Positions 1 through 64,000 of a stretch of 64,000 nt of DNA are shown here, in pieces. The stretch is from Halodesulfurarchaeum sp. (GTDB taxonomy: Archaea; Halobacteriota; Halobacteria; Halobacteriales; Halobacteriaceae). The stretch's first letter is position 1; the number at the start of each line of letters is the position of its first letter. The translations under genes and the position numbers were made by a program. The stretch covers positions 1,440,001 to 1,504,000 of the forward strand of contig JAXHNL010000002.1 of NCBI GenBank assembly GCA_034520565.1. The letters run 5' to 3'. The notes beneath the pieces were generated by a model. That model was not told the DNA's origin. It saw only the letters and a program-made list of their open reading frames with translations, and did not search any database.

Positions 1-2
1 TT

Positions 3-593
3 CTGGATCACGTGGACGGGCCGCGGTATCTCCCACACGGGAGCCGGGAGGGTCGGCGCCGGCTTCGGGACGGAATTCCCGACTTCGCCGTCCTCACCGA
101 GGCGGATGCGGCAGCGGTCGAGGGGGAGCAACTAGCCACGTTCGCGAGGGAGTGGGGCCTTGTCGTTCCGAAAGGAAATCCGAACTCAGTCGACGGTCTC
201 TCCGACCTCGAGACGGACGGAGCGTTCGTGAACGTCACAGAGGATATCGGCCTCCGTTCTGCTCTCGACGGTGCAGTCGCCGACGTCGCGAACTCGGCGG
301 GACGGAGTCCGGATGCGTATAAAAACGGGATCGACGGCTACCGGCGAACCGTTAACGGCATCCAAAGTCCGGCCCAGCGGGTCGCCGACGGGGTGGCGGA
401 CATCGGGGTCGGATTGCGTTTTGGAGCGGGAGTACTCGACGTGGATTTCGTCCCGATCGGCACCCAGCGGCTGGTCGTCCTCGCGGCCGAGGACCGCCTG
501 GAGAAACCGGGGACGGCGGCCCTTGTGTCCACGCTCGAAAGCGAGCTTTCATCGCTGGCTGAGGGTCTGGACGGGTACGAGGTACCGCTGTAA
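3..593 (+). CDS. C-terminal PBP-type (molybdate-binding) domain of MoeA-like molybdopterin biosynthesis protein, 5'-partial
   Basis: Frame is open from the window edge; motifs PRYLPHGSREG..LRDGIPD, REWGLVVPKGNP, GLRSALD, VADGVADIGVG match the haloarchaeal MoeA-PBP fusion C-terminus. Confidence 0.75.
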   Translation: MDHVDGPRYLPHGSREGRRRLRDGIPDFAVLTEADAAAVEGEQLATFAREWGLVVPKGNPNSVDGLSDLETDGAFVNVTEDIGLRSALDGAVADVANSAGRSPDAYKNGIDGYRRTVNGIQSPAQRVADGVADIGVGLRFGAGVLDVDFVPIGTQRLVVLAAEDRLEKPGTAALVSTLESELSSLAEGLDGYEVPL

Positions 594-686
594 AACTCCC
601 GATTAGGGCGGGCAATTCCTATAATGGCGACGATAATGCAACGGAGGGGTTAGGAGTGTCTATCGATTAGTAACGGGTGATTCGCT

Positions 687-1838
687 GTGAGTGAGGATTT
701 GGACCCGTGGCGCTCGGTATTCGATCATCTCCTGACGGATTTCGACCCCGAGGTCGTTCCGTCGATAGCCTGGGGCCTGTTCGTCACCGGGCTGGGTTTC
801 GTGTTCGCCTTCGGTCATGCCATCCATCTGCGCGAATCCCATCCCCTCGGGACAGTTCTCATCGGGGTGGTCATCCCGCTTCTCATTGCCGTGGGCATCA
901 TGATCCCCTTCGGGCTGATCCTTGCACTTCCGAATGACTCCTTTCAGAAGAACCGCGTCGCGTTCATTCGCCAGCTCGGCCCCTGGATGGCCGGATGGAT
1001 GGCCGTCGGGATGGGGTGGATGGGAATCGCCGGCGTCGGATCGGTCCTCTATCAGGCGGGTGTGGGACTCTATACGGTTGATTCGGCCTATCTCGTCGCG
1101 ATCTTCGCGTCCTACGGGGTCATTCCGGGAACCATCACGGGCTATTACTACGGCCGGACCGTGCAATCGGCGACTGAAGTCGCCGAGCGGGAACGCCACC
1201 TGACGGTTTTCATGCGGGTGCTTCGCCACAACTTTCGCAACGAGATGAACGTGATCCTCGGCGAACTCGGCCTTGCCGAAGAGCTGTCGCCACAGGAGGC
1301 GGCCAAACACGTTCGAAAGGCCTCGAGACACGGGCAAAGTCTCATGGAAACCGTCGAAAAACAGCGCTACCTCGTTGGGATCGTGACCGATCCCGAACCG
1401 CCCCAGGTCCAACTGCTTTCGGGGATCGTGGAGACGGCCGTCGAGGAGATCAGGGAGCGCTATCCCGGCGCGGTCGTTTCGGCACCCGATCCGCCCCAGA
1501 TCTCAGTCAGCGCCCATCCACAGATCGATCGGGCTCTCGTCGAACTCCTCGAAAACGCGATCGTGCACAGTACGGCCGAGACCCCCCGGGCGGTCATCGA
1601 AATCGGCCGGGAAGCCGACCAGGTCGCCCTCTCGATCCACGATTCCGGGACTCGAATTCCAACCGAGGAGATCTCGATTCTCGCCGGCGACACCGATCCC
1701 GACCAACTCGAGCACGGGAGCGGACTCGGGCTCTGGATCGTCGATCGGCTGATCGACCAGTCCGGCGGGAGCTTCGAGGCCGGGACCGGCCCGGATGGCG
1801 GAAACGAGGTCGTCCTGTGGCTCCCGCTGGCTGACTAA
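687..1838 (+). CDS. Membrane sensor histidine kinase
   Basis: About 4 N-terminal TM segments; H-box RVLRHNFRN, N-box ELLENAIVH, HDSG, G2 HGSGLGLW. Confidence 0.9.
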   Translation: MSEDLDPWRSVFDHLLTDFDPEVVPSIAWGLFVTGLGFVFAFGHAIHLRESHPLGTVLIGVVIPLLIAVGIMIPFGLILALPNDSFQKNRVAFIRQLGPWMAGWMAVGMGWMGIAGVGSVLYQAGVGLYTVDSAYLVAIFASYGVIPGTITGYYYGRTVQSATEVAERERHLTVFMRVLRHNFRNEMNVILGELGLAEELSPQEAAKHVRKASRHGQSLMETVEKQRYLVGIVTDPEPPQVQLLSGIVETAVEEIRERYPGAVVSAPDPPQISVSAHPQIDRALVELLENAIVHSTAETPRAVIEIGREADQVALSIHDSGTRIPTEEISILAGDTDPDQLEHGSGLGLWIVDRLIDQSGGSFEAGTGPDGGNEVVLWLPLAD

Positions 1839-1867
1839 ACCGGTTCTCCGAACGGACCGATCGGGTT

Positions 1868-2521
1868 TTACTCCTCGCCGCGGAACAGGTCGATGACCTC
1901 GTTGACCAGGTGACTGTCAACCGCGACCAGGTACCGCCGGCCACCGACGAGTTTCTCGTCGGCCTGGGCCGCCACGTGGCCGTTCGTTCGGGAGATCACC
2001 TGCACGCCGGCCGGGAAGTCAACGTCAGTGATTCGTTCTCCCTTGATCGGGGCGTCGTATCCGACCTGGATGTCGAGAATCTCGAGATCGCCAGTGACGT
2101 CCTCGAGCGTTCGGATATTGCTCCCGCTGAGGGCGTTCACCGCCGCTTTGATGCTCGCCCGTTCGGGGAAGTACACCTGGTCGACGTACTCCGCAAACTC
2201 GTCACCGTATTCGTCTTCGATTCGGGCGACCGTCCGGATGTCCTCGTTTATCTGTCTGGCGATCAGACAGACGGCCAGGTTGGTGTCCTCCCGATTCGTG
2301 AGTGCGCCAAGCGTGGTCGTCTCGGGGGTCATTCCCGATTCGAGGACGGTCGGGCGAGTTGCGTCACCGGTGATCACTTCGAAGTCCTCGTCGGATTCGA
2401 CGATTCCATCGGGGTCTTTTTCGATGACGGTGACGGATTGTCCGCGATCCGCGAACCGTTTTGCGACACGACGACCGACTCGTCCGCCACCGGCGATAAG
2501 GATATGGTCCGATTCGTCCAT
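1868..2521 (-). CDS. TrkA-family (RCK N+C) NAD-binding potassium transport regulator
   Basis: Rossmann motif ILIAGGGRVG, GDAT, TNLAVCL, C-terminal TrkA-C domain; start chosen at MDESDH. Confidence 0.85.
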   Translation of the reverse strand: MDESDHILIAGGGRVGRRVAKRFADRGQSVTVIEKDPDGIVESDEDFEVITGDATRPTVLESGMTPETTTLGALTNREDTNLAVCLIARQINEDIRTVARIEDEYGDEFAEYVDQVYFPERASIKAAVNALSGSNIRTLEDVTGDLEILDIQVGYDAPIKGERITDVDFPAGVQVISRTNGHVAAQADEKLVGGRRYLVAVDSHLVNEVIDLFRGEE

Positions 2522-2641
2522 GTATGACGGTAGTTCGTGAACCCCCATAAACGTTCATCGAATACGATGGCCTGGTCCCCGAACCTGCCGACGGTCGAAA
2601 TCGGCGGACCGTTTATCGTCACGCGGGCCGAAAAATCAGGC

Positions 2642-2929
2642 ATGCCGGAAACAGTCCTTTTCGAGTCCGAGAACCGCCAGACACGTGCCGAGATCGCGAC
2701 GTACCTTCGCCAGGTGGCCGAGAAACTCGACGCCGGCGAGTCGATTACCCTCCAGGCTGGATCCCAGTCCCGGACCCTCGAGCCCCCTGCCAGGCTCACT
2801 TTCGAGGTCAAGGCCGAGCGTGAAGGACCGGAGACGGGGCCTGGCGAATTGAGCGTCGAATTCGAACTCGAATGGGACGAGGCCGGCGAGGACGCGAGCG
2901 AGGGACAGTCGGGGCTCGAAATTCGATAA
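2642..2929 (+). CDS. Amphi-Trp domain protein
   Basis: MPETVLFESE..RAEIATYLRQVAEKL...FEVKAERE...ELSVEFELEW signature. Confidence 0.85.
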   Translation: MPETVLFESENRQTRAEIATYLRQVAEKLDAGESITLQAGSQSRTLEPPARLTFEVKAEREGPETGPGELSVEFELEWDEAGEDASEGQSGLEIR

Positions 2930-3157
2930 CCGGCGCCTTCGATCCCGTTTGTTGCAAAATCCCCGAATCCGTCCCGCCACGTTTCGTTCGGTCGTCGCCT
3001 GACCGTCGGGGGCATCGCCCTCTCGCTCGGTCAGGGGTTCCCGAGGCATGGAAGAGTTAAGACGAGGGGGCCGCAAACCGTCTGACAGCGAGAACCGTGA
3101 GTCGTCTACCCTCGAACGGAGAACCGACACGACAGCACGTCGCTACACGGAGGTTCC

Positions 3158-4570
3158 ATGTCCAAGCGTAACTGGGGTTCCGGGGAGGTGTTGAGCCGAA
3201 AGGTCGGCGCGAACATCGAGGAGTTGTTGCCACCGAACCTCGCGACGGCGGATAACGTTCACTTCACCGCTCACGGCCCGCTCCGCCGGGAGGTTCGTCC
3301 CGAACGGGCTGTCGGGGGAACGATAGACGTCATTGGTGTCGTCGGCGAGGACTCCCAGTTCAAAGTTGTCCTCGAACTGTCGATGCAGAAGCGGGCGGGG
3401 AGCGGTGCCGATCCCGAGGACCTCGAGGACTGGACGGTATGGACCACGTTTTTCCGTTCGAAAGGGACGGGGCCGGGGGATCTCGACCCGTTTCAGTACT
3501 ACGTCGAGTGGCACGAGACGATCGGTGAGTGGGCGGCCTCGGATTCTGTCGTCGTCGACCTGCACACGATCGGGGAGCAGTATCGATACGGGTGCTCGGA
3601 TGGGTTGGCGACGTTGCTCTTGACCGAGATCATGGCCAATCGGCGTGCCAGTGCCCAGACGTCCCGCGCGGACCGCATTTCCCATTCCGGCTCGCTGGCG
3701 ATGATGGGATCATTTAACACGGCCCTCGATAACGGGCGGATCTCCGGCCAGGGGTGGAAACTCGACTGGTCACAGGTCGCCGAACTGCTGGGCCCCGATA
3801 CCGAATCCGTCGCCGCCCGGATGGCCGTGGAAACCGCCGTCCCGGAACGACAGCGCCGGGCCGCGATGAAGGGTGTCGATTTCCTCGCCGACGAGACGAC
3901 GGATTCGGGCAGGAGTGGACTGGACCGGACGGTCGGTCAGCGATTGTCCTCCTTGCTCGAGGAAATCGCGGCGATGAACCTGCGCGAAGCACGTCCGGCG
4001 AGCGACCTCGCCACGGGCGACGTGAGCGTCACACAGCAGCGATTGGCCGGGATCGTCCGCGGCTATCCCGACGGGTTCCCCTCGGCCCTCGAAGACGGAA
4101 ACTTTGGGGTCGCCAGGAACATCGGAAAGTCGAGCGACGAGCCCTACGAGAAGATGGTCCTCATCTATGCCTTCCACGAGTTGTACGCGGCGATCGGTCA
4201 GCTTCAGGAGTCGGATCGGGCGGTCCGGGACATCGCGTCGGCGATCACCGCCTTCGGGACGGCGATCGACCGTGGAAACACGGACATGGCCCAGCTCTCG
4301 CTCAAAAGAGCCTCGGATGCCTTCATGACTGTCACCCGGGAGCTGGTCGATGGCGCCCAGTCGCGTCTCGAATCGCTCAAGGGTCTCCTGGCCTATCACG
4401 ATCTGGCCGAAGCCTTCGATTCGCAGGTCGCAAAGCGGGAGGACCTCACCGGCGCCGAACTCGAGTACTACCTCGAGGCAACCGAGTCGCTCGTGGAAAC
4501 TGCACGGCGGCAGCACGAGCGCACGGAGAAAGCACGGGAGGCGTACCACTTCTACACGAAGCAAGAATGA
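3158..4570 (+). CDS. Hypothetical protein (470 aa, helical C-terminal half)
   Basis: Long acidic ORF with GGAGG RBS before ATG; no recognised family. Confidence 0.75.
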   Translation: MSKRNWGSGEVLSRKVGANIEELLPPNLATADNVHFTAHGPLRREVRPERAVGGTIDVIGVVGEDSQFKVVLELSMQKRAGSGADPEDLEDWTVWTTFFRSKGTGPGDLDPFQYYVEWHETIGEWAASDSVVVDLHTIGEQYRYGCSDGLATLLLTEIMANRRASAQTSRADRISHSGSLAMMGSFNTALDNGRISGQGWKLDWSQVAELLGPDTESVAARMAVETAVPERQRRAAMKGVDFLADETTDSGRSGLDRTVGQRLSSLLEEIAAMNLREARPASDLATGDVSVTQQRLAGIVRGYPDGFPSALEDGNFGVARNIGKSSDEPYEKMVLIYAFHELYAAIGQLQESDRAVRDIASAITAFGTAIDRGNTDMAQLSLKRASDAFMTVTRELVDGAQSRLESLKGLLAYHDLAEAFDSQVAKREDLTGAELEYYLEATESLVETARRQHERTEKAREAYHFYTKQE

Positions 4571-4672
4571 TGGGCGGGCTGGACGTCGGCGAAATCGCGG
4601 TACAGCTCTCTCCGTGTGCAGATTGGGAGTACACGGAGTACACGCCACTCACTACTGTGTAATATTGGCGAG

Positions 4673-4801
4673 GTGGGGCCGGAGGGATGTTGAACTACCT
4701 GAAGACGCTCGTTTCACTCGCGTCTTCCGTCGTTGGATCCGCAAATCCACCACAAAATGGCCTCTCGCTCGGCGCCGTACGCGCCTCGCGAGAGAAGGGA
4801 G
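4673..4801 (-). repeat. tRNA-Trp 3'-end duplication module with hairpins
   Basis: gtggggccggagggat at 4673-4688 repeats 4801-4816 exactly; hairpins at 4701-4727 and 4762-4794. Confidence 0.85.
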
Positions 4802-4974
4802 TGGGGCCGGAGGGATTTGAACCCCCGATCGACTGATATCCCCGGTGCGCCTCGGCACTCCAGAGGGTCGTCATCGCGCCCGAGAGCCAGTCGAACGCTC
4901 GGTATACCAGTCTGGAGTGTCGTCGTCGGCAAACCTCTGGAGTCAGTCGCCATTCCTGGCTTGGCCACAGCCCC
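4802..4974 (-). tRNA. trnW: tRNA-Trp(CCA) with 99-nt intron (4838-4936)
   Basis: Reverse complement: GGGGCTGTGGCCAAGCCAGGAATGGCGACTGACTCCAG / intron / ATCAGTCGATCGGGGGTTCAAATCCCTCCGGCCCCA; intron at canonical position 37/38. Confidence 0.97.
4838..4936 (-). ncRNA. tRNA-Trp intron-encoded box C/D guide RNA
   Basis: C-like GACGACGA, D' CCGA, C' ATGACGA, D CCGA; guides CTCTGGAGT and GACTGGTATA are complementary to the exon junction regions (Cm34/Um39 guidance is established for the Haloferax tRNA-Trp intron). Confidence 0.85.
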
Positions 4975-5071
4975 GTACACCCGGATTGTCGGGTACGGCT
5001 AAAGGGCGTTACGGTTCACTACCCCGTGGCGACCTCGCGGGCTGCTGCTCACCCGTGGAGAAAAATTCCCC

Positions 5072-5935
5072 TCAGACCCAGGGCGCCCGGTCGTCCTCAC
5101 TCTCGCCCGGGTACCCGTACTGGTCCTTGCTCGGCTCGTCCCCGGTCGAGACGTCGCCATTTCCACCGTTGGCGACCGCGGCCTCCCCCGTCCTCGGCGT
5201 TCTCTCTGGCTCTGGAGTGGGGTCGATTGCGAGCAACGCGGCCATGGCGAAGACCGGGAGCGGCGCCGATTCGGGAACGATATCGATGAGCGAAAGCGCC
5301 AGCGTTCCCAGAGCGACCGCGCTGCCGAAACGGAACCGGTCGATGTCGACCATGTCCTCGATTCGGGGGCGGAGGAGGACCAGCAGCAACGCGAAACCAA
5401 CCCCGACGCCGCCGGCGGCCATGCCCCGGGCCACGAGTTCGAGGTCCGTCGTGAGCACGAAGGCGAAGGTGCTGGGATTCAAGCTGGCGATGGCACCGAG
5501 GCCGATGATGACGCTCGCGTTGGGGAGATACTCGCCGATAGTCGAACTCGCGGTCTTTGCGGCGATGGCCACGATCACGAGGGCGGCAAAGCGCTCGAAG
5601 ATGATGATGTCGATGAAGCTGGCGATCGTCGGCGCCAGTGCGGACTCGATCCCGGCGATGATGATCAGCGGGATTCCGATCATGAGCACCTCCTTCGTCT
5701 GCTGGATCGGGTCCCTGTCCATCTCGACGAGCACCACGGCGACCGTGGCGCTGCCGCCGAAGACCAGGAGGCCGACCTGGAGGATGCCTACCGTACTCGA
5801 GAGGGCGTCTGCGAGGACGAGTGCCGGGAAGATTCCGTCGATGAGGGGCAGGAGCATGACCGTCGCCAAGAGCTTCGTGGCGCCGCCGACCTGCTGCTCC
5901 AGGCGAAGTGCAATCGGATGTCGGGAGCTACTCAT
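5072..5935 (-). CDS. DUF5794-type haloarchaeal membrane protein
   Basis: MSSSRHPIALRLEQQVGGATKLLATVM..PLIDGIFPALV; multi-TM; ends DDRAPWV; usual neighbour of guaB. Confidence 0.8.
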   Translation of the reverse strand: MSSSRHPIALRLEQQVGGATKLLATVMLLPLIDGIFPALVLADALSSTVGILQVGLLVFGGSATVAVVLVEMDRDPIQQTKEVLMIGIPLIIIAGIESALAPTIASFIDIIIFERFAALVIVAIAAKTASSTIGEYLPNASVIIGLGAIASLNPSTFAFVLTTDLELVARGMAAGGVGVGFALLLVLLRPRIEDMVDIDRFRFGSAVALGTLALSLIDIVPESAPLPVFAMAALLAIDPTPEPERTPRTGEAAVANGGNGDVSTGDEPSKDQYGYPGESEDDRAPWV

Positions 5936-6230
5936 CGACTATGCGGGATGCCCGTAACCATGTAGGGCCTGGCGGTATCCGCGTTGGAGCCTCCGCTTTC
6001 GCTGGGGCCAGACCGATTTCCCCGCGTTCCCTGTTTTATTGCCGAAAAATGTGACCTCGCCGGTGGCGATGGGCTGGTCGCCGGCGATGCACTCGGCAGT
6101 GGGACTTGCGGGGTCCATACGCAATATTCGGTGACAGGGGAACATAAATATAGTGTGAGGGAAGGTTACAAGCCACGAGGGACGTACCCGGTCTCGGAAC
6201 CCTTTTGTCGCCCCGGTCGCTGCGTACTAC

Positions 6231-7730
6231 ATGGCGAAGGATTCTCCCCCGAGTGGGACGTTCACCGAGAAATTACAGGTTCCAGAGGCCTTGACGTTTG
6301 ACGACGTGTTGCTTCGACCGGCAGAGAGCCGGGTCGAGCCCGACGAGGCCGACGTGAGTACCCGTCTCTCGACGAACATCGAACTCCAGATTCCGATTCT
6401 CTCCGCTGCGATGGATACTGTCACGGAGGCCGAGACGGCTATCGGTATGGCTCGGGAAGGTGGTCTGGGCGTCCTCCATCGCAACATGGACGTCGAGCGG
6501 GCCGTCGAGGAGGTCGAACGGGTCAAGCGTGCAGACGAGACGATCATCCGGCGCGAGAACGTCGTCACGGCCGACCCCGACCAGACAGTGAGCGAGGTCG
6601 ACGAGATGATGAGTAAAAACGGCGTGAGCGGCGCGCCTGTCGTTGACGACGACGACACGGTTCTCGGCATCATTTCCGGCACCGACATCCGCCCGTATCT
6701 CGAAGTCGGCGATTACGACGCGGTCCGGGAGGCGATGACCGACGAAGTCATCACCGCCCACGAGGACGTGAGCCCGCGTGAGGCGCTCGAGTTGATGTAC
6801 GAGCACAAGATCGAACGGGTCCCCATCGTCGACGACGAGAACCACCTCGTCGGACTCGTGACGATGCAGGGGATTCTCGCTCGCCGCGAGCACCAGAACG
6901 CCGCCAGAGACAGTAAGGGGAGGCTCCTCGTTGGCGTCGCGGTCGGACCCTTCGAGGCGGACCGGGCAACGGCCGTCGACGAGGCCGGAGCGGATGCCAT
7001 TTTCATCGACACCGCCCACGCGCACAACCTGAACGTCGTGGACAGCGCACGCGAGATCAAAGAGACGGTCGAAGCCGACGTCATCGTCGGGAACATCGGA
7101 ACTTCCGAGGCCGCGAGGGACATCGTCGACTTCGCCGACGGTCTCAAGGTCGGGATCGGGCCAGGCAGTATCTGCACCACCCGCGTCGTCAGCGGAGCAG
7201 GGATGCCACAGGTGACGGCCGTCGCCGAAGTTGCGGACGTTGCAGCCGATCACGACGTGCCGGTGATCGCCGACGGCGGGATTCGGTACTCGGGCGACGC
7301 CGCGAAGGCCCTCGCAGCCGGAGCCGACGCCGTCATGCTGGGCTCGTACTTCGCCGGGACCGAGGAAGCTCCCGGTCGGGTCATCACGATCAAGGGCAAG
7401 AAGTACAAGCAGTACCGGGGATGGGTAGCGTCGGGGCGATGCAGTCCGGCGGCGGCGACCGACTACCTGAAGGAGGAACCGGAAGACGAGGAGTTCGTTC
7501 CGGAGGGCGTGGAGGCCGCGACGCCCTACAAGGGAACGCTGTCGAGTGAACTCCACCAGTTGGTGGGTGGCATTCAGTCGGGGATGGGCTATGCCGGTGC
7601 ACACAGCGTTGCGGAACTCAAATCGAAGGCCCGATTCGTCCGGGTTTCACAGGCGGGCCAGCAGGAGAGTCACCCACACGACGTGATGATTACCGACGAG
7701 GCCCCGAATTACAAACCCCAGCGGGACTGA
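6231..7730 (+). CDS. guaB: IMP dehydrogenase (with CBS pair); compensating indels at ~7420-7455
   Basis: [17 protein letters not shown], catalytic [22 protein letters not shown]; the [10 protein letters not shown] motif is present in the alternative frame. Confidence 0.97.
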
Positions 7731-7787
7731 GCCGTTTCGGTGATGGCCATTCGCGGTATTGGGGGGTAGCGAACGATTGGTCCGATT

Positions 7788-9569
7788 TCAGGGCCCCCGT
7801 TCTTGCTTCGAATTCGTCTCGACACCACGAAACTCGAATTTCGCTCCACCGGCTTCCGATTCTCCGAGGCGCAGTTTCCACCCGTGTGCGTCCGCGATTC
7901 GCCTGACAGCCATCAGATCGAAGTCTTCCGCTTCCGACCGTCCGAGGTGGGAACTTGTGACTCCCAATCCCCGGTCGTCCAGTTGCAGTTCCGGTCCGTC
8001 GAAAGCGACGAAGAACCCGGAACCGACCGGCAATGCATCCACTGTGACCGTGAGTTCCGGCTCGCCGAGGTCGGCGCTGCGCTGAAAGAGCGTCCTGAAG
8101 AGGTAGCTCAATCGTCCGTAATCTCCCCGGACCGTGAGGTCGATATTGGATTCCAGTGTCGCTAACTGCGGGTCGACGGCGAGCCAGCTTTCCCGAATCA
8201 CGTCGTTCAAATCGACACTCGACAGGTGGCCGATTCCATCTCCCTCGTGGGCGAGGGTGAGGGTATACTCGATTATCTCGTCCATTCTATCGAGTGACGT
8301 CTCGATCTTTTCGAGATTTTCGAAGGAGTGAGTTTCCCGGACCATCCGTGTCCATCCCTTGGCGACCGTCAACGGATTTCGCAGATCCTGGGTGACTATC
8401 GTGGCGAACTCCTCGAGTCTCGCATTGGCCGTTTCGAGGTGTCGCTGGTACTGTTTGTGCTCGGAGCGGTCACGCGCGATCACCAGCGTCGCTTCGGTGG
8501 TAAAATAATCGATCCGTGTCACTGCAACCTCGATGGGAACGGTCGTGCCATCTCTGGTCACGAATTGGGTCTCGAAGACGACTGATTCCGGGTCGCCGTC
8601 TCGAAGTCGCGACTCGATCCATTCCGTTCTCCCCTCGAGCAACAGATCGTCGAACGACGAATCGAGCAATTCACTCGTCGAATATCCGAGCAAGTGTTTC
8701 GTGGCCTGATTGACCTCGATAATTCCACCATCCGGTTCATACAGGACGATCGGGTCCGGAATGGCCGCCACTAACTCTCTGTACGTTTCCCAGGCTTCCC
8801 GAAGGGCGTGGGTTTGTTGTTTGAGTTCGGTGACGTCGCGGATGGTCGCGACACCGCCCACGACCTCGCCGTCCCGGGTATCGATGGGGTAATATTCGAC
8901 GTAAAACTCGTGGAGCGATCCGTCTGGGCCCTGCCGTTCCATTTCGAAATCGAGGGGTTCGCCTGTCGAAAAGACCCGTTCGATCCGGGAGTCGATGGTG
9001 GCGTAGGTTTCGGCCGGAAGGAGGTCCGAGAGATGTGCTCCTTCGACTGGGGAATCGATCCCGTGAAACTCTCGGTACCGGCGATTTGCAAAGATGACGC
9101 GTTTCTGCCGGTCCAGCGCGGCGATCATGTCCGTCGACTCTTCGACCGCTTTTCGAAATACGGACAGTTCATCCGTTCCCACCTCCACTCGGGAGCGACC
9201 TATTCGTGAAACTGTCTCGAGCAGGCAGTAAATCCTTTCACCGTCACTGGCTACAGGAATCAGTTCGAGCTCGATCCGGGCCCCGGATGCCTTCGTCGCG
9301 GTGATTCTCGCTGTCTGTTCGGTCTTTTCCGCCCGCCCGGCCCGGCTAATAGTTTCGATCAGCGACTCGAGTCGGTCCGCTTCGGTCGCCGTGAGTGAAA
9401 AGAGGTCAGCAATCGATTCACCGGTGGCCTCACAGGACGGATAGTTGAAGCGGTCAACGGCTGCCTCGTTCCATCGCGTAACCCGAAGATTCGAATCGAG
9501 TGCACAGACTGGATCCGAAATAGTTTCCAATATGTTATGAAGGGGGTCAGCGTCTTGCCGATCACCCAT
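7788..9569 (-). CDS. Multi-PAS histidine-kinase-like protein with degenerate catalytic motifs
   Basis: Three PAS domains (RDVTE, RDRSE); TQDLRNPL instead of SHDLRNPL; ends IADAHGW..GGAKFEF. Confidence 0.85.
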   Translation of the reverse strand: MGDRQDADPLHNILETISDPVCALDSNLRVTRWNEAAVDRFNYPSCEATGESIADLFSLTATEADRLESLIETISRAGRAEKTEQTARITATKASGARIELELIPVASDGERIYCLLETVSRIGRSRVEVGTDELSVFRKAVEESTDMIAALDRQKRVIFANRRYREFHGIDSPVEGAHLSDLLPAETYATIDSRIERVFSTGEPLDFEMERQGPDGSLHEFYVEYYPIDTRDGEVVGGVATIRDVTELKQQTHALREAWETYRELVAAIPDPIVLYEPDGGIIEVNQATKHLLGYSTSELLDSSFDDLLLEGRTEWIESRLRDGDPESVVFETQFVTRDGTTVPIEVAVTRIDYFTTEATLVIARDRSEHKQYQRHLETANARLEEFATIVTQDLRNPLTVAKGWTRMVRETHSFENLEKIETSLDRMDEIIEYTLTLAHEGDGIGHLSSVDLNDVIRESWLAVDPQLATLESNIDLTVRGDYGRLSYLFRTLFQRSADLGEPELTVTVDALPVGSGFFVAFDGPELQLDDRGLGVTSSHLGRSEAEDFDLMAVRRIADAHGWKLRLGESEAGGAKFEFRGVETNSKQERGP

Positions 9570-9799
9570 CAGTTACACCTTTGGTATGCTCGATAAATAA
9601 GTATGCGGGTGAATGTTACCCACACGTACCGGTGACTTGCGTTCCGGGAGGAAATACGAATCTGATGACCGATACTGACGCACCTGTTGTGTCCCAATCG
9701 TTTCATTCGGTTTATATTATTTACCAAACAGTCGGACTGCGAGTACCGTTGACGGAAAAATGGGGGTCACATTTTTCGTCGTGCTACCTGGATGCCATC

Positions 9800-10213
9800 A
9801 TGAACCGACGAATCACGGGATTTACGCTCGTCAGTTTTGGTGCAGTCCTTCTTATCACCGGGATCGGATCGGCGCCAGCCGACCTTCCGAGTGCGGTCGT
9901 TGGAATGGGCCCGTTTCTGCTGATCGCAACCGCGATTGCGTTCGTCGGCGGATGGATCAGTTACCGACAGTTCAGGTCACGATCCGTCGGCTCCCCGGTG
10001 CCGAGTTGCTACTCGGCGCTCCGTTCGGCCACGATCGACCCCTCAATTCTGAGCTGGACGGTCAAATTCCTCGGATCGTCCCCGTACGTCGGTAGTGCCA
10101 CCTCTCGTGTTTCCGTTTCTCCGGGTCCGACAGTCAGATCCCCCACTTTGGCGAAACTGTCGTTTTCGACGTACCGAATGGCGATCCCGACCGTCGTGCC
10201 GTTCGGTCCGTGA
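9800..10213 (+). CDS. Small two-TM membrane protein (3' end uncertain, overlaps convergent gene)
   Basis: MNRRITGFTLVSFGAVLLITG...FLLIATAIAFVGGWISYRQF; the tail overlaps the 10009-10440 gene. Confidence 0.45.
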   Translation: MNRRITGFTLVSFGAVLLITGIGSAPADLPSAVVGMGPFLLIATAIAFVGGWISYRQFRSRSVGSPVPSCYSALRSATIDPSILSWTVKFLGSSPYVGSATSRVSVSPGPTVRSPTLAKLSFSTYRMAIPTVVPFGP

Positions 10214-10440
10214 TTGGTGACGGCGATCGTCGCATAGACGACGTCGTTTTCGACGACATTCGACCGGATGGATCCGACGACTCCTTCCGGTTCTGCTGTC
10301 GTCACTGTCGGCGTCGGCACGGCGGTCGTCAGTTCGCCCGTAGTCGTCTGGTCGGACGGCGGACTTCCGGAGGGTGCTGGTGCGGCACACCCGCTCAGGA
10401 CCACGAGAACGAGGACGATTCCGATGCGGATCCTCATCAT
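10009..10440 (-). CDS. Putative lipoprotein with Thr-rich linker and Ig-like domain
   Basis: Signal peptide with lipobox LSGC, P/T-rich linker, VTNHG...LTVGPGETET beta-sandwich pattern. Confidence 0.7.
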   Translation of the reverse strand: MMRIRIGIVLVLVVLSGCAAPAPSGSPPSDQTTTGELTTAVPTPTVTTAEPEGVVGSIRSNVVENDVVYATIAVTNHGPNGTTVGIAIRYVENDSFAKVGDLTVGPGETETREVALPTYGDDPRNLTVQLRIEGSIVAERSAE

Positions 10441-10534
10441 TCGAAAGTCACACTGCCTGGCATCGGAAAGGTTTCGATACGGGTGTTCGTCCGGAACGGC
10501 CCGACCGACCGTACCCGACCGAATGAGCCGTACG

Positions 10535-10714
10535 TCACGCGATGTACAGGTTCCGAACTCTGTATACCATATACGCCGTGGCCAGTCCCATCAGCAAGCC
10601 GATGAGCAGGAAGAGCTGTTGCCCCGTTTGCAGCCATCCGAGGAGGAATACGATGGCCGCGAGGGCGAAGAGGAGGACGGCGGCGAGGTCGAACGTGAGG
10701 TCCGTGTCGCTCAC
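10535..10714 (-). CDS. Small two-TM membrane protein (59 aa)
   Basis: GTG start; two hydrophobic helices. Confidence 0.55.
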   Translation of the reverse strand: MSDTDLTFDLAAVLLFALAAIVFLLGWLQTGQQLFLLIGLLMGLATAYMVYRVRNLYIA

Positions 10715-10839
10715 GGAACCCACCCCACGTCGATACGCGGTTGTCGGTCGGGAGCCGGATAGTCGGTCATGTACACGTCTATCGATGGGGTGTGATTTGA
10801 TGGTTTGCTTTCCGAAACTCCGTCGAACGGTGTCACAAG

Positions 10840-10936
10840 CGGGCCGGCCGCGATTGGAAAACACGGTCGGAGCAAAGTTCCTCCCCGCGTTCAAATCCTG
10901 CCTGCCGGTTCACTCGTCACTGCGTGACTCGCTGTA
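10840..10936 (-). repeat. tRNA-Lys 3'-end duplication module with hairpins
   Basis: cgggccggccgcgattggaaaacacg (10840-10865) resembles tRNA end cgggccgggcgcgatttgaacacg; inverted GTTCAAATCC at 10889-10898; hairpin at 10913-10931. Confidence 0.75.
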
Positions 10937-11010
10937 CGGGCCGGGCGCGATTTGAACACGCGACCGTCTGATTAAGAGTCAGACGCTCTGCCGGACTGAG
11001 CTACCGGCCC
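10937..11010 (-). tRNA. trnK: tRNA-Lys(CTT)
   Basis: Reverse complement: GGGCCGGTAGCTCAGTCCGGCAGAGCGTCTGACTCTTAATCAGACGGTCGCGTGTTCAAATCGCGCCCGGCCCG. Confidence 0.97.
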
Positions 11011-11117
11011 TCACCAGTGATTGGAACGCCCCCCGACAAATACGTTCTGACTTCCCGCCGCCCAGTCTCCGTGAAGTGTCGTGGGGGTTAAGTCCGATGG
11101 CCCGGAATATGAAATGA

Positions 11118-12569
11118 ATGAGCACACGCGGCACAATCTCTTCGATGTCTTCCTACGTTATTTTGGGGTGTGGTAGCGTCGGCCATTCGGTGGCCGAGGA
11201 ACTCGTCGAACGGGGGAAAACGGTTCTCATCCTCGACAAGGACCAATCGCGGGTCGAAGCGCTCCGGGACCAGGACCTCGAGGCGCGACAGGCCGACATC
11301 AGCGACCCGGAAATCAAGGAGGAAGTGGTGGGCTATGACGTCGCGCTGATCCTCGCCTCCGACATCGAGGCCAACAAGGCTGCGGTGGAGCACATTCGCG
11401 AGCAGGACACAGAACAGTTTCTCGTCGCGCGCGCGAGCGATCCGGTCACGAGTGACGAACTCTCCGCGCTCGGCGCCGACGTCGTCATCAACCCCTCCTC
11501 GGTCATCTCCGATGCCGCGCTCCGGGCGCTCGAATCCGGTGAGCTGGAGTACAAGGCCCGAAATCTGGCCGACGTGCTGACCGGAGCGAAAGGCAAAGTC
11601 GCGATCCTTACCCACGACAATCCGGACCCCGACTCGATTGCCAGTGCGGCCGCCCTCGAGGCGATCGCCGATCACCTCGACGTGGACGCTGATATCCTGT
11701 ACTTCGGGGACATCGGTCACCAGGAAAACCGGGCTTTCGTCAATCTACTCGACATCGAACTGACACACCACGACGCCGTCGACATCGAGGAGTACGACAC
11801 CTTCGCGATGGTCGACCAGGCCAAGGCCGGAACGGTCTCCATCGACGCGACGATCGACATCTACATCGATCACTTCGAGGCCGACGGGGAGATCGACGCG
11901 GAATTTTCGGACGTGCGTCCTAACGTCAGTGCCACCTCGACCATTCTGACGAAATATCTCCAGGAATTCGACATGACCGTCAGCGAAACCGTCGCGACGG
12001 CGTTGCTCTACGGCATTCGCGCTGAAACCTACGACTTCCGTCGGGACACGACACCTGCGGATCTCACTGCGGCGGCGTATCTCTATCCGTTTGCGAACCA
12101 CGACACCCTCGAACAGGTCGAATCGCCGAACATGAGTCCGGAGACCCTCGACGTCCTCGCGGAGGCCATCGCGAACCGGGAGGTCCAGGGGAGCCATCTC
12201 GTGTCGAACGCGGGGTTCATCAACTCCCGAGACGCGTTGGCCCAGGCTGCCCAGCAGCTCCTCAACCTCGAGGGCGTCACCACGACGGCCGTCTTCGGAA
12301 TCATCGACGATACGATCGATCTAGCAGCCCGTTCGAAAGACATTCGGCTCAATATCGGGTCCGTACTCCAGGACGCGTTTGCGGATATCGGCGAAGCGGC
12401 TGGCCACTCCACGCAGGCGAGCGCGGAAGTTTCACTCGGGATTTTCACCGGCATCGAAACGACCGAAGAGAACCGGGAGACGCTCCTGTCGCTCACGGGC
12501 GAGGCGGTAACCCGGACGCTCTTCGACGCGATGGGAGTCGAACAGGAAAACAGTACAAACGGCGGGTAA
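11118..12569 (+). CDS. TrkA-N domain + DHH/DHHA1 phosphoesterase
   Basis: ILGCGSVG Rossmann motif; HDNPDPDSIA, IGHQEN, IDHF, AAGH motifs. Confidence 0.9.
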   Translation: MSTRGTISSMSSYVILGCGSVGHSVAEELVERGKTVLILDKDQSRVEALRDQDLEARQADISDPEIKEEVVGYDVALILASDIEANKAAVEHIREQDTEQFLVARASDPVTSDELSALGADVVINPSSVISDAALRALESGELEYKARNLADVLTGAKGKVAILTHDNPDPDSIASAAALEAIADHLDVDADILYFGDIGHQENRAFVNLLDIELTHHDAVDIEEYDTFAMVDQAKAGTVSIDATIDIYIDHFEADGEIDAEFSDVRPNVSATSTILTKYLQEFDMTVSETVATALLYGIRAETYDFRRDTTPADLTAAAYLYPFANHDTLEQVESPNMSPETLDVLAEAIANREVQGSHLVSNAGFINSRDALAQAAQQLLNLEGVTTTAVFGIIDDTIDLAARSKDIRLNIGSVLQDAFADIGEAAGHSTQASAEVSLGIFTGIETTEENRETLLSLTGEAVTRTLFDAMGVEQENSTNGG

Positions 12570-12570
12570 C

Positions 12571-12867
12571 TCAGGCCGCCGTTTCCGCTTCTTCGTCTTC
12601 GTCGCGAAGTCGTTCGATCACGTCGCTGATCAGGATGACGTCCCCGACGGATCGGACCCATCGGTACGGGATGATGACGCCTTTCGAACCGGTTTCAGTG
12701 TTGCCAAAAAGCGTCGGGTTCAGTGTCGAGACCGCCAGTCCGTTTACGACTTCGGTGTCGAGATCCAGTCTGAGGTCTTCGACTTCCCCGACGAATACCC
12801 CGTTGTTCGAGTAAACCTCCCGTCCCACGATGCTCGTGATTTCCTGCGGGTCGTCCACGTCCATCAA
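12571..12867 (-). CDS. PRC-barrel protein, CdpB-like cell division factor
   Basis: EITSIVGREVYSNNGVFVGEVEDLRLD...IIPYRWVRSVGDVILI. Confidence 0.85.
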   Translation of the reverse strand: MMDVDDPQEITSIVGREVYSNNGVFVGEVEDLRLDLDTEVVNGLAVSTLNPTLFGNTETGSKGVIIPYRWVRSVGDVILISDVIERLRDEDEEAETAA

Positions 12868-12910
12868 CGAACTGACCGGACCCCCTTAACTGTTTAACCG
12901 ACAGCTTCGC

Positions 12911-13966
12911 TCAGGAAAGGAGCGGTTCGATATCGACGTGGTCGAACAGCAACCCGCGCATCGTTTCCACGGTTCGGGCATCCCGTACCCGGCCTCCGCG
13001 GATGAGCTGTTCGGCCCGTTCGACCGTCGCGAGGGTGTCCGTCCGGACGGACAGCACGGGAACGTTGCGTTCGCTTGCGGTTCCGAGTACTGCCGCCCGG
13101 TGGCCGAATCCGCCCGTCAGAATCAGTGCGTTGACGCCGGGTGCTTCGAGCGCAGCTCGTTGGATGTCTGCTCGGTCCCCGCCGGTGACGACGGCGGCGT
13201 CCTTCGTTCGACGGAAGTGCGACAGGGCTGCTTCACCCCCCATTGCCCCGACGAGCACCCGTTCAATGAACACCTCCTCGTCGGATCCGGTAAGGACACT
13301 GCCTCCGAGTTCGTCCGTGAGGTCGGCAACGGTTACACCGGCCAGTTCTCGATTGTGGGGGATGACGCCCAGGACGGGGATGTCACGCCCCTCGAGGAAC
13401 GGAACGATGTCCGACTCGACGAGGTCGAACATGGCGTCGGTCACGCCGTTGAAGACGACTCCGGCGATGTTGTCCTCGAGTTCCGCGGCGACGCTAAGTA
13501 ATCGATCGACGTCGTTGACTGTTTCGAGTCGTTCGAGCAGGAGGACTTCGGCGTCGAACCGCTCTGCGAGGTCGTCGTCCGCGAGGTCGACGATACTGCC
13601 CGTGGACACGCGGTCCCCACCTTCGACGATCATCAAATCCTGCCCCTCTGCGAGTGTTTCGAAGGCGTCGTCGATACGATTGTGGAGGTCCGAGACGTTC
13701 TCGCGGCCCCGAATCGCTCCTTCGACGAACGTCGTCGAGTAGACGATCGGCTCCATCTCGTGCATTTCGGCCTCGAAATCGAGTACTTCCCGGGCGAGCA
13801 TGGGGTCCGTGTCGAGCGTTTTCCCCACGTTCGATTGGAGGCGTGTGCCTTTCGGCTTCATGTAGCCGACAGACTGGTCTCGCTCCTGGGCGAGTTGGCC
13901 GAGGGCGAGTCCGACCGCAGTTTTTCCCGTGCTGTTCTGGCTCGATGTGAGCAGTAAGGTCTTCAT
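12911..13966 (-). CDS. Phosphotransacetylase N-terminal-like (BioD/DRTGG) protein
   Basis: STGKTA, GYMKPKG, IVEGG, VTGGDR motifs; downstream of acd. Confidence 0.9.
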   Translation of the reverse strand: MKTLLLTSSQNSTGKTAVGLALGQLAQERDQSVGYMKPKGTRLQSNVGKTLDTDPMLAREVLDFEAEMHEMEPIVYSTTFVEGAIRGRENVSDLHNRIDDAFETLAEGQDLMIVEGGDRVSTGSIVDLADDDLAERFDAEVLLLERLETVNDVDRLLSVAAELEDNIAGVVFNGVTDAMFDLVESDIVPFLEGRDIPVLGVIPHNRELAGVTVADLTDELGGSVLTGSDEEVFIERVLVGAMGGEAALSHFRRTKDAAVVTGGDRADIQRAALEAPGVNALILTGGFGHRAAVLGTASERNVPVLSVRTDTLATVERAEQLIRGGRVRDARTVETMRGLLFDHVDIEPLLS

Positions 13967-16058
13967 AGTTTGTCTGGGTCAACAGTGAGTCGTGTGTCCA
14001 CGGCCTGTACGCCATCCGGGCTCACGACGAGGGGATTGATGTCCAGTTCGAGGATGGCAGGGAAATCGGTGACGAGCTGTGAGAGTCGCTGAATACTTTC
14101 CACGAGTGCCTCCTCGTCAACTGGGTCCCGTCCCCGTGCGCCGCGTAGCAGGGGTGCAGAATCGATCTCTCCGATCATCGATTCGGCCTCTCGCTCGCTG
14201 ACTGGCGCCACTCGAACGGTGGTGTCCTCGAGGACCTCCACGAAGATACCCCCGAGTCCGAACAGGAGCAGCGGTCCGAACTGCGGGTCTCGATTCATGC
14301 CGAGTATCGTCTCCGTTCCCGCATCGACATCGACCATTGCCTGCACCTGTACCCCGAGAATCTGGGCGTCCGGTTGGTAATTCCGTGCGCGCGTGAGGAG
14401 GTCTTCGAACGCGTCGGTGACCCCCTCATCTGGGACGCCCACTTTGACGCCGCCGATGTCCGATTTGTGGAGGATGTCCGGACTGACGATTTTCATGACG
14501 ACGTCGCCCTCGATTTCTTTCGCGACCGACTGTGCGTCCTCGGGCGTTTCGACGATTGTACCGGGCGGTGTTTTGATCCCGTACGCGTCGAGAATCCCCA
14601 TCCCTTCGACGCCGATTCGGTTCGACCGTTTCGATGCCGATTCGAGGATTTCTTGGACGGTTTCTCGATCGACGTCGAATTCCGTGGGGGCTTCGTACTC
14701 CAGTTGCGTGATATTTCGGTAGGTGAGCAAGGCGTCCAGACTGCTCACGGCACGAGCCGGATCGAAGTAATTGGGGATTCCGTGTGCCCTGAAGGGTTCT
14801 TGGCAGGTTCCTTGATTCGATCGCCCCCCATCAAGGCCGTTGCGACTGGCGTTCCGTATTCGGCTTGGAGGGACGTGATGTCTTCTGCTAACTCGTTGTA
14901 ATCTAGGATGGCGATCGGGGACGCGATGACGATTGCGGTTCCGACGTTGTCGTCATCCAGCACGATTTCGATCGCTCGTTTGAAACGTTCGTTGTCGGCG
15001 TCCCCGATGACGTCGACGGGGTTGTAGATGTTGGCTCCGTCGGGAAGACCCTCCGAGAGCGCTTCCATCGTCTCGGTATCAAACGAGGCCATTTCGAACG
15101 CCGATTCCCCGATTGCGTCCGTTGCCATGACGCCTGGACCGCCAGCATTCGAGATGACGGCGATCCCGTTTCCGTCCGGAATCGGCTGCCCGTCGAGGAT
15201 CTGGGCGTAATCGAACAGCGACTGGACGTTTTCTGCTCGAAGCACGCCGGCTTGATCCAATCCGGCCTCGTAGGCACGTTCACTCCCTGCGATCGTGCCC
15301 GTGTGTGAAGAGGCCGCCTGTGCTCCGGCTTCCGTTCTTCCCGATTTCACGAGGACGATCGGCGTATTTTTCGTGACGGTTCTTGCCGTGTCGATGAACT
15401 CCCGGCCATCGGCGATACCTTCGAGGTAGCCCAAAATGACCGACGTGTCCGGGTCGGTATCCCAGATGTCGATGAAATCGGCCTCGTCGAGGACGGCCTT
15501 GTTGCCGAGTGAGACGATGTCTTTGAATCCGATTCCCTGTTCGTTCGCCCAGTCGACGACGGCAGTAATGAACGCTCCGGACTGACTCATGAAGGACAGA
15601 TTGCCCGCCAGTGGTTCAGCGGGACCGAACGTCGCGTTCATTCGACTGGGCGTACTTATCAGTCCGAGACTGTTCGGTCCGACGAGGTTCATCTCGTACC
15701 TGGCGGCGATTTCGCGGAGCTCCCGCTCTCGTGACGCACCCTCGCTCCCCGTTTCACCGAATCCGGCCGTGATGACCACGACGTTTTTGACGCCGTGTTC
15801 GCCCAGCTGTCTCGTTGCGTCCACCGCGATTTTCGGTGGAACGACGACGACGCCGAGATCGATTTGTCCGGTTAGCTTTGAAACGTCTGTGACTGCCTCC
15901 TTGTTCAGTACTGTCTCTCGTTTCGGATTGACCGGAACGACCTCACCGTCGAAGGTTTCGAGGTTCTCCATGATCGCCCGCCCGATCGATCCGGCTCGTT
16001 CGGTTCCACCAATGACGGCAATTCGCTCCGGGTCGAACAACCCGTTCGCGTCTGGCAT
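13963..16058 (-). CDS. acd: ADP-forming acetyl-CoA synthetase (alpha-beta fusion), split by a frameshift at ~14780-14800
   Basis: VGPNSLG, SQSGA, SLGNK, SSHTG (phospho-His), SNAGG, NPVDV; second ORF HKSDIGGV, DPQFGP, ELDINPL. Confidence 0.9.
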
Positions 16059-16245
16059 CCGTTATCCTCTTGCCGGGCGACCGGCTTAAACCCAACCGAG
16101 TTCGTTTTGAAACTTGCAGATTTTGCCATCCTGTGACCTGTGCAGGATTGGCTGCTGTGTGGCTCTGACGATGTACCTCATTTCGACCACAATTGGAGCC
16201 GGAGGTCTCTTCCCCTTTTGATATAGCGAGATACAGTTTATATGG

Positions 16246-17259
16246 TCACGATTCGTCGAGAAGTGAGTAAATATTCGCCTCGTAGACCGCTCGTACCCGA
16301 TCGCCCCAGTTGTGCGTGTAGGTATCGATAACGTCCGTCGCGACGTCCCCTCTGAGATACTTGACGATGCCCCGATCCCCCGTCCGATCCCGGAGATGCG
16401 TGGTGAAAAAGTGACGGAAGTAGTGGGGGGTGACGTTTTCTCCGGCCCCAGCTCCGGATTCGTACCACCCTCGGTCTCGAGCCCGGGACGTAACCAGATG
16501 GTGGACGTCGTTTCCCGTGAGACGCGTTCCCCAGTTACGTTCTGTGCTGGTAAATAGTGGCGAAGCTGGTGAGGTCGTATCCGGGCGAATCGCGAGCCAT
16601 TGGACGAGGGCGGTTCGAAGCTCATCGTCGATCGGGATGACCGTTTCGCGCTTTCGTTTGTTCGACATCTTCCGCTTTTCGCCGTTGTGTTCCTCGTTTC
16701 TGGTGGGTTCGTTCGAGACGTAGATGGTCTGTGGTCGGCCTTCCAGTTGTGGTCGGATCGGTCCTGACGGGATCGGTGTTTCGCCAAGATTGATATCTCG
16801 CAAATCGAGATTACAGGCTTCTCCCGCCCGTATACCCGTTTTTAACAGTAGTACGATGACTGCTTTCGCGAGTGGGTGGCCGACGGATCCGACGAAGGCT
16901 CTCATTTCGGGAACTGAAATGTCCCGACGGTTCGGATCCGTCGTGATTTGCTCGTCGAGTTCTTCCATTACGAGTGTCATCGGATTCTGGTCGAATATCC
17001 CGACTTCGTTCATGTACGCATAGAACCGGTGGAGGTAGGCCGCGTAACTCGCGACGGTACTTTCTGCGGCTTCATCGCGCAGCGTCGATATCCAGGCGAG
17101 ACAATCCCGGTGGGTGACTGTATCCAGTGTCGTCTCGGGGTCGAGCGAGTCTTCGAACTGGTGTAAGACGCGATCGTAGGCGTCTCGGGTGCGGTCTGAA
17201 CGGCCGTGGTAGGCCATGTCATCGAGGAAGTACTCGATTGGGTCGGTGGTTTCCGTCAT
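16246..17259 (-). CDS. XerC/D-like (XerA-type) tyrosine recombinase
   Basis: N-terminal SAM-like domain (STVASY..LHRFY); catalytic R (TGIRAGE), K (KRKRE), HYFRH, Y (DTYTH). Confidence 0.92.
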   Translation of the reverse strand: MTETTDPIEYFLDDMAYHGRSDRTRDAYDRVLHQFEDSLDPETTLDTVTHRDCLAWISTLRDEAAESTVASYAAYLHRFYAYMNEVGIFDQNPMTLVMEELDEQITTDPNRRDISVPEMRAFVGSVGHPLAKAVIVLLLKTGIRAGEACNLDLRDINLGETPIPSGPIRPQLEGRPQTIYVSNEPTRNEEHNGEKRKMSNKRKRETVIPIDDELRTALVQWLAIRPDTTSPASPLFTSTERNWGTRLTGNDVHHLVTSRARDRGWYESGAGAGENVTPHYFRHFFTTHLRDRTGDRGIVKYLRGDVATDVIDTYTHNWGDRVRAVYEANIYSLLDES

Positions 17260-17645
17260 TGCTCTTCGATGAGGGTGTACGTCCCGTTGCGGGGTTTGTG
17301 TGTAATTTTTCCCTCCTCCTGGAGTTCGATGACTGTGTTTTCGAGTTTCGACTCGAGATCGTTTGCGACCTTCTCGAACAGCTCTTCCCAGGTGAGGTCG
17401 CCATTTGTCTCGAGTGTTTGCAACACCGTTTCCCGGACGTTACCCCTGGGGTTTGACCCTGGAGAATCGGGTTCGTCGGGCTCGGTATCGCCGAACCCCC
17501 GGCGGCCGGCCTGCACCATCGTTCGAACGAACTCCGACTGGCTCATTTCGAGTTCGTCCGCGTCTGTCTCCCATTCTTCTTTCTGGAACGCGGGAACGTA
17601 GGTGGTTATGGCAGCCCGGTCGGTCTCTTTGCCAGATTCACTCAT
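17256..17645 (-). CDS. DUF5805-type protein (RHH-like N-terminus, wHTH-like C-terminus)
   Basis: TTYVPAFQKEEWETDADELEMSQSEFVRTMVQAGRRGF; 4-nt overlap with the recombinase gene. Confidence 0.8.
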   Translation of the reverse strand: MSESGKETDRAAITTYVPAFQKEEWETDADELEMSQSEFVRTMVQAGRRGFGDTEPDEPDSPGSNPRGNVRETVLQTLETNGDLTWEELFEKVANDLESKLENTVIELQEEGKITHKPRNGTYTLIEEQ

Positions 17646-17669
17646 ACAGACGATTAGGACGACGTTCCT

Positions 17670-17676
17670 CTTAAAA
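17670..17676 (-). promoter_or_regulatory. TATA box of the leaderless DUF5805-xer operon
   Basis: TTTTAAG on the minus strand 25-31 nt upstream of the ATG at 17645. Confidence 0.55.
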
Positions 17677-17684
17677 CTTGTACC

Positions 17685-17712
17685 TGTTAAAATAAACTAT
17701 CTTATTTGGATA
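17685..17712. other. Candidate dif-like Xer recombination site (11-6-11)
   Basis: TGTTAAAATAA ACTATC TTATTTGGATA: inverted arms with the ATAA-N6-TTAT core. Confidence 0.6.
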
Positions 17713-18571
17713 TACACTGTTGAAAATCGGCGGAATATTAGGTAATATTTTCTTTAATGCATTTCTCTCGTTACGAACACGTTGAATGTGTAAATAAAAA
17801 TTTCCCGAATTTGGATTTTTCATTTTGTTCGGGCGGGCTGCCAGAATTGAAAATTTGGCGTTGCGCTTTGCTGGTCCCCGCTGAAAAGATTCGATCGGTT
17901 CAAACGGCATGTATTGTCTGGATTGGACGGGCAGTAATATACTCTGTCAAATACGCCAGCTGATGTTACTTCTTTACTGAACCGCAATGGAGTGGCTTCC
18001 TTCTTGATGCGGTGGTTGTTTTTGTGGCATATACATACGTTAGAAGCTTGGTTCGATTTGATCCGAAGTGATTTTTCAGTTTGTTTCACTTTCCGCTGGT
18101 GGTGTGGTTTTCGGCTCGATCGTTCGAAATCAGGAAGTTCGATTTCGTGGTAAGTGATGTGGAAAGGACCGGAAATTCGTATCTCCGGCCATACGAGGCA
18201 GAGGAACACGACGTCAGCGTTTCATTTGTGGCTGGGCTGCATACTGGCCGAAATACGAAACATAAACTGTATGCTGCAATACAATTATGGGGGGACGGGT
18301 TGTTTGTCAGATGAATGGGTTCCGTCCACCACGATTGCAAAACTTGCAGTACCTTCGGCATTTCGCCATCACCTGCTGAATTGTCGCTGGCATAGTGGGT
18401 TGTCGGAGATGTTCATGCCACGGTTTTAAAAGCGAAAATTGCGAATCGAGGCTTCTCGTCATCCGAGATCCCTCCTATATATAATGGAAATAATTTAGTG
18501 CTGCTATCTCATTTAACAGTATAAACGTGGCGTTGAGGCCCGATATCCGCATTTTAGGCGCAATCACGCCA

Positions 18572-18581
18572 TCTATATAGA
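18572..18581. promoter_or_regulatory. Palindromic TCTATATAGA upstream of phoU (PHO-box-like or promoter element)
   Basis: Perfect 10-bp palindrome ~40 nt before the ATG; related CTATATATA at 18475-18483. Confidence 0.4.
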
Positions 18582-18620
18582 AATCGATTAGTTTACAGGT
18601 AATCGACGTTCAGTGGTCAT

Positions 18621-19625
18621 ATGGAACAGCGAAAGGTCCAGCTCACAGGGGGGTCGACGTTCACGATTTCGATTCCAAAGGACTGGGCCCGGGATCACGA
18701 CATCAGTGCCGGCGAGGAGATCGTCTTTCATCCGGATAACGGCTCCCTCCTTTTGACCCATTCCGCTTCGAACGAGCCGACGCGGGGCGAACTCGACATT
18801 TCGGGTCGTGATGGTGACGCGTTGATGCGGGGGGTCATGACGATGTACGTCAGCGGGTTCGACGAAATCGAACTCACCGCTGATCAGATCTCCCCTTCAC
18901 AGCGACGGATAATTCGAGAAGCGACACAGAGCCTCGTCGGGCTGGAAGTTCTCGAGGAGACTGTCGATACAGTCTTGATCCAGGATCTCCTCGATTCTGC
19001 GGAACTCTCGGTTCACAGTGCGGTCGAACGGATGCATCTGATCGCTCGATCGATGCTCGAAGACAGCATACAAGCCCTGAAAGACCACGACATGGACCTT
19101 GCGACGGACGTTATCGCCAGGGACGATGACGTCGATCGGCTCTGGTATGTCGTCTCTCGTATTTTCAGAGGGACGCTTCGCTCACCACAGATGGCCCGTG
19201 AAATCGGTCTCTCGCGGGAGAACTGTTTCGACTATCACTCAAGTGCACGGCAGCTCGAACGAATCGCCGACCACGCGGCGAAGATTAGCCAGTTGACCCT
19301 GGAACTCGATGCAAGCATTCCGGAACCGGTCGTGGATTCGCTCGATTCGCTCTGTACGGCGGCCACGGATATCATCGAAACCGCGGTCGAGGCACTGTTC
19401 GAGACCGAACCAGGGCTTGGAACGGAACTCGCGAACGATGCGAGAACTGGCGTGAGTGAAATCGACGACCAGGCCCGGGTGATCGACGATCAACTGCGAG
19501 AACTCGATCCCACCCGTGCGCGACATCTCGGGTTGATCGTCGACTCGCTCTCCCGAAGCGCCGATTACGGGGGGAACATCGCCGAAACGGCCCTCCAGAA
19601 GGCGGCCCCCGCGCCGGACGTGTAA
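18621..19625 (+). CDS. phoU: Phosphate uptake regulator (AbrB-type DNA-binding domain + PhoU repeats)
   Basis: RKVQLTGGSTFTISIPKDWA; DDDVDRL; LERIADHA; SRSADYGGNIAE. Confidence 0.92.
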   Translation: MEQRKVQLTGGSTFTISIPKDWARDHDISAGEEIVFHPDNGSLLLTHSASNEPTRGELDISGRDGDALMRGVMTMYVSGFDEIELTADQISPSQRRIIREATQSLVGLEVLEETVDTVLIQDLLDSAELSVHSAVERMHLIARSMLEDSIQALKDHDMDLATDVIARDDDVDRLWYVVSRIFRGTLRSPQMAREIGLSRENCFDYHSSARQLERIADHAAKISQLTLELDASIPEPVVDSLDSLCTAATDIIETAVEALFETEPGLGTELANDARTGVSEIDDQARVIDDQLRELDPTRARHLGLIVDSLSRSADYGGNIAETALQKAAPAPDV

Positions 19626-19668
19626 CGAATCCGTTCTTTTATCCCTCCTGACTGCCAAGTCGCCGCCG

Positions 19669-20640
19669 ATGCGCGACGGATTTCCGGACTACGTCGACGT
19701 CGATTACACAGCAGGCGACGGGGAAACCGCCGCGAGTTACCCCGATATCGAAGCAAAAATCGAGAAAGGAATCGAAGTCGTTCGCCAGGCACTCGAGGAG
19801 TACGAGAACCCCGCCGTCATGTGGACCGGCGGCAAGGACTCGACGCTGACGCTTTATCTGGTTCGGGAGGTGGCGACCGAATTGGGATACGAGATGCCTC
19901 CTGCGGTCTTCATCGACCATTACCAGCATTTCGACGAGTTGATGGATTTCGTCGAACACTGGGCCGAGGAGTGGGATCTTGATGTAATCTGGGCCCGAAA
20001 CGAGGATATCGGCGAAATCGTGGCCGAACGCGGTCTCGAGCCGGGTGACGACATCGAAATTTCGGAACTCTCCGAGCACAACCAGCACCACGTCAGGAAC
20101 ATTCTGGAGTACGAGGAGGAAACGTTTCCCTTCCTGCTGGACACGTACGTCGGTAACCACCTTCTGAAGACCGTTGCCCTGAACGATGCCCTCGAGGAGT
20201 ACGACATCGACGGTGTCATCTCCGGGGTCCGCTGGGACGAACAGGAAGCCCGCGCCGAGGAGACCTTCTTCAGCCCACGCCACGACCCGGACATATACCC
20301 GCCCCACGACCGCATCCAGCCGATTCTCCAGTTCGACGAAGGGGACGTCTGGGACGCCTTCTGGTACTTCGTCGTTCCGGAAACCGTCGCGGCATATCCC
20401 GAGGAGGGATACGTTCCACAGGCCTTCGACGACCTGCCCGAAGGCGTCGAACGCGACGACATTCCCGTCTCGCCGAAGTACTTCGAGGGGTTCCGGTCGC
20501 TTGGAAGCCAGATTAGCACGGAGAAATCCGATCAGGTGCCCGCGTGGTTGCAGGACCTCGAAGGGACGACCGAACGTGCAGGACGCGCCCAAGACAAAGA
20601 GGACCTGATGGAGCGGTTGCGGGACCTCGGCTACATGTAA
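19669..20640 (+). CDS. PAPS reductase/CysD family adenine-nucleotide alpha-hydrolase
   Basis: PP-loop WTGGKDS, SGVRWDE, FRSLG, C-terminal ERLRDLGYM; no cysteine. Confidence 0.85.
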   Translation: MRDGFPDYVDVDYTAGDGETAASYPDIEAKIEKGIEVVRQALEEYENPAVMWTGGKDSTLTLYLVREVATELGYEMPPAVFIDHYQHFDELMDFVEHWAEEWDLDVIWARNEDIGEIVAERGLEPGDDIEISELSEHNQHHVRNILEYEEETFPFLLDTYVGNHLLKTVALNDALEEYDIDGVISGVRWDEQEARAEETFFSPRHDPDIYPPHDRIQPILQFDEGDVWDAFWYFVVPETVAAYPEEGYVPQAFDDLPEGVERDDIPVSPKYFEGFRSLGSQISTEKSDQVPAWLQDLEGTTERAGRAQDKEDLMERLRDLGYM

Positions 20641-20683
20641 TATCGGCTTTTTGAACCGCTACGGCCGAATTAGAGCAAATCGC

Positions 20684-21503
20684 TCAGTTCCAGGGCGCAA
20701 AGCCCGGATCGACCTGTCGGTCGGTTCGCGAAATCCCGTCGATTTTCTCGATGTCTTCGGGATCGAGTTCGAGTTCGAGACTCGCCCAGTTGTCCGCGAT
20801 ATGGGCTCTGGACGTGGCTTTTGGAATCGCAGTGACGCCTTTTTCGGCCAGCCACGCGAGACTGATCTGTGCCTCGCTCACGTCGTGTTTCTCGGCGACG
20901 GCGGAGATTTCTGGAACGTCGAAAACCGCGCCTCGGGCGAGCGGCGAGTAGGCGACCAGTTCGGTTTCGGACTCGGCCATTGCCTCCCGGAGTTCCGCCT
21001 GAGGCAAAAGCGGGTGCATTTCGACCTGATTTGCGAAGGGGAATTCGCCGAGGACCTTCCGAACGGTCTCCAGATGGCGCGGTTCGAAGTTGCTCACGCC
21101 GATATGGTCGATCAGACCGTCCTCCCGAAGTTCTGCGAAGGCCGGTACGGTTGCCTCCGGTTCGTAGGCGTCTGCGGGCCAGTGAACGTACAGAAGGTCG
21201 ACGAAGTCCACACCGAGTTTTCCGAGACTCTCCCGGGTCGTTCGGTGAACTGCCTCGGGAGCGAGACTGTCGATCGCAGACTTTCGTCGCGAGAAATACC
21301 TCCTCGCGGTCGACGGCCGCGGCGGCGATGCCGCGCCCGACGGCTGCTTCGTTGCCGTACGCCTGTGCCGTATCGACGTGTCGATAGCCCATCTCCAGGG
21401 CTGTTTTGACGGCGTTCTTGCAGGCTGCTGGATCGGTGTTCTCCCAGGTACCAATACCCAATCGGGGAATGTCCGCTGCCGTTTTCGGGGCCGAGGTTGG
21501 CAT
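20684..21503 (-). CDS. Aldo/keto reductase (frameshift at ~21280)
   Basis: LGIGTW, GYRHVDTAQAYGNE, ATKV / DLLYVHWP, IGVSNF, NQVEMHP, AYSPLARG, IPKA. Confidence 0.9.
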
Positions 21504-21575
21504 ATTTCGGGCTACGGTTGGATGCCAAAAAACCGTTGGGTCAGTGATTCCGTCCCGGACGGCTGGGGTCGTGAT

Positions 21576-22945
21576 TCAGTACTTCGGCTCGGCGCCGGTG
21601 AGTTCGTAGACGCGGTCGTAAATCTCGTCACGACGCCGTTTGCCACTCCTCGAACCCGTCCGGGCTCGTTGGATAGTCCTCGTATACGTCTTTGAGGTCG
21701 AGGGCTTGCTGGTGGACTCGATAGAGGCCGAAAAGTGTGCTCCAGTGGCCGAACGTCCGACGAAGGGTGTCGAGTTTGAGGCCGAAAGACATCCCTGCGG
21801 CTCCCTTACCGAGCGCGTCGATAAGAGCCTGTCCGGGAAGGGCTGTCACGACCCCGGTCAATTCGTCGACTTCGTGAGTGCCCGCCCAGATATTGTAGAG
21901 ATCGATCGCGGCAAACCGCTTCCCGAAATCCGTCATGACCTTTCGATTGTACTCCCAGAGGGCTTCCTCGCTCACGTCACCGTTCTCGATACCTTCGATC
22001 GCCGCTTCTGCGGCCCAGTGTGCGGCTTTTGCGGCCCCCGGAATGCCACCTCCGGTCGCCGGGTTGACGTGGGCGGCAGCGTCTCCGACCGCGGCATAGC
22101 CCGGTGCGACGGCGGCAATCGTCAGGGCGTCGAGTCGGTAGCGCGGCCCCGAGTTTGTCGACGACTTCGGCGTTTTCGAACTCCTCGCGGGTGCGGACGT
22201 CCTCGTCGAGGTGATCGACCAGTTTCATCGGCGGCTTGTTCATCTGGAACCCGAGGCCGGCGTTTACCGTCGTTTCCGAGCGGGGGAAATACCAGAGGTA
22301 GCCGAGTTCGGCCGTCGGCATGAAGACGATCGAGTCGTCGTATTCGACCGGCTCCTCGACTTCGATGATCTCGCGGTAGGCCGAACAGTACTGCTTGTAG
22401 TGGACGTTCGTATCGAAGGTACTCCCGGAGAAATCCACCGCGTCCTGCAGGATGGACATCGCTCCGGCGGCGTCGATGGTGACGTCCGCTTTGAAGGTAT
22501 TGGTCTCGCCGTTTTTCGAACTCGTGACGCCGACGACCTGTCCGTCATCTTGCAACACGTCCTGGACGACGTGACCGTACCTGATGTCGACGCCGAGGCG
22601 GTCGGCTTCCTCGAGGAGGACCTCCCCGTAGCGTCTTCGGTCGACGACGGCTCCGGGTTCCTCGAACGGAATCTCGAGGATTTCGCCTGTCTGGGGGTTC
22701 TCGAAGCGGGCGTACTGGATGTTCTCGTTCGTGAAGGCTTCGTCTTTGAGGTACTCGCGATCGATGACGTCCGGAAACGTGGACTTGCCCTTGATCGCGT
22801 CGCCACAGGCGATGTGGCCCGCCTCGGATTCGGGTTTGCGCTCGAGGAGGACCACCTCGAGATCCGCGTCCGCAATCGTCGCGGCGGCGAAGGTTCCGGC
22901 GGTTCCTCCGCCGACGACGATCACGTCGTGGGACTCCGTGGGCAT
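21576..22945 (-). CDS. Geranylgeranyl reductase family FAD oxidoreductase (frameshifts at ~22130 and ~21640)
   Basis: VVGGGTAG, IACGDA, GYLWYFP; GDAAAHVNPATGGGI in a shifted frame; ends ELTGAEPKY*. Confidence 0.88.
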
Positions 22946-23042
22946 TTGTACGTCACTCTCAGTCGGCGGGTCCTAAAAAACTCGCGGGACGGGCCCGGAT
23001 CGCCCCTTTTCGGCCGGCGATTTTCGTCGCTTTTCCCGGAAC

Positions 23043-23615
23043 TCAATCCGAAACGTCGTACTTGTACGTCGCCGTCTCCGGATCGATGCCGAAGTCTTCG
23101 GGGCGCTCTTCCGGTTCGGCGTCCTCGTCTTCAGCGGTTCCGAAGCGATGTCTGAGCCGTCTGGGAACGTGAAAGTCCTCGATATCGACGACTGCGGGCA
23201 TCGCGTCGGGATGAGTCTCCCGAATCGCTTTGTGGCGGTTCTGTAGTGCCGGCGGAAGCGTTTCCGGATCGACCGGCTCGAAGCCGAACTGTTCGAGGTA
23301 CGACGGGGCCGGGGAGAGTGCATAGACCCATTCGAACCCCTCGTTACGGGCCGTTTCCAGCAGGCGCTCCAGGATGTGGGCGCCCGCGCCGTTCCCGCGA
23401 AAGTCCTCGAGAACGCCCAGGTTCGTTACTTCACAGACTTCACCGTCCTCGGTCCGGTGAACGCGAAGCCGCCCGAACCCCTTTTTTTCTCGGGGATGTT
23501 CGTCGATAGCGAGGACGTAGTCGCGGGACCGAAACGCGGCGTCCTCGAAGCCGAATTCCTCGAGGCGGTCGAGGAGCCAGACTTCCTCGCGATTTTTCGC
23601 GTCCCGAACGTACAT
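23043..23615 (-). CDS. GNAT family acetyltransferase
   Basis: GFGRLR, LGVLEDFRGNGAGAHIL, YLEQFGF. Confidence 0.88.
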   Translation of the reverse strand: MYVRDAKNREEVWLLDRLEEFGFEDAAFRSRDYVLAIDEHPREKKGFGRLRVHRTEDGEVCEVTNLGVLEDFRGNGAGAHILERLLETARNEGFEWVYALSPAPSYLEQFGFEPVDPETLPPALQNRHKAIRETHPDAMPAVVDIEDFHVPRRLRHRFGTAEDEDAEPEERPEDFGIDPETATYKYDVSD

Positions 23616-23663
23616 GCTATGAGACTGGGCGGCACGGGCAAAATGGTTTGTGGGCCGGTTGGA

Positions 23664-24824
23664 CTACAGTGACTGGCGGATCCGATCGAAAAAGCCCTCG
23701 CTCACGTCCACCGCTTCGCCGCCGGCCTCCGCGAACTCCTGGAGCGCTTCCCGTTGTTCCTGGGTCAGGTCTTCGGGTGTAACGACCTGGAGGTGGACGT
23801 ACAGATCCCCACGGCCACGCCCTCTGAGGTGTGGAATCCCCTCGTCTCGCAGGCGGAGCGTCTCGCCGCTCTGGGTCCCCTTGGGAACGTCGACCTCGAG
23901 GCTCCCCTCGATCGTTTCGACCGTAATGGTGTCGCCGAAGACCGCCTGGGGGAACGAGATGGGAACCTGTGTGTGCAGATCGTCGCCGTCCCGTTCGTAA
24001 TCCGGGTGGTCCTCGACCGTGACTTCGATGAGTAAATCGCCGTTCGGAGCACCCTGGTCCCCTGGCGCGCCTTCGCCGTCCATTCGGAGGGTCTGACCGT
24101 CCCGGATGCCCGCCGGAATGTCTACGGAGAGGGTCGCCCGCTGTCGTGCGGTCCCGTCGCCACCGCAGTTCGAACATTCCTCTTCGTAGATCTCGCCCCT
24201 GCCCTCACAGCGTGGACAGGTCCGTGTCTGTTGGACCCGTCCCAGCGCAGTCCGCCGTACTTCTCGGACCTGTCCGTGCCCACTGCATTCGGGGCAGGTG
24301 CGGGCGTCGGCGTCTTCCGGATGGCCGCTCCCACCACAGACCGAACAGGTCTCCGGACGGGTGACCGTGACTTGCTTTTTGGCGCCTTTTGCGGCCGCTT
24401 CGAGGTCGATTCGAAGCGACGTCCGCAAGTCGCGGCCGCTCGAGGGACGCTGACGTGACCGGGTTTGCCCGCGGCCGCCACCGAAAAACTGGTCGAATAT
24501 ATCGCCGATGTCTCCCATGCCGCCGAACGGGTCGCCGCCGGGTCGACGTCCGCCCCGGGCGCCACCGCGACGGCCGGTGTCGGTGGCTCCCTGCTTGTCG
24601 GCCTGCATGAACTGATCGTGGCCGAGCTGATCGTACATCCGCCGTTTCTCCTCGTCCGTGAGGACTTCCTTGGCCTTTTGCAGCTTTTTGAAGTGTTCCT
24701 CGGCGTTTTCGTCGTCGCTGACGTCGGGGTGATTCTTGGCGGCCTGCTGTCGGTAGGCGCGCTTGATCTCCTCCTCGCTCGCGTCGCGAGACACCCCGAG
24801 CAACGAATAGAAATCCTCACTCAT
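23664..24824 (-). CDS. dnaJ: Chaperone DnaJ
   Basis: J-domain HPD, G/F-rich region, four CxxCxGxG repeats. Confidence 0.97.
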   Translation of the reverse strand: MSEDFYSLLGVSRDASEEEIKRAYRQQAAKNHPDVSDDENAEEHFKKLQKAKEVLTDEEKRRMYDQLGHDQFMQADKQGATDTGRRGGARGGRRPGGDPFGGMGDIGDIFDQFFGGGRGQTRSRQRPSSGRDLRTSLRIDLEAAAKGAKKQVTVTRPETCSVCGGSGHPEDADARTCPECSGHGQVREVRRTALGRVQQTRTCPRCEGRGEIYEEECSNCGGDGTARQRATLSVDIPAGIRDGQTLRMDGEGAPGDQGAPNGDLLIEVTVEDHPDYERDGDDLHTQVPISFPQAVFGDTITVETIEGSLEVDVPKGTQSGETLRLRDEGIPHLRGRGRGDLYVHLQVVTPEDLTQEQREALQEFAEAGGEAVDVSEGFFDRIRQSL

Positions 24825-24911
24825 CTGCTCGAATCCGGGTAGCGGAGACACGTACTTGATCTTGTTGCATCAGTGCACGACCGAAAACTGGCGTGACTCG
24901 CAGGTTCGCCG

Positions 24912-26810
24912 TTATTCCTCGTCTTCGTCGTCGACGTCCTCGAAGTTGGCGTCGACGTACTCCTCGCCGGCCTCCGCCCCGGCCGCGCCGCCAGGTCCGG
25001 CCGCTCCGGCAGCTCCTGGTCCAGCGCCGGGTCCGGCACCGGCGGCCCCTGCGGCGCCAGCCGCCCCCTCAGCCTGCTGGTAGGCCTGCTTGCCGATCTC
25101 CTGGAGGGTCTCGGTGAGTCCCTCGGTCGCCTCCGTGAGTTCTTCGGCGGTCGCGTCCTCGTCCTCGAGTACCTCCTCGACGGTCTCGATCTCGACTTGA
25201 ATCTCGGACTCGAGTTCCTCGTCGACCATCTCCTCGTTCTCCTCGAGCAGGGTCTCGGCCCGCTGCACGGCGCTTTCGGCCTCGTTTCGGGCCTCGATGC
25301 GCTCGCGGCGCTTGCGGTCCTCTTCGGCGTGGGCCTCGGCTTCCTCCTTCATCTCCTCTATCTCCTCGTCGGAGAGACCGACGCCGCCCTCGATGGTGAT
25401 TTCTTCCTTCTCGCCGGAGCCCTGGTCCTCGGCGGACACGTTGACGATCCCGTTCGAGTCGATCGAGAAGGTGACCTCGATCTGTGGCGTTCCGGCCGGG
25501 GCCGGCGGGATGCCAGTCAGCATGAATTCACCGAGCAACTCGTTTTCCTCGGCGATCTCGCGCTCGCCCTGGAAGACCCGGATCTGGACGGAGGTCTGAT
25601 TAGGCGCGGCCGTCGTGAAGATCTTTGACTCCTCTGTGGGAATGGTCGTGTTCTTCTCGATCAGGCGCTCGAACAGTCCGCCCTTGACTTCCACGCCCAG
25701 TGAGAGCGGCGTGACGTCGAGGAGGACGATGTCCTCGACCTCACCCGCGAGCACGCCACCCTGGATCGCCGCGCCGAGGGCGACGGCCTCGTCTGGATTG
25801 ACGTTCTTCTTCGGTGCCTGGCCGGTGAGCTCCTCGACTTTTTCCTGAACCTGTGGCATTCGGGTCGACCCGCCGACGAGAATGACCTCGTCGATGTCGC
25901 TTTTCGACAGGTCTGCGTCTTCGAGTGCCTGCTCGGTCGGATCGACGGTCCGTTCGAGGAGATCCTGCGTGAGCGATTCGAACTTCGCCCGAGTGAGATC
26001 CCGTTCGAGGTGGACGGGACCGTCGTCGGTCGCCGTGATGAACGGGAGGTTGATCGTCGTCTCCTTCCGGGAGGTGAGTTCGATCTTCGCCTCCTCGGCG
26101 GCGTCTTTCAGCCGCTGGAGGGCCTGCCGATCCTCGCGGAGGTCGATTCCGTGCTCGTTCTCGAAGTTGTTGGCGAGCCAGTCGATGATGGCTTCGTCCC
26201 AGTCGTCCCCGCCGAGGGTGTTGTCACCGTTCGTGGCGACCACTTCGTAGATACCGCCACCGAGTTCGAGAATGGAGACGTCGAAGGTGCCACCGCCGAG
26301 GTCGAAGACGAGCACCGTCTGCTCGGATTCGTCGTCGAGGCCGTAGGCCATGCTGGCGGCCGTGGGCTCGTTGACGATCCGCTCGACGTCGAGGCCGGCG
26401 ATCTCGCCGGCGTCCTTGGTCGCCTGGCGCTGTTTGTCGTTGAAGTACGCGGGGACGGTAATGACCGCCTTTTCGACGTCCTGATCGAGGTACTCCTCGG
26501 CGTCCCGCTTGATCTTCTGCAGGATCATCGCGGAGACCTGCTCCGGGCTGTATTCCTCGCCGTCGAGTTCCACGGTGTAGTCCTCGCCCATGTGGCGCTT
26601 GATGGACTGCACCGTGTTCTCCGGGTTCTGCACGGCCTGGTTCTTGGCTGCCTTGCCGACGATCTTCTCGCCGTCGTCGAACGCGACGACCGATGGAGTC
26701 GTCCGGTCTCCTTCGCCGTTGACGATGATTTCCGGGTCACCGCCTTCCATGATTGCAAAGGCGCTGTTCGTGGTCCCGAGGTCGATTCCGAGAATTTTCT
26801 CAGTGGCCAT
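24912..26810 (-). CDS. dnaK: Chaperone DnaK (Hsp70)
   Basis: [33 protein letters not shown]. Confidence 0.99.
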
Positions 26811-26987
26811 CTTGGGTGGTTGTATACCTTCTTTGCCCTTTAAGCCTTGCTAGTGCGACGTGTGAGCGAAACTCACTCCCTCGCCGCAGTCATGTGGTTT
26901 TAAAAATCGGGAACCACCCTGGCCACAGGATATAAGCGGACCGCAATGTCACCAGCCATCTCCCCGGTCTGGGGTACTGACGGTGAG

Positions 26988-27698
26988 TTACGCGCCTGAC
27001 GCCGAACCCGACTTCGGTCCCTGTGAATCGCCGTCAGTCTCGGCTTCGTCCTCTGCCGGTTCCCCGGCGGCCGCGGATTCGGTATTCGTCTCAGAATCGG
27101 ATTCCTCCTCTGTTCCCTCGGCGACCGTGACCTGGGCCGGTCGGAGGATTTTGCCGGCCATTTCGTAGCCCGGGCGGTATACAGAGTCGATCGTGTCCGC
27201 CGGCTTTTCGCTCTCGACTCGCATCATCACTTCGTGGCGGTTCGCGTCGACCTCGGTTCCCGGGTCGGGGTCGAGACGCTCGACGTTCTCCTCGTCGAAG
27301 ACCCGATCGAACTGCTTTCTGGTGAGTTCGACGCCCTCCCGCAGCGAATCGACGTCCCCGGATTCGTCCTCGAGGGCACGGCCGAGATTGTCCCGAACCT
27401 CGAGCAGTCGCTCGATCAAGTCCTCGGTCGCCCGCTCGCGGATCTCATCCTGTCGGCGCTTGGCCCGCTCCTTGTAGTTCCTGAAATCCGCGCGGGTGTG
27501 TTCGAGCCGCTCTTCGACGGTCTCCAGTTCGTTCTCGAGGGATTCGACCTCGGCCTCCAGTTGGTCGAACTCGTCGAGTCGGTCCCCGACCGTCGTTGCA
27601 AGCTCCTCGTCGAGGGACGCGATTTCGGCGAGCAGCTGTGTGTCCCCCGTGGTCGCTTCCTCCGGTGGCTCCTCGGGGGACTCCTCGGTATCGCTCAT
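26988..27698 (-). CDS. grpE: Nucleotide exchange factor GrpE
   Basis: ADFRNYKER, LLEVRDNL, HEVM, PGYEMAGKILRPAQVTV. Confidence 0.95.
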   Translation of the reverse strand: MSDTEESPEEPPEEATTGDTQLLAEIASLDEELATTVGDRLDEFDQLEAEVESLENELETVEERLEHTRADFRNYKERAKRRQDEIRERATEDLIERLLEVRDNLGRALEDESGDVDSLREGVELTRKQFDRVFDEENVERLDPDPGTEVDANRHEVMMRVESEKPADTIDSVYRPGYEMAGKILRPAQVTVAEGTEEESDSETNTESAAAGEPAEDEAETDGDSQGPKSGSASGA

Positions 27699-27776
27699 GG
27701 AGGGGAGAAACCGCTGGCGCCGTTTAAGCGTATAGAATTGGCGATGCACCTGGGCATCAATCCCTGTCCTGACCGG

Positions 27777-28124
27777 TCACTCCCTCGGCTCGACACTCGT
27801 CTTCATGCTGAACGTGCTGACGTTCTCGTAGGCGACGTCGTATCCGATCTCGATCTCGCTCGTCTCGTGTGGTTCGAGTGTCACTTCCCTGACCCTGACG
27901 AGTGAGTCGTCGTTGACCTCGGTCCGCACGTAGACCGTTCCCGTCTGGCGCTCGTTGCCAGGATTCGAAATCGTGACCCACACCGTTAGGTTCCCGTTCG
28001 GCCCGGGGCCGAAGTCCCGATGGACATCGCGGAGCTGGAATTCGGGCTCCGGGTCCGAGAGACAGCCGGCTGTCAGGCCGAGAGCGAGGGCCCCGGCAGC
28101 GCGTAGCACGCATCGACGCTCCAT
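27777..28124 (-). CDS. Tat lipoprotein with Ig-like domain
   Basis: MERR..LRAAG twin-arginine signal, lipobox TAGC. Confidence 0.7.
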   Translation of the reverse strand: MERRCVLRAAGALALGLTAGCLSDPEPEFQLRDVHRDFGPGPNGNLTVWVTISNPGNERQTGTVYVRTEVNDDSLVRVREVTLEPHETSEIEIGYDVAYENVSTFSMKTSVEPRE

Positions 28125-28162
28125 CGTCGGATCGTTCGGGCAGGGTGCCGAAATACGTTTCC

Positions 28163-28684
28163 TCATCGAAATACACGGCGGCGTCCCTTCGGTATCATCG
28201 ATTGCAGCGTCCCGTAGGTATACAGGCCCACTCCGATCGGTTCCGGGTCTCCCGCGAGGTCGTGGCTGACGATCAGGTACCCCCAGTCGCCGTGCCAGTC
28301 GAGGTCCTGATCCTCGCCGGCGATGAATCGGTTCGCCGCATCGGGTTCGAGGTGAATGACGTTTTTCGATGCCGTCGAGCCGAACCGTCTGGCCGCATCG
28401 GTGGTCGGTTTCCAGAACTCCTGGCGGGTCCTGAGGATGGGGAGTCCGAGGGCTTCGATCTGCACCGGGCCCGACAGCTCGTGACTCAACGCCCAGATAC
28501 GTCCCGCACCTTTCTCCCAGAAACTGACGCCCTCGAATGAATCCGCTGGAACCTCGAACCGGTCGATCCAGTAGCCGACGACCGCCGTCCGAGTTGGTCG
28601 GTTTGCCACCTCGCGGGCCGAGTCCGTCGCCGGCAGGCGCTCGAACGTGTCGCTCCTGTTATCGACCGTGGACTTTTCGGTCAT
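28163..28684 (-). CDS. NIP7/PUA-like partner of the RsmB/NOP methyltransferase
   Basis: FWEKGAGRIWA, WKPTTDA, GWGYLIV-like stretch, IGVGLY, SMIPKGRR; overlaps the methyltransferase stop. Confidence 0.75.
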   Translation of the reverse strand: MTEKSTVDNRSDTFERLPATDSAREVANRPTRTAVVGYWIDRFEVPADSFEGVSFWEKGAGRIWALSHELSGPVQIEALGLPILRTRQEFWKPTTDAARRFGSTASKNVIHLEPDAANRFIAGEDQDLDWHGDWGYLIVSHDLAGDPEPIGVGLYTYGTLQSMIPKGRRRVFR

Positions 28685-29589
28685 CTTTCCACCGCCAGTT
28701 TGGCGACGTAAAACCCGCCACCGTCGGTCTGGTGTGGATAGTACCGCTTCGTCTTCTGCGTCGCCGATTCGAAGACAACACCCTCCCAGGATTCGAGCCC
28801 CGGTTCCGAGGGAAGCGGGCTCTCGAAGTCGACGAGAGTCGCGTCTGTATCGGCCACAGCCGCGTCGACGACGCCTTCGTTTTCCTCGGGGGCAAAGGTG
28901 CACGTCGAGTAGACCACGGTGCCGCCGGGTCGAGTTGCTTTGATCGCGCGCACGAGGATGTCCTTCTGGACCGTCGAAAGCCCGCGACTCGCATCGGGGC
29001 CGGCGTCGTCGAGGGCGTCCGGGTTCTTTCGAAGCGTTCCCTCACAGGTGCAGGGGGCGTCGACGAGGGCACGATCCACTTCCTCGATTCCGAGCGGCCC
29101 GAAGGAGTAGTTGCGGGCATCCTGGTTGGTGACCGCCATCGCGGTGACCCCGAGTCGATCGGCGTTCGACCGCATCGCGGAGAGCCGGCCGAGGTTGTCG
29201 TCGTTCGCGATGACAAGCCCTCGGTCGTCCATCTGAGCAGCGAGCTGGGTGGCTTTGCCACCAGGAGCGGCAGCAGCAGCCCAAACGGTTTCCTCGGGAT
29301 CGGGGTCGAGGACGAGCGGAGGGATCGCCGAGACCGCCTCTTGACCGTGGATCCAACCGTGAACGTGTGGCCACGTGTTCCCCGGCTTCTCCGTGCCGAG
29401 TTCGAGAACCGTCTCGTGGACTGGCCGCCGCTCGACGCGGACGCCGGCCTCGTCGAACGCGTCGACGACCCGGTCGGGAGTGGCCCGGATCGTATTCACC
29501 CGCACCGTCGTCGGAAGTGGCCGTCCGAGAGCAGCGAGGAACGCGTCGAACTCGGGGATCATCGACTCGTACCGCCGCAGGGTTTCCAT
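28681..29589 (-). CDS. RsmB/NOP2/NSUN RNA cytosine-C5 methyltransferase
   Basis: VRVNT, AAPGGKA, LVDAPCT, VYSTCT..PEENE, GFYVAKL. Confidence 0.93.
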   Translation of the reverse strand: METLRRYESMIPEFDAFLAALGRPLPTTVRVNTIRATPDRVVDAFDEAGVRVERRPVHETVLELGTEKPGNTWPHVHGWIHGQEAVSAIPPLVLDPDPEETVWAAAAAPGGKATQLAAQMDDRGLVIANDDNLGRLSAMRSNADRLGVTAMAVTNQDARNYSFGPLGIEEVDRALVDAPCTCEGTLRKNPDALDDAGPDASRGLSTVQKDILVRAIKATRPGGTVVYSTCTFAPEENEGVVDAAVADTDATLVDFESPLPSEPGLESWEGVVFESATQKTKRYYPHQTDGGGFYVAKLAVER

Positions 29590-29607
29590 TCGACCCGGTT
29601 TTGGTGG

Positions 29608-29667
29608 GTGCGGGCTAAGATGTTTCGGACGGGCCAAGTGCGGGCTACGATGGTTCGGACGGGCCAA
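29608..29667. repeat. 30-bp tandem repeat, 2 copies (28/30 identical)
   Basis: gtgcgggctaagatgtttcggacgggccaa / gtgcgggctacgatggttcggacgggccaa. Confidence 0.9.
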
Positions 29668-29698
29668 CGTTGAACAGTGTCGCTCTCCAAGCGCTTGT

Positions 29699-30450
29699 AT
29701 GGGATCAGTTGTCACGACCAGTGACGTGAATCTGGACCGACCCGTCATGATCGAGGGGCTTCCGGGTGTCGGACTCGTCGGAAAGATCGCGACGGACCAC
29801 GTGATCGACGAGCTCGACATGTCGGCCATCGGCTACGTCGACTGCGACGGGCTGCCGAAAATCGCCGTCTACGGGGACAACGGCCACAAGGTCGAAACAC
29901 CGGTCAGGATCTACGCCGACCCGGAGCGGGATCTGCTGGCGTTACAGAGTGACGTTCCGGTATCGAGGCAGGCAGCCCCCGGCTTTGCCGAAATTCTCGT
30001 CGATTGGCTCGATTCGGTGGATGCACTCCCGCTCTTCTTGAGCGGACTCGCACTCGAAGAGCCCAAACCTGACGTGTCACCGACGGTGTACGGTGTCGCC
30101 ACGGGGGAGAGTGCGCCAAAACTCGAGGAAAACGACATCGAGCCACCGGGCGAACGGGGCGTCATAGGCGGACCGACCGGGGCCCTGGGTCAACCGGGCA
30201 AGTCACCGACCTGCATGGAACCTGGTGTGGCCTCATCGTCGAGAGCGATCCGCAGTTCCCGGATCCCGCGGCCGCCCGACAGCTCATCACACACGCGATC
30301 GAACCGATCGCGGACATCTCCGTGTCGACTGACGACCTCGTCGAACGCGCGGAGGAGATCCGGTCTCAGAAGGAGGCCCTCGCCAGGCGGATGCAACAGG
30401 CCGGCGAGGAGGAGAGCTCGCAGGCCCAGCCGCTGCGTATGTACCAGTAA
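29699..30450 (+). CDS. PAC2-family proteasome assembly chaperone (frameshift at ~30190-30225)
   Basis: IEGLPGVGLVGKIA, GGPTGAL, shifted VESDPQFPDPAAA, C-terminal LRMYQ (HbYX-like). Confidence 0.88.
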
Positions 30451-30515
30451 TCCCTCGGTCCGGGTGACGGTGGGTTTTCCGTAGATTTAACAGGCAACTC
30501 GTCGCCATTTGAGAC

Positions 30516-31637
30516 ATGGTGGAGTTTGCAGACCGCGTCGAGTCGGTCTCGATTAGTGGGATCAGGGAAGTCTTCGAGGCGGCCGGCAGCGACGCGATCA
30601 ACCTCGGGCTCGGACAGCCGGACTTTCCGACGCCCGAGCACGCCCGGGAGGCCGCCGTCGAGGCGATTCGGGCCGGCGAGGCCGACGCATACACCTCGAA
30701 TTTCGGCACGGAATCGCTCAGAGCGGCGATCGCCGACAAACACGCTCGGGACAACGACCTCGAGTTGACGAGCGAACAGATCATCGCCACGGCCGGTGGG
30801 AGCGAGGCACTGCACCTGGCACTCGAGGCGCACGTCGATCCGGGCGAGGAGGTCTTGTACCCCGATCCGGGATTCGTCTCTTACTCGGCGCTTTCGAAAC
30901 TGGCCGGCGGTCGGCCGGTTCCGGTTCCGCTGCGCGATGATCTCACGCTTTCCCTGACCGCCGTCGAGGAGCGGATCACCGAGAACACTGCTGCAATCGT
31001 CGTCAACAGTCCGGCCAATCCGACGGGTGCGGTCCAGCCGGTCGAGGACATGCGTGAGTTCGCCCGTATCGCGGACGAACACGACGTCCTCCTGATTTCG
31101 GACGAGGTCTACGAACACATTGTCTTCGAGGGAACCCATCGCTCACCGATGGAGTTCGCCGAGTCGGACAACGTGATCCTGGTCAATGCTGCCTCGAAAG
31201 CTTATTCGATGACGGGCTGGCGGCTGGGCTGGGTCGTGGGAAGCGAGGAGCGGGTCGAACGAATGCTCCGGGTCCACCAGTACATACAGGCCTGCGCGAG
31301 CGCCCCAGCCCAACACGCGGCCGAAGCCGCGCTCCGGGGACCGCAGGACCAGGTCGAGGAGATGGTCGAGGCCTTCCAGACCCGGCGGGACGTCCTCCTC
31401 GAGGGGCTCGAGGACATGGGCCTCACCGTCCCCGAACCACGCGGCGCGTTCTACGCGATGCCACAGGTTCCGGACGGGTGGGTCGACGCCGTGATCGATC
31501 GCGGCGTGGTGGTCGTCCCGGGCGAGGCGTTCGGTGAACGAGGCGAAGGGTACGCCCGAATTTCGTATGCGACCGACCTCGAAACGATTCGTGACGCCCT
31601 CGACGTCATGCGTGAAGCGACCCGGGCCGTTTCCTAA
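30516..31637 (+). CDS. Class I/II PLP-dependent aminotransferase
   Basis: NSPANPTG, ISDEVY, SKAYSMTGWRLG. Confidence 0.95.
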   Translation: MVEFADRVESVSISGIREVFEAAGSDAINLGLGQPDFPTPEHAREAAVEAIRAGEADAYTSNFGTESLRAAIADKHARDNDLELTSEQIIATAGGSEALHLALEAHVDPGEEVLYPDPGFVSYSALSKLAGGRPVPVPLRDDLTLSLTAVEERITENTAAIVVNSPANPTGAVQPVEDMREFARIADEHDVLLISDEVYEHIVFEGTHRSPMEFAESDNVILVNAASKAYSMTGWRLGWVVGSEERVERMLRVHQYIQACASAPAQHAAEAALRGPQDQVEEMVEAFQTRRDVLLEGLEDMGLTVPEPRGAFYAMPQVPDGWVDAVIDRGVVVVPGEAFGERGEGYARISYATDLETIRDALDVMREATRAVS

Positions 31638-31643
31638 CCGAAC

Positions 31644-32870
31644 TCACCTGACTGCAGGTTCGGTAAGAACCACGACCGTCGCGAGTCCGCCGACAGCGAG
31701 CGCGGCGGCTGCGGCAAAGACGGACACGTAGCTCCCGGTCCCTTCGATCACCGAGGCGACGATCGGCGGGCCCACGAACATTCCGAGCCAGCCCAGGGCG
31801 CTCACGACCGACACGGCCGTCCCGCCGACGTTTCGGGGCACGTACCGCTGGACGAGCGTGTACAGGAGACCGAACTGCAGCTGAATCGCGAAGCCAGCCA
31901 CGATCATTCCGCCGGCCATCAGGAGCAACGTCCCGCCGAACCCGAGGATCACCGCGACGAGCCCGGAACCGACCAGGGAGATCCCGATGACCGGGAGGGA
32001 GCGACCGTCGAACACCTGCTCGGAGAGCAATCCGCCCCCTGGTCTGGCGATGATCCCGATCGCGGGGAACAGTGCGGTCACGGCACCGCCGAGGGCCAGG
32101 TCGATCTCGAACGTCGAGGTGAGGTAGGTCGGCATCCAGCTGTTGTAGATCATGTAGGTCATGTAGGAAAGCAGGGAGATGAAACCGACCCCCCAGACGC
32201 CACGGTTCGTGAGCGCCTGGCGAAGGTCTGCCCGGGTCGCAGTCGATTCTCGTGACATCGTTGCATCCAGTTGACGGTCGATGAGCCAGAAAGCGACGCC
32301 GAAGCCGAACCCCAGCACCGCATAGACGCCGAACGTCGCCGTCCAGTCGAGCATATCGGCGACGAGGGGGCCAGTGAACTGGCCGAACGCATAGCCCGCG
32401 GGATACCCGGTTACGAAGAAACCGACCGCTGTCGCCTCGCGCTTTGCGGGAAATGCCCGGGTGATCATGGCCGTCTGGGCGATCCAGATCGTGAGCAGCC
32501 CGAACCCACCGACGACCCGGCTGGCGAGGAGGGCGAGATAGGCCGTCTCGGCGGCGAATGCCGAATTGGCGAGACCGACACCGAGTAACAGCCCCACAGA
32601 GAGGATCACTGCGAGACCGTTATCGACCCTGTCGAGTGCCATCCCGACGGGGATCCCCACGACGACGGCGGGGACCTGTGGGGCCGTGATGATCCAGGCC
32701 GCAGCGGTCTCCTCGATCCCGAATGCCGCCATCGTGAGCGGGAGCACACTCGACGGTGTGATCGCCCACGCGCCGATGAACAGCCAGAGCAGCCAGCCCG
32801 TCGCGACCAACCCGACCGGACCCAACCCCTGGGTCCCCGTCAGTTCTTCGAGCCGGTTTCGCCAGTGCAT
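31644..32870 (-). CDS. MFS transporter
   Basis: About 12 TM segments, GMALDRVD motif A, RPGGGLLSE. Confidence 0.9.
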   Translation of the reverse strand: MHWRNRLEELTGTQGLGPVGLVATGWLLWLFIGAWAITPSSVLPLTMAAFGIEETAAAWIITAPQVPAVVVGIPVGMALDRVDNGLAVILSVGLLLGVGLANSAFAAETAYLALLASRVVGGFGLLTIWIAQTAMITRAFPAKREATAVGFFVTGYPAGYAFGQFTGPLVADMLDWTATFGVYAVLGFGFGVAFWLIDRQLDATMSRESTATRADLRQALTNRGVWGVGFISLLSYMTYMIYNSWMPTYLTSTFEIDLALGGAVTALFPAIGIIARPGGGLLSEQVFDGRSLPVIGISLVGSGLVAVILGFGGTLLLMAGGMIVAGFAIQLQFGLLYTLVQRYVPRNVGGTAVSVVSALGWLGMFVGPPIVASVIEGTGSYVSVFAAAAALAVGGLATVVVLTEPAVR

Positions 32871-32927
32871 ACAGGTCCGTCGGGCGGTTTTCCTGCCGGT
32901 CGCTTAATACTGCTGAATGCCCGCCGG

Positions 32928-34109
32928 TCAGGTGGCCGTACTCACGATCTTGATGACGTCCCCCTCTTCGAGTTCGTACTCCTCTCCAACCTCCCGATTC
33001 GAGCGAGCGTTCACTGCGTGGAGATAGCCGTCGCCGATGTCCGAATGCACCGCGTAGGCGAGATCTCGAGGGGTCGACCCCTTCGGGAGGAGAAACGCGT
33101 CAGGGAGCACGTTTCCGTGCGTGTCGGTCCAGTGGGTGGCGTCCTGCACGGGAAAGACCGTCAGATGATCGAGTAACTCGTACACAGCGGTGTTCAACGC
33201 GGTTTGGACGCCGGTGCCGTCCCAGCGGTCCATGGTCGATTCGAGGGCGTCGAGCGTGGACTCGATGCTCTCGCCGAGGGATTCGATCACCGTGAACGAC
33301 CCGTCGCCCGGATCGTACTTGATTGCCCCCTGCTCGACCCCCCGCCGGAGCGCAAGTTCGCCCTCTGCTGTCGCCGGGACGACCGGTCGGTCGAGATTCA
33401 GCAGGGTCTGGACGTTCTCGGCCGGGGCGACATCTACCTTGTTCGCGACGACGACGATCGGTTTCGTCCGGACCCGGATTTCGACGGCCAGGGCCTCCCG
33501 CTGGTCGTCGGTCCACTTCACCGGATCTTCGGGATAGTCGATAGCCCGCAGGCTTGCCGCGACGTCCGCCACCGTCGCGCCGAATCCCGTGAGCATCTCC
33601 GTCAGTGCCTCGTCGATGTCGAATCCCGGCGATCGGGACTGTCGTTCGATGGACTCCCAGTTTCGGTCGACGATCGAGGCCAACCACAGGTCCATCTCCC
33701 GTTCGATGAAATCGACGTCATCGAGTGGGTCGTGGCTCCCGATCTCGACCGGTTCGCCCTCGGCGTTTGTCCCGCCGGAGGCGTCGACGACGTTGAGGAT
33801 GGCGTCCGCGTCGGTCAACTCGTCGAGGAACTGGTTGCCGAGGCCGCGCCCCTCGTGAGCGCCGGGAACGAGGCCGGCCACGTCGAGGAGTTCGACCGGG
33901 ACGTACCGCTTTCCGTCGTGGCAGGTGTCGTTTCCGCACCGGTTCTCGCGTTCGAGACAGGGACACTCGGTGCGGACGTGGGAGATACCGCGGTTCGCGT
34001 CTATCGTGGTAAACGGGTAATTGGCCACGTCGACCTCGGCCATGGTGGCAGCGGTGTAGAAGGTGGACTTGCCGGCGTTGGGCTTCCCGGCAAGGGCCAG
34101 CGAGAGCAT
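32928..34109 (-). CDS. ychF: Obg-family ATPase/GTPase YchF (archaeal)
   Basis: GKPNAGKST, YPFTTI, DVAGLVPGA, NKVD, TGS domain. Confidence 0.95.
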   Translation of the reverse strand: MLSLALAGKPNAGKSTFYTAATMAEVDVANYPFTTIDANRGISHVRTECPCLERENRCGNDTCHDGKRYVPVELLDVAGLVPGAHEGRGLGNQFLDELTDADAILNVVDASGGTNAEGEPVEIGSHDPLDDVDFIEREMDLWLASIVDRNWESIERQSRSPGFDIDEALTEMLTGFGATVADVAASLRAIDYPEDPVKWTDDQREALAVEIRVRTKPIVVVANKVDVAPAENVQTLLNLDRPVVPATAEGELALRRGVEQGAIKYDPGDGSFTVIESLGESIESTLDALESTMDRWDGTGVQTALNTAVYELLDHLTVFPVQDATHWTDTHGNVLPDAFLLPKGSTPRDLAYAVHSDIGDGYLHAVNARSNREVGEEYELEEGDVIKIVSTAT

Positions 34110-34183
34110 ACAAGCAGGTACCGGGACCGCGTGAAATTACTTTTCGGTCCGGTCACAACTGGGTTTTCGGTCCGGCCAGGCAA

Positions 34184-35056
34184 TCATTCGGGTTCTCGCG
34201 TGGTCGCCCCGTCGAGTTGCATCGCGCCGGTGGCCCTGATCGTCCCGTCGACGTCCGCGTCCCGGCTGAGGGTGACGTCGGCACCTGACACGTCGCCGAG
34301 GACGCTCGCACCGGCTTTCACGGTTATGTCGCCGTTTCGGGTCGTCACGTCGCCGTGGACGGTCGTTCCGGATCCGACCGCGATATCTCCCCGGGCCCGG
34401 AGACTACCGAAGACGTCGTTGTCCTCGCCGACGACGATCTCCTCGGCGCGGATGTTCCCGTGTAGTCGGCAGTCATTCCCGATCTCCGCCGGGGTGGAAA
34501 CCCGCCAGACGTCGTCCCCGACGGTCGCATTGTGGGGAATACGGACGGGATCCAGATCCGGATCCGCCCCGAGCTCCTCGATGAGGGATTCGGCCTCCTC
34601 GGCCTCGCCCAGCCGGAGGAGGTGGGTGAGATAGATCATGAAGAAGACGACCGTGGGCATGGGGTTCCGGATGACGATCCAACCGTTGGCCTCGAACCCC
34701 TCCTCGATGTCGACGTCGTCCCCGATGTCGAGGTCCCCGCCGACGACGAGGCGACCGGTTACATTGACCCGCTCTCCGAGGTAGGCGTCCTCGCCGACGA
34801 GGACGTTCCCGTCGACCGAACACCACATGTCGAGCCGGCAGTCCCCCTCCATTTCGATGTCGCCCTCGAAGGAGACCCGCTCCCCGGCGACGAGACTCCG
34901 GCCCCGCAATCCGAACTCGACGGTACTGCCGCCGCCGATGAGCACGTCCCCGTCCGTGACGAGGTCGTGTTCCTGCACCTCCGTGCCGTCGGGGATCGTG
35001 AGCCGGTCGATCGGGTCGGTCGCGAGCACACCCGGCCCGAGTATTCCCACGGGCAT
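34184..35056 (-). CDS. Beta-helix bactofilin-like (polymer-forming cytoskeletal) protein
   Basis: Repeated V/I-x-G-D/N-V/I beta-helix pattern, two domains around WIVIRNPMP. Confidence 0.8.
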   Translation of the reverse strand: MPVGILGPGVLATDPIDRLTIPDGTEVQEHDLVTDGDVLIGGGSTVEFGLRGRSLVAGERVSFEGDIEMEGDCRLDMWCSVDGNVLVGEDAYLGERVNVTGRLVVGGDLDIGDDVDIEEGFEANGWIVIRNPMPTVVFFMIYLTHLLRLGEAEEAESLIEELGADPDLDPVRIPHNATVGDDVWRVSTPAEIGNDCRLHGNIRAEEIVVGEDNDVFGSLRARGDIAVGSGTTVHGDVTTRNGDITVKAGASVLGDVSGADVTLSRDADVDGTIRATGAMQLDGATTREPE

Positions 35057-35118
35057 AAAGGCCCCGAGGCGGCGACTCGACCCGGTTGCTTAAGCCCGCG
35101 TGTGTCGAACGCCTCGCT

Positions 35119-35334
35119 ATGACTGTCCTTTCCTTCGACCAGCACGGGGTCGACGTCGTGTATGAGTCCACGGAGTTCCGGATGGAGCGGGCGCTCATCG
35201 AAGACGCAACCGGTGAGCCCTTCGAATCGGTGACCGACCACGAAGTGCTCAAGCTGGTCGAGCCCGATCCCGAGCTTACCGGTGAGCCCCGACGGATCGA
35301 GGACATTCTCCGGGCGAAAAACAGTACGAATTAA
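35119..35334 (+). CDS. DUF5800-type small protein
   Basis: MTVLSFDQHGVDVVYE...VTDHEVLKLV..GEPRRIEDIL. Confidence 0.75.
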   Translation: MTVLSFDQHGVDVVYESTEFRMERALIEDATGEPFESVTDHEVLKLVEPDPELTGEPRRIEDILRAKNSTN

Positions 35335-35358
35335 CTACTCCCGTCCACAATCACCTGT

Positions 35359-35493
35359 ATGGACCTCACCGTCGACCAGTTCAAACACGACTCGTGGCGC
35401 TCGATCGTCGGGATGGGTATCGGCTACGTCGGCCTGCTGGCACTCGTTCTGGTCGTCCTCTTCATCGTTCCCTTCCTGATCGTCTGGCTGTAG
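35359..35493 (+). CDS. Small single-TM protein (44 aa), absent from the ORF track
   Basis: MDLTVDQFKHDSWRSIVGMGIGYVGLLALVLVVLFIVPFLIVWL*; host-like codons. Confidence 0.6.
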   Translation: MDLTVDQFKHDSWRSIVGMGIGYVGLLALVLVVLFIVPFLIVWL

Positions 35494-35509
35494 CACCCGC
35501 TTGCGCGGA

Positions 35510-36830
35510 TCAGTTCTCGACTTCTTCGCTCGCGATAACGGTGCCATTCGGGAGTTCCGGATCCGGCTTGCGCCCCAGTGTCAGCAGTCGCTCGGTGAGA
35601 GTGAGTTCGTCGGGCGCGGGAGTCGGCTTCTCTACTTCCTCGAATTCGACGTGGATTCCCCCCTCGTCTCGGGCGATTCGTACGGCCCCGAGCTGGTATG
35701 ACGGATAAAAGACGGAGGGAAGAATGCCCATGATTCCGTCCCGGCGATGGAGCCGTTTGAGCCACGTCCCGGTGTTGACGAGCGCCCGTCCATCCACGCG
35801 TTCGAGTTTTGGTCTGTGCGTATGTCCATAGCAGTAGACCGCCGTTTCGGGCCGTTCGGCGAAAACGTCGCGGGCTCGTTGCTCGTAGGGCTCGTTCGGG
35901 TCGACCGTCAGGTCGGTCTCGAAGACCCCGAATCGGTTGATGGTCTGGCGAACGTCCCGGCGGAGGAAGTAAAGCGGGATGCCCACGAGCAGGAGTATTC
36001 CGGCCACCGCCACGTTGATCGCGAGGAGGAACCAGAGAGCCGTCCCGGCGGTCCCGAACTGGCCCAGAAAGGCGGTCCCGAGATCGATCGGGACCGACCA
36101 GACGTCGAGCACGTCCAATCCCGCGAGGATGGCGAGTACGGCACTGATGTTGAAAAGTAACATGAACGGAATCAGCGCGTACCGAATCAGCGGGTTCATC
36201 TCGCGGTAGAAGTATTTCGAGATCAGCCAGACTGGAATCCGTTCGGTCGGCGTGACCGCCTGCACGTCCTTGAGCCAGTTGTATCGGCCCCGGTCGGACA
36301 GCTGTCCGGCTCGACTCGTGAACAGCGTGTTGAAGTAATAGCCGACTGGCGTGGCGTGGGGGTTTCCCCACTCCCGGATTCGATTGTTCGGATCTTGTTG
36401 GCTTCCGTGCTCGAAATAGATCGCCTGGTCGCCGATTTCCCGGACCAGCGATGGGGTCTTGTACCAGATCGACGTTGTAGGCCGCAAATTTGTCGACGTA
36501 CTCGTCGTAGGCCGCGAGTTCGTGGTCGTGATTGCCCGGCAGAATGGTGATATCGACGTTTTCGCCGGTCGCCTCCAACTGCTCGAAGAGGCTCGGGTAG
36601 GTCCCCACGAGGTGATCGAATTTTTCCAGACCCTCGAGTTCGGTAAACTCCCAGAGGCCGAATGCGTCACCGTTGATCACCAGTTCGGCGTTCTCGTCTG
36701 TTCGCTCCAATCGTTCGAGAAACTCTGAGCAACTCGTCGAAAGGAAATCGACCTGCTCCAGTTGTTCGTCACCGCCGATGTGGAGGTCGCTGATTACGTC
36801 GTAAACCCGATCGTTACCCGACCCGCCCAT
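35510..36830 (-). CDS. Calcineurin-like metallophosphoesterase with internal TM hairpin (frameshift at ~36455)
   Basis: ISDLHIG, NGDAF, PGNHD, EHG, GHTH, VNTGTW. Confidence 0.85.
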
Positions 36831-36897
36831 TTCGTATACCGTGTCGGCGGAACGAGTTGAGCCTGTCGGTCGAAAATGGAGAGCCGCGGCGACCCGA

Positions 36898-38112
36898 TCA
36901 GGCGAACGTCTTCGAGACGTCGTCGTCTTCCTCGCCGGCCTCGAGTTTTTCGCGGGCCTCCCGGAAGTCCGGCCATCGCGGACCTCCGTCCGGTCGTCGC
37001 GGATGGCGAACATCCCGGCCTCCGTGCAGATGGCCTTGATGTCGGCACCGGAGGCGTCCTCGGTCGTCGCGGCGAGCGTGCTCGAAGTCGACGTCGTCGG
37101 CGACGTTCATGTTCCGGGTGTGGATCTCGAAGATCTTCTCGCGGCCCTCCTCGTCGGGCTTCGGCACCTCGATGAGGCGGTCGAACCGGCCGGGCCGGAG
37201 GATGGCGCGGTCGAGCATGTCGAAGCGGTTGGTCGCGGCGATGATGCGGATCTCGCCGCGGTCCTCGAAGCCGTCCATCTCCGAGAGCAGCTGCATCATC
37301 GTCCGCTGGACCTCGGCGTCGCCGGAGGTCTTCGAGTCCGTCCGCTTGGCGGCGATGGCGTCGATCTCGTCGATGAAGATGACGGCGGGCTCGTGCTGGC
37401 GGGCGAGCTCGAAGAGGTCCCGGACGAGCTTCGCGCCCTCGCCGATGAACTTGTGGACGAGTTCGGAGCCGGCCATCTTGATGAACGTCGCGTCGGTCTG
37501 GTTGGCGACGGCCTTCGCGAGCATCGTCTTGCCGGTGCCCGGCGGGCCGTGGAGCAGGACGCCGCTCGGCGGGTCGATGCCGACGTCGTCGAACATCTCC
37601 GGGTTCTTGAGCGGCATCTCGACGGTCTCGCGGACCTCGTCGATCTGCTCGTCGATGCCGCCGATGTCCTCGTAGGCGACGTCGGGACTCTCCTCGACCT
37701 GCATCACGCGGGCGCGGACGTCCGTCTCGTCGTCGAGCTGCTTGACGATCGAGAGGGAGTTGTTGACTGCGACCCGGGCGCTGGGCTCGAGGTCTTCGCG
37801 CATCTCGTCGGTGACCTCGGTGAGGGCCTCCTGGTTGTTGCCGTGCTGCTTGATGATGACGCCCTCGTCGGTGATCTCCTGGACCGTGGCGACGAACAGC
37901 GGCGACTGCTTGAGCTTCTTGTTCTCGTGGGTGAGCCGCTCGAGTTTCTGCTGGTACTTGTTGTTCTCCGCGTTCGCGTCGAGGAGCTTGTCGCGCATCT
38001 CCTCGTTCTGTGCCTCGAGAACCTCGAGGCGTTCCTGGAGCGCCTCGATCTTCTCCTGCTGGGACGCCTCCTCGTCGTAGGGGAGATCGACGTCGTCCAC
38101 GGTTTCGGTCAT
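36898..38112 (-). CDS. panA: Proteasome-activating nucleotidase PAN (compensating indels near the C-terminus)
   Basis: Coiled coil, GPPGTGKT, FIDEID, AATNR..DRAILRPGRFDR, C-terminal TFA. Confidence 0.96.
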   Translation of the reverse strand: MTETVDDVDLPYDEEASQQEKIEALQERLEVLEAQNEEMRDKLLDANAENNKYQQKLERLTHENKKLKQSPLFVATVQEITDEGVIIKQHGNNQEALTEVTDEMREDLEPSARVAVNNSLSIVKQLDDETDVRARVMQVEESPDVAYEDIGGIDEQIDEVRETVEMPLKNPEMFDDVGIDPPSGVLLHGPPGTGKTMLAKAVANQTDATFIKMAGSELVHKFIGEGAKLVRDLFELARQHEPAVIFIDEIDAIAAKRTDSKTSGDAEVQRTMMQLLSEMDGFEDRGEIRIIAATNRFDMLDRAILRPGRFDRLIEVPKPDEEGREKIFEIHTRNMNVADDVDFEHARRDDRGRLRCRHQGHLHGGRDVRHPRRPDGGPRWPDFREAREKLEAGEEDDDVSKTFA

Positions 38113-38270
38113 CAGGGACAGGTAGGGTACTGTCTCATAAGAGGGTTCGGGTGGTGGCACCGTCTGCTGGGCGTCAGCCGCCCTTCCAGGGATTCGGGCC
38201 GCCTGCGGTCGAATCCTCGTCGCGGGCCATCGAAATTAAACGTGATGGGACATAAGGTTCCAGCACCCGG

Positions 38271-39536
38271 ATGACTCATGTCATACATACGGGCGATACG
38301 CACATCGGGTATCGCCAGTACCATCGCCCCGAACGCAGGAAGGATTTCCTGAATGCGTTCAGGCAGGTGGTCGCCGACGCCGTCGAGCAGGACGTCGATG
38401 CGGTCCTCCACGCGGGAGATCTCTTCAACGATCGCCGTCCCGGCCTCGGGGACCTCCGGGGCACGATTTCGATTCTCGAAGACCTCCGGGCGGCCGACAT
38501 TCCGTTCCTGGCTATCGTCGGCAACCACGAGGACGCGCGAAACGGCCAGTGGCTCGACCTCTTCGAACAGTTAGGTCTGGCCACTCATCTCGACCGCGAG
38601 GGAACGGTCATTGGCAATACAACCTTCTACGGCCTGGATTTCGTGCCGCGGGCCAAGCGCGACGCGCTCACCTACGATTTCGAATCGGCCTCGACCGACC
38701 ACACTGCACTCCTCGCCCACGGCCTCTTTTCCCCGTTTCCACACGGTGACTGGGATCTGGAGGATGTTCTGACGCGGGCGACCGTCGATTTCGATGCCGT
38801 GTTGCTCGGGGACGATCACACCCCGGCCCAGCAGCAGATCGACGACACGTGGGTGACCTACTGTGGCTCGACCGAGCGAACGAGTGCCTCCCAGCGGGAG
38901 CCGCGCGGATACAATCTCGTCACGTTCGATGGGAGCGTTTCGATCACGCGCCGGACAATCGACACCCGGAAGTTCGTCTTTGTCGACGTCGATCTCGCCC
39001 CGTCGGAGGGCGACTCGCTGGTTCGCGAACGGATTCGAGAGGTCGACGTCGAGGACAGTGTCGTCATCGTCACGATCGAAGGGGATGGCGAGTCGATTCC
39101 ACCGGCGGACATCGAAGCCGTCGGAGCCGAGGAGGGGGCGCTCGTGACCAGGGTAAACGACCGCCGGGAGGTCGACACCGAACGGGAGACGACCGTCTCC
39201 TTTGCCGATCCGGACGAGGCCGTCAGAGACCGGGTCAGAGAACTGGGACTGAGCGAGGTGGCCCGCTCGGTCGAGGAGTTGATTCGCGAAGACGAGGTCG
39301 CCCGGAGCAACGTCCGTGATCATGTCGTCGAAACGGTCGAGGGACGTCTCGAGGATCCCGAGGCGTTCGAGCCCGCACCCGAGCCAGAAACCGACGCTTC
39401 CGGCTCCGAAGGGGATCGAACTCCGGGTCCGGACGCCGAATCGTCGGCGGAGATCGAGCCGACGGACGAATCAGACGGGGACGAATCCGAACCGAAAGAA
39501 CCGGGCCAGGAAACCACGATGGAGGACTTCTTATGA
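38271..39536 (+). CDS. mre11: DNA double-strand break repair nuclease Mre11
   Basis: DTHIG, AGDLF, GNHE, AHG, LGDDH, YCGSTE; C-terminal ETTMEDFL. Confidence 0.95.
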   Translation: MTHVIHTGDTHIGYRQYHRPERRKDFLNAFRQVVADAVEQDVDAVLHAGDLFNDRRPGLGDLRGTISILEDLRAADIPFLAIVGNHEDARNGQWLDLFEQLGLATHLDREGTVIGNTTFYGLDFVPRAKRDALTYDFESASTDHTALLAHGLFSPFPHGDWDLEDVLTRATVDFDAVLLGDDHTPAQQQIDDTWVTYCGSTERTSASQREPRGYNLVTFDGSVSITRRTIDTRKFVFVDVDLAPSEGDSLVRERIREVDVEDSVVIVTIEGDGESIPPADIEAVGAEEGALVTRVNDRREVDTERETTVSFADPDEAVRDRVRELGLSEVARSVEELIREDEVARSNVRDHVVETVEGRLEDPEAFEPAPEPETDASGSEGDRTPGPDAESSAEIEPTDESDGDESEPKEPGQETTMEDFL

Positions 39537-42203
39537 GGTTTCAGCGCCTTTCGCTCCGGAACTTCAAGTGCTTTGCCGACGCGGACGTGGATCTCTCTAT
39601 CGGGGTGACCGTCGTCCACGGAATCAACGGTAGTGGCAAATCCTCGTTGCTCGAGGCCTGCTTTTTCGCCCTGTACGGGGCGACGGCCATCGAACGGACG
39701 CTCGAAGAGATCGTGACCATCGGGGCCGAGGAGTCCGAGGTCGACCTCTGGTTCACCCACGAAGGTGAGGAGTACCACCTCTATCGCCGGATCCGGGCGA
39801 CTGGCGAACGGGCGGCCACGGCCGATTGCACCCTCGAGGGATCCGAGGAGACACTGACTGGGGTCGGGGACGTCGAGGCCGAAGTTCGCTCGATGCTCCG
39901 GATGGACGCCGAGGCGTTCGTGAACTCCGCGTTCGTCCGCCAGGGGGAGATCAACAAGCTCATCGAGGCCAGCCCGGCCGACAGGAAGCGGATGATCGAT
40001 CGGCTGCTACAACTCGGCCGCCTCGAAACTTATCGGGAACGGGCGACGGAGGCTCGATTGGGCGTCGAAACGTTCATGGAGCGACGCGCAGGCCGACTCG
40101 ACTCACTCGAGGAGCAGATCGAGGGGAAAGACGAATCCGCGCTGTACGAACGACAGTCCACACTCGAAACGGAAATAACGGAACTCGAATCGCGGATCGA
40201 AGAACTCGAGACGGGTCGCGAGGAGGCGCGGGAGACCCGATCCGCAGGCCGAATCGATCCTCGAGGACCACGAGGAACGACAGGACGCTCTCGAAACGGT
40301 CACGGAGCGGATCGAGGATCTTCGCGAGCGAATCGCCGAAACCGAGCGTCGCCGCGAGCAGCTCGGAGACGCTATTGCCGACATCCGGGAGACGATCGCG
40401 GAGCAGGAAGCCACAGTCGAATCGACGGCCGCGGAATTCGACCTCGAAACCGCCGACCTCGAGGCAATCGACGCGGCGGTCGAAACCGCACGGGAGCAAA
40501 AAGCGGCGATCACGGAGGAGATCATGGACCTTCGTGAGGCGGTTCAGTCGGCCGAACACGAGGCCGAAACGGCTGCCGACCGCGTCGAGGAGCTGACCGA
40601 ACGGGCCGAATCGAAGCGGGAACGCGCCGACGCGCTCGCGGACGAACGGAAGGAACTCGAAGCGACGATCGAATCGGAACGTGACGAAATACGGGAGGCC
40701 GGTGAAGCGATCGCCGAGTATCGATCGTCGTTCGAGGACGCGCCGATCGAATTCGGCGAGGCTGCCGAGTTCATCGAGGAACGGACCGACGAACTAGATC
40801 GGGTCAGAGAGGAGGCGACCGAACTCCGCGAGGAAATCGCCACCGTGGAAAACACGATCGAGGAGGGCGAGGCGCTGCTTGCCGCCGGCAAGTGTCCGGA
40901 GTGTGGTCAGCCGGTCGACGGCTCGCCCCACGTGGAATCCTTGGACGAGGATCGCGAGCGACTGGCCGACCTCGAGGCGGAGTTGGCGTCCGTGACCGAA
41001 CGCCGCGAGTCGATCGAAGAGGAAATCGATTGGGCAAAACTTCTCCGCGAGCACGAGCGGGAAGTCGAACGGCTTCGCTCCACGGTCCAATCTCGCGGCG
41101 AGCGGGTGGCCGAAACGCTCGAAGCGGTCGAGGACCGAAACGACCGGGTCGAGAAACTCCGGACGGAGGCTGGAGAACTGGAAACGGAGGCCGTCGAAAC
41201 CGAGTCGGCAGTCGAGGAGGCGACAGACCGAGCGGCCGACCTTCGGACAGAGATCGGCGACCGAAACAAGACACAGAGCGAACACACCGATCGGATCCAG
41301 GATCTCGAAACGCTGCGCGAGTCCGTGATGCAGGTAACGGAGAGACGGGATGCAGTCGAGAGCCACACGGAAACCCGTGCCGACCTCGCGGATCGGAACG
41401 ACGAACGCCGAGAGACCCTCGCCAACCTGCGGGAACGAAAGCAGTCACTCGGCGAGACGATCGACGAGACGCGGGTCGAGCAGGCCCGGACGGAGAAACA
41501 GCGGGCCGAGGAATACCTCGAACAGGTCGCAGAGACGCTCGCGGAAACGCGGGCCGAACGTGACGAGTGCCAGAGCGAACTCGGAGCGGTCGCAAACGAA
41601 ATAGCGGAACTGAGAGGCCTGGAGGAACAGCGGAACGCCGTCGCGGAAACTGTCGATTCTCTCGAATCGTTGCACGAGGAACTCGCGGCGGTAGAAACGA
41701 TGTACGCCGATCTCCGGGCTGACCTCCGCCAGCAGAACGTCGAGCGACTCGAAGCCCTGCTCAACGAGAGTTTCGACCTCGTCTATCGAAACGACTCGTA
41801 TTCCCGGATCGAACTGGACGGGAACTACGAACTAACCGTCTACCAGAAAGACGGATCGCCCCTCGACCCGGACCAACTCTCCGGTGGCGAGCGCGCCCTG
41901 TTCAATCTCAGTCTCCGGGCCGCGATCTACCGGCTCCTCGTGGAAGGGATCGATGGTGCAGCCCCAATGCCACCGCTCATCCTCGACGAGCCGACCGTGT
42001 TTCTCGACAGCGGCCACGTCACCCAGCTCGTCTCCCTCGTCGACTCGATGCGGGCCCTCGGTGTCGAACAGATCATCGTCGTGAGCCACGACGAGGAACT
42101 CATCGGGGCGGCAGACGACCTCCTCCGTGTCGAAAAGGATCCCACGACGAACCGCTCCAGCGTCGAATCCGTCCGACCCGAACTTCCGGGGACCGCAGAC
42201 TGA
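39533..42203 (+). CDS. rad50: DNA repair ATPase Rad50 (frameshift at ~40240)
   Basis: Walker A GINGSGKSS, Q-loop VRQGE, zinc hook CPECG, LSGGE, LILDEPT, VVSHD. Confidence 0.95.
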
Positions 42204-42216
42204 GGCTGCACGCGAA

Positions 42217-42507
42217 TCAATTCGAAGGCGCCTCCCGGCGGTACCGCCAAACTGCCAGAACGAGGAGCAACGCACCCATTCCGGTGAGCAGGATTCCCCC
42301 GGCCAGCTTGGCGGTGAACGCGAGCAACACGAGTCCGGCACCCACTGCGAGCACGCCACCGTTGAGCAGGCCGGCCTGGAGGAGAAATTCGTGCCGGAGG
42401 CTCGCCTCCAGTTTGGCGGGGGCGAAGTCGCCAGAACCGTGTTCGAGCCCGTTTTCGGCTGGCCGGCCGCCGGGATCGCTCGACGATTCCTCCGTTGAAC
42501 GGCTCAC
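42217..42507 (-). CDS. Small two-TM membrane protein
   Basis: Two hydrophobic helices followed by WRYRR; usual position between rad50 and polB. Confidence 0.65.
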   Translation of the reverse strand: MSRSTEESSSDPGGRPAENGLEHGSGDFAPAKLEASLRHEFLLQAGLLNGGVLAVGAGLVLLAFTAKLAGGILLTGMGALLLVLAVWRYRREAPSN

Positions 42508-42578
42508 GAGTAACCCGGCGAGTGGACTCTCGTTAAGTGTTACTGGTCGAGGGCTCTCGATCGAGAAATCGACGACTG

Positions 42579-42589
42579 AAACAAAAAAA
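42579..42589 (-). terminator. T-tract terminator candidate
   Basis: TTTTTTTGTTT on the minus strand just after the stop at 42595. Confidence 0.45.
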
Positions 42590-42594
42590 CCCGA

Positions 42595-42777
42595 TCAGCG
42601 GTTCTCCGTGAGCGACTCGACGGCTGTGGACTGGATCCAGGCGAGGGGATTGTCGCCATCATAGAGGACGATGCCGTCCACTGTCTCGTAGGCCTCGATA
42701 TCATCCTCGACGGACTCACCGTCCGGTAGCTCCGGCACGTCGGCGCGTCGGTCCTCGCCTTTGGCGTGGTCGTCCAC
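42595..42777 (-). CDS. Small acidic haloarchaeal protein
   Basis: IEAYETVDGIVLYDGDNPLAWIQS motif; start uncertain. Confidence 0.7.
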   Translation of the reverse strand: MDDHAKGEDRRADVPELPDGESVEDDIEAYETVDGIVLYDGDNPLAWIQSTAVESLTENR

Positions 42778-42881
42778 AGGTGGCACCTCGTCATGTGGTA
42801 TGAAGTCACATGGTAAAGGCCTTTCCCCAACGGCGGGGAGTCCCGGACCACTTTTCAGGGACGGCCCCAATTCCTCTGGCA

Positions 42882-45567
42882 ATGACGAACGCGGACCTCA
42901 CGGAATTTGGCGGCTCCTCGGACCCGCCAGCGGAGCAGTCGACCGAGGGACGGGCAGCCGAAGCCCGGGCCGTGGCCGGAAACGCCGATCCGGTCGTGAC
43001 CGAGATCATCTCGGCGGAGGCAAACGCCTTGCCGACGGCCGAGGAACTGGTCGAACTGGCAGTCACGCAGGTGGATTATACGGTTGAGGGGTCCGGCGAA
43101 CACGAGCGACCGGTCATTCACGTGTTCGGTCGGACGAGCGAGGACGACCTCGAACACGTCCGGGTTCACGGGTTTCGACCGTACTTTTATGCCCCAACCG
43201 ACACCCTCGACGAGCGCGATTTTGCCCGGGACGCGATCACCGGGCACGAGGACGGGTTCGAGAGCATTCGGGGCGAATCGTTGACCCGCATCTACGCCCG
43301 GATCCCTCGGGACGTCGGCGCAATGCGGGACGAGTTCGAGCATTATGAGGCTGACATTCTCTTCCCGAACCGCTTCCTCGTGGACCGGGACATCACGAGT
43401 GGCGTCGCTGTCCCCCTCCGGCGGGGGGATGACGGCGCCATCTACGCGCACGCCGAGGAGGTCGATCCGGTCGAACTGAGTCCGAACCTGCGGGTCAACA
43501 CCTTCGACATCGAAGTCGACGATCGCTCGGGATTCCCCGAGGACGGTGAAGAACCCATTATTAGCATCTCGAGTCACGATTCCTACCGGGACGAGTACAT
43601 CACCTGGCTCACCGAGCCAGCGGATAGTTCGGCTCCTATCCCTGACGATCTGCCCGATCACGAGCCGCTCGCCGACGAGGGGTCGATCGAGGTCAGGACC
43701 TTCGGGGAAGAGGCGGCGATGCTCGAAGCGTTTCTCGACTACCTGGCGGAGACCGATCCGGACGTCCTGACGGGCTGGAATTTCGCGGACTTCGACGCGC
43801 CGTACCTGCTCGACAGGCTGGACGTCGTGGGTCTCGATCCGAACCGGCTCTCCCGCGTGAACGAAGTCTGGCGGAGCGACTGGCAGGGACCGAGCGTCAA
43901 GGGCCGGGTCGTCTTCGACCTGCTTTATGCCTACCAGCGCACCCAGTTTTCCGAACTGGACTCCTATCGACTCGAGGCAGTCGCCGAGGAGGAGGTCGGC
44001 GTGGGCAAGGAACGGTATACCGGCGACATCGGCGACCTCTGGGAGGACGATCCGGAGCGGCTTCTGGAATACAACCTCCGGGACGTGGAACTCTGTGTGG
44101 AGATCGATCGTCGCCAGAACATCATCGACTTCTGGGAGGAGGTCGCGGAGTTCGTCGGCTGCAAACTTGAGGACGCGACGACACCGGGAGACGCCGTGGA
44201 CATGTACGTTCTCCACAAGGTGTTCGGGGAGTTTGCCGTCCCGTCAAAGGGCCAGCAGGCAAGCGAGGATTACGAAGGAGGAGCCGTCTTCGATCCGATT
44301 ACCGGCGTCAGGGAGATGGTGACGGTCCTCGATCTGAAGAGCCTGTATCCGATGTGCATGGTGACAATCAACGCCTCGCCGGAGACGAAAGTCGATCCTG
44401 AAACCTACGACGGGGACACCTACCGTGCGCCGAACGGGACTCACTTTCGAACCGAGCCGGACGGCATCATCCGCGAAATGGTCACCGAACTCCTCTCCGA
44501 ACGGGAGGAGAAGAAGGCACTGCGAAACGAGCACGATCCCGAGAGCGACGAATACCGGCTTTACGACCAGCAACAGGCCGCCGTGAAGGTCATCATGAAC
44601 TCACTCTACGGCGTCCTGGGCTGGGAGCGGTTCCGCCTCTACGACAAGGAGATGGGGGCTGCGGTTACGGCGACGGGTCGAGCGGTCATCGAATTCACGG
44701 AACAGGCTGCAAACGAGCGGGGACTGGAGGTCATCTACGGCGACACCGATTCGGTCATGCTCGAACTCGGCGAGGACGTCTCCGTCGAGGAAGCCATCGA
44801 AAAATCCCACGCCCTCGAAGCGTACATCAACGACTCCTACGACGAGTTCGCGAAGTCCGAACTCGACGCAGACGAACATCGCTTCGAGATCGAGTTCGAA
44901 AAGCTCTATCGACGCTTCTTCCAGGCGGGCAAGAAGAAGCGATACGCCGGGCACATCGTCTGGAAGGAGGGCAAGGCGGTCGATGACATCGACATAACCG
45001 GGTTCGAGTACAAGCGCTCGGACATCGCCCCGATAACGAAGGAGGTCCAGAAGGACGTCATCGAGCGCAATCGTGACCGAGGGTGACATCGTGGGCGTCA
45101 AGGAGTACGTCCACGAGGTGATCGAGGACTATCAGGCCGGCCAGGTGAGTCTCGACGACGTCGGCATCCCGGGCGGGATCGGCAAGCGGCTCGACGATTA
45201 CGAGACCGACACGGCTCACGTCCGCGGAGCGAAGTACGCAAACCTCCTGTTGGGAACGAATTTCACCCGCGGGAGCAAACCGAAGCGCCTCTATCTGAAG
45301 AAGGTTCATCCAAGCTTCTGGCGGCGGATCGAATCCGAGAACCCGGACATGGAGACCGACCAACGGTACCTCGAATTCAAGCGGGACCCCGACGTGATCT
45401 GTTATGAGTACGCAGATCAGCTCCCGGAGGAGTTCGAAATCGACTGGCCCAAGATGCTCGAAAAAACCCTCAGGGGCCCGATATCTCGCGTTCTCGAGGC
45501 ACTCGAAATTTCCTGGGAGGAGGTTCGGGACGGGCAAACCCAGACCGGTCTCGGTCAGTATATGTAA
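42882..45567 (+). CDS. polB: Family B DNA polymerase (frameshift at ~45065), intein-free
   Basis: Exonuclease FDIEV, GWN..FD; polymerase DLKSLYP, KVIMNSLYG, YGDTDS, KKRY; C-terminal PIP-like QTGLGQYM. Confidence 0.96.
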
Positions 45568-45580
45568 CTCGGGGGACGGA

Positions 45581-47350
45581 TTAGGCGGCCTTGGGCAATC
45601 GAATCCGGACGATCGATCCCTCCGGCTTGTTCTCGTCGAATTCGAGTTCGCCTCGTGATTCTTCGACGATCCAGTGGACGACCCACAGGCCGAGACCACT
45701 GGTATGTTCGAGACTCGACTCGATGCCCTGCTCGAGGGGCTCGACTTCTGCCTCGGGTATCCCGGGGCCATTGTCCGTGACTTCGACGGTTGCGACGTCG
45801 TCGTCGGCCGGATAGCTGACGGTGACCGAAACCTGCCTTTCCTCGGCGTCGTTGTGAACGATCGCGTTACTGCAGAGTTCGGAGAGTGCTTCATCGAGGC
45901 TGGCCGAGGCCCGCACGGGAGCCGACTTCGGAACGTCGAACGTGACAGTCGCGTTGGGATTTTCGTTCCGACAGCTGAGTGCGCTCGCCGGAACGAGTTC
46001 GGCGAGATCGACGACCTCCGTTTGCGGTTCCGTGTTTTTCCATGCCCCCTCCATGTAGCGCGCGTTTTCGCCCAGTCGGTAGAGCCGGTTCGCCTCCGAC
46101 CGGATCGTTTCGAGTATCCGGGTTACCGACCCTCGTGAGTTTAGTGCCAGCTCTGCGTTGCCCCGGATGATGCTCACTGCGGACCGAATGTCGTGGCGCA
46201 AAATGCGATTGACCACCGACAGTCGCTCTTTGAGTTCGATGCGATCGGTGATATCAGTCTGAATGGCGACGTAGGCCGTGATCGTCCCGTTTTTCCGTAT
46301 CGGTGCGATGGTCTGTTGAGCGTGATACAGCTTGCCGGACTTCCGCTGGTTGATCACCTCTTCGTTCCATATCTTTCCAGCTTTGAGGTGCGCCCAGAGT
46401 TCCGCGTAGTGGTCGTCGCTCATCTCGCCGGACTTCATGATTTTCGGGGTGTTGCCCACGGCCTCGGAAGACGAGTACCCAGTCACGGTTTCGAAGGCAG
46501 GATTGACGTATTCGATCGTGGCGTCGGTATCGGTGATGTAAATCGCGTGACCCGAAGCATCGACTGCCCGTTTCATTCGATGCCACTCGCGTTCGCGCTC
46601 TTTCCGTTCGGAGATGTCTCTGGCGACGAGAAGGACACCTTCGATCCCGTCGATTTCGGGGCGGTGGACCCCGGTGGTCTCGATCCACGTCCACTCGCCA
46701 TCGGCCGTTCGGAATCGTGCTTCGATCGATCCGAAGTCGGACGACTCGACGACCAACTGGTTGAAGGCGGCAGCCACTTCTTCGACGTCGTCCGGATGGA
46801 TCAAATCGAGGGTTTCGGTTCCCGTCAACTGGGCGGGCTTGTAACCGAAAATCTTCTCGACTGCCGGGCTGACGTATTCGATTACGCCCCGCTCGTTGAA
46901 CAGCGCAATGACGTCCCCGGAGTGTTCGACCAAGGACCGGAAGCGCTTCAGCTCCCGCTCGTCGTTCTTGCGGTCGGTGATCTCCCGATCGATGGCCGAA
47001 AATCCGGCAACGGACCCATTTTCGTCGTACTGGGGGAGTTTGTGGATCGAATACCAGTGGAGGGACCCGTCCGGATGTGTCACTTCTCGCTCGCGACCGA
47101 CGACCCGGTTCCCGCTGAGGGCCCGTTCTTCGTCCGTGACGATTTCTCTCGCCTCGTCCTCGGGCCAGAGATCCCAGGCGGTCCGTCCGAGAAGCGACTC
47201 CGTCTCGTCGCCGAAGATGTTAGCGTAGCTCTCCCCGTAGTAGACCAGTTCGTGGTCCGTGTCTTTGAAATAGACGAGGTCGGGGGAGGTCTCGACCACG
47301 GATTCGAGAAGCTCTCGGTAGAACGATTCGTCCCGTCGGTCCGTGGTCAT
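45581..47350 (-). CDS. Cytoplasmic triple-PAS sensor histidine kinase
   Basis: PAS ends REIT, RDIS, TDIT; H-box RILRHDIRS, N-box ELCSNAIVH, DNGPGI, HTSGLGLW. Confidence 0.92.
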   Translation of the reverse strand: MTTDRRDESFYRELLESVVETSPDLVYFKDTDHELVYYGESYANIFGDETESLLGRTAWDLWPEDEAREIVTDEERALSGNRVVGREREVTHPDGSLHWYSIHKLPQYDENGSVAGFSAIDREITDRKNDERELKRFRSLVEHSGDVIALFNERGVIEYVSPAVEKIFGYKPAQLTGTETLDLIHPDDVEEVAAAFNQLVVESSDFGSIEARFRTADGEWTWIETTGVHRPEIDGIEGVLLVARDISERKEREREWHRMKRAVDASGHAIYITDTDATIEYVNPAFETVTGYSSSEAVGNTPKIMKSGEMSDDHYAELWAHLKAGKIWNEEVINQRKSGKLYHAQQTIAPIRKNGTITAYVAIQTDITDRIELKERLSVVNRILRHDIRSAVSIIRGNAELALNSRGSVTRILETIRSEANRLYRLGENARYMEGAWKNTEPQTEVVDLAELVPASALSCRNENPNATVTFDVPKSAPVRASASLDEALSELCSNAIVHNDAEERQVSVTVSYPADDDVATVEVTDNGPGIPEAEVEPLEQGIESSLEHTSGLGLWVVHWIVEESRGELEFDENKPEGSIVRIRLPKAA

Positions 47351-47875
47351 CTGCTCGGGTGGTGGATAGATACCGCTAAAAGGTTTCTCATCCGTCGAAT
47401 TTGTGTGGAAAGCGGTACTCAGATGAGCCCGCTGTTGGTGGCTCCAATACATCGAACCTCATGGATTGGAGTCGAACGCGGCACACTTGTCTAGCCGGAA
47501 GCGGTCGGTTTCGGCGATCAATGAGTGATTTTGGCTGGCGGCGGTAACCACTCTTTTCGGCGATTACCCCCGGTTTGGTAACGCTCCCTGGGCCGTACCG
47601 CTCCGTAAAGGGCTCGCCGTCTTCGGGCCCGAACTCGGTTCGAACCGTCGTCGGATCGTCGACGATGGCGGCTTCCTTCTTGCAAACGTCGGCCACGATA
47701 AGCGTTCGACCGCCGAATTATCCAATATTTGTCATAGTTTACGTTCCGTTTCGGCGGGCTTGAGAATCGGTGAACCGGAACCGTAAGCCCGGCTCAATGC
47801 GTTCGAAATGTCGGTTGGCCGCCGGATGCGCAAGCATTAAACGTTTCTCAGCCGTTATTTAGGATGACCTAATCA

Positions 47876-48773
47876 ATGGCGACAATCGAACTCGAGAACG
47901 TACACGCGACGGTAACGGACGGGGACGAGCAGATCCTCAAGGGCGTCGATCTCGAAGTGGCTTCAAACGAGATTCATGCGCTCATGGGGCCGAACGGAAG
48001 CGGGAAATCGACGACTGCGAAAGTCATCGCGGGCCACCCGGCGTATACGGTCACGGAGGGCGAAATTCTTCTCCACCTCGAAGCGGATGACTTCCCGGAC
48101 GTCGAGATCCCGGAGGACAAGCGCACGTGGAGCCTGCTCGACCTCGAACCCCACGAGCGGGCTGCACTCGGCATCTACCTTGGCTTCCAGTATCCCGTCG
48201 AGATCGAAGGCGTGACCCTGTCGAATTTCCTCAGGACCGCGCTCAACGCAAAGCTCGAAGAGCGGGATGAACTGCTCTTCGGTGAAGACGACGAGGAGGA
48301 CGACGAGGACGGGTACGAGACGGACCCGCGAGAGGGCCCACAGGACGAGGGACCCGTCAGCGTCGACGAATTCCACGACCTCCTCCAGGAAAATGGAACT
48401 CCTCGACATGGACGGGAGTTTCGCGCGCAGGTACCTCAACGTCGGTTTCTCCGGCGGGGAGAAAAAACAAAACGAGGTCTTACAGGCTGCCCTCCTCGAG
48501 CCGGTGGTCGCGGTCCTCGACGAGATCGACTCCGGGCTCGACATCGACCGGCTCCAGGACGTTTCGAAGGGGATCAACGCCCTGCGGGACGAGCAGGGAA
48601 CCGGCGTGCTGCAGATCACGCACTATCAGCGGATCCTCGATTACGTCGAGCCGGACCAGGTCCACATCATGCTCGACGGCGAAATCGTGATGGAGGGCGA
48701 CGCCCAGCTCGCGAAGGACCTCGAGGACCACGGGTACGACTGGGTACGCGACCAGGTCTACGGGGCGGCATAA
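47876..48773 (+). CDS. sufC: Fe-S assembly ATPase SufC (frameshift at ~48390)
   Basis: [41 protein letters not shown]. Confidence 0.95.
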
Positions 48774-48785
48774 GGTGATATCCCA

Positions 48786-50213
48786 ATGAGTTCAGATTCA
48801 AACCTCGAGGACGCCGACACGGAGAAGCGATTCGAGTTCAAAAAGGAGCAGTCCTCGGCCTTCGAGTCCAAGATCGGACTCAACGAGGAGACGGTTCGGG
48901 TCATCTCCGAGGACAAGGACGAACCCGAGTGGATGCTCGAACGCCGTCTCAAGTCCCTCGAGCACTACAAGAACATGCCGATGCCGACGGACTGGCCGGG
49001 ACAACCGGATCTGTCGGGATTGGACGTCGAGAAAATCATCCCGTACATTCGTCCGGACGTCGAGACCCGCGGCGAAGCCGAAAGCTGGGAGGACCTCCCG
49101 GACGAAATCCAGGACACCTTCGACAAACTCGGCATCCCCGAGGCCGAAAAGGAGGCGCTCTCGGGCGTCGGCGCTCAGTACGAGTCCGAGGTCGTCTACC
49201 AGAACATGAAAGAACAGTGGGAGAAGAAGGGGGTCATCTTCATGAACATGGACCGGGCCGTCCAGGAGCACCCGGAAATCGTGAAGGAGTACTTCATGAC
49301 CAAGGCCGTCCCACCGAGCGACAACAAGTTCGCCGCCCTGCACGGGGCGGTCTGGTCCGGTGGCTCGTTCGTGTACATTCCCGAAGACGTCGCCGTGGAG
49401 ATGCCGGTCCAGGCTTACTTCCGGATGAATTCGGAGGGGATGGGCCAGTTCGAGCACACCCTCATCGTCGCCGAACCCGGTTCCGAGGTCCACTACATCG
49501 AAGGCTGCTCGGCCCCGCAGTACGCCACACACAACCTTCACTCGGGGGCCGTCGAGGTCTTCGTGAAGGAGGACGCGCACGTCCAGTACTCCACGGTGCA
49601 AAACTGGTCGAAGAACACCTACAACCTGAACACGAAGCGGGCCCACGTCGACGGGAACGGCACGATGGAGTGGATTTCGGGCAGTATGGGGTCGAAGGCC
49701 ACCATGCTTTACCCGTGTTCGATCCTCAAGGGTGAAGGAGCGACCGACACCCACATCACGATCGCCTTCGCCGGCGAAGGTCAGGACATCGACACCGGAG
49801 CGAAGGTCTACCACACCGCTCCGAACACCAAGTCCACGATCGAGTCCAAGTCCATCAGCAAGGACGGCGGCCGGACGAACTACCGCGGCCTGGTCCACAT
49901 CGGCAACGGCGCCGAGAACTCCTCGACGAGTGTGGAGTGTGACGCCCTGATGTTCGACAACGAGTCAACCTCCGACACCATGCCGTACATGGAGATCAAC
50001 GAGTCGAAGGTGGACGTCGCCCACGAGGCCACGGTCGGCAAGATCGGCGACGAGGACGTCTTCTATCTCCAATCCCGCGGCCTGGACGACGACGACGCGA
50101 AGAAGATGATCGTCGCCGGCTTCATCGAGCCGATCACGGAGGAACTGCCACTCGAGTACGCGGTCGAACTGAACCGCCTGATCGAACTCGAAATGGAGGG
50201 CAGTCTCGGATGA
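48786..50213 (+). CDS. sufB: Fe-S assembly protein SufB
   Basis: GAQYESE, WSGGSF, QFEHTL, YIEGCSAP, CDAL, HEATVG. Confidence 0.97.
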   Translation: MSSDSNLEDADTEKRFEFKKEQSSAFESKIGLNEETVRVISEDKDEPEWMLERRLKSLEHYKNMPMPTDWPGQPDLSGLDVEKIIPYIRPDVETRGEAESWEDLPDEIQDTFDKLGIPEAEKEALSGVGAQYESEVVYQNMKEQWEKKGVIFMNMDRAVQEHPEIVKEYFMTKAVPPSDNKFAALHGAVWSGGSFVYIPEDVAVEMPVQAYFRMNSEGMGQFEHTLIVAEPGSEVHYIEGCSAPQYATHNLHSGAVEVFVKEDAHVQYSTVQNWSKNTYNLNTKRAHVDGNGTMEWISGSMGSKATMLYPCSILKGEGATDTHITIAFAGEGQDIDTGAKVYHTAPNTKSTIESKSISKDGGRTNYRGLVHIGNGAENSSTSVECDALMFDNESTSDTMPYMEINESKVDVAHEATVGKIGDEDVFYLQSRGLDDDDAKKMIVAGFIEPITEELPLEYAVELNRLIELEMEGSLG

Positions 50214-51424
50214 GCACGACGGAAGTCTTCCGCGAAGCGGTCGATCGCGGGACGGTCGAAGCGGTCGCCGAGCAGTTCGACGAGCCCGACTGGCTGGTCG
50301 AAACACGGCTCTCCGCTCTCGAAGCCCTGGAGGACCTCGAATTCCCGCCGGTCATCCAGACGCCGGGTCGAAAGTGGACCGACCTCGAGAGCCTCGATTT
50401 CGAGGCGCTCGTCGATCCGTTGTCTCAGCCGGTCGAGACGAGCCGAACGACGGTCGAAGGGGCGACCGTCAGCTCGATTCCGGAGTTCCTCGAAGCGGAA
50501 CCCGAGCTGTTCGAGGCGTACTACGGGTCGGTCATCGATCCGGAAGCAAACCGGCTCGTGGCACTCGGGACGGCCCTCCGCTCGGGCGGAACGGTCGTTC
50601 ACGTTCCCGAGGGCGTCGATGCTGGCACCGTCGAGATCGAATCGACGATGAACGGTCGATCGCTCCTCGAATACACGCTCGTCATTGCGGAGCCGAACAG
50701 TTCGGTGACCGTCGCGGACCGGCGATCGTCCGGCGAGGGCGTCGACGAATCCCGCTACTTCGGCGGGACCGTCGAGATCGTCGCCGAGGAGAACGCGACG
50801 GTGAACTACGGTTCACTCCAGCAGTTCGACGACCACACGTACGCCTACACGAAGTCACAGGGCCGGGCGGAAACCTATGCCACCGTCAACTGGCTCGAGG
50901 GCAATCTGGGTGCTCAGTTGCGAAAGTCCGAGGTCGGCACGACGCTGGCCGGTGACGGCTCCGAGACGAAAACAGTCGGCGCGTTTTTCGGCCGTGGGAA
51001 ACAGCATTTCGACCTCGACGCTCGCGTTTGGCACCGGGCCGAGCACACGACGGCCGATCTGGTAACCCGTGGCGTCGTCGACGATCGCGCTCGGTCGGTC
51101 TACGAGGGGACCCAGGACGTCGGCAAGGACGCCTGGGACACGAGTTCGTATCAGCGAGAAAACACCCTGATGCTATCCGATAGGAGTGAGGCGGACGCAT
51201 CACCGAAACTCATCATCAACAACCACGACACGGAAGCGTCCCACTCGGCGACGGTCGGACAGGTCGACGAGCTGGATCTCTTCTACATGACATCACGTGG
51301 TGTTCCGGAACAAAGGGCTCGAAACATGCTCGTGGAGGGCTTTTTCGTCCCGGTCCTCGAGGAGATGGACGTCGAGTCGGTGCGAACGGACTTCGAAGCC
51401 GGTGTCGCGGCTCGACTCGAGTAG
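50210..51424 (+). CDS. sufD: Fe-S assembly protein SufD
   Basis: SufBD beta-helix, PKLII, ASHSATVGQVD..LFYMTSRG. Confidence 0.93.
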   Translation: MSTTEVFREAVDRGTVEAVAEQFDEPDWLVETRLSALEALEDLEFPPVIQTPGRKWTDLESLDFEALVDPLSQPVETSRTTVEGATVSSIPEFLEAEPELFEAYYGSVIDPEANRLVALGTALRSGGTVVHVPEGVDAGTVEIESTMNGRSLLEYTLVIAEPNSSVTVADRRSSGEGVDESRYFGGTVEIVAEENATVNYGSLQQFDDHTYAYTKSQGRAETYATVNWLEGNLGAQLRKSEVGTTLAGDGSETKTVGAFFGRGKQHFDLDARVWHRAEHTTADLVTRGVVDDRARSVYEGTQDVGKDAWDTSSYQRENTLMLSDRSEADASPKLIINNHDTEASHSATVGQVDELDLFYMTSRGVPEQRARNMLVEGFFVPVLEEMDVESVRTDFEAGVAARLE

Positions 51425-51477
51425 ACCCGAATCGAAGCCGTCACACCTTTATTCGGTTCAGTCGAATTGCGGGTCGA

Positions 51478-51550
51478 AGTCCCGTGGTGTAGCGGCCAAT
51501 CATAGTGGCCTTTGGAGCCACTGACGGCGGTTCGAATCCGCCCGGGACTA
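51478..51550 (+). tRNA. trnQ: tRNA-Gln(TTG)
   Basis: AGTCCCGTGGTGTAGCGGCCAATCATAGTGGCCTTTGGAGCCACTGACGGCGGTTCGAATCCGCCCGGGACTA; TTTATT box at 51448-51453. Confidence 0.97.
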
Positions 51551-51645
51551 TTTTCTCGTAACGGAAGGTGAGCGAGATGCCCCGGGATTCGTCGGTCCAG
51601 GAAACGAGTGAAGCGCGTTTTCGCGGTTCGCATTCACCCGAGACC
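51551..51645 (+). repeat. tRNA-Gln 3'-end duplication module with hairpins
   Basis: gcggttcgcattcacccgagacc (51623-51645) vs tRNA gcggttcgaatccgcccgggact, 18/23 identical; antisense GGATTCG at 51585-51591. Confidence 0.65.
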
Positions 51646-51805
51646 GTATATCTCCGACATCGAGTCCACCTGGAACTGTAATTCCGTTGGCGCCCTCCGA
51701 ATTCTGGACCAGGAATTTGCCCAGAAAGCCATGACGAACGAACTGGACACCAACATGTGTCACTGTTTCACAAATCATTTCCTCTTGGAAATACAATCGA
51801 TTGAT

Positions 51806-52222
51806 ATGGCATCGGATCAATGGACGGACCGACGAACGTACCTCAGTACACGGAGCGGCGGCTATCGCAACTCTGGCCGGATGTAGTGGTGGAGATGGAG
51901 GAGATGGGGAACCAGAGCCGAATCACGACGTTCCGCATCCGACGACGATACTGTCCCGGACGCCGAGGCGACTGGGGTGGCATTTGAAGGCGAGGAACGG
52001 AACCCGGATATCGTTCAAGCAAAGGACGCAGACGCCGTCGGTTATCAGCACACGCCAAGTGGCAGCAACTATTGTGGCAATTGTGAAGAGTACGTTCCGG
52101 ACGCTGACGGGGACGGATATGGTGCGTGTCTTCTCGTTGCAGGAAAAATACATCCCTGTGATTACTGTGGTCTCTATCAGGGACCGTACGAAGGTGACGA
52201 CGTCGCGACCTGCTCGATGTAG
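51806..52222 (+). CDS. High-potential iron-sulfur protein (HiPIP)-like Tat lipoprotein (two frameshifts)
   Basis: DRRTYL twin-arginine signal, LAGC lipobox; YQHTP..CGNC.EY...GAC.LV.G.I.P.DYC.LY pattern. Confidence 0.75.
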
Positions 52223-52416
52223 GTTGACGGGGAAAACGTCTGGAAGTGTGAAAACTGACAGATCACGTTCCTGTAAGTCGAATCGGTTCTGGTCTCGAAT
52301 CAGGGAACGAATCGTCCCCTGAGGTTTTACGGCTGATACAACTGCGGGATTTCAAGGCTCACACCAGAAGGATAACAACGCTGACTGAGAAATCACTGCC
52401 AAACACTCCTCCTCGA

Positions 52417-52683
52417 ATGACCGTCGAAGAAACAACCGTCCCGGATGGAGCCACTCCCGCCGGCAGGTGTGAGTACTGTGGGCACCCGTTTCCAACGACG
52501 GAGCGGCTTGTTCTCCACAAGGGCGTCGAGCATCCACAACAGTTGGACACGGCAGAAGAGACGACGTTTCGAGCGGCTCGCTCGACCGAGGAAGACGAAC
52601 TGCGGACGCTTTTGTTACAGGCGGTCGGGGCCCTCGTCCTCCTGTACTTCAGCCTTCTCTTCACGTATGCCATCGTCACCTGA
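52417..52683 (+). CDS. C2H2 zinc-finger protein with C-terminal TM helix
   Basis: CEYCGHPF..ERLVLHKGVEH; hydrophobic C-terminus. Confidence 0.8.
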   Translation: MTVEETTVPDGATPAGRCEYCGHPFPTTERLVLHKGVEHPQQLDTAEETTFRAARSTEEDELRTLLLQAVGALVLLYFSLLFTYAIVT

Positions 52684-54175
52684 GTCTGACTCCGCCACCG
52701 GAACGGAGACGGAAACCCACTCCGCGTTACCGGCAGTGACGAAATTTGTGGGCCTGCGTGGCCCGCTCGTGTCTCGTCGAGCCGTCGGACACGTTTTCGT
52801 TCTGGTGGTGGTTGTTGCCCTGTTCGCCGGAACAGCGGCGGCGGGGAACGGCATGACCCTCTCGAAACAGACCCGTGATACCCTGACTGTTCCCAGGTGG
52901 CTGTACCTCGCGACCGGGGCCGCAGCTATCGGGGCCTCCGGGTTGCTTTCGGGCTTCGTGACTGATCGAGCGTTCATTCGTTCGATCCACGAATGGTCCC
53001 GTCCCGGTCCGACAGTCCGGGATTGGTGGCGGGTTTTCACCTGGCTCGGACGGGGCATTGGCCTCCTCGTCCTCGGACTCGTGATCTATTTCGGATTCAC
53101 GGGACCCCAGCTTCCGGCCGCCAGTTTGGCCGTTCTCGTTACGTTTGTACTCGTTCGCGCGGGGCTCCCAATGGTCACGTATCTCGGTGGGAACGTCTGG
53201 CCGCTTTTGAACCCGTGGCGACTGCTCGTTGCTCCGGTTCCGACCGGGTTCGTTCGGTATCCAGACCGACTCCACCGCTGGCCAGCTGTCGGAGGACTAC
53301 TGGGCATCGTCTGGATGGAAGTGTTCTTCCCGCTGAGTACGGTCCCGCGGGTGCTTTCGATGGCGATCGTCGGCTACACCGTGTATACCGTCGCCGGCGC
53401 CATCCTGTTCGGACCAGCTGCATGGTACGATAATGCCGATCCCTTGTCCGTTCTCTTCCGGTTTTTCGGCGCCGTGGCGCCGCTACAACGTCGAGATGAC
53501 GGACTTTCGATTACGCTTCCCGGAAACGAGCTGGCGGATTCGAACGCATTCTCTCATGAATCGGATGTCGCCTTCGTCATTGCCCTGATCTGGGAGCTCA
53601 CGTACAGTGGATTCATTACGACCGAAACCGGCGCCGCAACGATCGAGGCCGCCGTAAGGCTCCCCATCGCGTTTCTCGGGACACAAGCAAGAGCCAGTCT
53701 CGTGTACACGGGGCTTCTCGTCGGGGGCTTTGCCATTTTCGCTGGAGCGTATTGGTATGCGAGCGTGCTTTCCCGACGATATACGGGCACGTACGTCACC
53801 GCTCGACACATCGCATTACGGTTTGCACCGCCGCTGCTCGCGATCGCAGCCGGCTACCACCTGGCTCACTACGTTTCACTCGTCGTGTCACTCAGTCCGG
53901 CCCTTGGGATGGTGATCACGTCCCCACTTTCACCGCCGGCGAATCCGATCACGCTGGCGCCGCCGGGATGGTTTGACGGACTGAATATCGGCTTCGTACT
54001 CGTCGGACACGTTCTCGCCATCTGGGCCGCCCACGCGACGGCCTACGAGGTTTTTGCCAGCCGACTCGTCGCGATACGGAGTCAATATCCATTTATCGCA
54101 GTGATGATCGGCTACACGGTGATTAGCCTCTGGATCCTTTCACTTCCCGGTGCGATACCACCGTATTTGCCCTGA
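52667..54175 (+). CDS. Polytopic membrane protein (iron-uptake cluster)
   Basis: About 11 TM segments, WPLLNPW, IAAGYHLAHY, GHVLAIWAAH, SQYPF. Confidence 0.75.
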   Translation: MPSSPESDSATGTETETHSALPAVTKFVGLRGPLVSRRAVGHVFVLVVVVALFAGTAAAGNGMTLSKQTRDTLTVPRWLYLATGAAAIGASGLLSGFVTDRAFIRSIHEWSRPGPTVRDWWRVFTWLGRGIGLLVLGLVIYFGFTGPQLPAASLAVLVTFVLVRAGLPMVTYLGGNVWPLLNPWRLLVAPVPTGFVRYPDRLHRWPAVGGLLGIVWMEVFFPLSTVPRVLSMAIVGYTVYTVAGAILFGPAAWYDNADPLSVLFRFFGAVAPLQRRDDGLSITLPGNELADSNAFSHESDVAFVIALIWELTYSGFITTETGAATIEAAVRLPIAFLGTQARASLVYTGLLVGGFAIFAGAYWYASVLSRRYTGTYVTARHIALRFAPPLLAIAAGYHLAHYVSLVVSLSPALGMVITSPLSPPANPITLAPPGWFDGLNIGFVLVGHVLAIWAAHATAYEVFASRLVAIRSQYPFIAVMIGYTVISLWILSLPGAIPPYLP

Positions 54176-54228
54176 ACGCCGGATCGATCGAACCGGTGGT
54201 GTCCTCATCGATCGTCCGGTATCCGAAA

Positions 54229-55299
54229 TCATTCGACGGTGAACTCGATCGAGTCCATTTCGATGAAGGCCGTTTCGTATCCATCGTGGCGGGCCAACTG
54301 TGGCGGCGTGTCAACTGAAATGCGAACTGTCTCCCCTCGTCGAATTTCCTGCAGAGAAACGCCATAAAACGGGCCGAGTTCCGGATCGAGCGAGGCCTGC
54401 AGCGGTTTTTCAAACCGTGTCGTTTCATCTCGCTTGATGGTCGCTGACAGACCCATCCGAGGAAGGATCACACTGTTGTACGGGGTTCGTGGTGAGACAT
54501 AGAGAAACGGACCATCGTTTGTTCGAAATCGGTTTTGTCCCACGAGGAGGCCGGTGAGAATCGTGGCATCTCCCGACTGACTTTCGTCGAGTACGCGACC
54601 GGGGAGCGCTTCGGGTTTCGGCGCTACTGGACTCGGTACCCCGTTCATTTCTTCGAGATCGACCGTTCCACGGGTGCCCGCCAGTTCGTTCAATCGGCGA
54701 ATCTCCAGATTGTACGTCTCGCTCGTGTCGAAGGAAAACTCCATGGAGGCGGAACGAGGTTCGGTGAACCGCCCTCGAAAGGGTTCGGTCAGATGGGCCT
54801 GTAGTGGACCGACGTGGAACGTAATTTCGTACCGTTTCTCCCCGGGGAGTGGAATGTTATCGCCGTAGTGAAATCCCATCGTGGGCGAGATCATCGGCCA
54901 GAGGTTCGTGGAAATCGAGTCGCCGTCCGTGGAACTGATCTCGGTCGAAACGTCAACTGGCAGAATCGTCTCCGTTTGGAGGTCCCAGACAGTCGCCATC
55001 AGATGAATCGAATCGTCGGGTCGGACGACGACTTTCGACCGGCGTGAACCGGTCACGTTCCAGAATCGATGCGGATACGAGTGCATCACGGCGAACCCGA
55101 CGTCTCCGTCCGTCGTCGTTCCGTACATTCCCATCCCTTCCACGATTTCGGGGTAGTAGACGGCAGCAGGCCGGTCTGTAACGAGTGGTGGATCCCGCCA
55201 GACCGATTGGGTCTCGAACCCGAGCCGGCCGAGACATCCGGAGAGGAGTGTGGTGCCGGTGATGGCGGCACTGCTTCGGAGAAAGGAACGTCGACGCAT
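54229..55299 (-). CDS. Tat lipoprotein, p19/Tp34-like iron-binding protein
   Basis: RRRSFL, LSGC; IHLM, WPMISPTMGFHYGDNI motif; two repeated beta domains. Confidence 0.75.
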   Translation of the reverse strand: MRRRSFLRSSAAITGTTLLSGCLGRLGFETQSVWRDPPLVTDRPAAVYYPEIVEGMGMYGTTTDGDVGFAVMHSYPHRFWNVTGSRRSKVVVRPDDSIHLMATVWDLQTETILPVDVSTEISSTDGDSISTNLWPMISPTMGFHYGDNIPLPGEKRYEITFHVGPLQAHLTEPFRGRFTEPRSASMEFSFDTSETYNLEIRRLNELAGTRGTVDLEEMNGVPSPVAPKPEALPGRVLDESQSGDATILTGLLVGQNRFRTNDGPFLYVSPRTPYNSVILPRMGLSATIKRDETTRFEKPLQASLDPELGPFYGVSLQEIRRGETVRISVDTPPQLARHDGYETAFIEMDSIEFTVE

Positions 55300-55303
55300 C
55301 GAT

Positions 55304-56593
55304 CTACTCAGTTCTCACGGGTTCTGGATTAGGGGGTGGGAGTGCACGCAACGACCGAGGTGGAACGAGGTAATTACCCCGCCGTAACGTCCGAATGTAC
55401 TGGAGAATCCCGTTATTATTCCGTTGCCCGATAGCCGACTCCTCGGCAATTACGGACCCGTTCATCGCTTCTCGCGTGTCGACGAAATCTGCGATCCGGC
55501 GCTGGAGCGAGAGGAAATGGAGGCCAGTGGATCCATCTCCGGTCGAATTGAAATCCCGTCGGAGGATGAGGGGGGAGTCGGTCTCGTCGCGTGCCTCGGC
55601 GGACTTCTGTGAATGGCCGACGACGCCCTTCTCGCGAGCGGTCTCATCGACCGGTCGGCAATCTTCGATTCGGGTGTCCGTGCCGAGATTTTCACCACTC
55701 CCCTCGATGAGACCGTTTTCGGCGTGGTGTGGGCAGAACATTTTCGCTTCCCGTTGCCACCGATCGTCTTGATTGTACCACTGATCGAGGTCGAGGTGCA
55801 GTTTCGAGAGATGCTGTGTCGTTCCACCTGCAAACGGGCCCTCCTGAATGGTCACGCGATCTTCGCTCGGTTGATTCCGTTCGAATCCGGATTTGAACCC
55901 CATGAACATCGGGGCCTCTCGGGAAACGGCATCTGCTGAAACGCTATCGACCTCGGATGCCTTTTCCGCCGGGAGTCCTTCGCCAATGAAGCCCGTTCGT
56001 CGATCGGTCACGTCGAAGACGTCGGTCACCGACGCGTCAGGTTGTTCGATTTCGTTGACAGTCGCTAACTCGCCTTTGAGTCCCCCTTCGGCGCCGAGAA
56101 CCACTTCTGGCGTATTGCTTGCAAGGTGAACCACGGCATCCGGGGTATCAAATTCGGGATCCTCGAACGGCGCGAGAGGTTCCGGGGCCGGCAAATCCGG
56201 ACCTTCGCCCAGCGGTTCGGCAAATCGGTCGAAGTACGACGGGGAGTAACTAATCGTGAGTAACAGTCCGTTTGCGCTCCGTTCGTAGGCTCGTTCGACC
56301 CCACGGATCGCCGTTTCGAAAGTCTCCCGATCGTCGTCAGTTGGAACAGCGCCATCCGCGAGGGACAAAAAGAGTAGAACGCGATGTCGAGGGGGACGCG
56401 TATTTCCCGCCTCGTCCGTCGGAAGGACTTCGTTCCACGCGTGTTGGCGATCGGGATAGGACGACGAATCCGGCGATCCGGTGGGCACAGTGACATCCCC
56501 GCGCCCCAAACAGGCACTGAACGCCGCCGCACCACCGATAGCGACGGCAGATTTGAGGAATTCACGACGGGGGAGCCCACGGCCATCGGTCAT
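55304..56593 (-). CDS. Tat lipoprotein, divergent DyP/EfeB-like heme peroxidase
   Basis: RREFLK, FSAC; MFMGFKSG, GHSQK, ILRRDF, GLHFLSLQR. Confidence 0.7.
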   Translation of the reverse strand: MTDGRGLPRREFLKSAVAIGGAAAFSACLGRGDVTVPTGSPDSSSYPDRQHAWNEVLPTDEAGNTRPPRHRVLLFLSLADGAVPTDDDRETFETAIRGVERAYERSANGLLLTISYSPSYFDRFAEPLGEGPDLPAPEPLAPFEDPEFDTPDAVVHLASNTPEVVLGAEGGLKGELATVNEIEQPDASVTDVFDVTDRRTGFIGEGLPAEKASEVDSVSADAVSREAPMFMGFKSGFERNQPSEDRVTIQEGPFAGGTTQHLSKLHLDLDQWYNQDDRWQREAKMFCPHHAENGLIEGSGENLGTDTRIEDCRPVDETAREKGVVGHSQKSAEARDETDSPLILRRDFNSTGDGSTGLHFLSLQRRIADFVDTREAMNGSVIAEESAIGQRNNNGILQYIRTLRRGNYLVPPRSLRALPPPNPEPVRTE

Positions 56594-56695
56594 TACGGGC
56601 GAGTTGGCGAGTCCCGTGAATAGGGGTTCTGGTCCGATTCTCGAATCCCGGGGGGAAATCGCCGTAATCGGGCGCTTTTTGGACTCGCCTAGGTA

Positions 56696-56917
56696 ATGGA
56701 ACGTATGCACGGAGCCGAATCCGGGAATTCGGGGATGTCCAGCAGGAAGGCTGGGCTGTACGTGGCTCCCTTCGTTCTCCTCGGCCTCGCCGACATCGTG
56801 CTCCTTCTGTGGTGGGGAATCGATCCGCTTTGGGGGTTCGTCGTCTTCCCACCAATCGTATTTATTAGTGTCCTCGGGTGGATCGCGTTCAAATCCGGGT
56901 TCATCAGTGACCGGTAG
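56696..56917 (+). CDS. Small two-TM membrane protein
   Basis: Two hydrophobic helices around GIDPLWG. Confidence 0.6.
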   Translation: MERMHGAESGNSGMSSRKAGLYVAPFVLLGLADIVLLLWWGIDPLWGFVVFPPIVFISVLGWIAFKSGFISDR

Positions 56918-57063
56918 TGACTGGTCACCGATCGTTGGGAGCAGGTCACTGACACGCTCTATGTGTGTCGAACGGGACCGAGCGGCGTTTGAATGAGCGA
57001 CAATTCCGGGAGGTCATCGCCGAGATGGCCGGGACTTAAGTTCGATCCAGCCCTCCACTCTGT

Positions 57064-58803
57064 ATGACAGCGGACGAGGAGACCGGACGGTTCGAGTACG
57101 ATAGAGATCCCGACCTGCGGAGTAACGAAGTCATCCAGGGAGCCGAGCGGGCGCCACATCGGGCTATGTTTCGTGCCATGGAGTACGACGACGATGATCT
57201 CGCCTCCCCGTTGATCGGGATCGCGAATCCGGCAGCGGACATCACGCCCTGTAACGTTCACCTGGACGATGTCTCCCAGCGCGCCTCCGAGGCCGTAGAC
57301 GATGCAGGCGGCATGCCGATCGAATTCGGTACCATCACCATCTCGGACGCCATTTCGATGGGGACCGAAGGGATGAAAGCATCGCTCATCTCACGGGAGG
57401 TCATCGCCGATTCGGTCGAACTCGTCTCCTTCGGGGAGCGAATGGACGGGCTGGTCACCCTCGGCGGCTGTGACAAGAACATGCCGGGGATGATGATGGC
57501 CTCGATTCGAACCGACCTTCCATCGGTGTTTCTCTACGGCGGATCGATCATGCCCGGACAACACGACGGTCGAGAAATCACGATCCAGAACATGTTCGAG
57601 GGGGTGGGGGCCGTTGCGACGGGGGAAATGGAGCCCGAAGAGCTGGATCGTATGGAGCGGGTTGCCTGTCCGGGTCCCGGATCCTGTGGCGGGATGTTCA
57701 CCGCGAATACAATGGCCTCAATTGCCGAGACCCTCGGTTTTGCACCGCTTGGGTCGGCTTCGGCGCCGGCCGAGGAAGCGGCCCGGTACGAGGAAGCCGA
57801 ACGAGCCGGACGGATCGCCGTCGAGGTCGTCCAGGAACGTCGACGTCCATCCGACTTTCTCACCCGCGAGTCCTTCGAGAACGCGATTGCGCTGCAGGTA
57901 GCCGTCGGTGGGTCGACGAACGCGGTCCTCCATTTGCTTGCGATGGCTGCCGAGGCTGGCGTCGATTTGGACATTCAGACGTTCAACGAGGTAAGCGAGC
58001 GAACGCCGAAAATCGCCCACCTGCAGCCGGGTGGAAGTCGTGTAATGAACGATCTCCACGAGGTCGGTGGGGTGCCGGTCGTCCTTCGGGAATTGCTCGA
58101 AGCCGGACTCTTGCACGGTGACGCGATGACGGTCACCGGGAACTCCCTTCAGGTGGAAATCGAGCGGCTCGACCCACCGGCTATCGATGAACTCGACGTC
58201 CACTTCCTCCATCCGGTCGCCGACCCGATTCACGATCGGGGGGCAATTCGCATATTGACCGGGAACCTCGCGCCGGACGGGGCCGTGATCAAGATCACCG
58301 GGAGTGATCACCTCCACCACGACGGACCGGTCCGGGTGTTCGAATCCGAGGAGCCCGCGATGGAGTACGTCGAGAACGGGCGAGTCGAGTCAGGAGACGT
58401 ACTCTGTATCCGGAACGAAGGTCCCAGGGGTGGCCCCGGTATGCGAGAGATGCTGGGTGTGACATCAGCCGTTGCCGGACAGGGACATGCCGAAGACGTC
58501 GCCCTGTTTACCGACGGGCGGTTTTCCGGGGCGACACGGGGTTTATCTATCGGGCACGTCGCCCCCGAGGCGTACGTCGGGGGGCCAATCGCGGCTCTGG
58601 AGGACGGGGACCGAGTGACGATCGACGTTGACGAACTGGAACTGTCCGTCGACCTCTCCGAATCGGAAATGGAGGCCCGGCTCGAGGAGCATGCGCCGGA
58701 GCCGAATTACGAGAACGGAGTGCTGGCGAAATACCACCGCGATTTCGGATCGGCTGCGAACGGAGCCGTCACGAATCCGGGCGTTCAGTGGGAGCGCAAG
58801 TAA
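57064..58803 (+). CDS. ilvD: Dihydroxy-acid dehydratase
   Basis: [47 protein letters not shown]. Confidence 0.97.
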
Positions 58804-58807
58804 CTCG

Positions 58808-60067
58808 TTAGCGTCGCTTTCGGCCCTTCAGGGCCCCGTAGGTGATTCCACCGACGACGACCGGCCCACCGATCAGTAACGCCCGCATCACGTTCGTTCC
58901 GAGCCCGATCTCGGTGTAATAGCCGGCGACGCCGGCGAGAGCGAAAAACGCGATTGCTCCCAGGCCGATCGCGGTTCGGCCGGGACGGTCGAAGGGATGC
59001 TGGATTCGCGTCGCGTCGGGGTCCTCGACTGAATCGCCGGTCACGATCGTGTCGACGATCGGGACGGATGCGAGCATTCCGCCGATGACGCCCGGAACGA
59101 CGACTCCTGCGATGAACCGCGCGTTGATAGCGGCCCCGAGGAAACCGATGTCTATCGGGGGCATCACACGAAGGATGCCGTAAATCCAGAGGAGGTACCA
59201 GTCCGGTTTGACCAACGGCGTGCCAGGTCCAGAGGGACCATACAGTTCCACCGGGTGAACGGGCACGAACGCAGCGAGCAACGTCACCGCGGTGGCGTAG
59301 GTGAAAAACACCCCGGCCATAATGACGGCCTGTTCGGGCCAAAGTGGAACACCCACGAGCCCCTCCTTCACGGTGTTTGCTTGGGACTTCAGGCGTCCCG
59401 TTATTCCGGGATCCTGGGTGTGTTTGACCTTCATGATGATGAGCAGGTGGAGACCGATGAGCGAGGCGAGAAGCGCTGGGATGACGACCACGTGCAGTGT
59501 GAAAAATCTGGGCACGGTGAACGAATTCGGGAACGGCCCGGCAAAGAGCAGATTTGCCACGTCCTGTCCGATGAACGGCACTGACGTGGCGATCTCGTAT
59601 CCGATGCTGGTGGCCGTCACGGCGAACTCGTCGAAGGGGAGGAGGTAGCCGAGGAAGGCCGCAAGAATCGTCAGCCCGAGTAACCCGGTCCCGAGCACCC
59701 AGTTGATATCCCGCGGTTTCCTGTACGCACCGGTGAAGTAAACCCGGGCCATGTGAACGACGATGGTCGCCAGCATGATGTGGGCACTCCAGTGATGGAT
59801 GCGTCTGACGAGTAACCCGATCGAGAGGCTATTGATTTGAACGACGCTCGCGTATGCGGCGGGAACCGTTTCCCCATCGAGGGTTACCGATGCCGTACTC
59901 GGCTCGTAAAACAGGCCAAGGAAAATCCCGGTCGCGACGATTCCGGTGAAGGCGAACAGGGCCAGTTCCCCGAGGAGAAAGCTTCCGTGGAGGGGAAAGG
60001 CCTTCTTGTCGAACCGATTGAACAGGCGGTCGAGATCGAGACGGGACCCATCTGGATCGGAACTCAT
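58808..60067 (-). CDS. qcrB: Cytochrome b (unsplit, QcrB-like) of a Rieske/cytochrome b complex
   Basis: SFLLGELALF, RRIHHWSAH..VHMARV, YRKPRDINW, GYLLP, FTLH..GLH, Qo motif KPDWY. Confidence 0.9.
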   Translation of the reverse strand: MSSDPDGSRLDLDRLFNRFDKKAFPLHGSFLLGELALFAFTGIVATGIFLGLFYEPSTASVTLDGETVPAAYASVVQINSLSIGLLVRRIHHWSAHIMLATIVVHMARVYFTGAYRKPRDINWVLGTGLLGLTILAAFLGYLLPFDEFAVTATSIGYEIATSVPFIGQDVANLLFAGPFPNSFTVPRFFTLHVVVIPALLASLIGLHLLIIMKVKHTQDPGITGRLKSQANTVKEGLVGVPLWPEQAVIMAGVFFTYATAVTLLAAFVPVHPVELYGPSGPGTPLVKPDWYLLWIYGILRVMPPIDIGFLGAAINARFIAGVVVPGVIGGMLASVPIVDTIVTGDSVEDPDATRIQHPFDRPGRTAIGLGAIAFFALAGVAGYYTEIGLGTNVMRALLIGGPVVVGGITYGALKGRKRR

Positions 60068-60702
60068 GGTCCGATCTCCTCCTCGAAGTCCGAGCTCAAC
60101 GCCAGTGAGTCCTCGTCAGTGAATTCGACCCCGATCTGGGGCAATGCTCGATCGGCAGGTGGATGAACCACCTCTGCGCCCTGGTACGGATCGAATTGAC
60201 TCCCGTGGCAGTTGCAATAGTCGGTCGGGTTGCCCGTCGGCGTTTCTTCCTCGATGTCCCAATCGACGGTACAGCCGAGATGGGTGCAGATCGCGGAGTA
60301 GGCAACGTAGCCGTTGGCCGTCATCGATTCGATCGTCGGTCCCCCGACTTGATCGGGTGGAAGGTGGTGTAGCCTGACGAGATAGTCGTTTTCCTCGACG
60401 TGGTTTTCGGGGTAGACGAGGGCGGAATCGGGGATCGCCAACATGTCCTCCGTGATCGTCTCTCCGATCTCGTAGATTGTCTCGCCGCCATCTGGCGTGT
60501 ATTCGGCGGCGAGGACGAGTGTCTGCCCGGACAGTGACCCACCCGAAGCCCCTTGTGCGATGCCGAGGTTCTTGAGCGGTGCCAGCATCGCCCCGGCAAA
60601 GCTTAGCAATCCGATGCCGCCGAACACCTGGACGATCCGGCGTCGCAGCAGTCCGATCGGATTCGATTCCTCGTCAGGCTGTGTGGTATCGGGTGCTGAC
60701 AT
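60064..60702 (-). CDS. Rieske 2Fe-2S protein
   Basis: RRR + TM anchor; YSAICTHLGC, CNCHGSQFD, PADRALPQ. Confidence 0.93.
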   Translation of the reverse strand: MSAPDTTQPDEESNPIGLLRRRIVQVFGGIGLLSFAGAMLAPLKNLGIAQGASGGSLSGQTLVLAAEYTPDGGETIYEIGETITEDMLAIPDSALVYPENHVEENDYLVRLHHLPPDQVGGPTIESMTANGYVAYSAICTHLGCTVDWDIEEETPTGNPTDYCNCHGSQFDPYQGAEVVHPPADRALPQIGVEFTDEDSLALSSDFEEEIGP

Positions 60703-60707
60703 CGGTG

Positions 60708-60959
60708 TTACCAGAGATCCTCGTCGCTTTCGAGTACGATACGGTGTTCTTGGAAGAGCCGGTGGTAACTGAGAACCATCCCGCCCATCGAGGCGAACGC
60801 GAGAGCGAGAAGGACACCGAGGACGGTCGTGGTGAACTCCAGGAATATCCCGGCTGCAAAGCCAATCGAGGCCACTGACAGGACGATACTCAGGAGAATG
60901 AACACCGCCAAAAGCCGTGGCGAATCGGCGGGTTCGACTCGAGAGATGATCTCATGCAT
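60708..60959 (-). CDS. Two-TM protein resembling the N-terminal helices of actinobacterial QcrA
   Basis: LLAVFILLSIV..GF / TVLGVLLALAFASMGG..YHRLF..IVLE. Confidence 0.6.
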   Translation of the reverse strand: MHEIISRVEPADSPRLLAVFILLSIVLSVASIGFAAGIFLEFTTTVLGVLLALAFASMGGMVLSYHRLFQEHRIVLESDEDLW

Positions 60960-61116
60960 GGAGCCCCACCTCCCAGCGCTCCAGAAGGAAGGTCATGAGT
61001 AGCACGAGGCCGACGAAGGCGAACGCGACTGCGCCGATTTGCCACGCTTCGAGTGCGCCACCCTCTGATGCCACTAATATGGTGGGCTCAATCAGGTTTA
61101 ATGGGAGGATATTCAT
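60952..61116 (-). CDS. Small single-TM protein, first gene of the Rieske/cytochrome b operon
   Basis: 54 aa with one TM segment; overlaps the next start. Confidence 0.55.
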   Translation of the reverse strand: MNILPLNLIEPTILVASEGGALEAWQIGAVAFAFVGLVLLMTFLLERWEVGLHA

Positions 61117-61335
61117 GGGTGTCCCCTTCAAAAATAGGTTTGGCCTTCTGGTAAATAATGGTATGGGGCTTTGTGACTCGCATACTAGTCCGGAATGGCC
61201 GTCAGTTTGGCGCCGATCGAAACGGAATGTTGGCCGAGGAGGGAGAGTGCCGCCGGGACCCAATCGTTTATGTTGTGCAGGTCGGTATCAGTGAGCGTAG
61301 AGGAAAAAGGCCCACTAATGAGTGGGGTTTCAATC

Positions 61336-61860
61336 ATGGGAGAAACGAGAACACGGATCGCCGAAACGGTCCATTCGAAACCGGGGATCCACTTCAACGG
61401 GATCGTGCGGACCTGTGACCTTGCGACCGGACAGGTCCAGTACCATCTCGAACGACTGCTGTCCGAAGACGATCTCGTCAAAGCTGATCTTTACGGTCGG
61501 TCCCACTACTTCCCGACCGAATACGACGATTGGGAACGGCGTACCCTGTCGCTACTCAGACGAGAAACGACCCTCGACGTGGCCTCGGTAATTCTCGAGA
61601 CCGGGCCCGCGACGCCGAACGAACTCGTCGAGGAACTCGATCTCGCCCGCAGTACCCTCGAATGGCACTTGAACCACCTCGTCGAACAGGACGTGGTAAA
61701 CAAGCGCTACACCGCAGCGGACCCCGTCGTTCTCGAAGTTTCCCGACCCGAGGAATTGATCGTGCTGGTCAGTGAGGCCGATCCGACGCTCCTCGGACAG
61801 ATGGTCGGTCGGTTTACCCGCCTCGTCGACCGAATGCTTGCGGAGGACGTCGATTTATGA
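61336..61860 (+). CDS. Tandem winged-HTH transcription regulator
   Basis: PGIHFN..LATGQVQYHLERL; LDLARSTLEWHLNHL. Confidence 0.88.
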   Translation: MGETRTRIAETVHSKPGIHFNGIVRTCDLATGQVQYHLERLLSEDDLVKADLYGRSHYFPTEYDDWERRTLSLLRRETTLDVASVILETGPATPNELVEELDLARSTLEWHLNHLVEQDVVNKRYTAADPVVLEVSRPEELIVLVSEADPTLLGQMVGRFTRLVDRMLAEDVDL

Positions 61861-61941
61861 CGGTCCACGTCTCCTCCATTGCAGGACTCGATTGGCTCAG
61901 TTTCGGGACCTGTTTCGACGCCCACTAACAGAACACAAACG

Positions 61942-62028
61942 ATGTCTCAAAAAACCCTCATCGCTCTGTTGATCGGCGGACTGGCATTCATGATGTTCGC
62001 TGCCGGTTTCATGTTGGTCCTTGGCTAA
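61942..62028 (+). CDS. Candidate 28-aa hydrophobic micropeptide
   Basis: MSQKTLIALLIGGLAFMMFAAGFMLVLG*. Confidence 0.45.
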   Translation: MSQKTLIALLIGGLAFMMFAAGFMLVLG

Positions 62029-62048
62029 TTGAAACGCCGCGTACCCGT

Positions 62049-62261
62049 TTAAATCCGCTCCGCCGTGAGGTAGGTTAGATAAACGAGGATTACGATCATC
62101 ACGCCGACGAGTCCGAACTGGGAAAGTGAGGCCAGCGATCCATCAAGTCCCCACGGAGTCACGACAAGAAAGAGAGCGATAAACACGAGCATAACGCCAA
62201 CGGGAACAGCGTTCACCGTGATGTCGAGCCAGGTCTCTCGGTCCCAGGATTTGCGTGCCAT
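62049..62261 (-). CDS. Small cox-cluster membrane protein (DUF6684-type)
   Basis: DRETWLDITVNAVP..PWG; two TM segments. Confidence 0.75.
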   Translation of the reverse strand: MARKSWDRETWLDITVNAVPVGVMLVFIALFLVVTPWGLDGSLASLSQFGLVGVMIVILVYLTYLTAERI

Positions 62262-62264
62262 GAG

Positions 62265-62723
62265 TTAGAACCTCCGTTGGAGCGGTTTCAGAATGCCTGA
62301 AGCGACCGCACCGAGAACCAGTATCGCTCCGGCAATGACGATTGCCTCGCCCCGCACGGCAATCGTGTTCGTCTCCGCGGCCGCCAGCAGCGTCTCGATG
62401 GCAACCGTCGACACTTGCGAGCCCCACATGACGCCCCCGAAACCAACGAAAATCGTCCCCATGATCAGGAGGGGCCACCAGCGGGACTGGACGTAGTCCG
62501 TTTCCTCGAGAATTCCGGCGACGCTGCCGCCGAAGAGGATCAATCCCCCGATGGAAAGCGGCACCAGATTGAGGACGATTCCGATTTCCCCGACGGCGAA
62601 TCCCAATGCGATGAAGGGTGGCCAGGCACTCACCCGGTGGACGCGAGTGGGCGAACCGACTACTTTGGACTCGGATTGGGGCTCCATTTCGTCGCCTGCC
62701 GTCGGACTGGTGTGTTCGCTCAT
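62265..62723 (-). CDS. cox-cluster membrane protein
   Basis: SAWPPFIALG..GEIG..GGSVAGILEE; four TM segments. Confidence 0.75.
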   Translation of the reverse strand: MSEHTSPTAGDEMEPQSESKVVGSPTRVHRVSAWPPFIALGFAVGEIGIVLNLVPLSIGGLILFGGSVAGILEETDYVQSRWWPLLIMGTIFVGFGGVMWGSQVSTVAIETLLAAAETNTIAVRGEAIVIAGAILVLGAVASGILKPLQRRF

Positions 62724-63559
62724 TAGACCACCGCCCCCACGTATAGCGTCGCGACGAGGAAGATCCAGACGGCGTCCACGAAGTGCCAGTACATCGTCAC
62801 CGTCGAGACCGAGGTGTGGCGGGTTTTCGAGTACTGACCGGCGAGAGTCCGGACGGCCAGAATGGCCAGCAGGACGACGCCGAGACCCACGTGAAGTCCG
62901 TGCAGTCCAGTCAGTCCGAAGAAGGCGCTGTAGTACGGGCCGCTCGCGAAGCTCAATCCCTCGCCGATCACGAACTCGTAGTATTCGTACCCCTGGCCGG
63001 CGAGGAACACGATTCCGAGCCCCAACGTCGCCCCCAGGAGTCGCTTGTATCGTTTCCGATCCCCGTTCCGAAGCGCGAGGTGTCCGTAGTGGAGCGTTAC
63101 GCTACTCGCGACCAGGATCGCCGTATTGACGAGGACGAGCGAACTCACGAGCGTCGGAAGTTCGCCCGGTGGCCAGGGGCCTGCTCTGATGAAGAAGTAA
63201 TAGACGAAGCCGGCCCCGAACGTGAAGATTTCCGTTCCGAGGAAGAGGATCATCGCCCACCTGAATTTTCCAGCAGAGCCCTCCCGCTCCCAGAAGTGAG
63301 CGATAAATCCCTGGTAGAGCCAGCCGTAAAGGCCACCGAGAAAAGCGAGGACGCCGAGTATTACGAATACGGGGCCGAGGACTGCTGGTCCGAACGCGGA
63401 CTCTGCACGGGCGAGCAGCCACAGGCCAAACCCGAGATAGATTCCGGTGACACCGAGTGCGGCGACGACGGGCCATAACGAGGCCTCTCCGAATCCTTTC
63501 GGCCAGTCGTTCGGGGCGGGCAAGTGATGCTGGCCCTGTTCCCCGTCCTTGGTCGCCAT
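62723..63559 (-). CDS. coxC: Heme-copper oxidase subunit III
   Basis: FLGTE..F, NTAILVASS, GQGYEY, FFGLTGLHGLHV, YWHFVDAVW. Confidence 0.95.
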   Translation of the reverse strand: MATKDGEQGQHHLPAPNDWPKGFGEASLWPVVAALGVTGIYLGFGLWLLARAESAFGPAVLGPVFVILGVLAFLGGLYGWLYQGFIAHFWEREGSAGKFRWAMILFLGTEIFTFGAGFVYYFFIRAGPWPPGELPTLVSSLVLVNTAILVASSVTLHYGHLALRNGDRKRYKRLLGATLGLGIVFLAGQGYEYYEFVIGEGLSFASGPYYSAFFGLTGLHGLHVGLGVVLLAILAVRTLAGQYSKTRHTSVSTVTMYWHFVDAVWIFLVATLYVGAVV

Positions 63560-63560
63560 G

Positions 63561-64000
63561 TTAGCTCTCCTCCTCCTCCGTTTGTTCGGCCACCCACTCT
63601 TCGTATTTGTCCTGGCTGACGACCCTCACGTCAGCGAGCATTTTCGAGTGACCCTGCCCGCAGTATTCTGCACAGTAGAGGGTATAGGTCCCCTTTTCGG
63701 TGATCGTCGTCTGTAACGTGTTCGTCTGGCCCGGGATGGCGTCAGTTTTGAGCGCCAACTCGGGGACGTGAACCGCATGGATCATGTCCCTCGATTGGAC
63801 CCGTATGAAGATCGTCTGATTGACCGGGACGACCATCTCCTGGGGGGTTGTGATGTCGTGTTCGGGATACTCGAAGACCCAGAGGAATTGTTGGCCGATG
63901 ATCGTCACTTCGACCGGGTCGCCCTCGACCTCTTCGACCGTTTGTGGGGCGGTGACGGCTGGTTCCGCCATCACCTGGTAGGATGCCAGTCCGACGAACA
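63561..64000 (-). CDS. coxB: Heme-copper oxidase subunit II (CuA), 5'-partial
   Basis: QQFLW.FEY, DMIHA, DAIPG, CAEYCGQGHSKM. Confidence 0.95.
   Translation of the reverse strand, partial: FVGLASYQVMAEPAVTAPQTVEEVEGDPVEVTIIGQQFLWVFEYPEHDITTPQEMVVPVNQTIFIRVQSRDMIHAVHVPELALKTDAIPGQTNTLQTTITEKGTYTLYCAEYCGQGHSKMLADVRVVSQDKYEEWVAEQTEEEES

Follow-up and report, generated by a model that had tools for sequence, protein, structure and literature searches.

Hairpin units bounded by tRNA 3'-end copies behind the tRNA genes of Halobacteria, possibly cassettes that recombine at the T-loop

The tRNA-Trp gene of Halodesulfurarchaeum sp. (NCBI GenBank assembly GCA_034520565.1) is followed by two hairpins and by a second copy of its own 3' end, and the question raised by this locus is what kind of entity leaves such a structure behind a tRNA gene. 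The window analysed here is a stretch of 64,000 nucleotides (contig JAXHNL010000002.1, positions 1,440,001 to 1,504,000). The original prediction, made from the letters of this stretch, had recognised in the tail a hairpin, a piece antisense to the T-loop, another hairpin, and a near-copy of the tRNA end, and had interpreted them as a non-coding mini-element of about 128 bp that inserts at tRNA 3' ends, possibly as folded single-stranded DNA, or as the scar of such a system. All these pieces were found in the places assigned to them when the sequence is read on the minus strand, as is done in the following list of features, in which the coordinates are window positions.

4802-4974, minus strand: tRNA-Trp(cca) gene with a 99-nt intron (aragorn with introns; Rfam tRNA, 44.6 bits)
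4823-4802, minus strand: X0, the last 22 nt of tRNA-Trp (tRNA positions 52-73), source of the downstream copy
4674-4801, minus strand: whole tail unit of 128 bp, made up of trailer, hairpin 1, inverted remnant, hairpin 2, and direct copy
4794-4762, minus strand: hairpin 1 (H1), CTCTCGC-GA-GGCGC-GTACG-GCGCC-GA-GCGAGAG (sequence, hairpin finder, folds)
4742-4753, minus strand: rcX, GTGGTGGATTTG, a decayed inverted copy of the tRNA-Trp 3' end (sequence)
4727-4701, minus strand: hairpin 2 (H2), GAAGACGC-GA-GT-GAA-AC-GA-GCGTCTTC (sequence, hairpin finder)
4695-4674, minus strand: X', GTTCAACATCCCTCCGGCCCCA, direct copy of tRNA positions 52-73 (gapped alignment)

H1 consists of a 7-bp stem, a tandem G.A/A.G mismatch, a 5-bp stem, and a loop of 5 nt, and a homologous H1 stands behind the tRNA-Trp of two relatives, G006 and the congener G001. 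The piece antisense to the T-loop, GGATTTG, occupies positions 4748-4742 inside rcX. H2 is built from an 8-bp stem, GA, 2 bp, a GAA triloop, 2 bp, GA, and the returning stem; it recurs in G008 (1 difference) and G001 (4 differences) in the tail of another tRNA, where it sits between T-loop copies of the TTCGAAT type. According to the gapped alignment, X' departs from the last 22 nt of the tRNA by one C inserted in the T-loop (TTCAACATCC) and by a change of the first base, and this T-loop variant is retained in G007, in G002, and in a second genus (G019). Compared with shuffled sequences, the folding of the module gives z values of -2.5 with RNA and -2.4 with DNA parameters on the sense strand, and of -1.7 with DNA parameters on the antisense strand. 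Among the contigs from four DNA runs, those of the best run break within the unit (at 4734 and 4811) and none joins across it.

In the genome under study (G000), gapped alignment revealed 36 units behind 22 of the 45 tRNA entries, and the two congeners compared with it (G001 and G010) hold 43 and 34 units, with 22/42 and 22/44 tRNA entries occupied. The recurrence at other tRNAs that the original prediction called for exceeds chance, as 21 of the 50 aragorn entries of G000 have their own 3' end copied at 16-22 of 22 nt no more than 300 nt downstream, against an upstream control that never surpasses 14/22. Neither a failure to recur nor a collection of unrelated deleted proviruses, the outcomes named beforehand as contradicting the original prediction, was what the genome presented. 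The window itself contains two further units:

10840-10936, minus strand: second unit, behind tRNA-Lys(ctt) (10937-11010), with a copy of 19/22
51551-51646, plus strand: third and more decayed unit, behind tRNA-Gln(ttg) (51478-51550), with a copy of 16/22

The units are non-coding, measure about 75-170 bp, and keep a constant architecture at 22 tRNAs, in arrays of up to five units behind one tRNA. Their general order is a short T-rich trailer, H1, rcX (the inverted local tRNA 3' end), H2, and X' (the direct copy of positions 52-73). Almost all copies comprise tRNA positions 52-73, each unit has tRNA-end copies at its borders, and the junctions coincide with the GGTTC that is universal in the T-arm (positions 52-56) and with its inverted counterpart. 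The inverted copy at Gly-gcc is fuller than that of Trp, with 21/22 matches when read by eye from the sequence and 19/20 when scored. Many tRNAs lack a unit in all three genomes.

The distribution of these units covers practically a whole class. The core pattern is present in 294 of 301 Halobacteria genomes, with a reversed-pattern control of zero in all of them, and in other classes of the phylum it appears in 10 of 126 genomes, with a single match apiece. Units were confirmed behind tRNAs in all four of the named cultured species examined, such as Halomicrobium katesii (tRNA-Leu(tag)). An Rfam cmscan of the Trp tail and seven other tails, with E values up to 1, returned only tRNA and three weak, unrelated, sub-threshold matches. 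A targeted literature search, in which subscription journals were sparsely covered, yielded no account of these haloarchaeal units, nor is there one in the available portions of bioRxiv 10.1101/2022.07.05.498093, PMC3119063, PMC5861418, and PMC3495736. We could not find a description of them, and a class-wide family of hairpin units in tRNA tails is apparently undescribed for haloarchaea.

The hairpins of these units are designed for folding on just one strand, the tRNA-sense strand. The strand specificity claimed in the original prediction holds across three genomes, in which the sense to antisense ratios of GA hairpins are 25:2, 23:2, and 18:0 (66 to 4 summed), and in the predicted folds, with 48 tandem G.A loops on the sense strand and one on the antisense strand. 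The predicted difference between sense and antisense energies is -6.5 kcal/mol with RNA parameters versus -1.6 kcal/mol with DNA parameters. Genome-wide, 79 hairpins with GA mismatches were counted, as against 5-8 for the AG, AA, and CA controls. In an alignment of H2 comprising 20 sequences from 13 genomes, 94.9% of the cells are paired and 9 of the 19 pairs have changed on both sides, a level of pairing and covariation that was reached by none of 500 shuffles, and both GA dinucleotides are invariant. Most of the hairpins end in an apical motif GCGNAGC or ACGNAGT, that is, 2 bp closed by a GNA triloop. A K-turn or K-loop was set aside for the GA motif, as a 3-nt bulge is missing and covariation is seen in the 2-bp mini-stem, and a hammerhead or other ribozyme was likewise set aside for lack of an Rfam match. 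Reverse transcription of mature tRNA was set aside as a probable source of the copies, given that these cross positions of the T-loop which carry modifications in the mature tRNAs of haloarchaea.

Beside the tRNA, units have been added, deleted, and multiplied, and H2 has passed from one tRNA to another and from one species to another. A comparison between close relatives, which had been suggested together with the original prediction, revealed that both presence and copy number vary: in G000, G001, and G010, respectively, the counts are 1, 0, and 1 for Arg-tcg, 1, 0, and 0 for Lys-ctt (the second unit of the window), 1, 4, and 4 for Gly-gcc, and 2, 5, and 2 for Ser-tga. At Glu-ctc, a 102-bp unit of G010 is absent from G001 as a clean indel with otherwise collinear flanks, and its repeat spans G51 to A73 of the tRNA. 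At tRNA-Trp, G010 represents the empty form relative to G001. Comparison of these same two genomes at Ala-ggc, Val-cac, and Leu-tag shows that H1 has been kept and H2 replaced, and an identical H2 of 47 nt stands behind Arg-tct in G000 and Gly-ccc in G010, with the adjoining T-loop letters being local in each case. The first copy at Leu-taa of G001 carries the 3' part of Leu-tag (21/22, versus 18/22 to the local tRNA), with a unit of the Leu-tag type after it, as from a crossover at the T-loop.

Such transfers are exceptional, since 111 of the 113 copies belong to the type of the local tRNA, and whole units therefore seldom move between different tRNAs; an ungapped test had flagged 22 of the 113 as nearer to another tRNA, of which 20 were indel artefacts and 2 were real. 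In all seven arrays of G000 the tRNA-proximal copy is at least as well preserved as the distal ones, but in the Met-cat array of G001 the proximal copy is the more divergent. The Gly-gcc and Ser-tga arrays of G001 include tandem duplicates that share an identical H2, the single Leu-tag unit of G010 resembles a recombinational deletion of the three-unit array of G001 in which two inverted copies have been joined, and some repeats pass the tRNA end, running 80 bp beyond X at Gly-ccc (G010) and 8 bp beyond it at Trp (G001). The growth and shrinkage of arrays, as well as the swapping of H2, could be achieved by ordinary recombination between repeated copies.

The reading that we prefer, and to which a probability of roughly 45% is given, is that these units are non-autonomous hairpin cassettes, located at tRNA 3' ends throughout Halobacteria, which recombine at the T-loop by means of a putative enzyme provided in trans. 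In this mechanism, the single strand rcX-H2-X' would fold into a stem that imitates the double-stranded end of the tRNA gene, a mimicry that may be likened to that of an integron attC site or of CTX phage attP, and the putative recombinase would exchange strands at the G/TTC of the T-loop. As the exchange would occur at the T-loop, and the intact tRNA is the sole site with a full T-arm, fresh units would enter there and shift older units downstream, where decay of the T-loop in the copies may lock them in place. Since the units would be part of the tRNA transcript, it is probable that their hairpins have also been shaped to leave tRNA maturation undisturbed. The Trp tail may be an old, partly decayed member of this family, an assignment to which we grant slightly less than even odds. 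The cassette reading draws on the recurrence, polymorphism, and dispensability of the units, the exchange of H2, the covariation and strand specificity of the hairpins, the polarity of the G000 arrays, and the class-wide distribution; against it stand the results on recombinase genes given below, the local type of nearly all copies, the ability of ordinary recombination to yield the same dynamics, the larger energy difference with RNA parameters, the stable trailer RNA of Haloferax volcanii, and the Met-cat array of G001. It is conceivable, but rather doubtful, that the cassettes constitute a selfish element with a target-programmed attachment site, in which a mobile hairpin would enter the T-loop of any tRNA gene copy, gain local direct and inverted copies, fold as a single strand into a mimic of the end of that gene, and be recombined by a putative enzyme common to Halobacteria.

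The genome under study, which is 80.7% complete, holds only four tyrosine recombinase genes (PF00589). One of them is chromosomal and syntenic, and two belong to large elements that have integrated at tRNA-Arg(tct) and tRNA-Pro(cgg), where they adjoin displaced older units. No integrase gene lies inside or beside the units, and none of these four genes is placed like intI by an array. The large inserts at tRNA-Arg(tct) and tRNA-Pro(cgg) measure 9, 4.5, and 20 kb, and all three have cores of 13-14 nt and unrelated ends, each of them being inserted in a copy of an older unit. A genome-wide search of G000 for 22-nt copies uncovered no large element with the 22-nt repeat and no autonomous relative of the units. 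BLAST of the arrays against plasmids matched the tRNA part or nothing, and against phages it matched nothing. A pattern scan of viral contigs gave one unit-like match (L037), in a host flank of its contig, among the 80 listed of at least 119 matching stretches; the other matches listed are mostly genuine tRNA-Ser genes and an unrelated perfect palindrome. No excised form or circle was seen among these listed matches or in the contigs of the four DNA runs. With regard to the Y1 HUH transposase PF01797, it is found in four of the five unit-rich genomes tested, but there is none in G000 or in G063 (99% complete, with 48 pattern matches), which weighs against a REP or IS200-like route. The part of the original prediction that stands is the existence of a non-coding unit which recurs at tRNA 3' ends, and the part that loses ground is its REP-like mode of movement.

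A different proposal, which we regard as unlikely, takes the units for transcribed tRNA trailers with a role at the RNA level. The rcX:X' stem would then imitate the helix of acceptor and T-arm, tRNA 3' processing would cut after each copy, releasing stable small RNAs or shielding the 3' end of the precursor, and duplication and gene conversion would make the arrays, so that the units would be the haloarchaeal counterpart of the rtT repeats of E. coli tyrT/tyrV. The hairpins and all the tandem G.A loops lie on the transcribed-sense strand, and a bias towards this strand is just what would be expected from an RNA-level constraint. Half of the H2 set makes use of a G.U wobble in the stem between anti-T-loop and T-loop (pair 9:48, GU in 10 and AU in 9), and T-runs are short after the tRNA, after internal copies, and after last copies alike, with no difference whether a unit follows or not, which makes read-through plausible. 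However, the T-loop of the copy is unable to form, because it is paired with its own antisense, and the inverted copy of Gly-gcc complements the discriminator base too, which points to a copy of DNA and not to a tRNA-like design. In favour of the proposal, the repeat of the cleanest indel, that of Glu-ctc, ends at the discriminator base, and the Trp variant TTCAACATCC has been kept across two genera while the surrounding hairpins changed; nevertheless, the units are dispensable, as the same tRNA differs between congeners. There are also precedents for stable RNAs of this kind: the sRNA RttR of E. coli K-12 ends at the end of the first tRNA-3'-end copy, although none of the tails matched RtT, which is a family in Rfam, or any other RNA family there. 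In Haloferax volcanii, a tRNA-His trailer of about 60 nt is a stable RNA, according to Heyer 2012 (PMC3495736).

It is quite unlikely, in our estimation, that the units arose with no dedicated machinery, by template switching and unequal recombination at tRNA ends with stable hairpins in polyploid cells. Quasi-palindrome correction would copy the tRNA end across a hairpin (X-H1-rcX, and then rcX-H2-X), unequal crossing-over would generate the arrays, and gene conversion would shuffle the hairpins. This agrees with the alternation of direct and inverted copies with one hairpin between each pair, and with the fact that the inverted copy tracks even odd local T-loops, such as ACT in Val-tac, AATT in Gly-ccc, and ATTCAAATT in Pro-cgg. 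The tandem duplicates with identical H2 at Gly-gcc and Ser-tga of G001, the Leu-tag deletion that joins two inverted copies, and the repeats that run beyond the tRNA end are also in accordance with it. Nonetheless, it leaves unexplained why GA..GA is invariant amid covarying stems, why the left border is always G52/G53, why an identical H2 appears at different tRNAs in different species, and why the units pervade one class but are practically absent from its sister classes.

Finally, scars of deleted proviruses or plasmids integrated by ordinary tyrosine integrases are so improbable that this reading was rejected: integration of that kind classically leaves direct repeats of the tRNA 3' end, and G000 does harbour the three genuine elements mentioned above, but these use 13-14-nt cores instead of the 22-nt repeat that includes the T-loop, they sit in the copies of older units, no large element of G000 bears the 22-nt repeat, and neither the narrow size and constant architecture of the units at 22 tRNAs nor the one unit-like match at a host flank among the 80 viral-contig matches listed fits with it.

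If T-loop cassettes exist, they would point to a hitherto unknown recombination system whose target is the 11 most conserved bases of every tRNA gene throughout an archaeal class, and, since Halobacteria include genetically tractable genera, their gain, loss, and protein partners are directly testable. If the target-programmed element proves true, it would be a general and undescribed route for the colonisation, duplication, and perhaps splitting of tRNA genes. If the units are instead transcribed trailers, they would make up a new and large family of small RNAs linked to tRNAs and marked by an invariant tandem G.A motif. The units bear as well on the origin of partial tRNA copies, on that of the secondary attachment sites of proviruses (two elements of G000 occupy such copies), on annotation, as tRNA fragments with hairpin repeats are easily taken for att scars, and on the old, unexplained tyrT repeats of E. 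coli.

Several known systems share part of this architecture. Integron attC sites are delimited by an inverse core RYYYAAC and a core GTTRRRY and recombine as a folded single strand, as does CTX phage attP. Like them, the haloarchaeal arrays are separated by imperfect palindromes with conserved inverse-core and core ends, a variable centre of conserved structure, strand-specific mismatches, and a putative crossover at G/TT, and the newest unit appears adjacent to the primary site. However, the inverse core and core are GGATTYGARCC and GGTTCRAATCC, different from those of attC, and, unlike integrons, there is no intI, attI, or Pc promoter in G000 (80.7% complete), arrays are held by 22 tRNAs, the cargo is a hairpin of 30-70 nt instead of a gene, a tRNA T-arm serves as the primary site, and the palindrome arms reproduce the end of the local tRNA.

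Integrative elements in tRNA genes with a T-loop crossover, and CIMEs devoid of an integrase, are said to have been described by Williams in 2002 and Pavlovic in 2004. With these elements the units have in common the tandem accretion at one tRNA, the use of copies as secondary attachment sites by genuine elements, and the repeat expected of a T-loop sublocation, that is, positions 52-73, with the clean indel of Glu-ctc. In contrast to them, the units are gene-less, measure 75-170 bp, and occupy at least 22 different tRNAs per genome, and G000 contains no integrase-coding relative with matching repeat and ends. As for the SNJ2-type integrases of haloarchaea, PMC5861418 places their 14-bp core at the very 3' end of the tRNA.

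REP/BIME sequences with their RAYT and the haloarchaeal PATEs derived from IS200/IS605 (PMC3119063) were compared as small palindromic repeats. They are also non-coding, abundant in intergenic regions, and probably active as folded single strands, but have no target duplication and no tie to tRNA ends, whereas the haloarchaeal units are bounded by tRNA-end copies, and G000 and G063 have no Y1 transposase. MITEs, whose terminal inverted repeats are related to a transposon and which make a short target duplication of fixed length, do not fit either, as the inverted arms of the units copy the local tRNA and vary from one tRNA to another. The apical GCGNAGC/ACGNAGT motif, with 2 bp and a GNA triloop, corresponds to the d(GCGNAGC) mini-hairpin DNA (PMC13037366); unlike it, the motif here is in every case enclosed by tandem G.A mismatches and a longer stem, and it belongs to a natural genomic repeat whose role as DNA is putative.

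The closest known relative is the set of tyrT/tyrV repeats of E. coli, whose history is reportedly covered by Egan and Landy in 1978 and by Bosl and Kersten in 1991. They differ from the haloarchaeal units in that they are limited to one locus of one bacterial lineage, their copy begins inside the T-loop and includes the encoded CCA, and the unit is larger, with a small ORF (tpr), and forms neither a class-wide family at half of all tRNAs nor one with a shared exchangeable hairpin; nor did the cmscan of the eight haloarchaeal tails, with E values up to 1, reveal homology to the RtT RNA family. Despite these differences, in both cases tandem non-coding units stand behind a tRNA and each of them closes with a copy of the tRNA 3' end. 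In the K-12 locus there are three copies at 19/22, spaced by 178 bp, each unit also contains a GCGAAGC motif and a short inverted segment from the end of the tRNA (GGGGAAGGAT), and the annotated sRNA RttR begins 8 nt downstream of tyrV, covers the first unit, and stops where its copy ends.

The 128 bases that lie 3' of tRNA-Trp hold every piece of the layout that the original prediction had claimed (hairpin, anti-T-loop, hairpin, copy of the tRNA 3' end), each at its place in the window:

4974-4802, minus: tRNA-Trp(cca) with a 99-nt intron (aragorn, Rfam)
4794-4762, minus: hairpin H1 (sequence)
4748-4742, minus: GGATTTG within a decayed inverted copy, GTGGTGGATTTG (sequence)
4727-4701, minus: hairpin H2 (sequence)
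4695-4674, minus: direct copy, GTTCAACATCCCTCCGGCCCCA (sequence, gapped alignment)

The direct copy corresponds to the last 22 nt of tRNA-Trp (positions 52-73), with the first base changed and one C added in the T-loop. Symmetric 5'-GA/3'-AG mismatches are found in both hairpins, and the apex of H2 is a GAA triloop over a 2-bp stem. The tail is more stable than its shuffles, with z = -2.5 (RNA parameters) and -2.4 (DNA) for the tRNA-sense strand and -1.7 (DNA) for the antisense strand. Haloarchaeal tRNA-Trp introns are known to hold a box C/D guide, and a weak, sub-threshold match to the C/D-box family sR-tMet in this intron (window 4848-4931, minus; 24.8 bits, cut-off 50) fits such a guide.

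This architecture recurs behind other tRNAs, as had been anticipated. In the source genome (1.86 Mb in 2 contigs, 62% G+C, 80.7% complete), 21 of 50 aragorn entries, several of which are false calls inside coding DNA, are followed 75-150 nt downstream by a copy of their own 3' end (16-22 of 22 nt matching, ungapped); upstream of the entries, the best match never exceeds 14 of 22. Gapped alignment gives 36 copies behind 22 of 45 tRNA entries, and the remaining tRNAs of the window, Lys(ctt) and Gln(ttg), have one unit apiece. The order is constant. Behind the tRNA come a brief T-rich stretch, in many cases CTTCT or TTTTC, and H1; next is the tRNA 3' end in inverted orientation (rcX), with the anti-T-loop GGATTYGARCC as its inner portion, and then H2, followed by the direct copy (X'), which starts at G52/G53. 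The inverted copy tracks the local tRNA despite odd T-arms (ACT at Val-tac, AATT at Gly-ccc, ATTCAAATT at Pro-cgg), and at Gly-gcc it matches the tRNA end at 21 of 22 positions, read by eye from the sequence. Arrays reach 3 units in the source genome and 5 in a congener. A 6-nt T-loop (TTCAAT) was observed in tRNA-His of the source genome (C2:673678-673750), whereas TTCAATT stands in the congeners G001 and G010 and in the first copy downstream of this gene; either the assembly is wrong by 1 nt here or the gene has recently lost a base.

A second tail type (CCCAC(G)TTTTT, GC-rich hairpin, AAAAAC(G)TGGGGAAAAAG), which resembles a bidirectional terminator or a short inverted-repeat element, occurs behind tRNAs without copy units and at times within arrays (in G001 and G010, those at Gly-gcc and Gly-ccc). 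Examples from the source genome (G000) are:

G000:C2:1329590-1329670: second tail type
G000:C2:467512-467570: second tail type
G000:C2:404270-404330: second tail type

A strict core pattern, GGATTYGAR-N15-75-GTTCRAATC, has 25 matches in the source genome, all in tRNA tails or in two displaced Arg-tct units. It is present in 294 of 301 Halobacteria genomes at least 90% complete, the reversed-pattern control being zero throughout. In a phylum sample, it was found in 22 of 24 other Halobacteria but, outside this class, in only 10 of 126 genomes, with one match each. The 18-nt arm of one hairpin family matches 108 stretches among named genome contigs; among the 81 matches listed, about one third are haloarchaeal (Haloarcula, Halomicrobium, Halosimplex, Natronorubrum, Natronobiforma and Halodesulfurarchaeum MAGs), and by our own estimate the others roughly equal chance expectation in 596 Gb. 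At all four named loci examined, the match lies 32-188 nt behind a same-strand tRNA; in Halomicrobium katesii, a copy identical over all 22 nt lies 81 nt downstream of tRNA-Leu(tag).

RNA parameters make the tRNA-sense strand more stable than its complement in 24 of 27 units (mean gap -6.5 kcal/mol) and DNA parameters do so in 22 of 27 (mean gap -1.6 kcal/mol), and the predicted folds contain 48 tandem GA/AG loops in sense versus 1 in antisense. A geometry-based hairpin finder gave sense to antisense ratios of 25:2, 23:2 and 18:0 in the tRNA tails of three genomes. Genome-wide, tandem-mismatch hairpins of the source genome number 79 for GA, 31 of them within 700 nt downstream of tRNAs, 36 for GG, 23 for AC and 5-8 each for AG, AA and CA. 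When 20 short H2 sequences, drawn from 13 genomes, are aligned, 94.9% of cells are paired, 9 of 19 pairs show two-sided changes, no shuffle (0/500) equals this and slid controls collapse. No variation occurs at the four G and A positions of the tandem mismatch, and the apex reads GCGNAGC or ACGNAGT, the known, extraordinarily stable DNA mini-hairpin (PMC13037366, in excerpt). Strand bias, covariation, invariant GA bases and apex motif show that selection acts on one folded strand, which may be RNA or DNA. Away from tRNAs, GA-mismatch hairpins also cluster at G000:C2:1364600-1410430, outside the window; the apical sequence of one of them (C2:1410398-1410424), CGCGAGTGAAACGAGCG, is identical to that of H2 of the tRNA-Trp tail.

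The comparison between relatives proposed in the original prediction revealed differences in unit number. The source genome, G001 and G010 each carry units at 22 tRNAs, with counts (in that order) of 1/0/1 at Arg-tcg, 1/0/0 at Lys-ctt and Cys, 0/0/1 at Gly-tcc, 0/0/2 at Gly-ccc, 1/4/4 at Gly-gcc, 2/5/2 at Ser-tga and 3/3/1 at Leu-tag; none of the three has units at Ala-tgc (in the rRNA operon), three Thr tRNAs, Gln-ctg, Leu-cag, Ser-gct and others. Among 19 tRNA-Trp loci, 2 of them cut by contig ends, 7 have the full unit (the source genome, four congeners and one genome each in two other genera), 1 has H1 and a short acceptor copy, and 9 have no unit. At this tRNA, G010 shows the empty counterpart of the G001 locus, in which the repeat comprises the copy and 8 extra bases. 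At Glu-ctc, a 102-bp unit adjoining the tRNA in G010 is absent from G001, with collinear flanks and a repeat of G51-A73. At Ala-ggc, Val-cac and Leu-tag, H2 has been swapped, with H1 and flanks unchanged. An identical 47-nt H2 stands behind Arg-tct (source genome) and Gly-ccc (G010) with local adjoining T-loop letters, and H2 of the tRNA-Trp tail is found in another tRNA's tail in the relative G008 (1 difference) and in G001 (4 differences). In the first copy at Leu-taa of G001, the 3' portion is that of tRNA-Leu(tag), and the unit after it is of the Leu-tag type, which indicates a crossover within the shared GGTTCGAATCC; clear heterologous copies are rare (2 of 113). The units are dispensable, dynamic and strand-specifically structured, with junctions located at the core of the T-arm and at the inverted counterpart of this core.

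We tentatively propose, with a probability of about 0.45, that the units are non-autonomous cassettes, which would be recombined at the T-loop by an activity supplied in trans. The rcX-H2-X' hairpin would be a folded imitation of the tRNA gene end, comparable to integron attC and CTX phage attP. Cassettes would enter at the intact tRNA, which would explain the better-kept proximal copies: in all 7 arrays of the source genome, the tRNA-proximal copy is as intact as the distal ones or more so, one G001 array (Met-cat) being an exception. T-loop mutation would then fix old copies in position; older copies often carry an additional C in the T-loop (Trp, Lys-ttt twice, Pro-tgg and His twice in the source genome; Phe in G001 and G010). 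Against this proposal, searches for PF01797 (Y1 HUH transposase) and tyrosine recombinases yielded no candidate enzyme, and no excised form of a unit was observed. PF01797 has no match in the source genome (80.7% complete) or in the relative G063 (99% complete, 48 core-pattern matches), and the tyrosine recombinases of the source genome are located only in large elements or in one syntenic chromosomal gene:

16309-16866, minus, window: tyrosine recombinase gene, 397-aa open frame (synteny with relatives)

This gene has syntenic ORFs of equal length in G001 and G010 and of 403 aa in G063, and is probably a chromosomal Xer-like gene. An aragorn "tRNA-Glu with 279-nt intron" (window 16594-16951) is a false call within it.

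Two other explanations can be partly compatible with the cassettes. Transcribed trailer RNAs processed at the copies are rather unlikely here; they have a precedent in E. coli, where the annotated sRNA RttR begins 8 nt past tyrV and extends to the end of the first copy. Passive template switching, unequal crossing-over and gene conversion are unlikely. Scars of unrelated deleted proviruses, the counter-case named in the original prediction, are highly improbable, given that the three large inserts at tRNAs of the source genome are bounded by 13-14-nt cores, as in SNJ2-type elements (PMC5861418, in excerpt), sit in older copies and, in a genome-wide search, never carry the 22-nt T-loop-inclusive repeat. 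These inserts are:

G000:C2:516872-530640, outside the window: tandem elements of ~9 kb and ~4.5 kb at Arg-tct, core of 13-14 nt, CCCGTCGTGCCCG
G000:C2:706770-727012, outside the window: 20-kb island between tRNA-Pro(cgg) and a 14-nt core copy

The host site of each is a copy in a pre-existing unit, and therefore unit copies serve as extra attachment sites. The Arg-tct elements have similar right ends; for one of them the insertion point is the tRNA, for the other it is the copy belonging to an older hairpin unit. A 391-aa tyrosine recombinase ORF (C2:525169-525756) lies in the 9-kb element. An old hairpin unit lies beyond the core copy of the Pro-cgg island, whose tyrosine integrase gene (C2:709723-710292) has an in-frame TAG. 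This island begins with a gene for a small CxxC protein, which is also the first gene in tRNA-Trp and tRNA-Lys inserts of relatives.

No Rfam family matches the unit tails, and no description of such units in haloarchaea was found in the part of the literature that was searched. In E. coli K-12 (NC_000913.3:1286000-1288300), reading of the locus gives three copies behind tyrV at a spacing of 178 bp, the first ending where RttR ends. Within each 178-bp unit, 10 nt of the tRNA end recur in inverted orientation (GGGGAAGGAT), the 5' strand of the T-stem is duplicated together with half of the T-loop (AAGGTTCGA), and the motif GCGAAGC is present, so that the copied T-arm looks split by a hairpin-rich insert. 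The haloarchaeal units are akin to such rtT-type repeats, to att-flanked mini-elements and to attC-like cassettes, and there is a real chance that they represent a new kind of element.

Follow-up and report, generated by a model that had tools for sequence, protein, structure and literature searches.

Organization of the tRNA-Lys(CTT) trailer

The window (the whole stretch of DNA that was analyzed, 64,000 nucleotides from a Halodesulfurarchaeum sp. genome designated G000) carries a tRNA-Lys(CTT) gene on its minus strand, and behind this gene lies a 97-nt unit at positions 10840-10936. Read in tRNA sense, the gene and the parts of its trailer are as follows:

10937..11010, minus strand: tRNA-Lys(CTT) gene (ARAGORN; Rfam RF00005, 67.7 bits)
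10913..10931, minus strand: hairpin 1, CGAGTCACGCAGTGACGAG (C-GA-GTCAC-GCA-GTGAC-GA-G), with a GNA triloop and a tandem GA on both sides
10889..10911, minus strand: X', a degenerate antisense of the tRNA-Lys 3' end that terminates in the antisense T-loop
10889-10898, minus strand: the antisense T-loop 10-mer, GGATTTGAAC, which is the last part of X'
10862..10888, minus strand: hairpin 2, GCGGGGAGGAACTTTGCTCCGACCGTG, of the GGAG..CTCC type and then GACCGTG, part of the minimum free energy (MFE) fold
10840..10859, minus strand: X, the terminal direct copy of tRNA-Lys T54-N73, 18/20 positions identical, decayed

All four elements named in the original prediction were located behind this gene, on the minus strand and in the order given there. 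Segment T54-N73 of the tRNA, referred to here as X, is copied again downstream, and hairpin 2 is the variable centre of the module's inverted repeat. The proposal that the antisense segment and the duplicated end make up a long inverted repeat holds in well-kept copies of the unit.

The last 23 nt of the tRNA were matched semi-globally to the 300 nt downstream and compared with 500 dinucleotide shuffles. The Lys tail copy scored 17.0, a value reached by 0/500 shuffles (mean 6.45, maximum 13.5), and the 10-mer GGATTTGAAC was seen in 0/2000 shuffles; the tail copy and the antisense T-loop exceed chance by far. The degenerate copy of the gene's own 3' end was therefore clearly distinguished from shuffled sequence, whereas the hairpins escaped that control only marginally. 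Hairpin 1 (−4.9 kcal/mol) was equalled by 40/500 shuffles. The tRNA strand of the 99-nt trailer folded at −38.2 kcal/mol (z −1.64; 11/200 shuffles as good) and the opposite strand at −33.2 kcal/mol (z −0.45), so that folding both strands, as had been recommended, favored the tRNA strand with weak support from the shuffles. In a decayed copy such as this one, hairpin energies on their own are weak evidence.

No additional tRNA was detected at the locus. The tRNA covariance model matched only the real tRNA-Lys (cmscan, window positions 10700-11050, E ≤ 10, both strands), ARAGORN called no tRNA within the trailer, and no Rfam family matched the trailer on either strand at E ≤ 10. A tRNA or pseudo-tRNA on the plus strand, considered on account of an acceptor-stem-like sequence (GGGCCGG...CCGGTTCA), was rejected, the tRNA model being silent there at E ≤ 10.

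The window holds three such units, behind tRNA-Trp, tRNA-Lys and tRNA-Gln, the last of them very decayed:

4801-4974, minus strand: tRNA-Trp(CCA) gene, adjoined by a sister module
4673..4800, minus strand: Trp module, decayed, with a hairpin-2 type unlike that of the Lys module
51478-51550, plus strand: tRNA-Gln(TTG) gene, followed by a module
51551..51648, plus strand: Gln module, strongly decayed, with a tail copy scoring 12.0 that was reached by 1/500 shuffles

The Trp tail copy scored 19.5 (0/500 shuffles reach this value), and the Gln module is a weak case. A Val-tail copy at about position 38679 lies within coding sequence and was taken as chance. The order of elements that had been noticed behind both Lys and Trp is common to these two modules and also to dozens of other tRNA tails.

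Architecture, abundance and distribution

Across these tRNA tails, a unit consists of a T-rich start, hairpin 1, X' (antisense of the tRNA T-loop and 3' end), hairpin 2 and the direct copy X. The antisense T-loop is kept in the X' of every unit. Units measure approximately 85-170 nt, and one to five of them follow a tRNA gene.

Tail copies were counted by searching for the last 20 nt of each ARAGORN-predicted tRNA on the same strand, up to 230 nt downstream and with at most 4 mismatches. At least one copy was present behind 18 of the 46 T-loop-bearing tRNA genes of G000, where some form chains of two or three, and behind 19/42 tRNA genes of G001 (a complete genome from the same genus), where arrays reach five units. 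The tRNA genes of G000 had no tail copies upstream.

The core pattern GGATTYGARC-N15-70-GGTTCRAATC was searched with the reversed pattern as a control. There were 19 matches in G000 and 0 for the control. Among 401 genomes sampled from the class, the pattern was found in 320 (reversed control 0 among the matches listed), and copies per genome ranged from 0 (81/401 genomes) to about 30. When one genome per species was scanned, at least 119 stretches with the pattern were returned. Of the 80 loci listed, 66 are haloarchaeal and belong to many genera; 56/66 hold a tRNA, and at 48/66 the last 20 nt of that tRNA recur at a distance of 60-330 nt downstream. A tRNA with a tail copy was likewise present at 4 of the 14 non-haloarchaeal loci among the matches listed (one Nanoarchaeota MAG, two Acidimicrobiia and one Armatimonadota).

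No Rfam family was matched in the window at the gathering score or in 20 module loci at E ≤ 1. Work on tRNA-like elements has reportedly been carried out on Haloferax. No published description of these units was found in openly searchable full text; in the accessible portions of haloarchaeal genome papers, partial tRNAs are mentioned only as prophage-linked.

Borders of the repeat

Borders were analyzed in 68 units, three rows having been dropped as tandem tRNA genes. In these 68 modules, a direct repeat from T54 (plus GG) to N73 flanks the insert. Identity to the tRNA starts 2 nt before T54 in 38/68 units, 3 nt before it in 14/68 and 0-1 nt before it in 7/68, and it ends 0 nt (38/68) or 1 nt (19/68) past the called end of the tRNA. 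Four units read 15 nt past the tRNA end because the next unit begins likewise. Such a repeat, opening where the T-loop begins and closing with the final base of the gene, matches what a crossover at the T-loop would leave if the gene were restored. The T stem-loop is one of three integration regions of tRNA genes, according to the accessible text of a review of archaeal tyrosine recombinases (PMC8371274). The hallmarks of a MITE or transposon are missing: the insert does not have inverted repeats at its outer ends, and the flanking repeat is 20-30 nt long and bounded by tRNA landmarks rather than being a target duplication of fixed length.

Turnover, mosaicism and arrays

An empty and a filled site could be compared at tRNA-Trp. 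G010 has nothing inserted there. In G001, a 116-nt insert lies between 30-nt direct repeats, each made up of the 22-nt tail and 8 nt of flank, and beyond the second repeat the sequence is orthologous to that flanking the gene in G010. Presence of a module differs between G000 and G001 at about ten tRNAs.

The comparison of orthologous tRNA-Lys(CTT) loci that had been recommended at the outset argued against the module being a fixed part of the gene, since it is present in G000, G008 (a congener), G012 (another genus) and G018 and absent in G007, G010, G001 and G013. G008 carries a pristine unit with a perfect 25-nt copy and a hairpin 2 homologous to that of the window. In G012 the antisense T-loop matches the variant T-loop of its tRNA, and G018 has two units.

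The Lys copy is a mosaic. Its left part, with hairpin 1, aligns with module 1 of the G000 tRNA-Arg(TCT) island, and its right part, with hairpin 2, aligns with the G008 tRNA-Lys(CTT) module and with the tRNA-Trp modules of G001 and G007. The statement that structure rather than sequence defines the element was consequently too strong, the Lys module having plain sequence homologues. Hairpin parts are shuffled between tRNAs, as in the Leu(GAG) and Val(GAC) units, which have a near-identical hairpin 2 between tRNA-specific arms. Arrays contain both unrelated units (48-71% identity) and duplicated pairs (95-99%).

Some units end in a tail of foreign type. The Val(CAC) module terminates in a Val(GAC)-type tail, and unit 1 behind G001 Leu(TAA) has a Leu(TAG)-type tail (1 mismatch, vs 4 to its own tRNA), followed by a unit 2 with its own tail. 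A screen for foreign tails flagged 2/40 segments, one of which was merely the next tRNA gene. There are just two foreign tails, both from similar isoacceptors, and point mutation could explain the Val case. Foreign-type tails favor a tail brought by the incoming unit over one copied from the target, and they suggest that earlier tail copies serve as safe landing sites.

Taken together, the polymorphism, sharp borders, mixed arrays, shuffled parts, foreign tails, cargo (described below), variable copy number and decay point to a repeated insertion element and not to a fixed part of tRNA genes. The Lys copy is a decayed, mosaic member of this large family.

Folding and sequence motifs

Units are strongly folded, with a median z of −4.5 (71 rows with 30 shuffles each, including the three rows later dropped as tandem tRNAs). 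In 13 short cores of hairpin 2 taken from different genomes, 98.3% of cells were paired, shuffles gave 90.9% (0/500), and both partners are changed in 6 pairs. A position of the antisense T-loop covaries with its partner in the sense T-loop in 13/13 cores (9 U-A, 4 C-G). The antisense T-loop also follows the tRNA's T-loop variant in the G012 Lys module and in the His modules.

The tandem GA and GNA triloop singled out in the original prediction proved to be a hallmark of the family. The motif GA-N-CGNAG-N-GA is present in 45/68 units (genome background, 0.055 per kb), and over the 68 modules it occurs 58 times on the tRNA strand vs 2 times on the other strand. C-GNA-G accounts for 50/149 predicted apical loops. 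The strict motif GAGCGNAGCGA is not exclusive to the units, 22/50 of its genomic copies lying in tRNA tails or three islands. A loose version, GA[AG]CGNNG[CT]GAG, was discarded as a marker because it is unspecific (159 matches vs 117 for the reversed control).

In 55/71 rows, folding favors the tRNA strand over its complement. G.U pairs, counted as a test of which strand folds, showed no bias (sense 152/2968, antisense 156/2893), and the advantage of the tRNA strand is due to the strand-specific loop and GA motif GA-N-CGNAG-N-GA, not to G.U pairs. The single orientation of hairpin 2 (58 vs 2) indicates that X' and X do not behave as freely recombining inverted sites.

GCGNAGC is described in the accessible text of PMC13037366 as a "mini-hairpin DNA" that is extraordinarily stable as DNA and much less so as RNA, and the same text places this motif at single-strand initiation sites of phage and plasmid DNA. 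The GNA motif hints, and does not prove, that the relevant folded form may be single-stranded DNA.

T-tracts of at least four residues directly follow 1/18 tRNAs with modules vs 10/28 without, and they follow 6/18 terminal copies. Given this depletion behind module-bearing tRNAs, the units are probably transcribed together with the tRNA, an arrangement equally compatible with a role as RNA.

Resident integrated elements and a unit with cargo

Three elements of integrase type reside at tRNA genes of G000:

tRNA-Arg(TCT): two integrase-type elements, 9 kb and 4.5 kb
tRNA-Pro(CGG): one integrase-type element, 20 kb

All three have partial tail repeats of 13-14 nt that stop short of the T-loop, and the attR of each is followed by a unit and a full tail copy. 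The second Arg(TCT) element starts directly after the tail copy X of a unit. The modules were rejected as ends of these elements, since the repeats measure only 13-14 nt, the element ends are unlike the modules and the modules lie beyond attR. This arrangement implies that the units pre-existed and are not element ends, and that an integrating element can use a tail copy as its att site.

A 1.7-kb unit that contains a gene lies behind tRNA-Gly(GCC), next after an empty unit. Its order is tail copy, partial hairpin 1, an AT-rich stretch, a gene of 382 aa and then X'-hairpin 2-X, with a hairpin 2 of the same type. The 382-aa protein matched Fic_N (9.2e-16), Fic/DOC (2.8e-16) and an HTH domain (3.5e-06) in Pfam. 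Hairpin-primed fold-back copying was also considered; simple fold-back is disfavored because the sequences beside hairpin 1 do not directly abut X and X' in the Gly(GCC) module.

No recombinase could be tied to the units. G000 has four tyrosine recombinase (PF00589) loci, none of them beside a module array apart from those of ordinary elements, and no integrase gene lies inside the units, the PF00589 matches being at these four other loci. The tyrosine recombinases include a conserved Xer-like gene at window positions 16246-17259. The best score for the integron integrase model TIGR02249 in G000, G001, G010 and G008 was 43.7 bits against a cut-off of 265. A 104-nt intact module used as a query for a free form or vehicle had no blastn match in PLSDB or GenBank phages (E ≤ 0.01; a short query of limited reach). 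Among 2.9 million viral contigs of IMG/VR, the combined mini-hairpin and T-loop pattern occurred in just 1 stretch. A further 75 viral stretches with the general inverted T-loop pattern were set aside as a different family of perfect palindromes. Some of these palindromes adjoin a tRNA-Gln that encodes CCA.

Proposed mechanism and alternatives

The reading that we favor, and to which we give somewhat better than an even chance, is that the units are miniature non-autonomous cassettes inserted by site-specific recombination at the T-loop, in an integron-like layout. Crossover would take place between G53 and T54, where the T-loop begins, and its target would be the tRNA gene itself or a tail copy left by a previous insertion. 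Since the incoming cassette would supply an X of its own, the tRNA would stay whole and each insertion would add a fresh X for the following one, by which arrays would grow. Hairpin 1 would occupy the cargo position of the unit, X'-hairpin 2-X would be the cassette's recombination site, possibly folded single-stranded like attC, and the recombinase would act in trans. The cassette reading has weak points: no linked recombinase and no free form or vehicle was found in the searches above, and simple integration does not explain the match of X' to each tRNA. Other ideas that were weighed are a bulge-helix-bulge intron at 53/54 and X' as a primer-binding site (tRNA 3' end priming).

An RNA function of the trailer is unlikely, though it deserves serious weight. 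The units would be co-transcribed and released by 3'-end processing at the tail copies in the manner of rtT, and would act as a small RNA, a processing or termination aid or a decoy; their gain and loss would then mean either that a useful accessory is replaced rapidly or that an inserted element was exapted. This would fit the placement of the units, which share the tRNA's strand and precede the first good T-tract behind the gene (1/18 vs 10/28 vs 6/18, as above), the strand-specific motif with better folding of the tRNA strand in 55/71 rows, the covarying stems, and a repeat end that coincides exactly with the RNase Z site N73. It sits poorly with orthologous tRNAs that, within one genus, have a unit, miss it or swap it for an unrelated type, with copy numbers of 0 (81/401) to about 30 per genome and with the decay of many copies, Lys included. 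The tail copy moreover lacks the 5' strand of the T-stem and makes no T-arm by itself, the tRNA model is silent on either trailer strand at E ≤ 10, and the GNA triloop is, by the accessible text of PMC13037366, a stable loop of the DNA type and not of the RNA type.

That the units are passive scars, now immobile, is a less probable account still. They would be minimal CIME remnants of full-size, integrase-borne viruses or plasmids, and the hairpins would be former attP arms. The tRNA genes here are indeed active integration sites with partial tail repeats (Arg(TCT), 9 kb and 4.5 kb; Pro(CGG), 20 kb), and CIMEs, in the accessible text of PMC5704250, keep attL and attR, have lost their integration genes and accrete in tandem. 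However, the ends of the three resident elements are unlike the modules, with repeats of 13-14 nt that fall short of the T-loop, and no full-size parent with module-like ends was found in PLSDB, GenBank phages or IMG/VR. Random decay would not preserve a narrow size range and a conserved, covarying structure throughout the class, and within one genome a near-identical hairpin 2 recurs at more than one tRNA, as at Leu(GAG) and Val(GAC). Least probable among these accounts is duplication of the target, in which a transposase- or casposase-like enzyme, or a switch of replication templates at the heavily transcribed end of the tRNA, would copy the local T54-N73 in both directions while inserting the hairpins; we know of no transposase partner. 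Here the two tails of foreign type are a difficulty, as is a repeat length set by tRNA landmarks and not by a fixed stagger, and the same hairpin families across genera call for a heritable element rather than de novo events. X' and X nevertheless follow the unusual T-loops of the local tRNA (His, G012 Lys, Pro(CGG)), and a sense-antisense-sense order would be expected from two template switches. The 8 nt of flank taken into the G001 Trp repeat also fit target duplication better and speak against a cassette-borne tail.

Comparison with known systems

The nearest concepts are the att duplications of tRNA-targeting elements, CIMEs, integron cassettes and the E. coli rtT repeat. The attC site of integrons is an imperfect inverted repeat of approximately 50-110 nt, with a structure kept better than its sequence and a border at G|TT. 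Integron cassettes form arrays of units behind one fixed site, as do the tRNA-tail units (up to 5 heterogeneous units), and in both a unit consists of cargo (often none) and an imperfect inverted repeat, here a covarying hairpin. The borders are also alike (G|TT; G53|T54 TC in the tRNA units), and one tRNA-tail unit has a gene in the cargo position. Unlike integrons, the four genomes searched (G000, G001, G010 and G008) have no recognized IntI (43.7 bits vs 265), the anchor is a tRNA gene and not attI, the arms copy 20 nt of the host tRNA and vary with it, and nearly all units are empty.

In IMEX of the CTXphi type, attP(+) is a folded single-stranded inverted repeat that mimics the chromosomal target of the host recombinase. 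Once integrated, the element shows the succession site, inverted site, site and builds up tandem arrays, features shared by the tRNA-tail units. The tRNA-tail units differ in their target, which is the tRNA T-loop and not dif, and in the cargo unit the gene lies between X and X' and not between X' and the terminal X. Cargo in the hairpin 1 position, in this single case, favors the layout of an integron cassette over hairpin integration of the CTX type.

The repeat units of E. coli rtT end in a copy of the tRNA-Tyr tail. Like RtT (RF00391, tyrT operon), which consists of repeated units behind tRNA genes that are transcribed with them, the tRNA-tail units end in a copy of the tRNA 3' end; this is a resemblance and not membership. 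They are unlike RtT in domain of life, sequence, hairpin motifs and the antisense segment, and RF00391 had no match in the window (gathering score), in the Lys trailer (E ≤ 10) or in 20 module loci (E ≤ 1). In the accessible portions of the literature, the E. coli rtT RNA is tied to processing of the tyrT transcript.

With tRNA-targeting integrative elements and CIMEs, as portrayed in the accessible text of PMC8371274 and PMC5704250, the units share a direct repeat between the crossover point and the 3' end of the tRNA, by which the gene is restored, and also tandem accretion at the regenerated site and an absence of recombination genes. Repeats resembling attL and attR are kept and genes for integration or transfer are missing, in agreement with the definition of a CIME in the portion of PMC5704250 that is accessible. 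The units are unlike these elements in that they are 85-170 nt and not kilobases long, have a conserved folded interior and an internal antisense att copy, and have no recognizable parent in PLSDB, GenBank phages or IMG/VR.

Significance

The interest of the Lys copy lies in the family that it exposes. The units create extra tail copies, on at least one of which an integrating element has landed, and can be confused with provirus borders, tRNA pseudogenes or partial tRNA genes. They also influence the integration sites of viruses and plasmids. In haloarchaea that are genetically workable, it should be practicable to study with this family how a non-coding element targets a structural landmark of tRNA genes and maintains an antisense segment matched to each tRNA. 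If the cassette reading holds, nearly half of the tRNA genes here carry actively turning-over cassettes that annotation does not see.

A broader proposal, which we regard as speculative and on balance doubtful, is that an integron-like cassette system on tRNA genes may operate in Halobacteria and, by analogy, in some bacteria and small archaea. The segment from the T-loop to the 3' end would serve as attI, and an attC-like site made of antisense and sense tRNA copies would be folded as single-stranded DNA with GNA caps and used by a recombinase other than IntI, either a host enzyme or one of an unrecognized kind, that inserts the cassettes successively. The cassettes would be mostly empty, and some would carry genes, for example of the Fic family. 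If this integron-like reading is true, the units would add to integrons a second, independent system of cassette arrays, in which both anchor and enzyme are new.

Sister modules in the window

Two further modules, the folded units that follow tRNA genes, were located in the window, and in both the copy of the tRNA 3' end (tail copy) was compared with shuffled controls.

4673-4800, (-) strand: sister module behind tRNA-Trp (4801-4974), tail copy decayed
51551-51648, (+) strand: heavily decayed module behind tRNA-Gln(TTG) (51478-51550)

The Trp tail copy scored 19.5, a value matched by none of 500 shuffles. G010 has no unit at the orthologous site, which in the complete congener G001 holds a pristine one of 116 nt; in G007 and G011 the orthologous tRNA-Trp site is occupied by other unit types. 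The Gln module comprises GGGATTCG, which resembles an antisense T-loop, a hairpin and GGTTCGCATTCACCCGAGAC, and its tail similarity was borderline (score 12, equalled in 1 of 500 shuffles).

Integrated elements and cargo at tRNA genes

Modules beside integrated elements, and a unit with cargo, were found elsewhere in G000, the genome containing the window.

G000:C2:516872-530700 (L234): tRNA-Arg(TCT) island with two integrated elements and two modules
G000:C2:902282-903965 (L233): cargo unit of ~1.7 kb behind tRNA-Gly(GCC)

Behind the tRNA come, in turn, an integrase element of 9 kb, an attR of 13 nt and a module with a full tail copy. Next is a 4.5-kb element, degraded at its integrase end, and after it another attR and a second module, whose tail is decayed. 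The att site of this second element is the tail copy of a module. Among the units seen, L233 is the only one with cargo, a gene for a Fic_N/Fic/HTH_DeoR protein (382 aa) flanked by a tail copy and by an antisense tail copy, hairpin 2 and a direct tail copy.

At tRNA-Lys(CTT) of G010 (L005) and G001 (L006), an integrated element lies downstream in place of the module, and its first ORF is small and of CxxC type (TACTGCGGTGAGGAGATCGAGGAGCC...). A similar element start was observed behind tRNA-Pro(CGG) of G000, from C2:706843 onward.

Tyrosine recombinase

16246-17259, (-) strand: tyrosine recombinase ORF, 337 aa (PF00589, 32.8 bits)

G001 and G010 keep a 397-aa open frame at a comparable distance from tRNA-Lys(CTT). 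The recombinase looks like a Xer-type enzyme of the host and is a candidate to act on the modules in trans, but no observation connects it with them. A "tRNA-Glu" call spanning the ORF was rejected as a miscall by the ARAGORN intron mode.

Related motifs beyond the modules

Small hairpins sharing the GAGCGAAGCGAG loop were also observed outside tRNA tails (G000:C2:1395022, 1395074, 355930, 762606 and 1212856). The mini-hairpin motif may therefore not be confined to modules, and other intergenic repeats of G000 may also be home to it.

Among the matches listed, four non-haloarchaeal loci (L036, L047, L082 and L110; Nanoarchaeota, Armatimonadota and two Acidimicrobiia records) also carry tRNA genes with an inverted T-loop pair, and the tRNA's own 3' end recurs 111-223 nt downstream. 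The bacterial copies include CCA. The IMG/VR loci L152-L226 comprise 75 stretches with perfect palindromes (GGATTTGAACC-GTGGACCTCTGG-loop-CCAGAGGTCCAC-GGTTCAAATCC; GC 0.50-0.65), frequently at the ends of contigs and in some cases adjoined by a tRNA-Gln with encoded CCA. These palindromes are a separate, non-haloarchaeal family, with the inverted T-loop as the common idea.

What the first reader, a model, noticed from the sequence alone, without database searches (positions are those of the whole stretch)
16246..17712. Candidate self-contained haloarchaeal Xer/dif module: dif-like site + DUF5805 + Xer recombinase
Seen: the 28-bp sequence TGTTAAAATAA-ACTATC-TTATTTGGATA (17685-17712) has 11-bp arms whose inner 6 bp (AAATAA/TTATTT) are perfectly inverted around a 6-bp asymmetric spacer. 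It lies 40 nt upstream of a translationally coupled DUF5805-recombinase operon, just beyond its TATA box. No viral, plasmid or att cargo flanks it; the neighbours are acd and phoU. Established: ATAA-N6-TTAT is the core of E. coli and Thermococcales dif, and the single-recombinase XerS/difSL system carries its site just upstream of the recombinase gene. Inference: this is a haloarchaeal chromosome-dimer resolution site with its cognate recombinase, and binding there may also autoregulate the operon. I am not aware of a characterised haloarchaeal dif.
Basis: partly seen in the sequence, partly recalled or inferred. Interest (0 to 1): 0.85.

Follow-up and report, generated by a model that had tools for sequence, protein, structure and literature searches.

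The report
Haloarchaeal Xer recombinase with its dif-like site
A 28-base palindrome just upstream of a conserved two-gene recombinase operon is most likely the site where salt-loving archaea untangle joined chromosome copies, and viruses appear to insert at that same site.

Summary
The 28-mer at 17685-17712 ends 39 nt upstream of a 4-nt-overlapping DUF5805 / tyrosine-recombinase operon, next to a TATA-like box.

It is not chance. ATAA-N6-TTAT lies 25-90 nt upstream of the DUF5805 start in 82 of 104 distinct haloarchaeal loci. Background is 14 hits in 587 kb. Some lineages carry compensatory arm variants.

The dif reading is the best supported, for four reasons:
- The geometry is 11-6-11, and 18 of 28 bases match the Thermococcus kodakarensis dif.
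- The strict motif is single-copy in this genome.
- The site lies 136-179 degrees from the main Orc1 gene in 20 of 21 chromosomes. Control genes also keep their distance, so this is weaker than it looks.
- In at least six species foreign DNA of 2-18 kb sits between an intact site and a right-arm-only remnant at the promoter. One insert is a pleolipovirus-like provirus with no integrase.

The idea is not wholly new. A 2025 paper already calls this element a "putative dif" in Haloferax volcanii and Halobacterium salinarum, without biochemistry.

No binding or cleavage is shown. An operator role for DUF5805 (ribbon-helix-helix plus winged-helix-like) is not excluded and may coexist. Confidence is about 0.65.

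The parts
17685..17712 (.). 28-bp 11-6-11 dif-like core site. In operon orientation it reads TATCCAAATAA-GATAGT-TTATTTTAACA.
   Evidence: It is conserved at 38-48 nt from the DUF5805 start in 82 of 104 loci. By my hand count, 18 of 28 bases match the T. kodakarensis dif printed in PMC11840125.
17646..17684 (-). Promoter region. A TATA-like TTTTAAG lies at 17670-17676, 25-31 nt before the ATG, so the transcript is probably leaderless or has a short leader.
   Evidence: A TATA-like element (TTTAAG, TTGAAG or TTGATG) lies at the same offset in the orthologous loci. The transcription start is inferred, not measured.
17256..17645 (-). DUF5805 protein, 129 aa. It has an N-terminal ribbon-helix-helix-like part, an acidic linker and a C-terminal two-helix plus hairpin (winged-helix-like) domain.
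   Evidence: PF19121 at 64.5 bits. AlphaFold2 model, mean pLDDT 78. Weak sub-threshold Pfam matches to NikA-like (19 of 25 members) and MCM4_WHD (15 of 25). It sits directly upstream of the recombinase in all 110 loci examined: 30 of 30 and 80 of 80.
16246..17259 (-). Xer-like tyrosine recombinase, 337 aa, with a family-specific insert of about 45 aa in the catalytic domain.
   Evidence: PF00589 and PF02899. Best NCBIfam model is recomb_XerA_Arch at 115 bits, below the 220-bit cut-off. Best solved relative is P. abyssi XerA 4a8e, E = 2.4e-8. R144, H279, R282 and Y314 are invariant in 23 orthologues.
17713..18620 (.). Non-coding, low-GC spacer of about 0.9 kb on the distal side of the site.
   Evidence: GC is 41-49%. 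The spacer is about 1 kb in five species of the genus, but its sequence is not conserved apart from the site and the two promoters. No Rfam family reached a gathering score. No blastn match in the phage collection. Whether it belongs to the system is not known.

Best explanation
The 28-mer is the core recombination site, of dif type, of the adjacent haloarchaeal Xer-like recombinase.

Proposed mechanism (all steps in this paragraph are inferred). One recombinase monomer binds each 11-bp arm. Two sites on a chromosome dimer synapse. The strands are exchanged at the edges of the 6-bp spacer, which turns the dimer into two monomers.

The site, the small DUF5805 protein and the recombinase form one module that is inherited together.

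The site abuts the promoter elements at a fixed distance. Occupancy of the site therefore probably also tunes transcription of the operon (inferred).

DUF5805 is most likely a DNA-binding accessory or regulatory partner of the recombinase (inferred, weakly supported).

Mobile elements, including a virus that has no integrase, appear to use the same site for integration.
For: 1. Conservation.
- ATAA-N6-TTAT lies 25-90 nt upstream of the DUF5805 start in 82 of 104 distinct loci. Background is 14 hits in 587,313 nt of the same loci.
- In five species of the genus it is the best conserved block of an otherwise diverged 1-kb spacer, and the 6-bp centre is conserved too.
- The arms co-vary: CTTA..TAAG in L027 and L028, ATCA..TGAT in L037.

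2. Geometry.
- The layout is 11-6-11. Outer arm positions are also palindromic, for example 10 of 11 in L026.
- 18 of 28 bases match the XerA-bound T. kodakarensis dif (sequence; hand count).

3. Recombinase.
- Relatives were found in 516 stretches of GTDB species genomes.
- Identity is 57-84% across the order.
- The DUF5805 partner was found in 18 of 18 high-quality relatives, mostly as a single copy.
- XerA-like paralogues that score better are patchy.

4. Copy number. The strict motif occurs once in this genome. The relaxed pattern gives about 1-2 hits per relative genome, one of them at this locus.

5. Position. The site lies 136-179 degrees from the best-scoring Orc1 gene in 20 of 21 chromosomes, median 162 degrees. 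In this incomplete genome it is 154-173 degrees, depending on the chromosome length assumed.

6. Traces of recombination.
- In 10 of 104 loci the intact site is displaced by 124 nt to 18.2 kb, and only a right-arm remnant is left at the promoter.
- In Halosimplex aquaticum the 14.7-kb insert is a pleolipovirus-like provirus. No PF00589 match was found inside it at E <= 0.1.
- In Halorientalis brevis the junctions fit a crossover inside the spacer.

7. Literature. PMC11840125 (passages read) reports the same kind of element as a putative dif next to Smc-dependent boundaries.
Against: - No biochemical or genetic test exists.
- The fixed 38-48 nt spacing to the start codon across the class is what a regulatory site needs. 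A pure dif does not need it.
- The recombinase misses the XerA equivalog cut-off. Its His/Trp-III position is an invariant Asp305.
- The antipodal position is weaker evidence than its count suggests, because control genes also keep their distance from Orc1. ArgRS has a median of 39 degrees and is at or above 135 degrees in 1 of 21. SecY has a median of 104 degrees and is at or above 135 degrees in 3 of 21. One genome, Halorussus aquaticus, has the site at 46 degrees.
- The 18.2-kb insert in H. brevis carries its own 208-aa integrase, so host Xer is not needed to explain that case.
- Three free alphapleolipoviruses (HHPV-1, HHPV-2, HRPV-1) carry no TAA-N6-TTA site.
- Four loci (L087 at the promoter, L098, L125, L127 at the promoter) have no recognisable site there. 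For L098 and L125 no site was found nearby either.
- The site proposed on pHV3 in the 2025 paper is a TAA-N8-TTA repeat that does not resemble the chromosomal site.
Confidence: 0.65

Rival explanations
1. The palindrome is only an operator. A DUF5805 dimer or tetramer binds it through its ribbon-helix-helix part and autoregulates the operon. The recombinase acts elsewhere or on mobile elements.
For: - The distance to the TATA box and start codon is fixed across the class.
- DUF5805 has RHH-like and winged-helix-like parts.
- Palindromes with co-varying arms also fit a dimeric regulator.
- Similar GATAAG-N4-CTTATC palindromes lie upstream of secF in four genomes, so such palindromes can be ordinary promoter elements.
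Against: - The site is centred about 53 nt upstream of the start, outside the TATA/BRE region. This is unusual for an archaeal repressor (general knowledge).
- In L027 and L037 the arms changed, yet the RHH strand (AVRTYVP) is the same as in species with the usual site. The L027 and L028 recombinases alone carry S67G and S74G in a conserved N-domain helix.
- In about 10 loci the intact site has moved away from the promoter and has still been kept intact. An operator would not be expected to survive that.
- Insertions join at the spacer.
- In G021 the secF palindrome did not change together with the DUF5805 site.
Confidence: 0.17
2. The site is an attachment site for mobile elements, and the operon is a domesticated integrase module. 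It mediates integration, excision or inversion at this hot spot, not chromosome dimer resolution.
For: - Inserts of 2-18 kb lie at the site in six or more species, including a provirus.
- Homologous flank segments lie in opposite orientation in different Halosimplex species, and G044 has two inverted copies 2.4 kb apart.
- Haloarchaea are highly polyploid and have many other tyrosine recombinases.
Against: - 94 of 104 loci show no insert. Even so, the module is kept, mostly as one copy, with 57-84% identity.
- Its position opposite Orc1 has no obvious meaning for an attachment site.
- Bacterial dif sites are exploited by mobile elements in the same way (review PMC5357621, passages read). The two roles therefore do not exclude each other.
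Confidence: 0.13
3. The motif is a chance AT-rich palindrome in an AT-rich spacer.
For: The surrounding 0.9 kb is AT-rich. A weak look-alike occurs in another AT-rich stretch of this genome, at C1:5215.
Against: Conservation in 82 of 104 loci against a background of about 0.001 per window. The strict motif occurs once in the genome.
Confidence: 0.01

Closest known systems
Archaeal XerA/dif (Pyrococcus abyssi, Thermococcus kodakarensis, Thermoplasma acidophilum)
   Same: - A single tyrosine recombinase with a SAM-like N-domain.
- A 28-bp 11-6-11 site with an ATAA-N6-TTAT core.
- A single copy, far from the origin.
- No FtsK.
- A low-GC intergenic setting. PMC11840125 describes a 1.9-kb intergenic region around the T. 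kodakarensis dif.
   Different: - The recombinase is divergent: 115 bits against a 220-bit cut-off, and E = 2.4e-8 to 4a8e.
- It has an insert of about 45 aa and Asp at the His/Trp-III position.
- In Thermococcales dif is not next to xerA (PMC2958812). Here it lies at the gene's own promoter.
- A co-transcribed DUF5805 partner is present, for which no paper was found.
XerS/difSL of streptococci and lactococci, and XerH/difH of epsilon-proteobacteria
   Same: A single recombinase genetically linked to its site, forming one module (review PMC5357621).
   Different: - difSL has an 11-bp centre. Here the centre is 6 bp.
- The XerS model scores 47.5 bits against a 267-bit cut-off.
- Those systems depend on FtsK.
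- They have no DUF5805-like partner.
Putative dif of Haloferax volcanii and Halobacterium salinarum (PMC11840125, 2025)
   Same: It is described as lying upstream of an operon that contains a xerA homologue. Haloferax species in my set have the site upstream of DUF5805-xer. It is therefore very probably the same element.
   Different: That paper found it by a TAA-N(6-8)-TTA scan near Smc boundaries in two species and did not test it. I could not see its figures or supplements, so I did not verify identity of the locus by coordinates.
IMEX: mobile elements that exploit Xer at dif (CTX phage, TLC, gonococcal island)
   Same: An element without an integrase is inserted at the site. One intact site and one degenerate site flank it.
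   Different: The host is archaeal and the element is pleolipovirus-like. My searches listed no archaeal case. Integration by the host recombinase is inferred only.

Membership tests
Xer/dif chromosome dimer resolution (archaeal XerA type) | Tyrosine recombinase with the catalytic R-K-H-R-[H/W]-Y set | tested here: inconclusive
   R144, H279, R282 and Y314 are invariant in 23 orthologues. The position aligned with the His of P. abyssi XerA is an invariant Asp305. The catalytic Lys was not assigned.
Xer/dif chromosome dimer resolution (archaeal XerA type) | Reaches the curated XerA equivalog score (NF040815) | tested here: not met
   115.2 bits against a 220-bit cut-off. It is still the best-scoring NCBIfam model for this protein.
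Xer/dif chromosome dimer resolution (archaeal XerA type) | 28-bp site: two 11-bp inverted arms around a 6-bp spacer | tested here: met
Xer/dif chromosome dimer resolution (archaeal XerA type) | One site per chromosome | tested here: met
   The strict motif occurs once in 1.86 Mb. The relaxed pattern gives 0-3 hits per strand in most of 41 genomes, one of them at the locus, with similar control counts. The genome is only 81% complete.
Xer/dif chromosome dimer resolution (archaeal XerA type) | Located in the region opposite the replication origin | tested here: met
   At or above 136 degrees from the best Orc1 gene in 20 of 21 chromosomes. Caveats: origins were inferred from Orc1 genes only, many haloarchaea have several origins, and control genes also keep their distance.
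Xer/dif chromosome dimer resolution (archaeal XerA type) | The recombinase binds, cleaves and recombines the site and resolves dimers | not testable with these tools
   Only indirect traces are available: inserts that join at the site.
XerS/difSL-type linked module | Site immediately beside the recombinase gene | tested here: met
   The site is 39 nt upstream of the operon. The link is conserved.
XerS/difSL-type linked module | XerS orthology and an 11-bp central region | tested here: not met
   NF003462 scores 47.5 bits against 267. The spacer is 6 bp.
Ribbon-helix-helix autoregulator with operator | RHH domain in the upstream protein | tested here: inconclusive
   Only sub-threshold matches: NikA-like in 19 of 25 members (best E = 0.0031) and RHH_1 in 4 of 25. 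The model shows two helices at residues 19-31 and 36-49. Foldseek found no match at E <= 0.001; the top row is a VapB antitoxin at E = 0.21.
Ribbon-helix-helix autoregulator with operator | Operator placed at the protein's own promoter | tested here: met
   The site lies at a fixed 38-48 nt from the start codon, next to the TATA-like box. Binding was not tested.
IMEX (element exploiting host Xer) | Integrated element without an integrase, flanked by an intact and a degenerate site. This concerns relatives, not this window. | tested here: met
   Halosimplex aquaticum has a 14.7-kb pleolipovirus-like insert. The only PF00589 match in the region is the host operon. There is no such insert in the window.

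The most novel reading that the evidence does not exclude
Halobacteria resolve chromosome dimers with a self-contained three-part module: a dif-like site, an RHH/winged-helix partner (DUF5805) and a divergent Xer with Asp in place of His/Trp-III. In this reading DUF5805 takes the controlling role that FtsK has in bacteria. Pleolipovirus-like elements without an integrase hijack the module, which would be the first archaeal counterpart of the bacterial IMEX elements.
Probability: 0.35. Interest if true: 0.75.

Novelty: new member of a known kind. Interest (0 to 1): 0.6.

Why it matters
Haloarchaea are the main genetic models for archaeal chromosome biology. They are polyploid, have several replicons and lack FtsK.

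How they resolve chromosome dimers has not been tested. The one published mention I found is an untested "putative dif" in two species.

This analysis gives a testable site, a testable recombinase and an unstudied partner protein, all conserved across the class. It also points to natural insertions, including a provirus without an integrase, that could serve as ready-made recombination substrates.

If confirmed, this would extend the phenomenon of viruses exploiting host Xer to archaea.

Tried and rejected
- Rfam scan of the intergenic region: only a sub-threshold CRISPR-repeat row at E = 0.55.
- blastn of the AT-rich spacer against phages: no match.
- The site proposed on pHV3 in PMC11840125: located through the neighbouring sequence printed in the paper. 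It is a TAA-N8-TTA repeat, unlike the chromosomal site, so I did not count it as support.
- Extra pattern hits on small replicons (G010:C3, G019:C2, and this genome's C1:5215): weak arm similarity and a chance level I cannot exclude, so not used.
- G004 contigs C6 and C15 overlap by 55 nt across the site. This may be only an assembly break, so not used.
- Foldseek of the DUF5805 model: no match at E <= 0.001.
- Complex prediction of the recombinase with DUF5805: verdict "weak support". Score 0.49, best of 3 controls 0.26. In the calibration the mark was reached by 58 of 80 solved complexes and 2 of 110 mismatched pairs, but at 0.60 or under by only 7 of those 80 and by both mismatches that passed. 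The runs agree in at least 76% of contacts and the partner's pLDDT is at least 72. I do not count this as evidence.
- The 479-aa DUF5805-recombinase reading frame in one genome (L025 = L122) looks like a frameshift near the end of DUF5805. I did not count it as a fusion.
- Free HHPV-1, HHPV-2 and HRPV-1 were scanned for an attP-like site: none found.
- I could not fully reconstruct the order of insertions and inversions in Halosimplex.
- Supplements and figures of the papers were not available. Supplementary Fig. 5 of PMC11840125 and the supplementary tables of PMC2958812 may bear on the identity of the published sites.
Full report
**1. The observation**

The 28-mer TGTTAAAATAA-ACTATC-TTATTTGGATA stands at 17685-17712. 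On the minus strand a 129-aa DUF5805 protein (17256-17645; PF19121, 64.5 bits) is followed by a 337-aa tyrosine recombinase (16246-17259; PF00589 and Phage_int_SAM_1). The two ORFs overlap by 4 nt.

The site ends 39 nt before the DUF5805 ATG. A TATA-like TTTTAAG lies 25-31 nt before the ATG. The neighbours are an ADP-forming acetyl-CoA-synthetase-type gene and a PhoU-domain gene. About 0.9 kb of non-coding DNA at 41-49% GC separates the site from phoU.

AAATAA-N6-TTATTT occurs once in the 1.86-Mb, 81%-complete genome. The reversed control pattern occurs 0 times.

**2. Conservation**

The closest named relatives are Halodesulfurarchaeum (record titles).

- DUF5805 was found in 35 of 41 related genomes and in 18 of 18 high-quality ones, mostly once per genome.
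- In all 30 loci fetched there, the recombinase lies directly downstream at 57-84% identity.
- A scan of GTDB species genomes found 516 stretches encoding a relative of the recombinase. All 80 that were kept have DUF5805 directly upstream.
- After I removed 5 duplicate loci and 1 locus cut off by a contig end, ATAA-N6-TTAT lies 25-90 nt upstream of the DUF5805 start in 82 of 104 loci. The site ends 38-48 nt from the start codon, most often 41-42 nt.
- The rest of the same loci holds 14 such patterns in 587,313 nt.

The 22 loci without the strict pattern fall into three groups:

- Ten have a near-variant at the same place, or a start codon that I placed wrongly. These include variants with changes on both arms: CTTA..TAAG in L027 and L028, and ATCA..TGAT in L037.
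- Eight have an intact site displaced upstream.
- Four were unresolved at first. For two of them a displaced site was then found.

Within the genus, the site with its 6-bp centre is the best conserved block of a spacer of about 1 kb that has otherwise diverged.

**3. The recombinase**

- The best NCBIfam model is recomb_XerA_Arch, at 115 bits against a cut-off of 220.
- The best solved relative is P. abyssi XerA, E = 2.4e-8.
- R144, H279, R282 and Y314 are invariant. The position aligned with the third His of XerA is an invariant Asp305. A stretch of about 45 aa is inserted in the catalytic domain.
- This genome has three other PF00589 matches over the cut-off, one of them broken by a stop codon.
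- XerA-like genes that score higher (up to 200 bits) occur in only some relatives. No match at all reached the cut-off in any of the 41 genomes.

The DUF5805-linked enzyme is therefore the one conserved candidate for a housekeeping role.

**4. Dif or operator: position on the chromosome**

I took the best-scoring Orc1/Cdc6 gene (113-120 bits) as a marker of the main origin. On that basis the site lies 136-179 degrees away in 20 of 21 chromosomes, median 162 degrees. The exception is Halorussus aquaticus at 46 degrees. In this incomplete genome the figure is 154-173 degrees, depending on the length assumed.

The controls temper this. ArgRS stays near Orc1 (median 39 degrees). SecY has a median of 104 degrees. 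Distance from the origin is therefore conserved in general in these genomes, and the 21 values are far from independent. The position fits a dif but is not strong proof.

**5. Dif or operator: traces of recombination**

In four Halosimplex species the promoter keeps only a right-arm remnant. An exact copy of the site found in sister species lies elsewhere:

- 2.2 kb upstream in one species
- 14.7 kb upstream in a second
- 2.6 kb upstream in a third, which also has a second, inverted copy at -128
- 124 nt upstream and inverted in the fourth

Salinirarus marinus has the site 3.26 kb upstream. Halorientalis brevis has it 18.2 kb upstream.

The 14.7-kb insert of H. aquaticum encodes:

- a pleolipovirus-type Rep (phrog_10542 at 787 bits; 33-35% identity to the Rep proteins of Humcor2, HHPV-1 and HHPV-2)
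- a spike protein
- an NTPase
- smaller conserved proteins
- an IS66 transposase

In the 19.5 kb examined, the only PF00589 match at E <= 0.1 is the host operon itself.

In H. brevis the distal junction carries the host-type left arm with a new right arm. The promoter junction keeps the host-type right arm, with homology starting inside the spacer. This is what a crossover in the central region would leave. However, that element has its own 208-aa integrase.

Flank segments that are homologous between Halosimplex species lie in opposite orientation next to the site. I could not reconstruct the order of events.

An operator would not be expected to be kept intact after being moved away from its promoter, nor to be the joint of insertions. 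I therefore give the recombination-site reading the larger share.

**6. Points for the operator reading**

The spacing to the promoter is rigid across the class.

DUF5805 looks like a DNA-binding protein:

- The AlphaFold2 model (mean pLDDT 78) has two helices typical of a ribbon-helix-helix, a disordered acidic linker, and two helices plus a hairpin.
- The Pfam matches to NikA-like, RHH_1 and winged-helix families are all below threshold.
- Foldseek found nothing at E <= 0.001.

In L027 and L037 the arms changed but the RHH strand did not. The L027 and L028 recombinases alone carry S67G and S74G in a conserved N-domain helix. These rest on one or two events only.

Both roles may coexist.

**7. 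What is in print**

- DUF5805: 0 papers in the library.
- PMC2958812 (passages read) predicts dif in Thermococcales, Methanosphaera and Sulfolobales, states that dif is not next to xerA in Thermococcales, and does not mention Halobacteria.
- The review PMC8371274 (section 20 and passages read) names no haloarchaeal dif.
- PMC13532300 (passages read) reports that known Xer sites were not consistently found on haloarchaeal plasmids.
- The review PMC5357621 (passages read) says that XerS and XerH are linked to their sites and that some archaea have a xerA/dif module.
- Searches for pleolipovirus with Xer/dif and for IMEX in archaea listed no archaeal case. PMC7911831 (passages read) describes pleolipoviral proviruses as integrating at tRNA genes with their own integrases.

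**8. Verdict**

This window holds an ordinary, intact member of a module that is conserved across the Halobacteria. The module is very probably the haloarchaeal Xer/dif system. The idea has been in print as a "putative dif" since 2025, so for this window the finding is a new member of a known kind.

Relative to what I could find in print, the following are new:

- conservation of the site across the class, with compensatory arm variants
- the obligatory DUF5805 partner
- the Asp at the His/Trp-III position
- the position opposite Orc1
- the insertions at the site, including a provirus without an integrase

Noticed in passing
L041 (G040:C4), L042 (G021:C1), L043 (G014:C53), L044 (G033:C9); also G049:C1:577154: A GATAAG-N4-CTTAT(C/T) palindrome lies 20-40 nt upstream of a secF-secD-like gene pair in four or five haloarchaeal genomes. 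In G021 it did not change when the DUF5805 site did, so a different factor probably reads it.
   Followed up: partly
window 17713-18620: The non-coding, low-GC spacer beside the site is about 1 kb long in five species of the genus, but its sequence is not conserved. It recalls the low-GC intergenic region around the T. kodakarensis dif that forms an SMC boundary (PMC11840125).
   Followed up: partly
G000:C2:709723-710292 (L004): A short catalytic-domain-only integrase gene broken by a TAG stop. Its N-terminal sequence resembles that of the 208-aa integrase in the Halorientalis brevis insert.
   Followed up: no
G010:C3:7679 (L048) and G019:C2:96721 (L047): Two small Orc1-bearing replicons from different genera each carry an intergenic ATAA-N6-TTATTATT sequence. 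These could be plasmid Xer sites or chance matches.
   Followed up: partly
G004:C6:1-55 and G004:C15:1-55 (L039, L040): Two contigs of a metagenome-assembled genome end in the same 55 nt, which contain the site. This may be an assembly-graph branch at the site.
   Followed up: partly
L095, 689 and 1867 nt upstream of the DUF5805 start: Two identical 28-mers with an ATAA-N6-TTAT core lie 1.18 kb apart in direct orientation upstream of an operon whose own site is a CTAA variant.
   Followed up: no
L025 = L122 (Halobacteriaceae archaeon GCM10025711): The DUF5805 reading frame runs on into the recombinase, giving 479 aa. The end of DUF5805 is replaced by a Ser/Thr/Ala-rich stretch, which looks like a frameshift.
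   Followed up: partly
G001:C1:905699-906550 and other relatives: A second XerA-like gene that scores higher (about 200 bits on NF040815) is present in only some relatives. In G001 it lies 38 kb from the DUF5805 locus. It is possibly carried by a mobile element.
   Followed up: no
L045 (G005:C74): A 6.4-kb AT-rich contig with small virus-like ORFs, including one that by my reading of its sequence looks like a dCMP deaminase, in a genome of the same genus. It contains a sequence whose right arm equals the window site's right arm in 11 of 11 positions, but inside an ORF.
   Followed up: no
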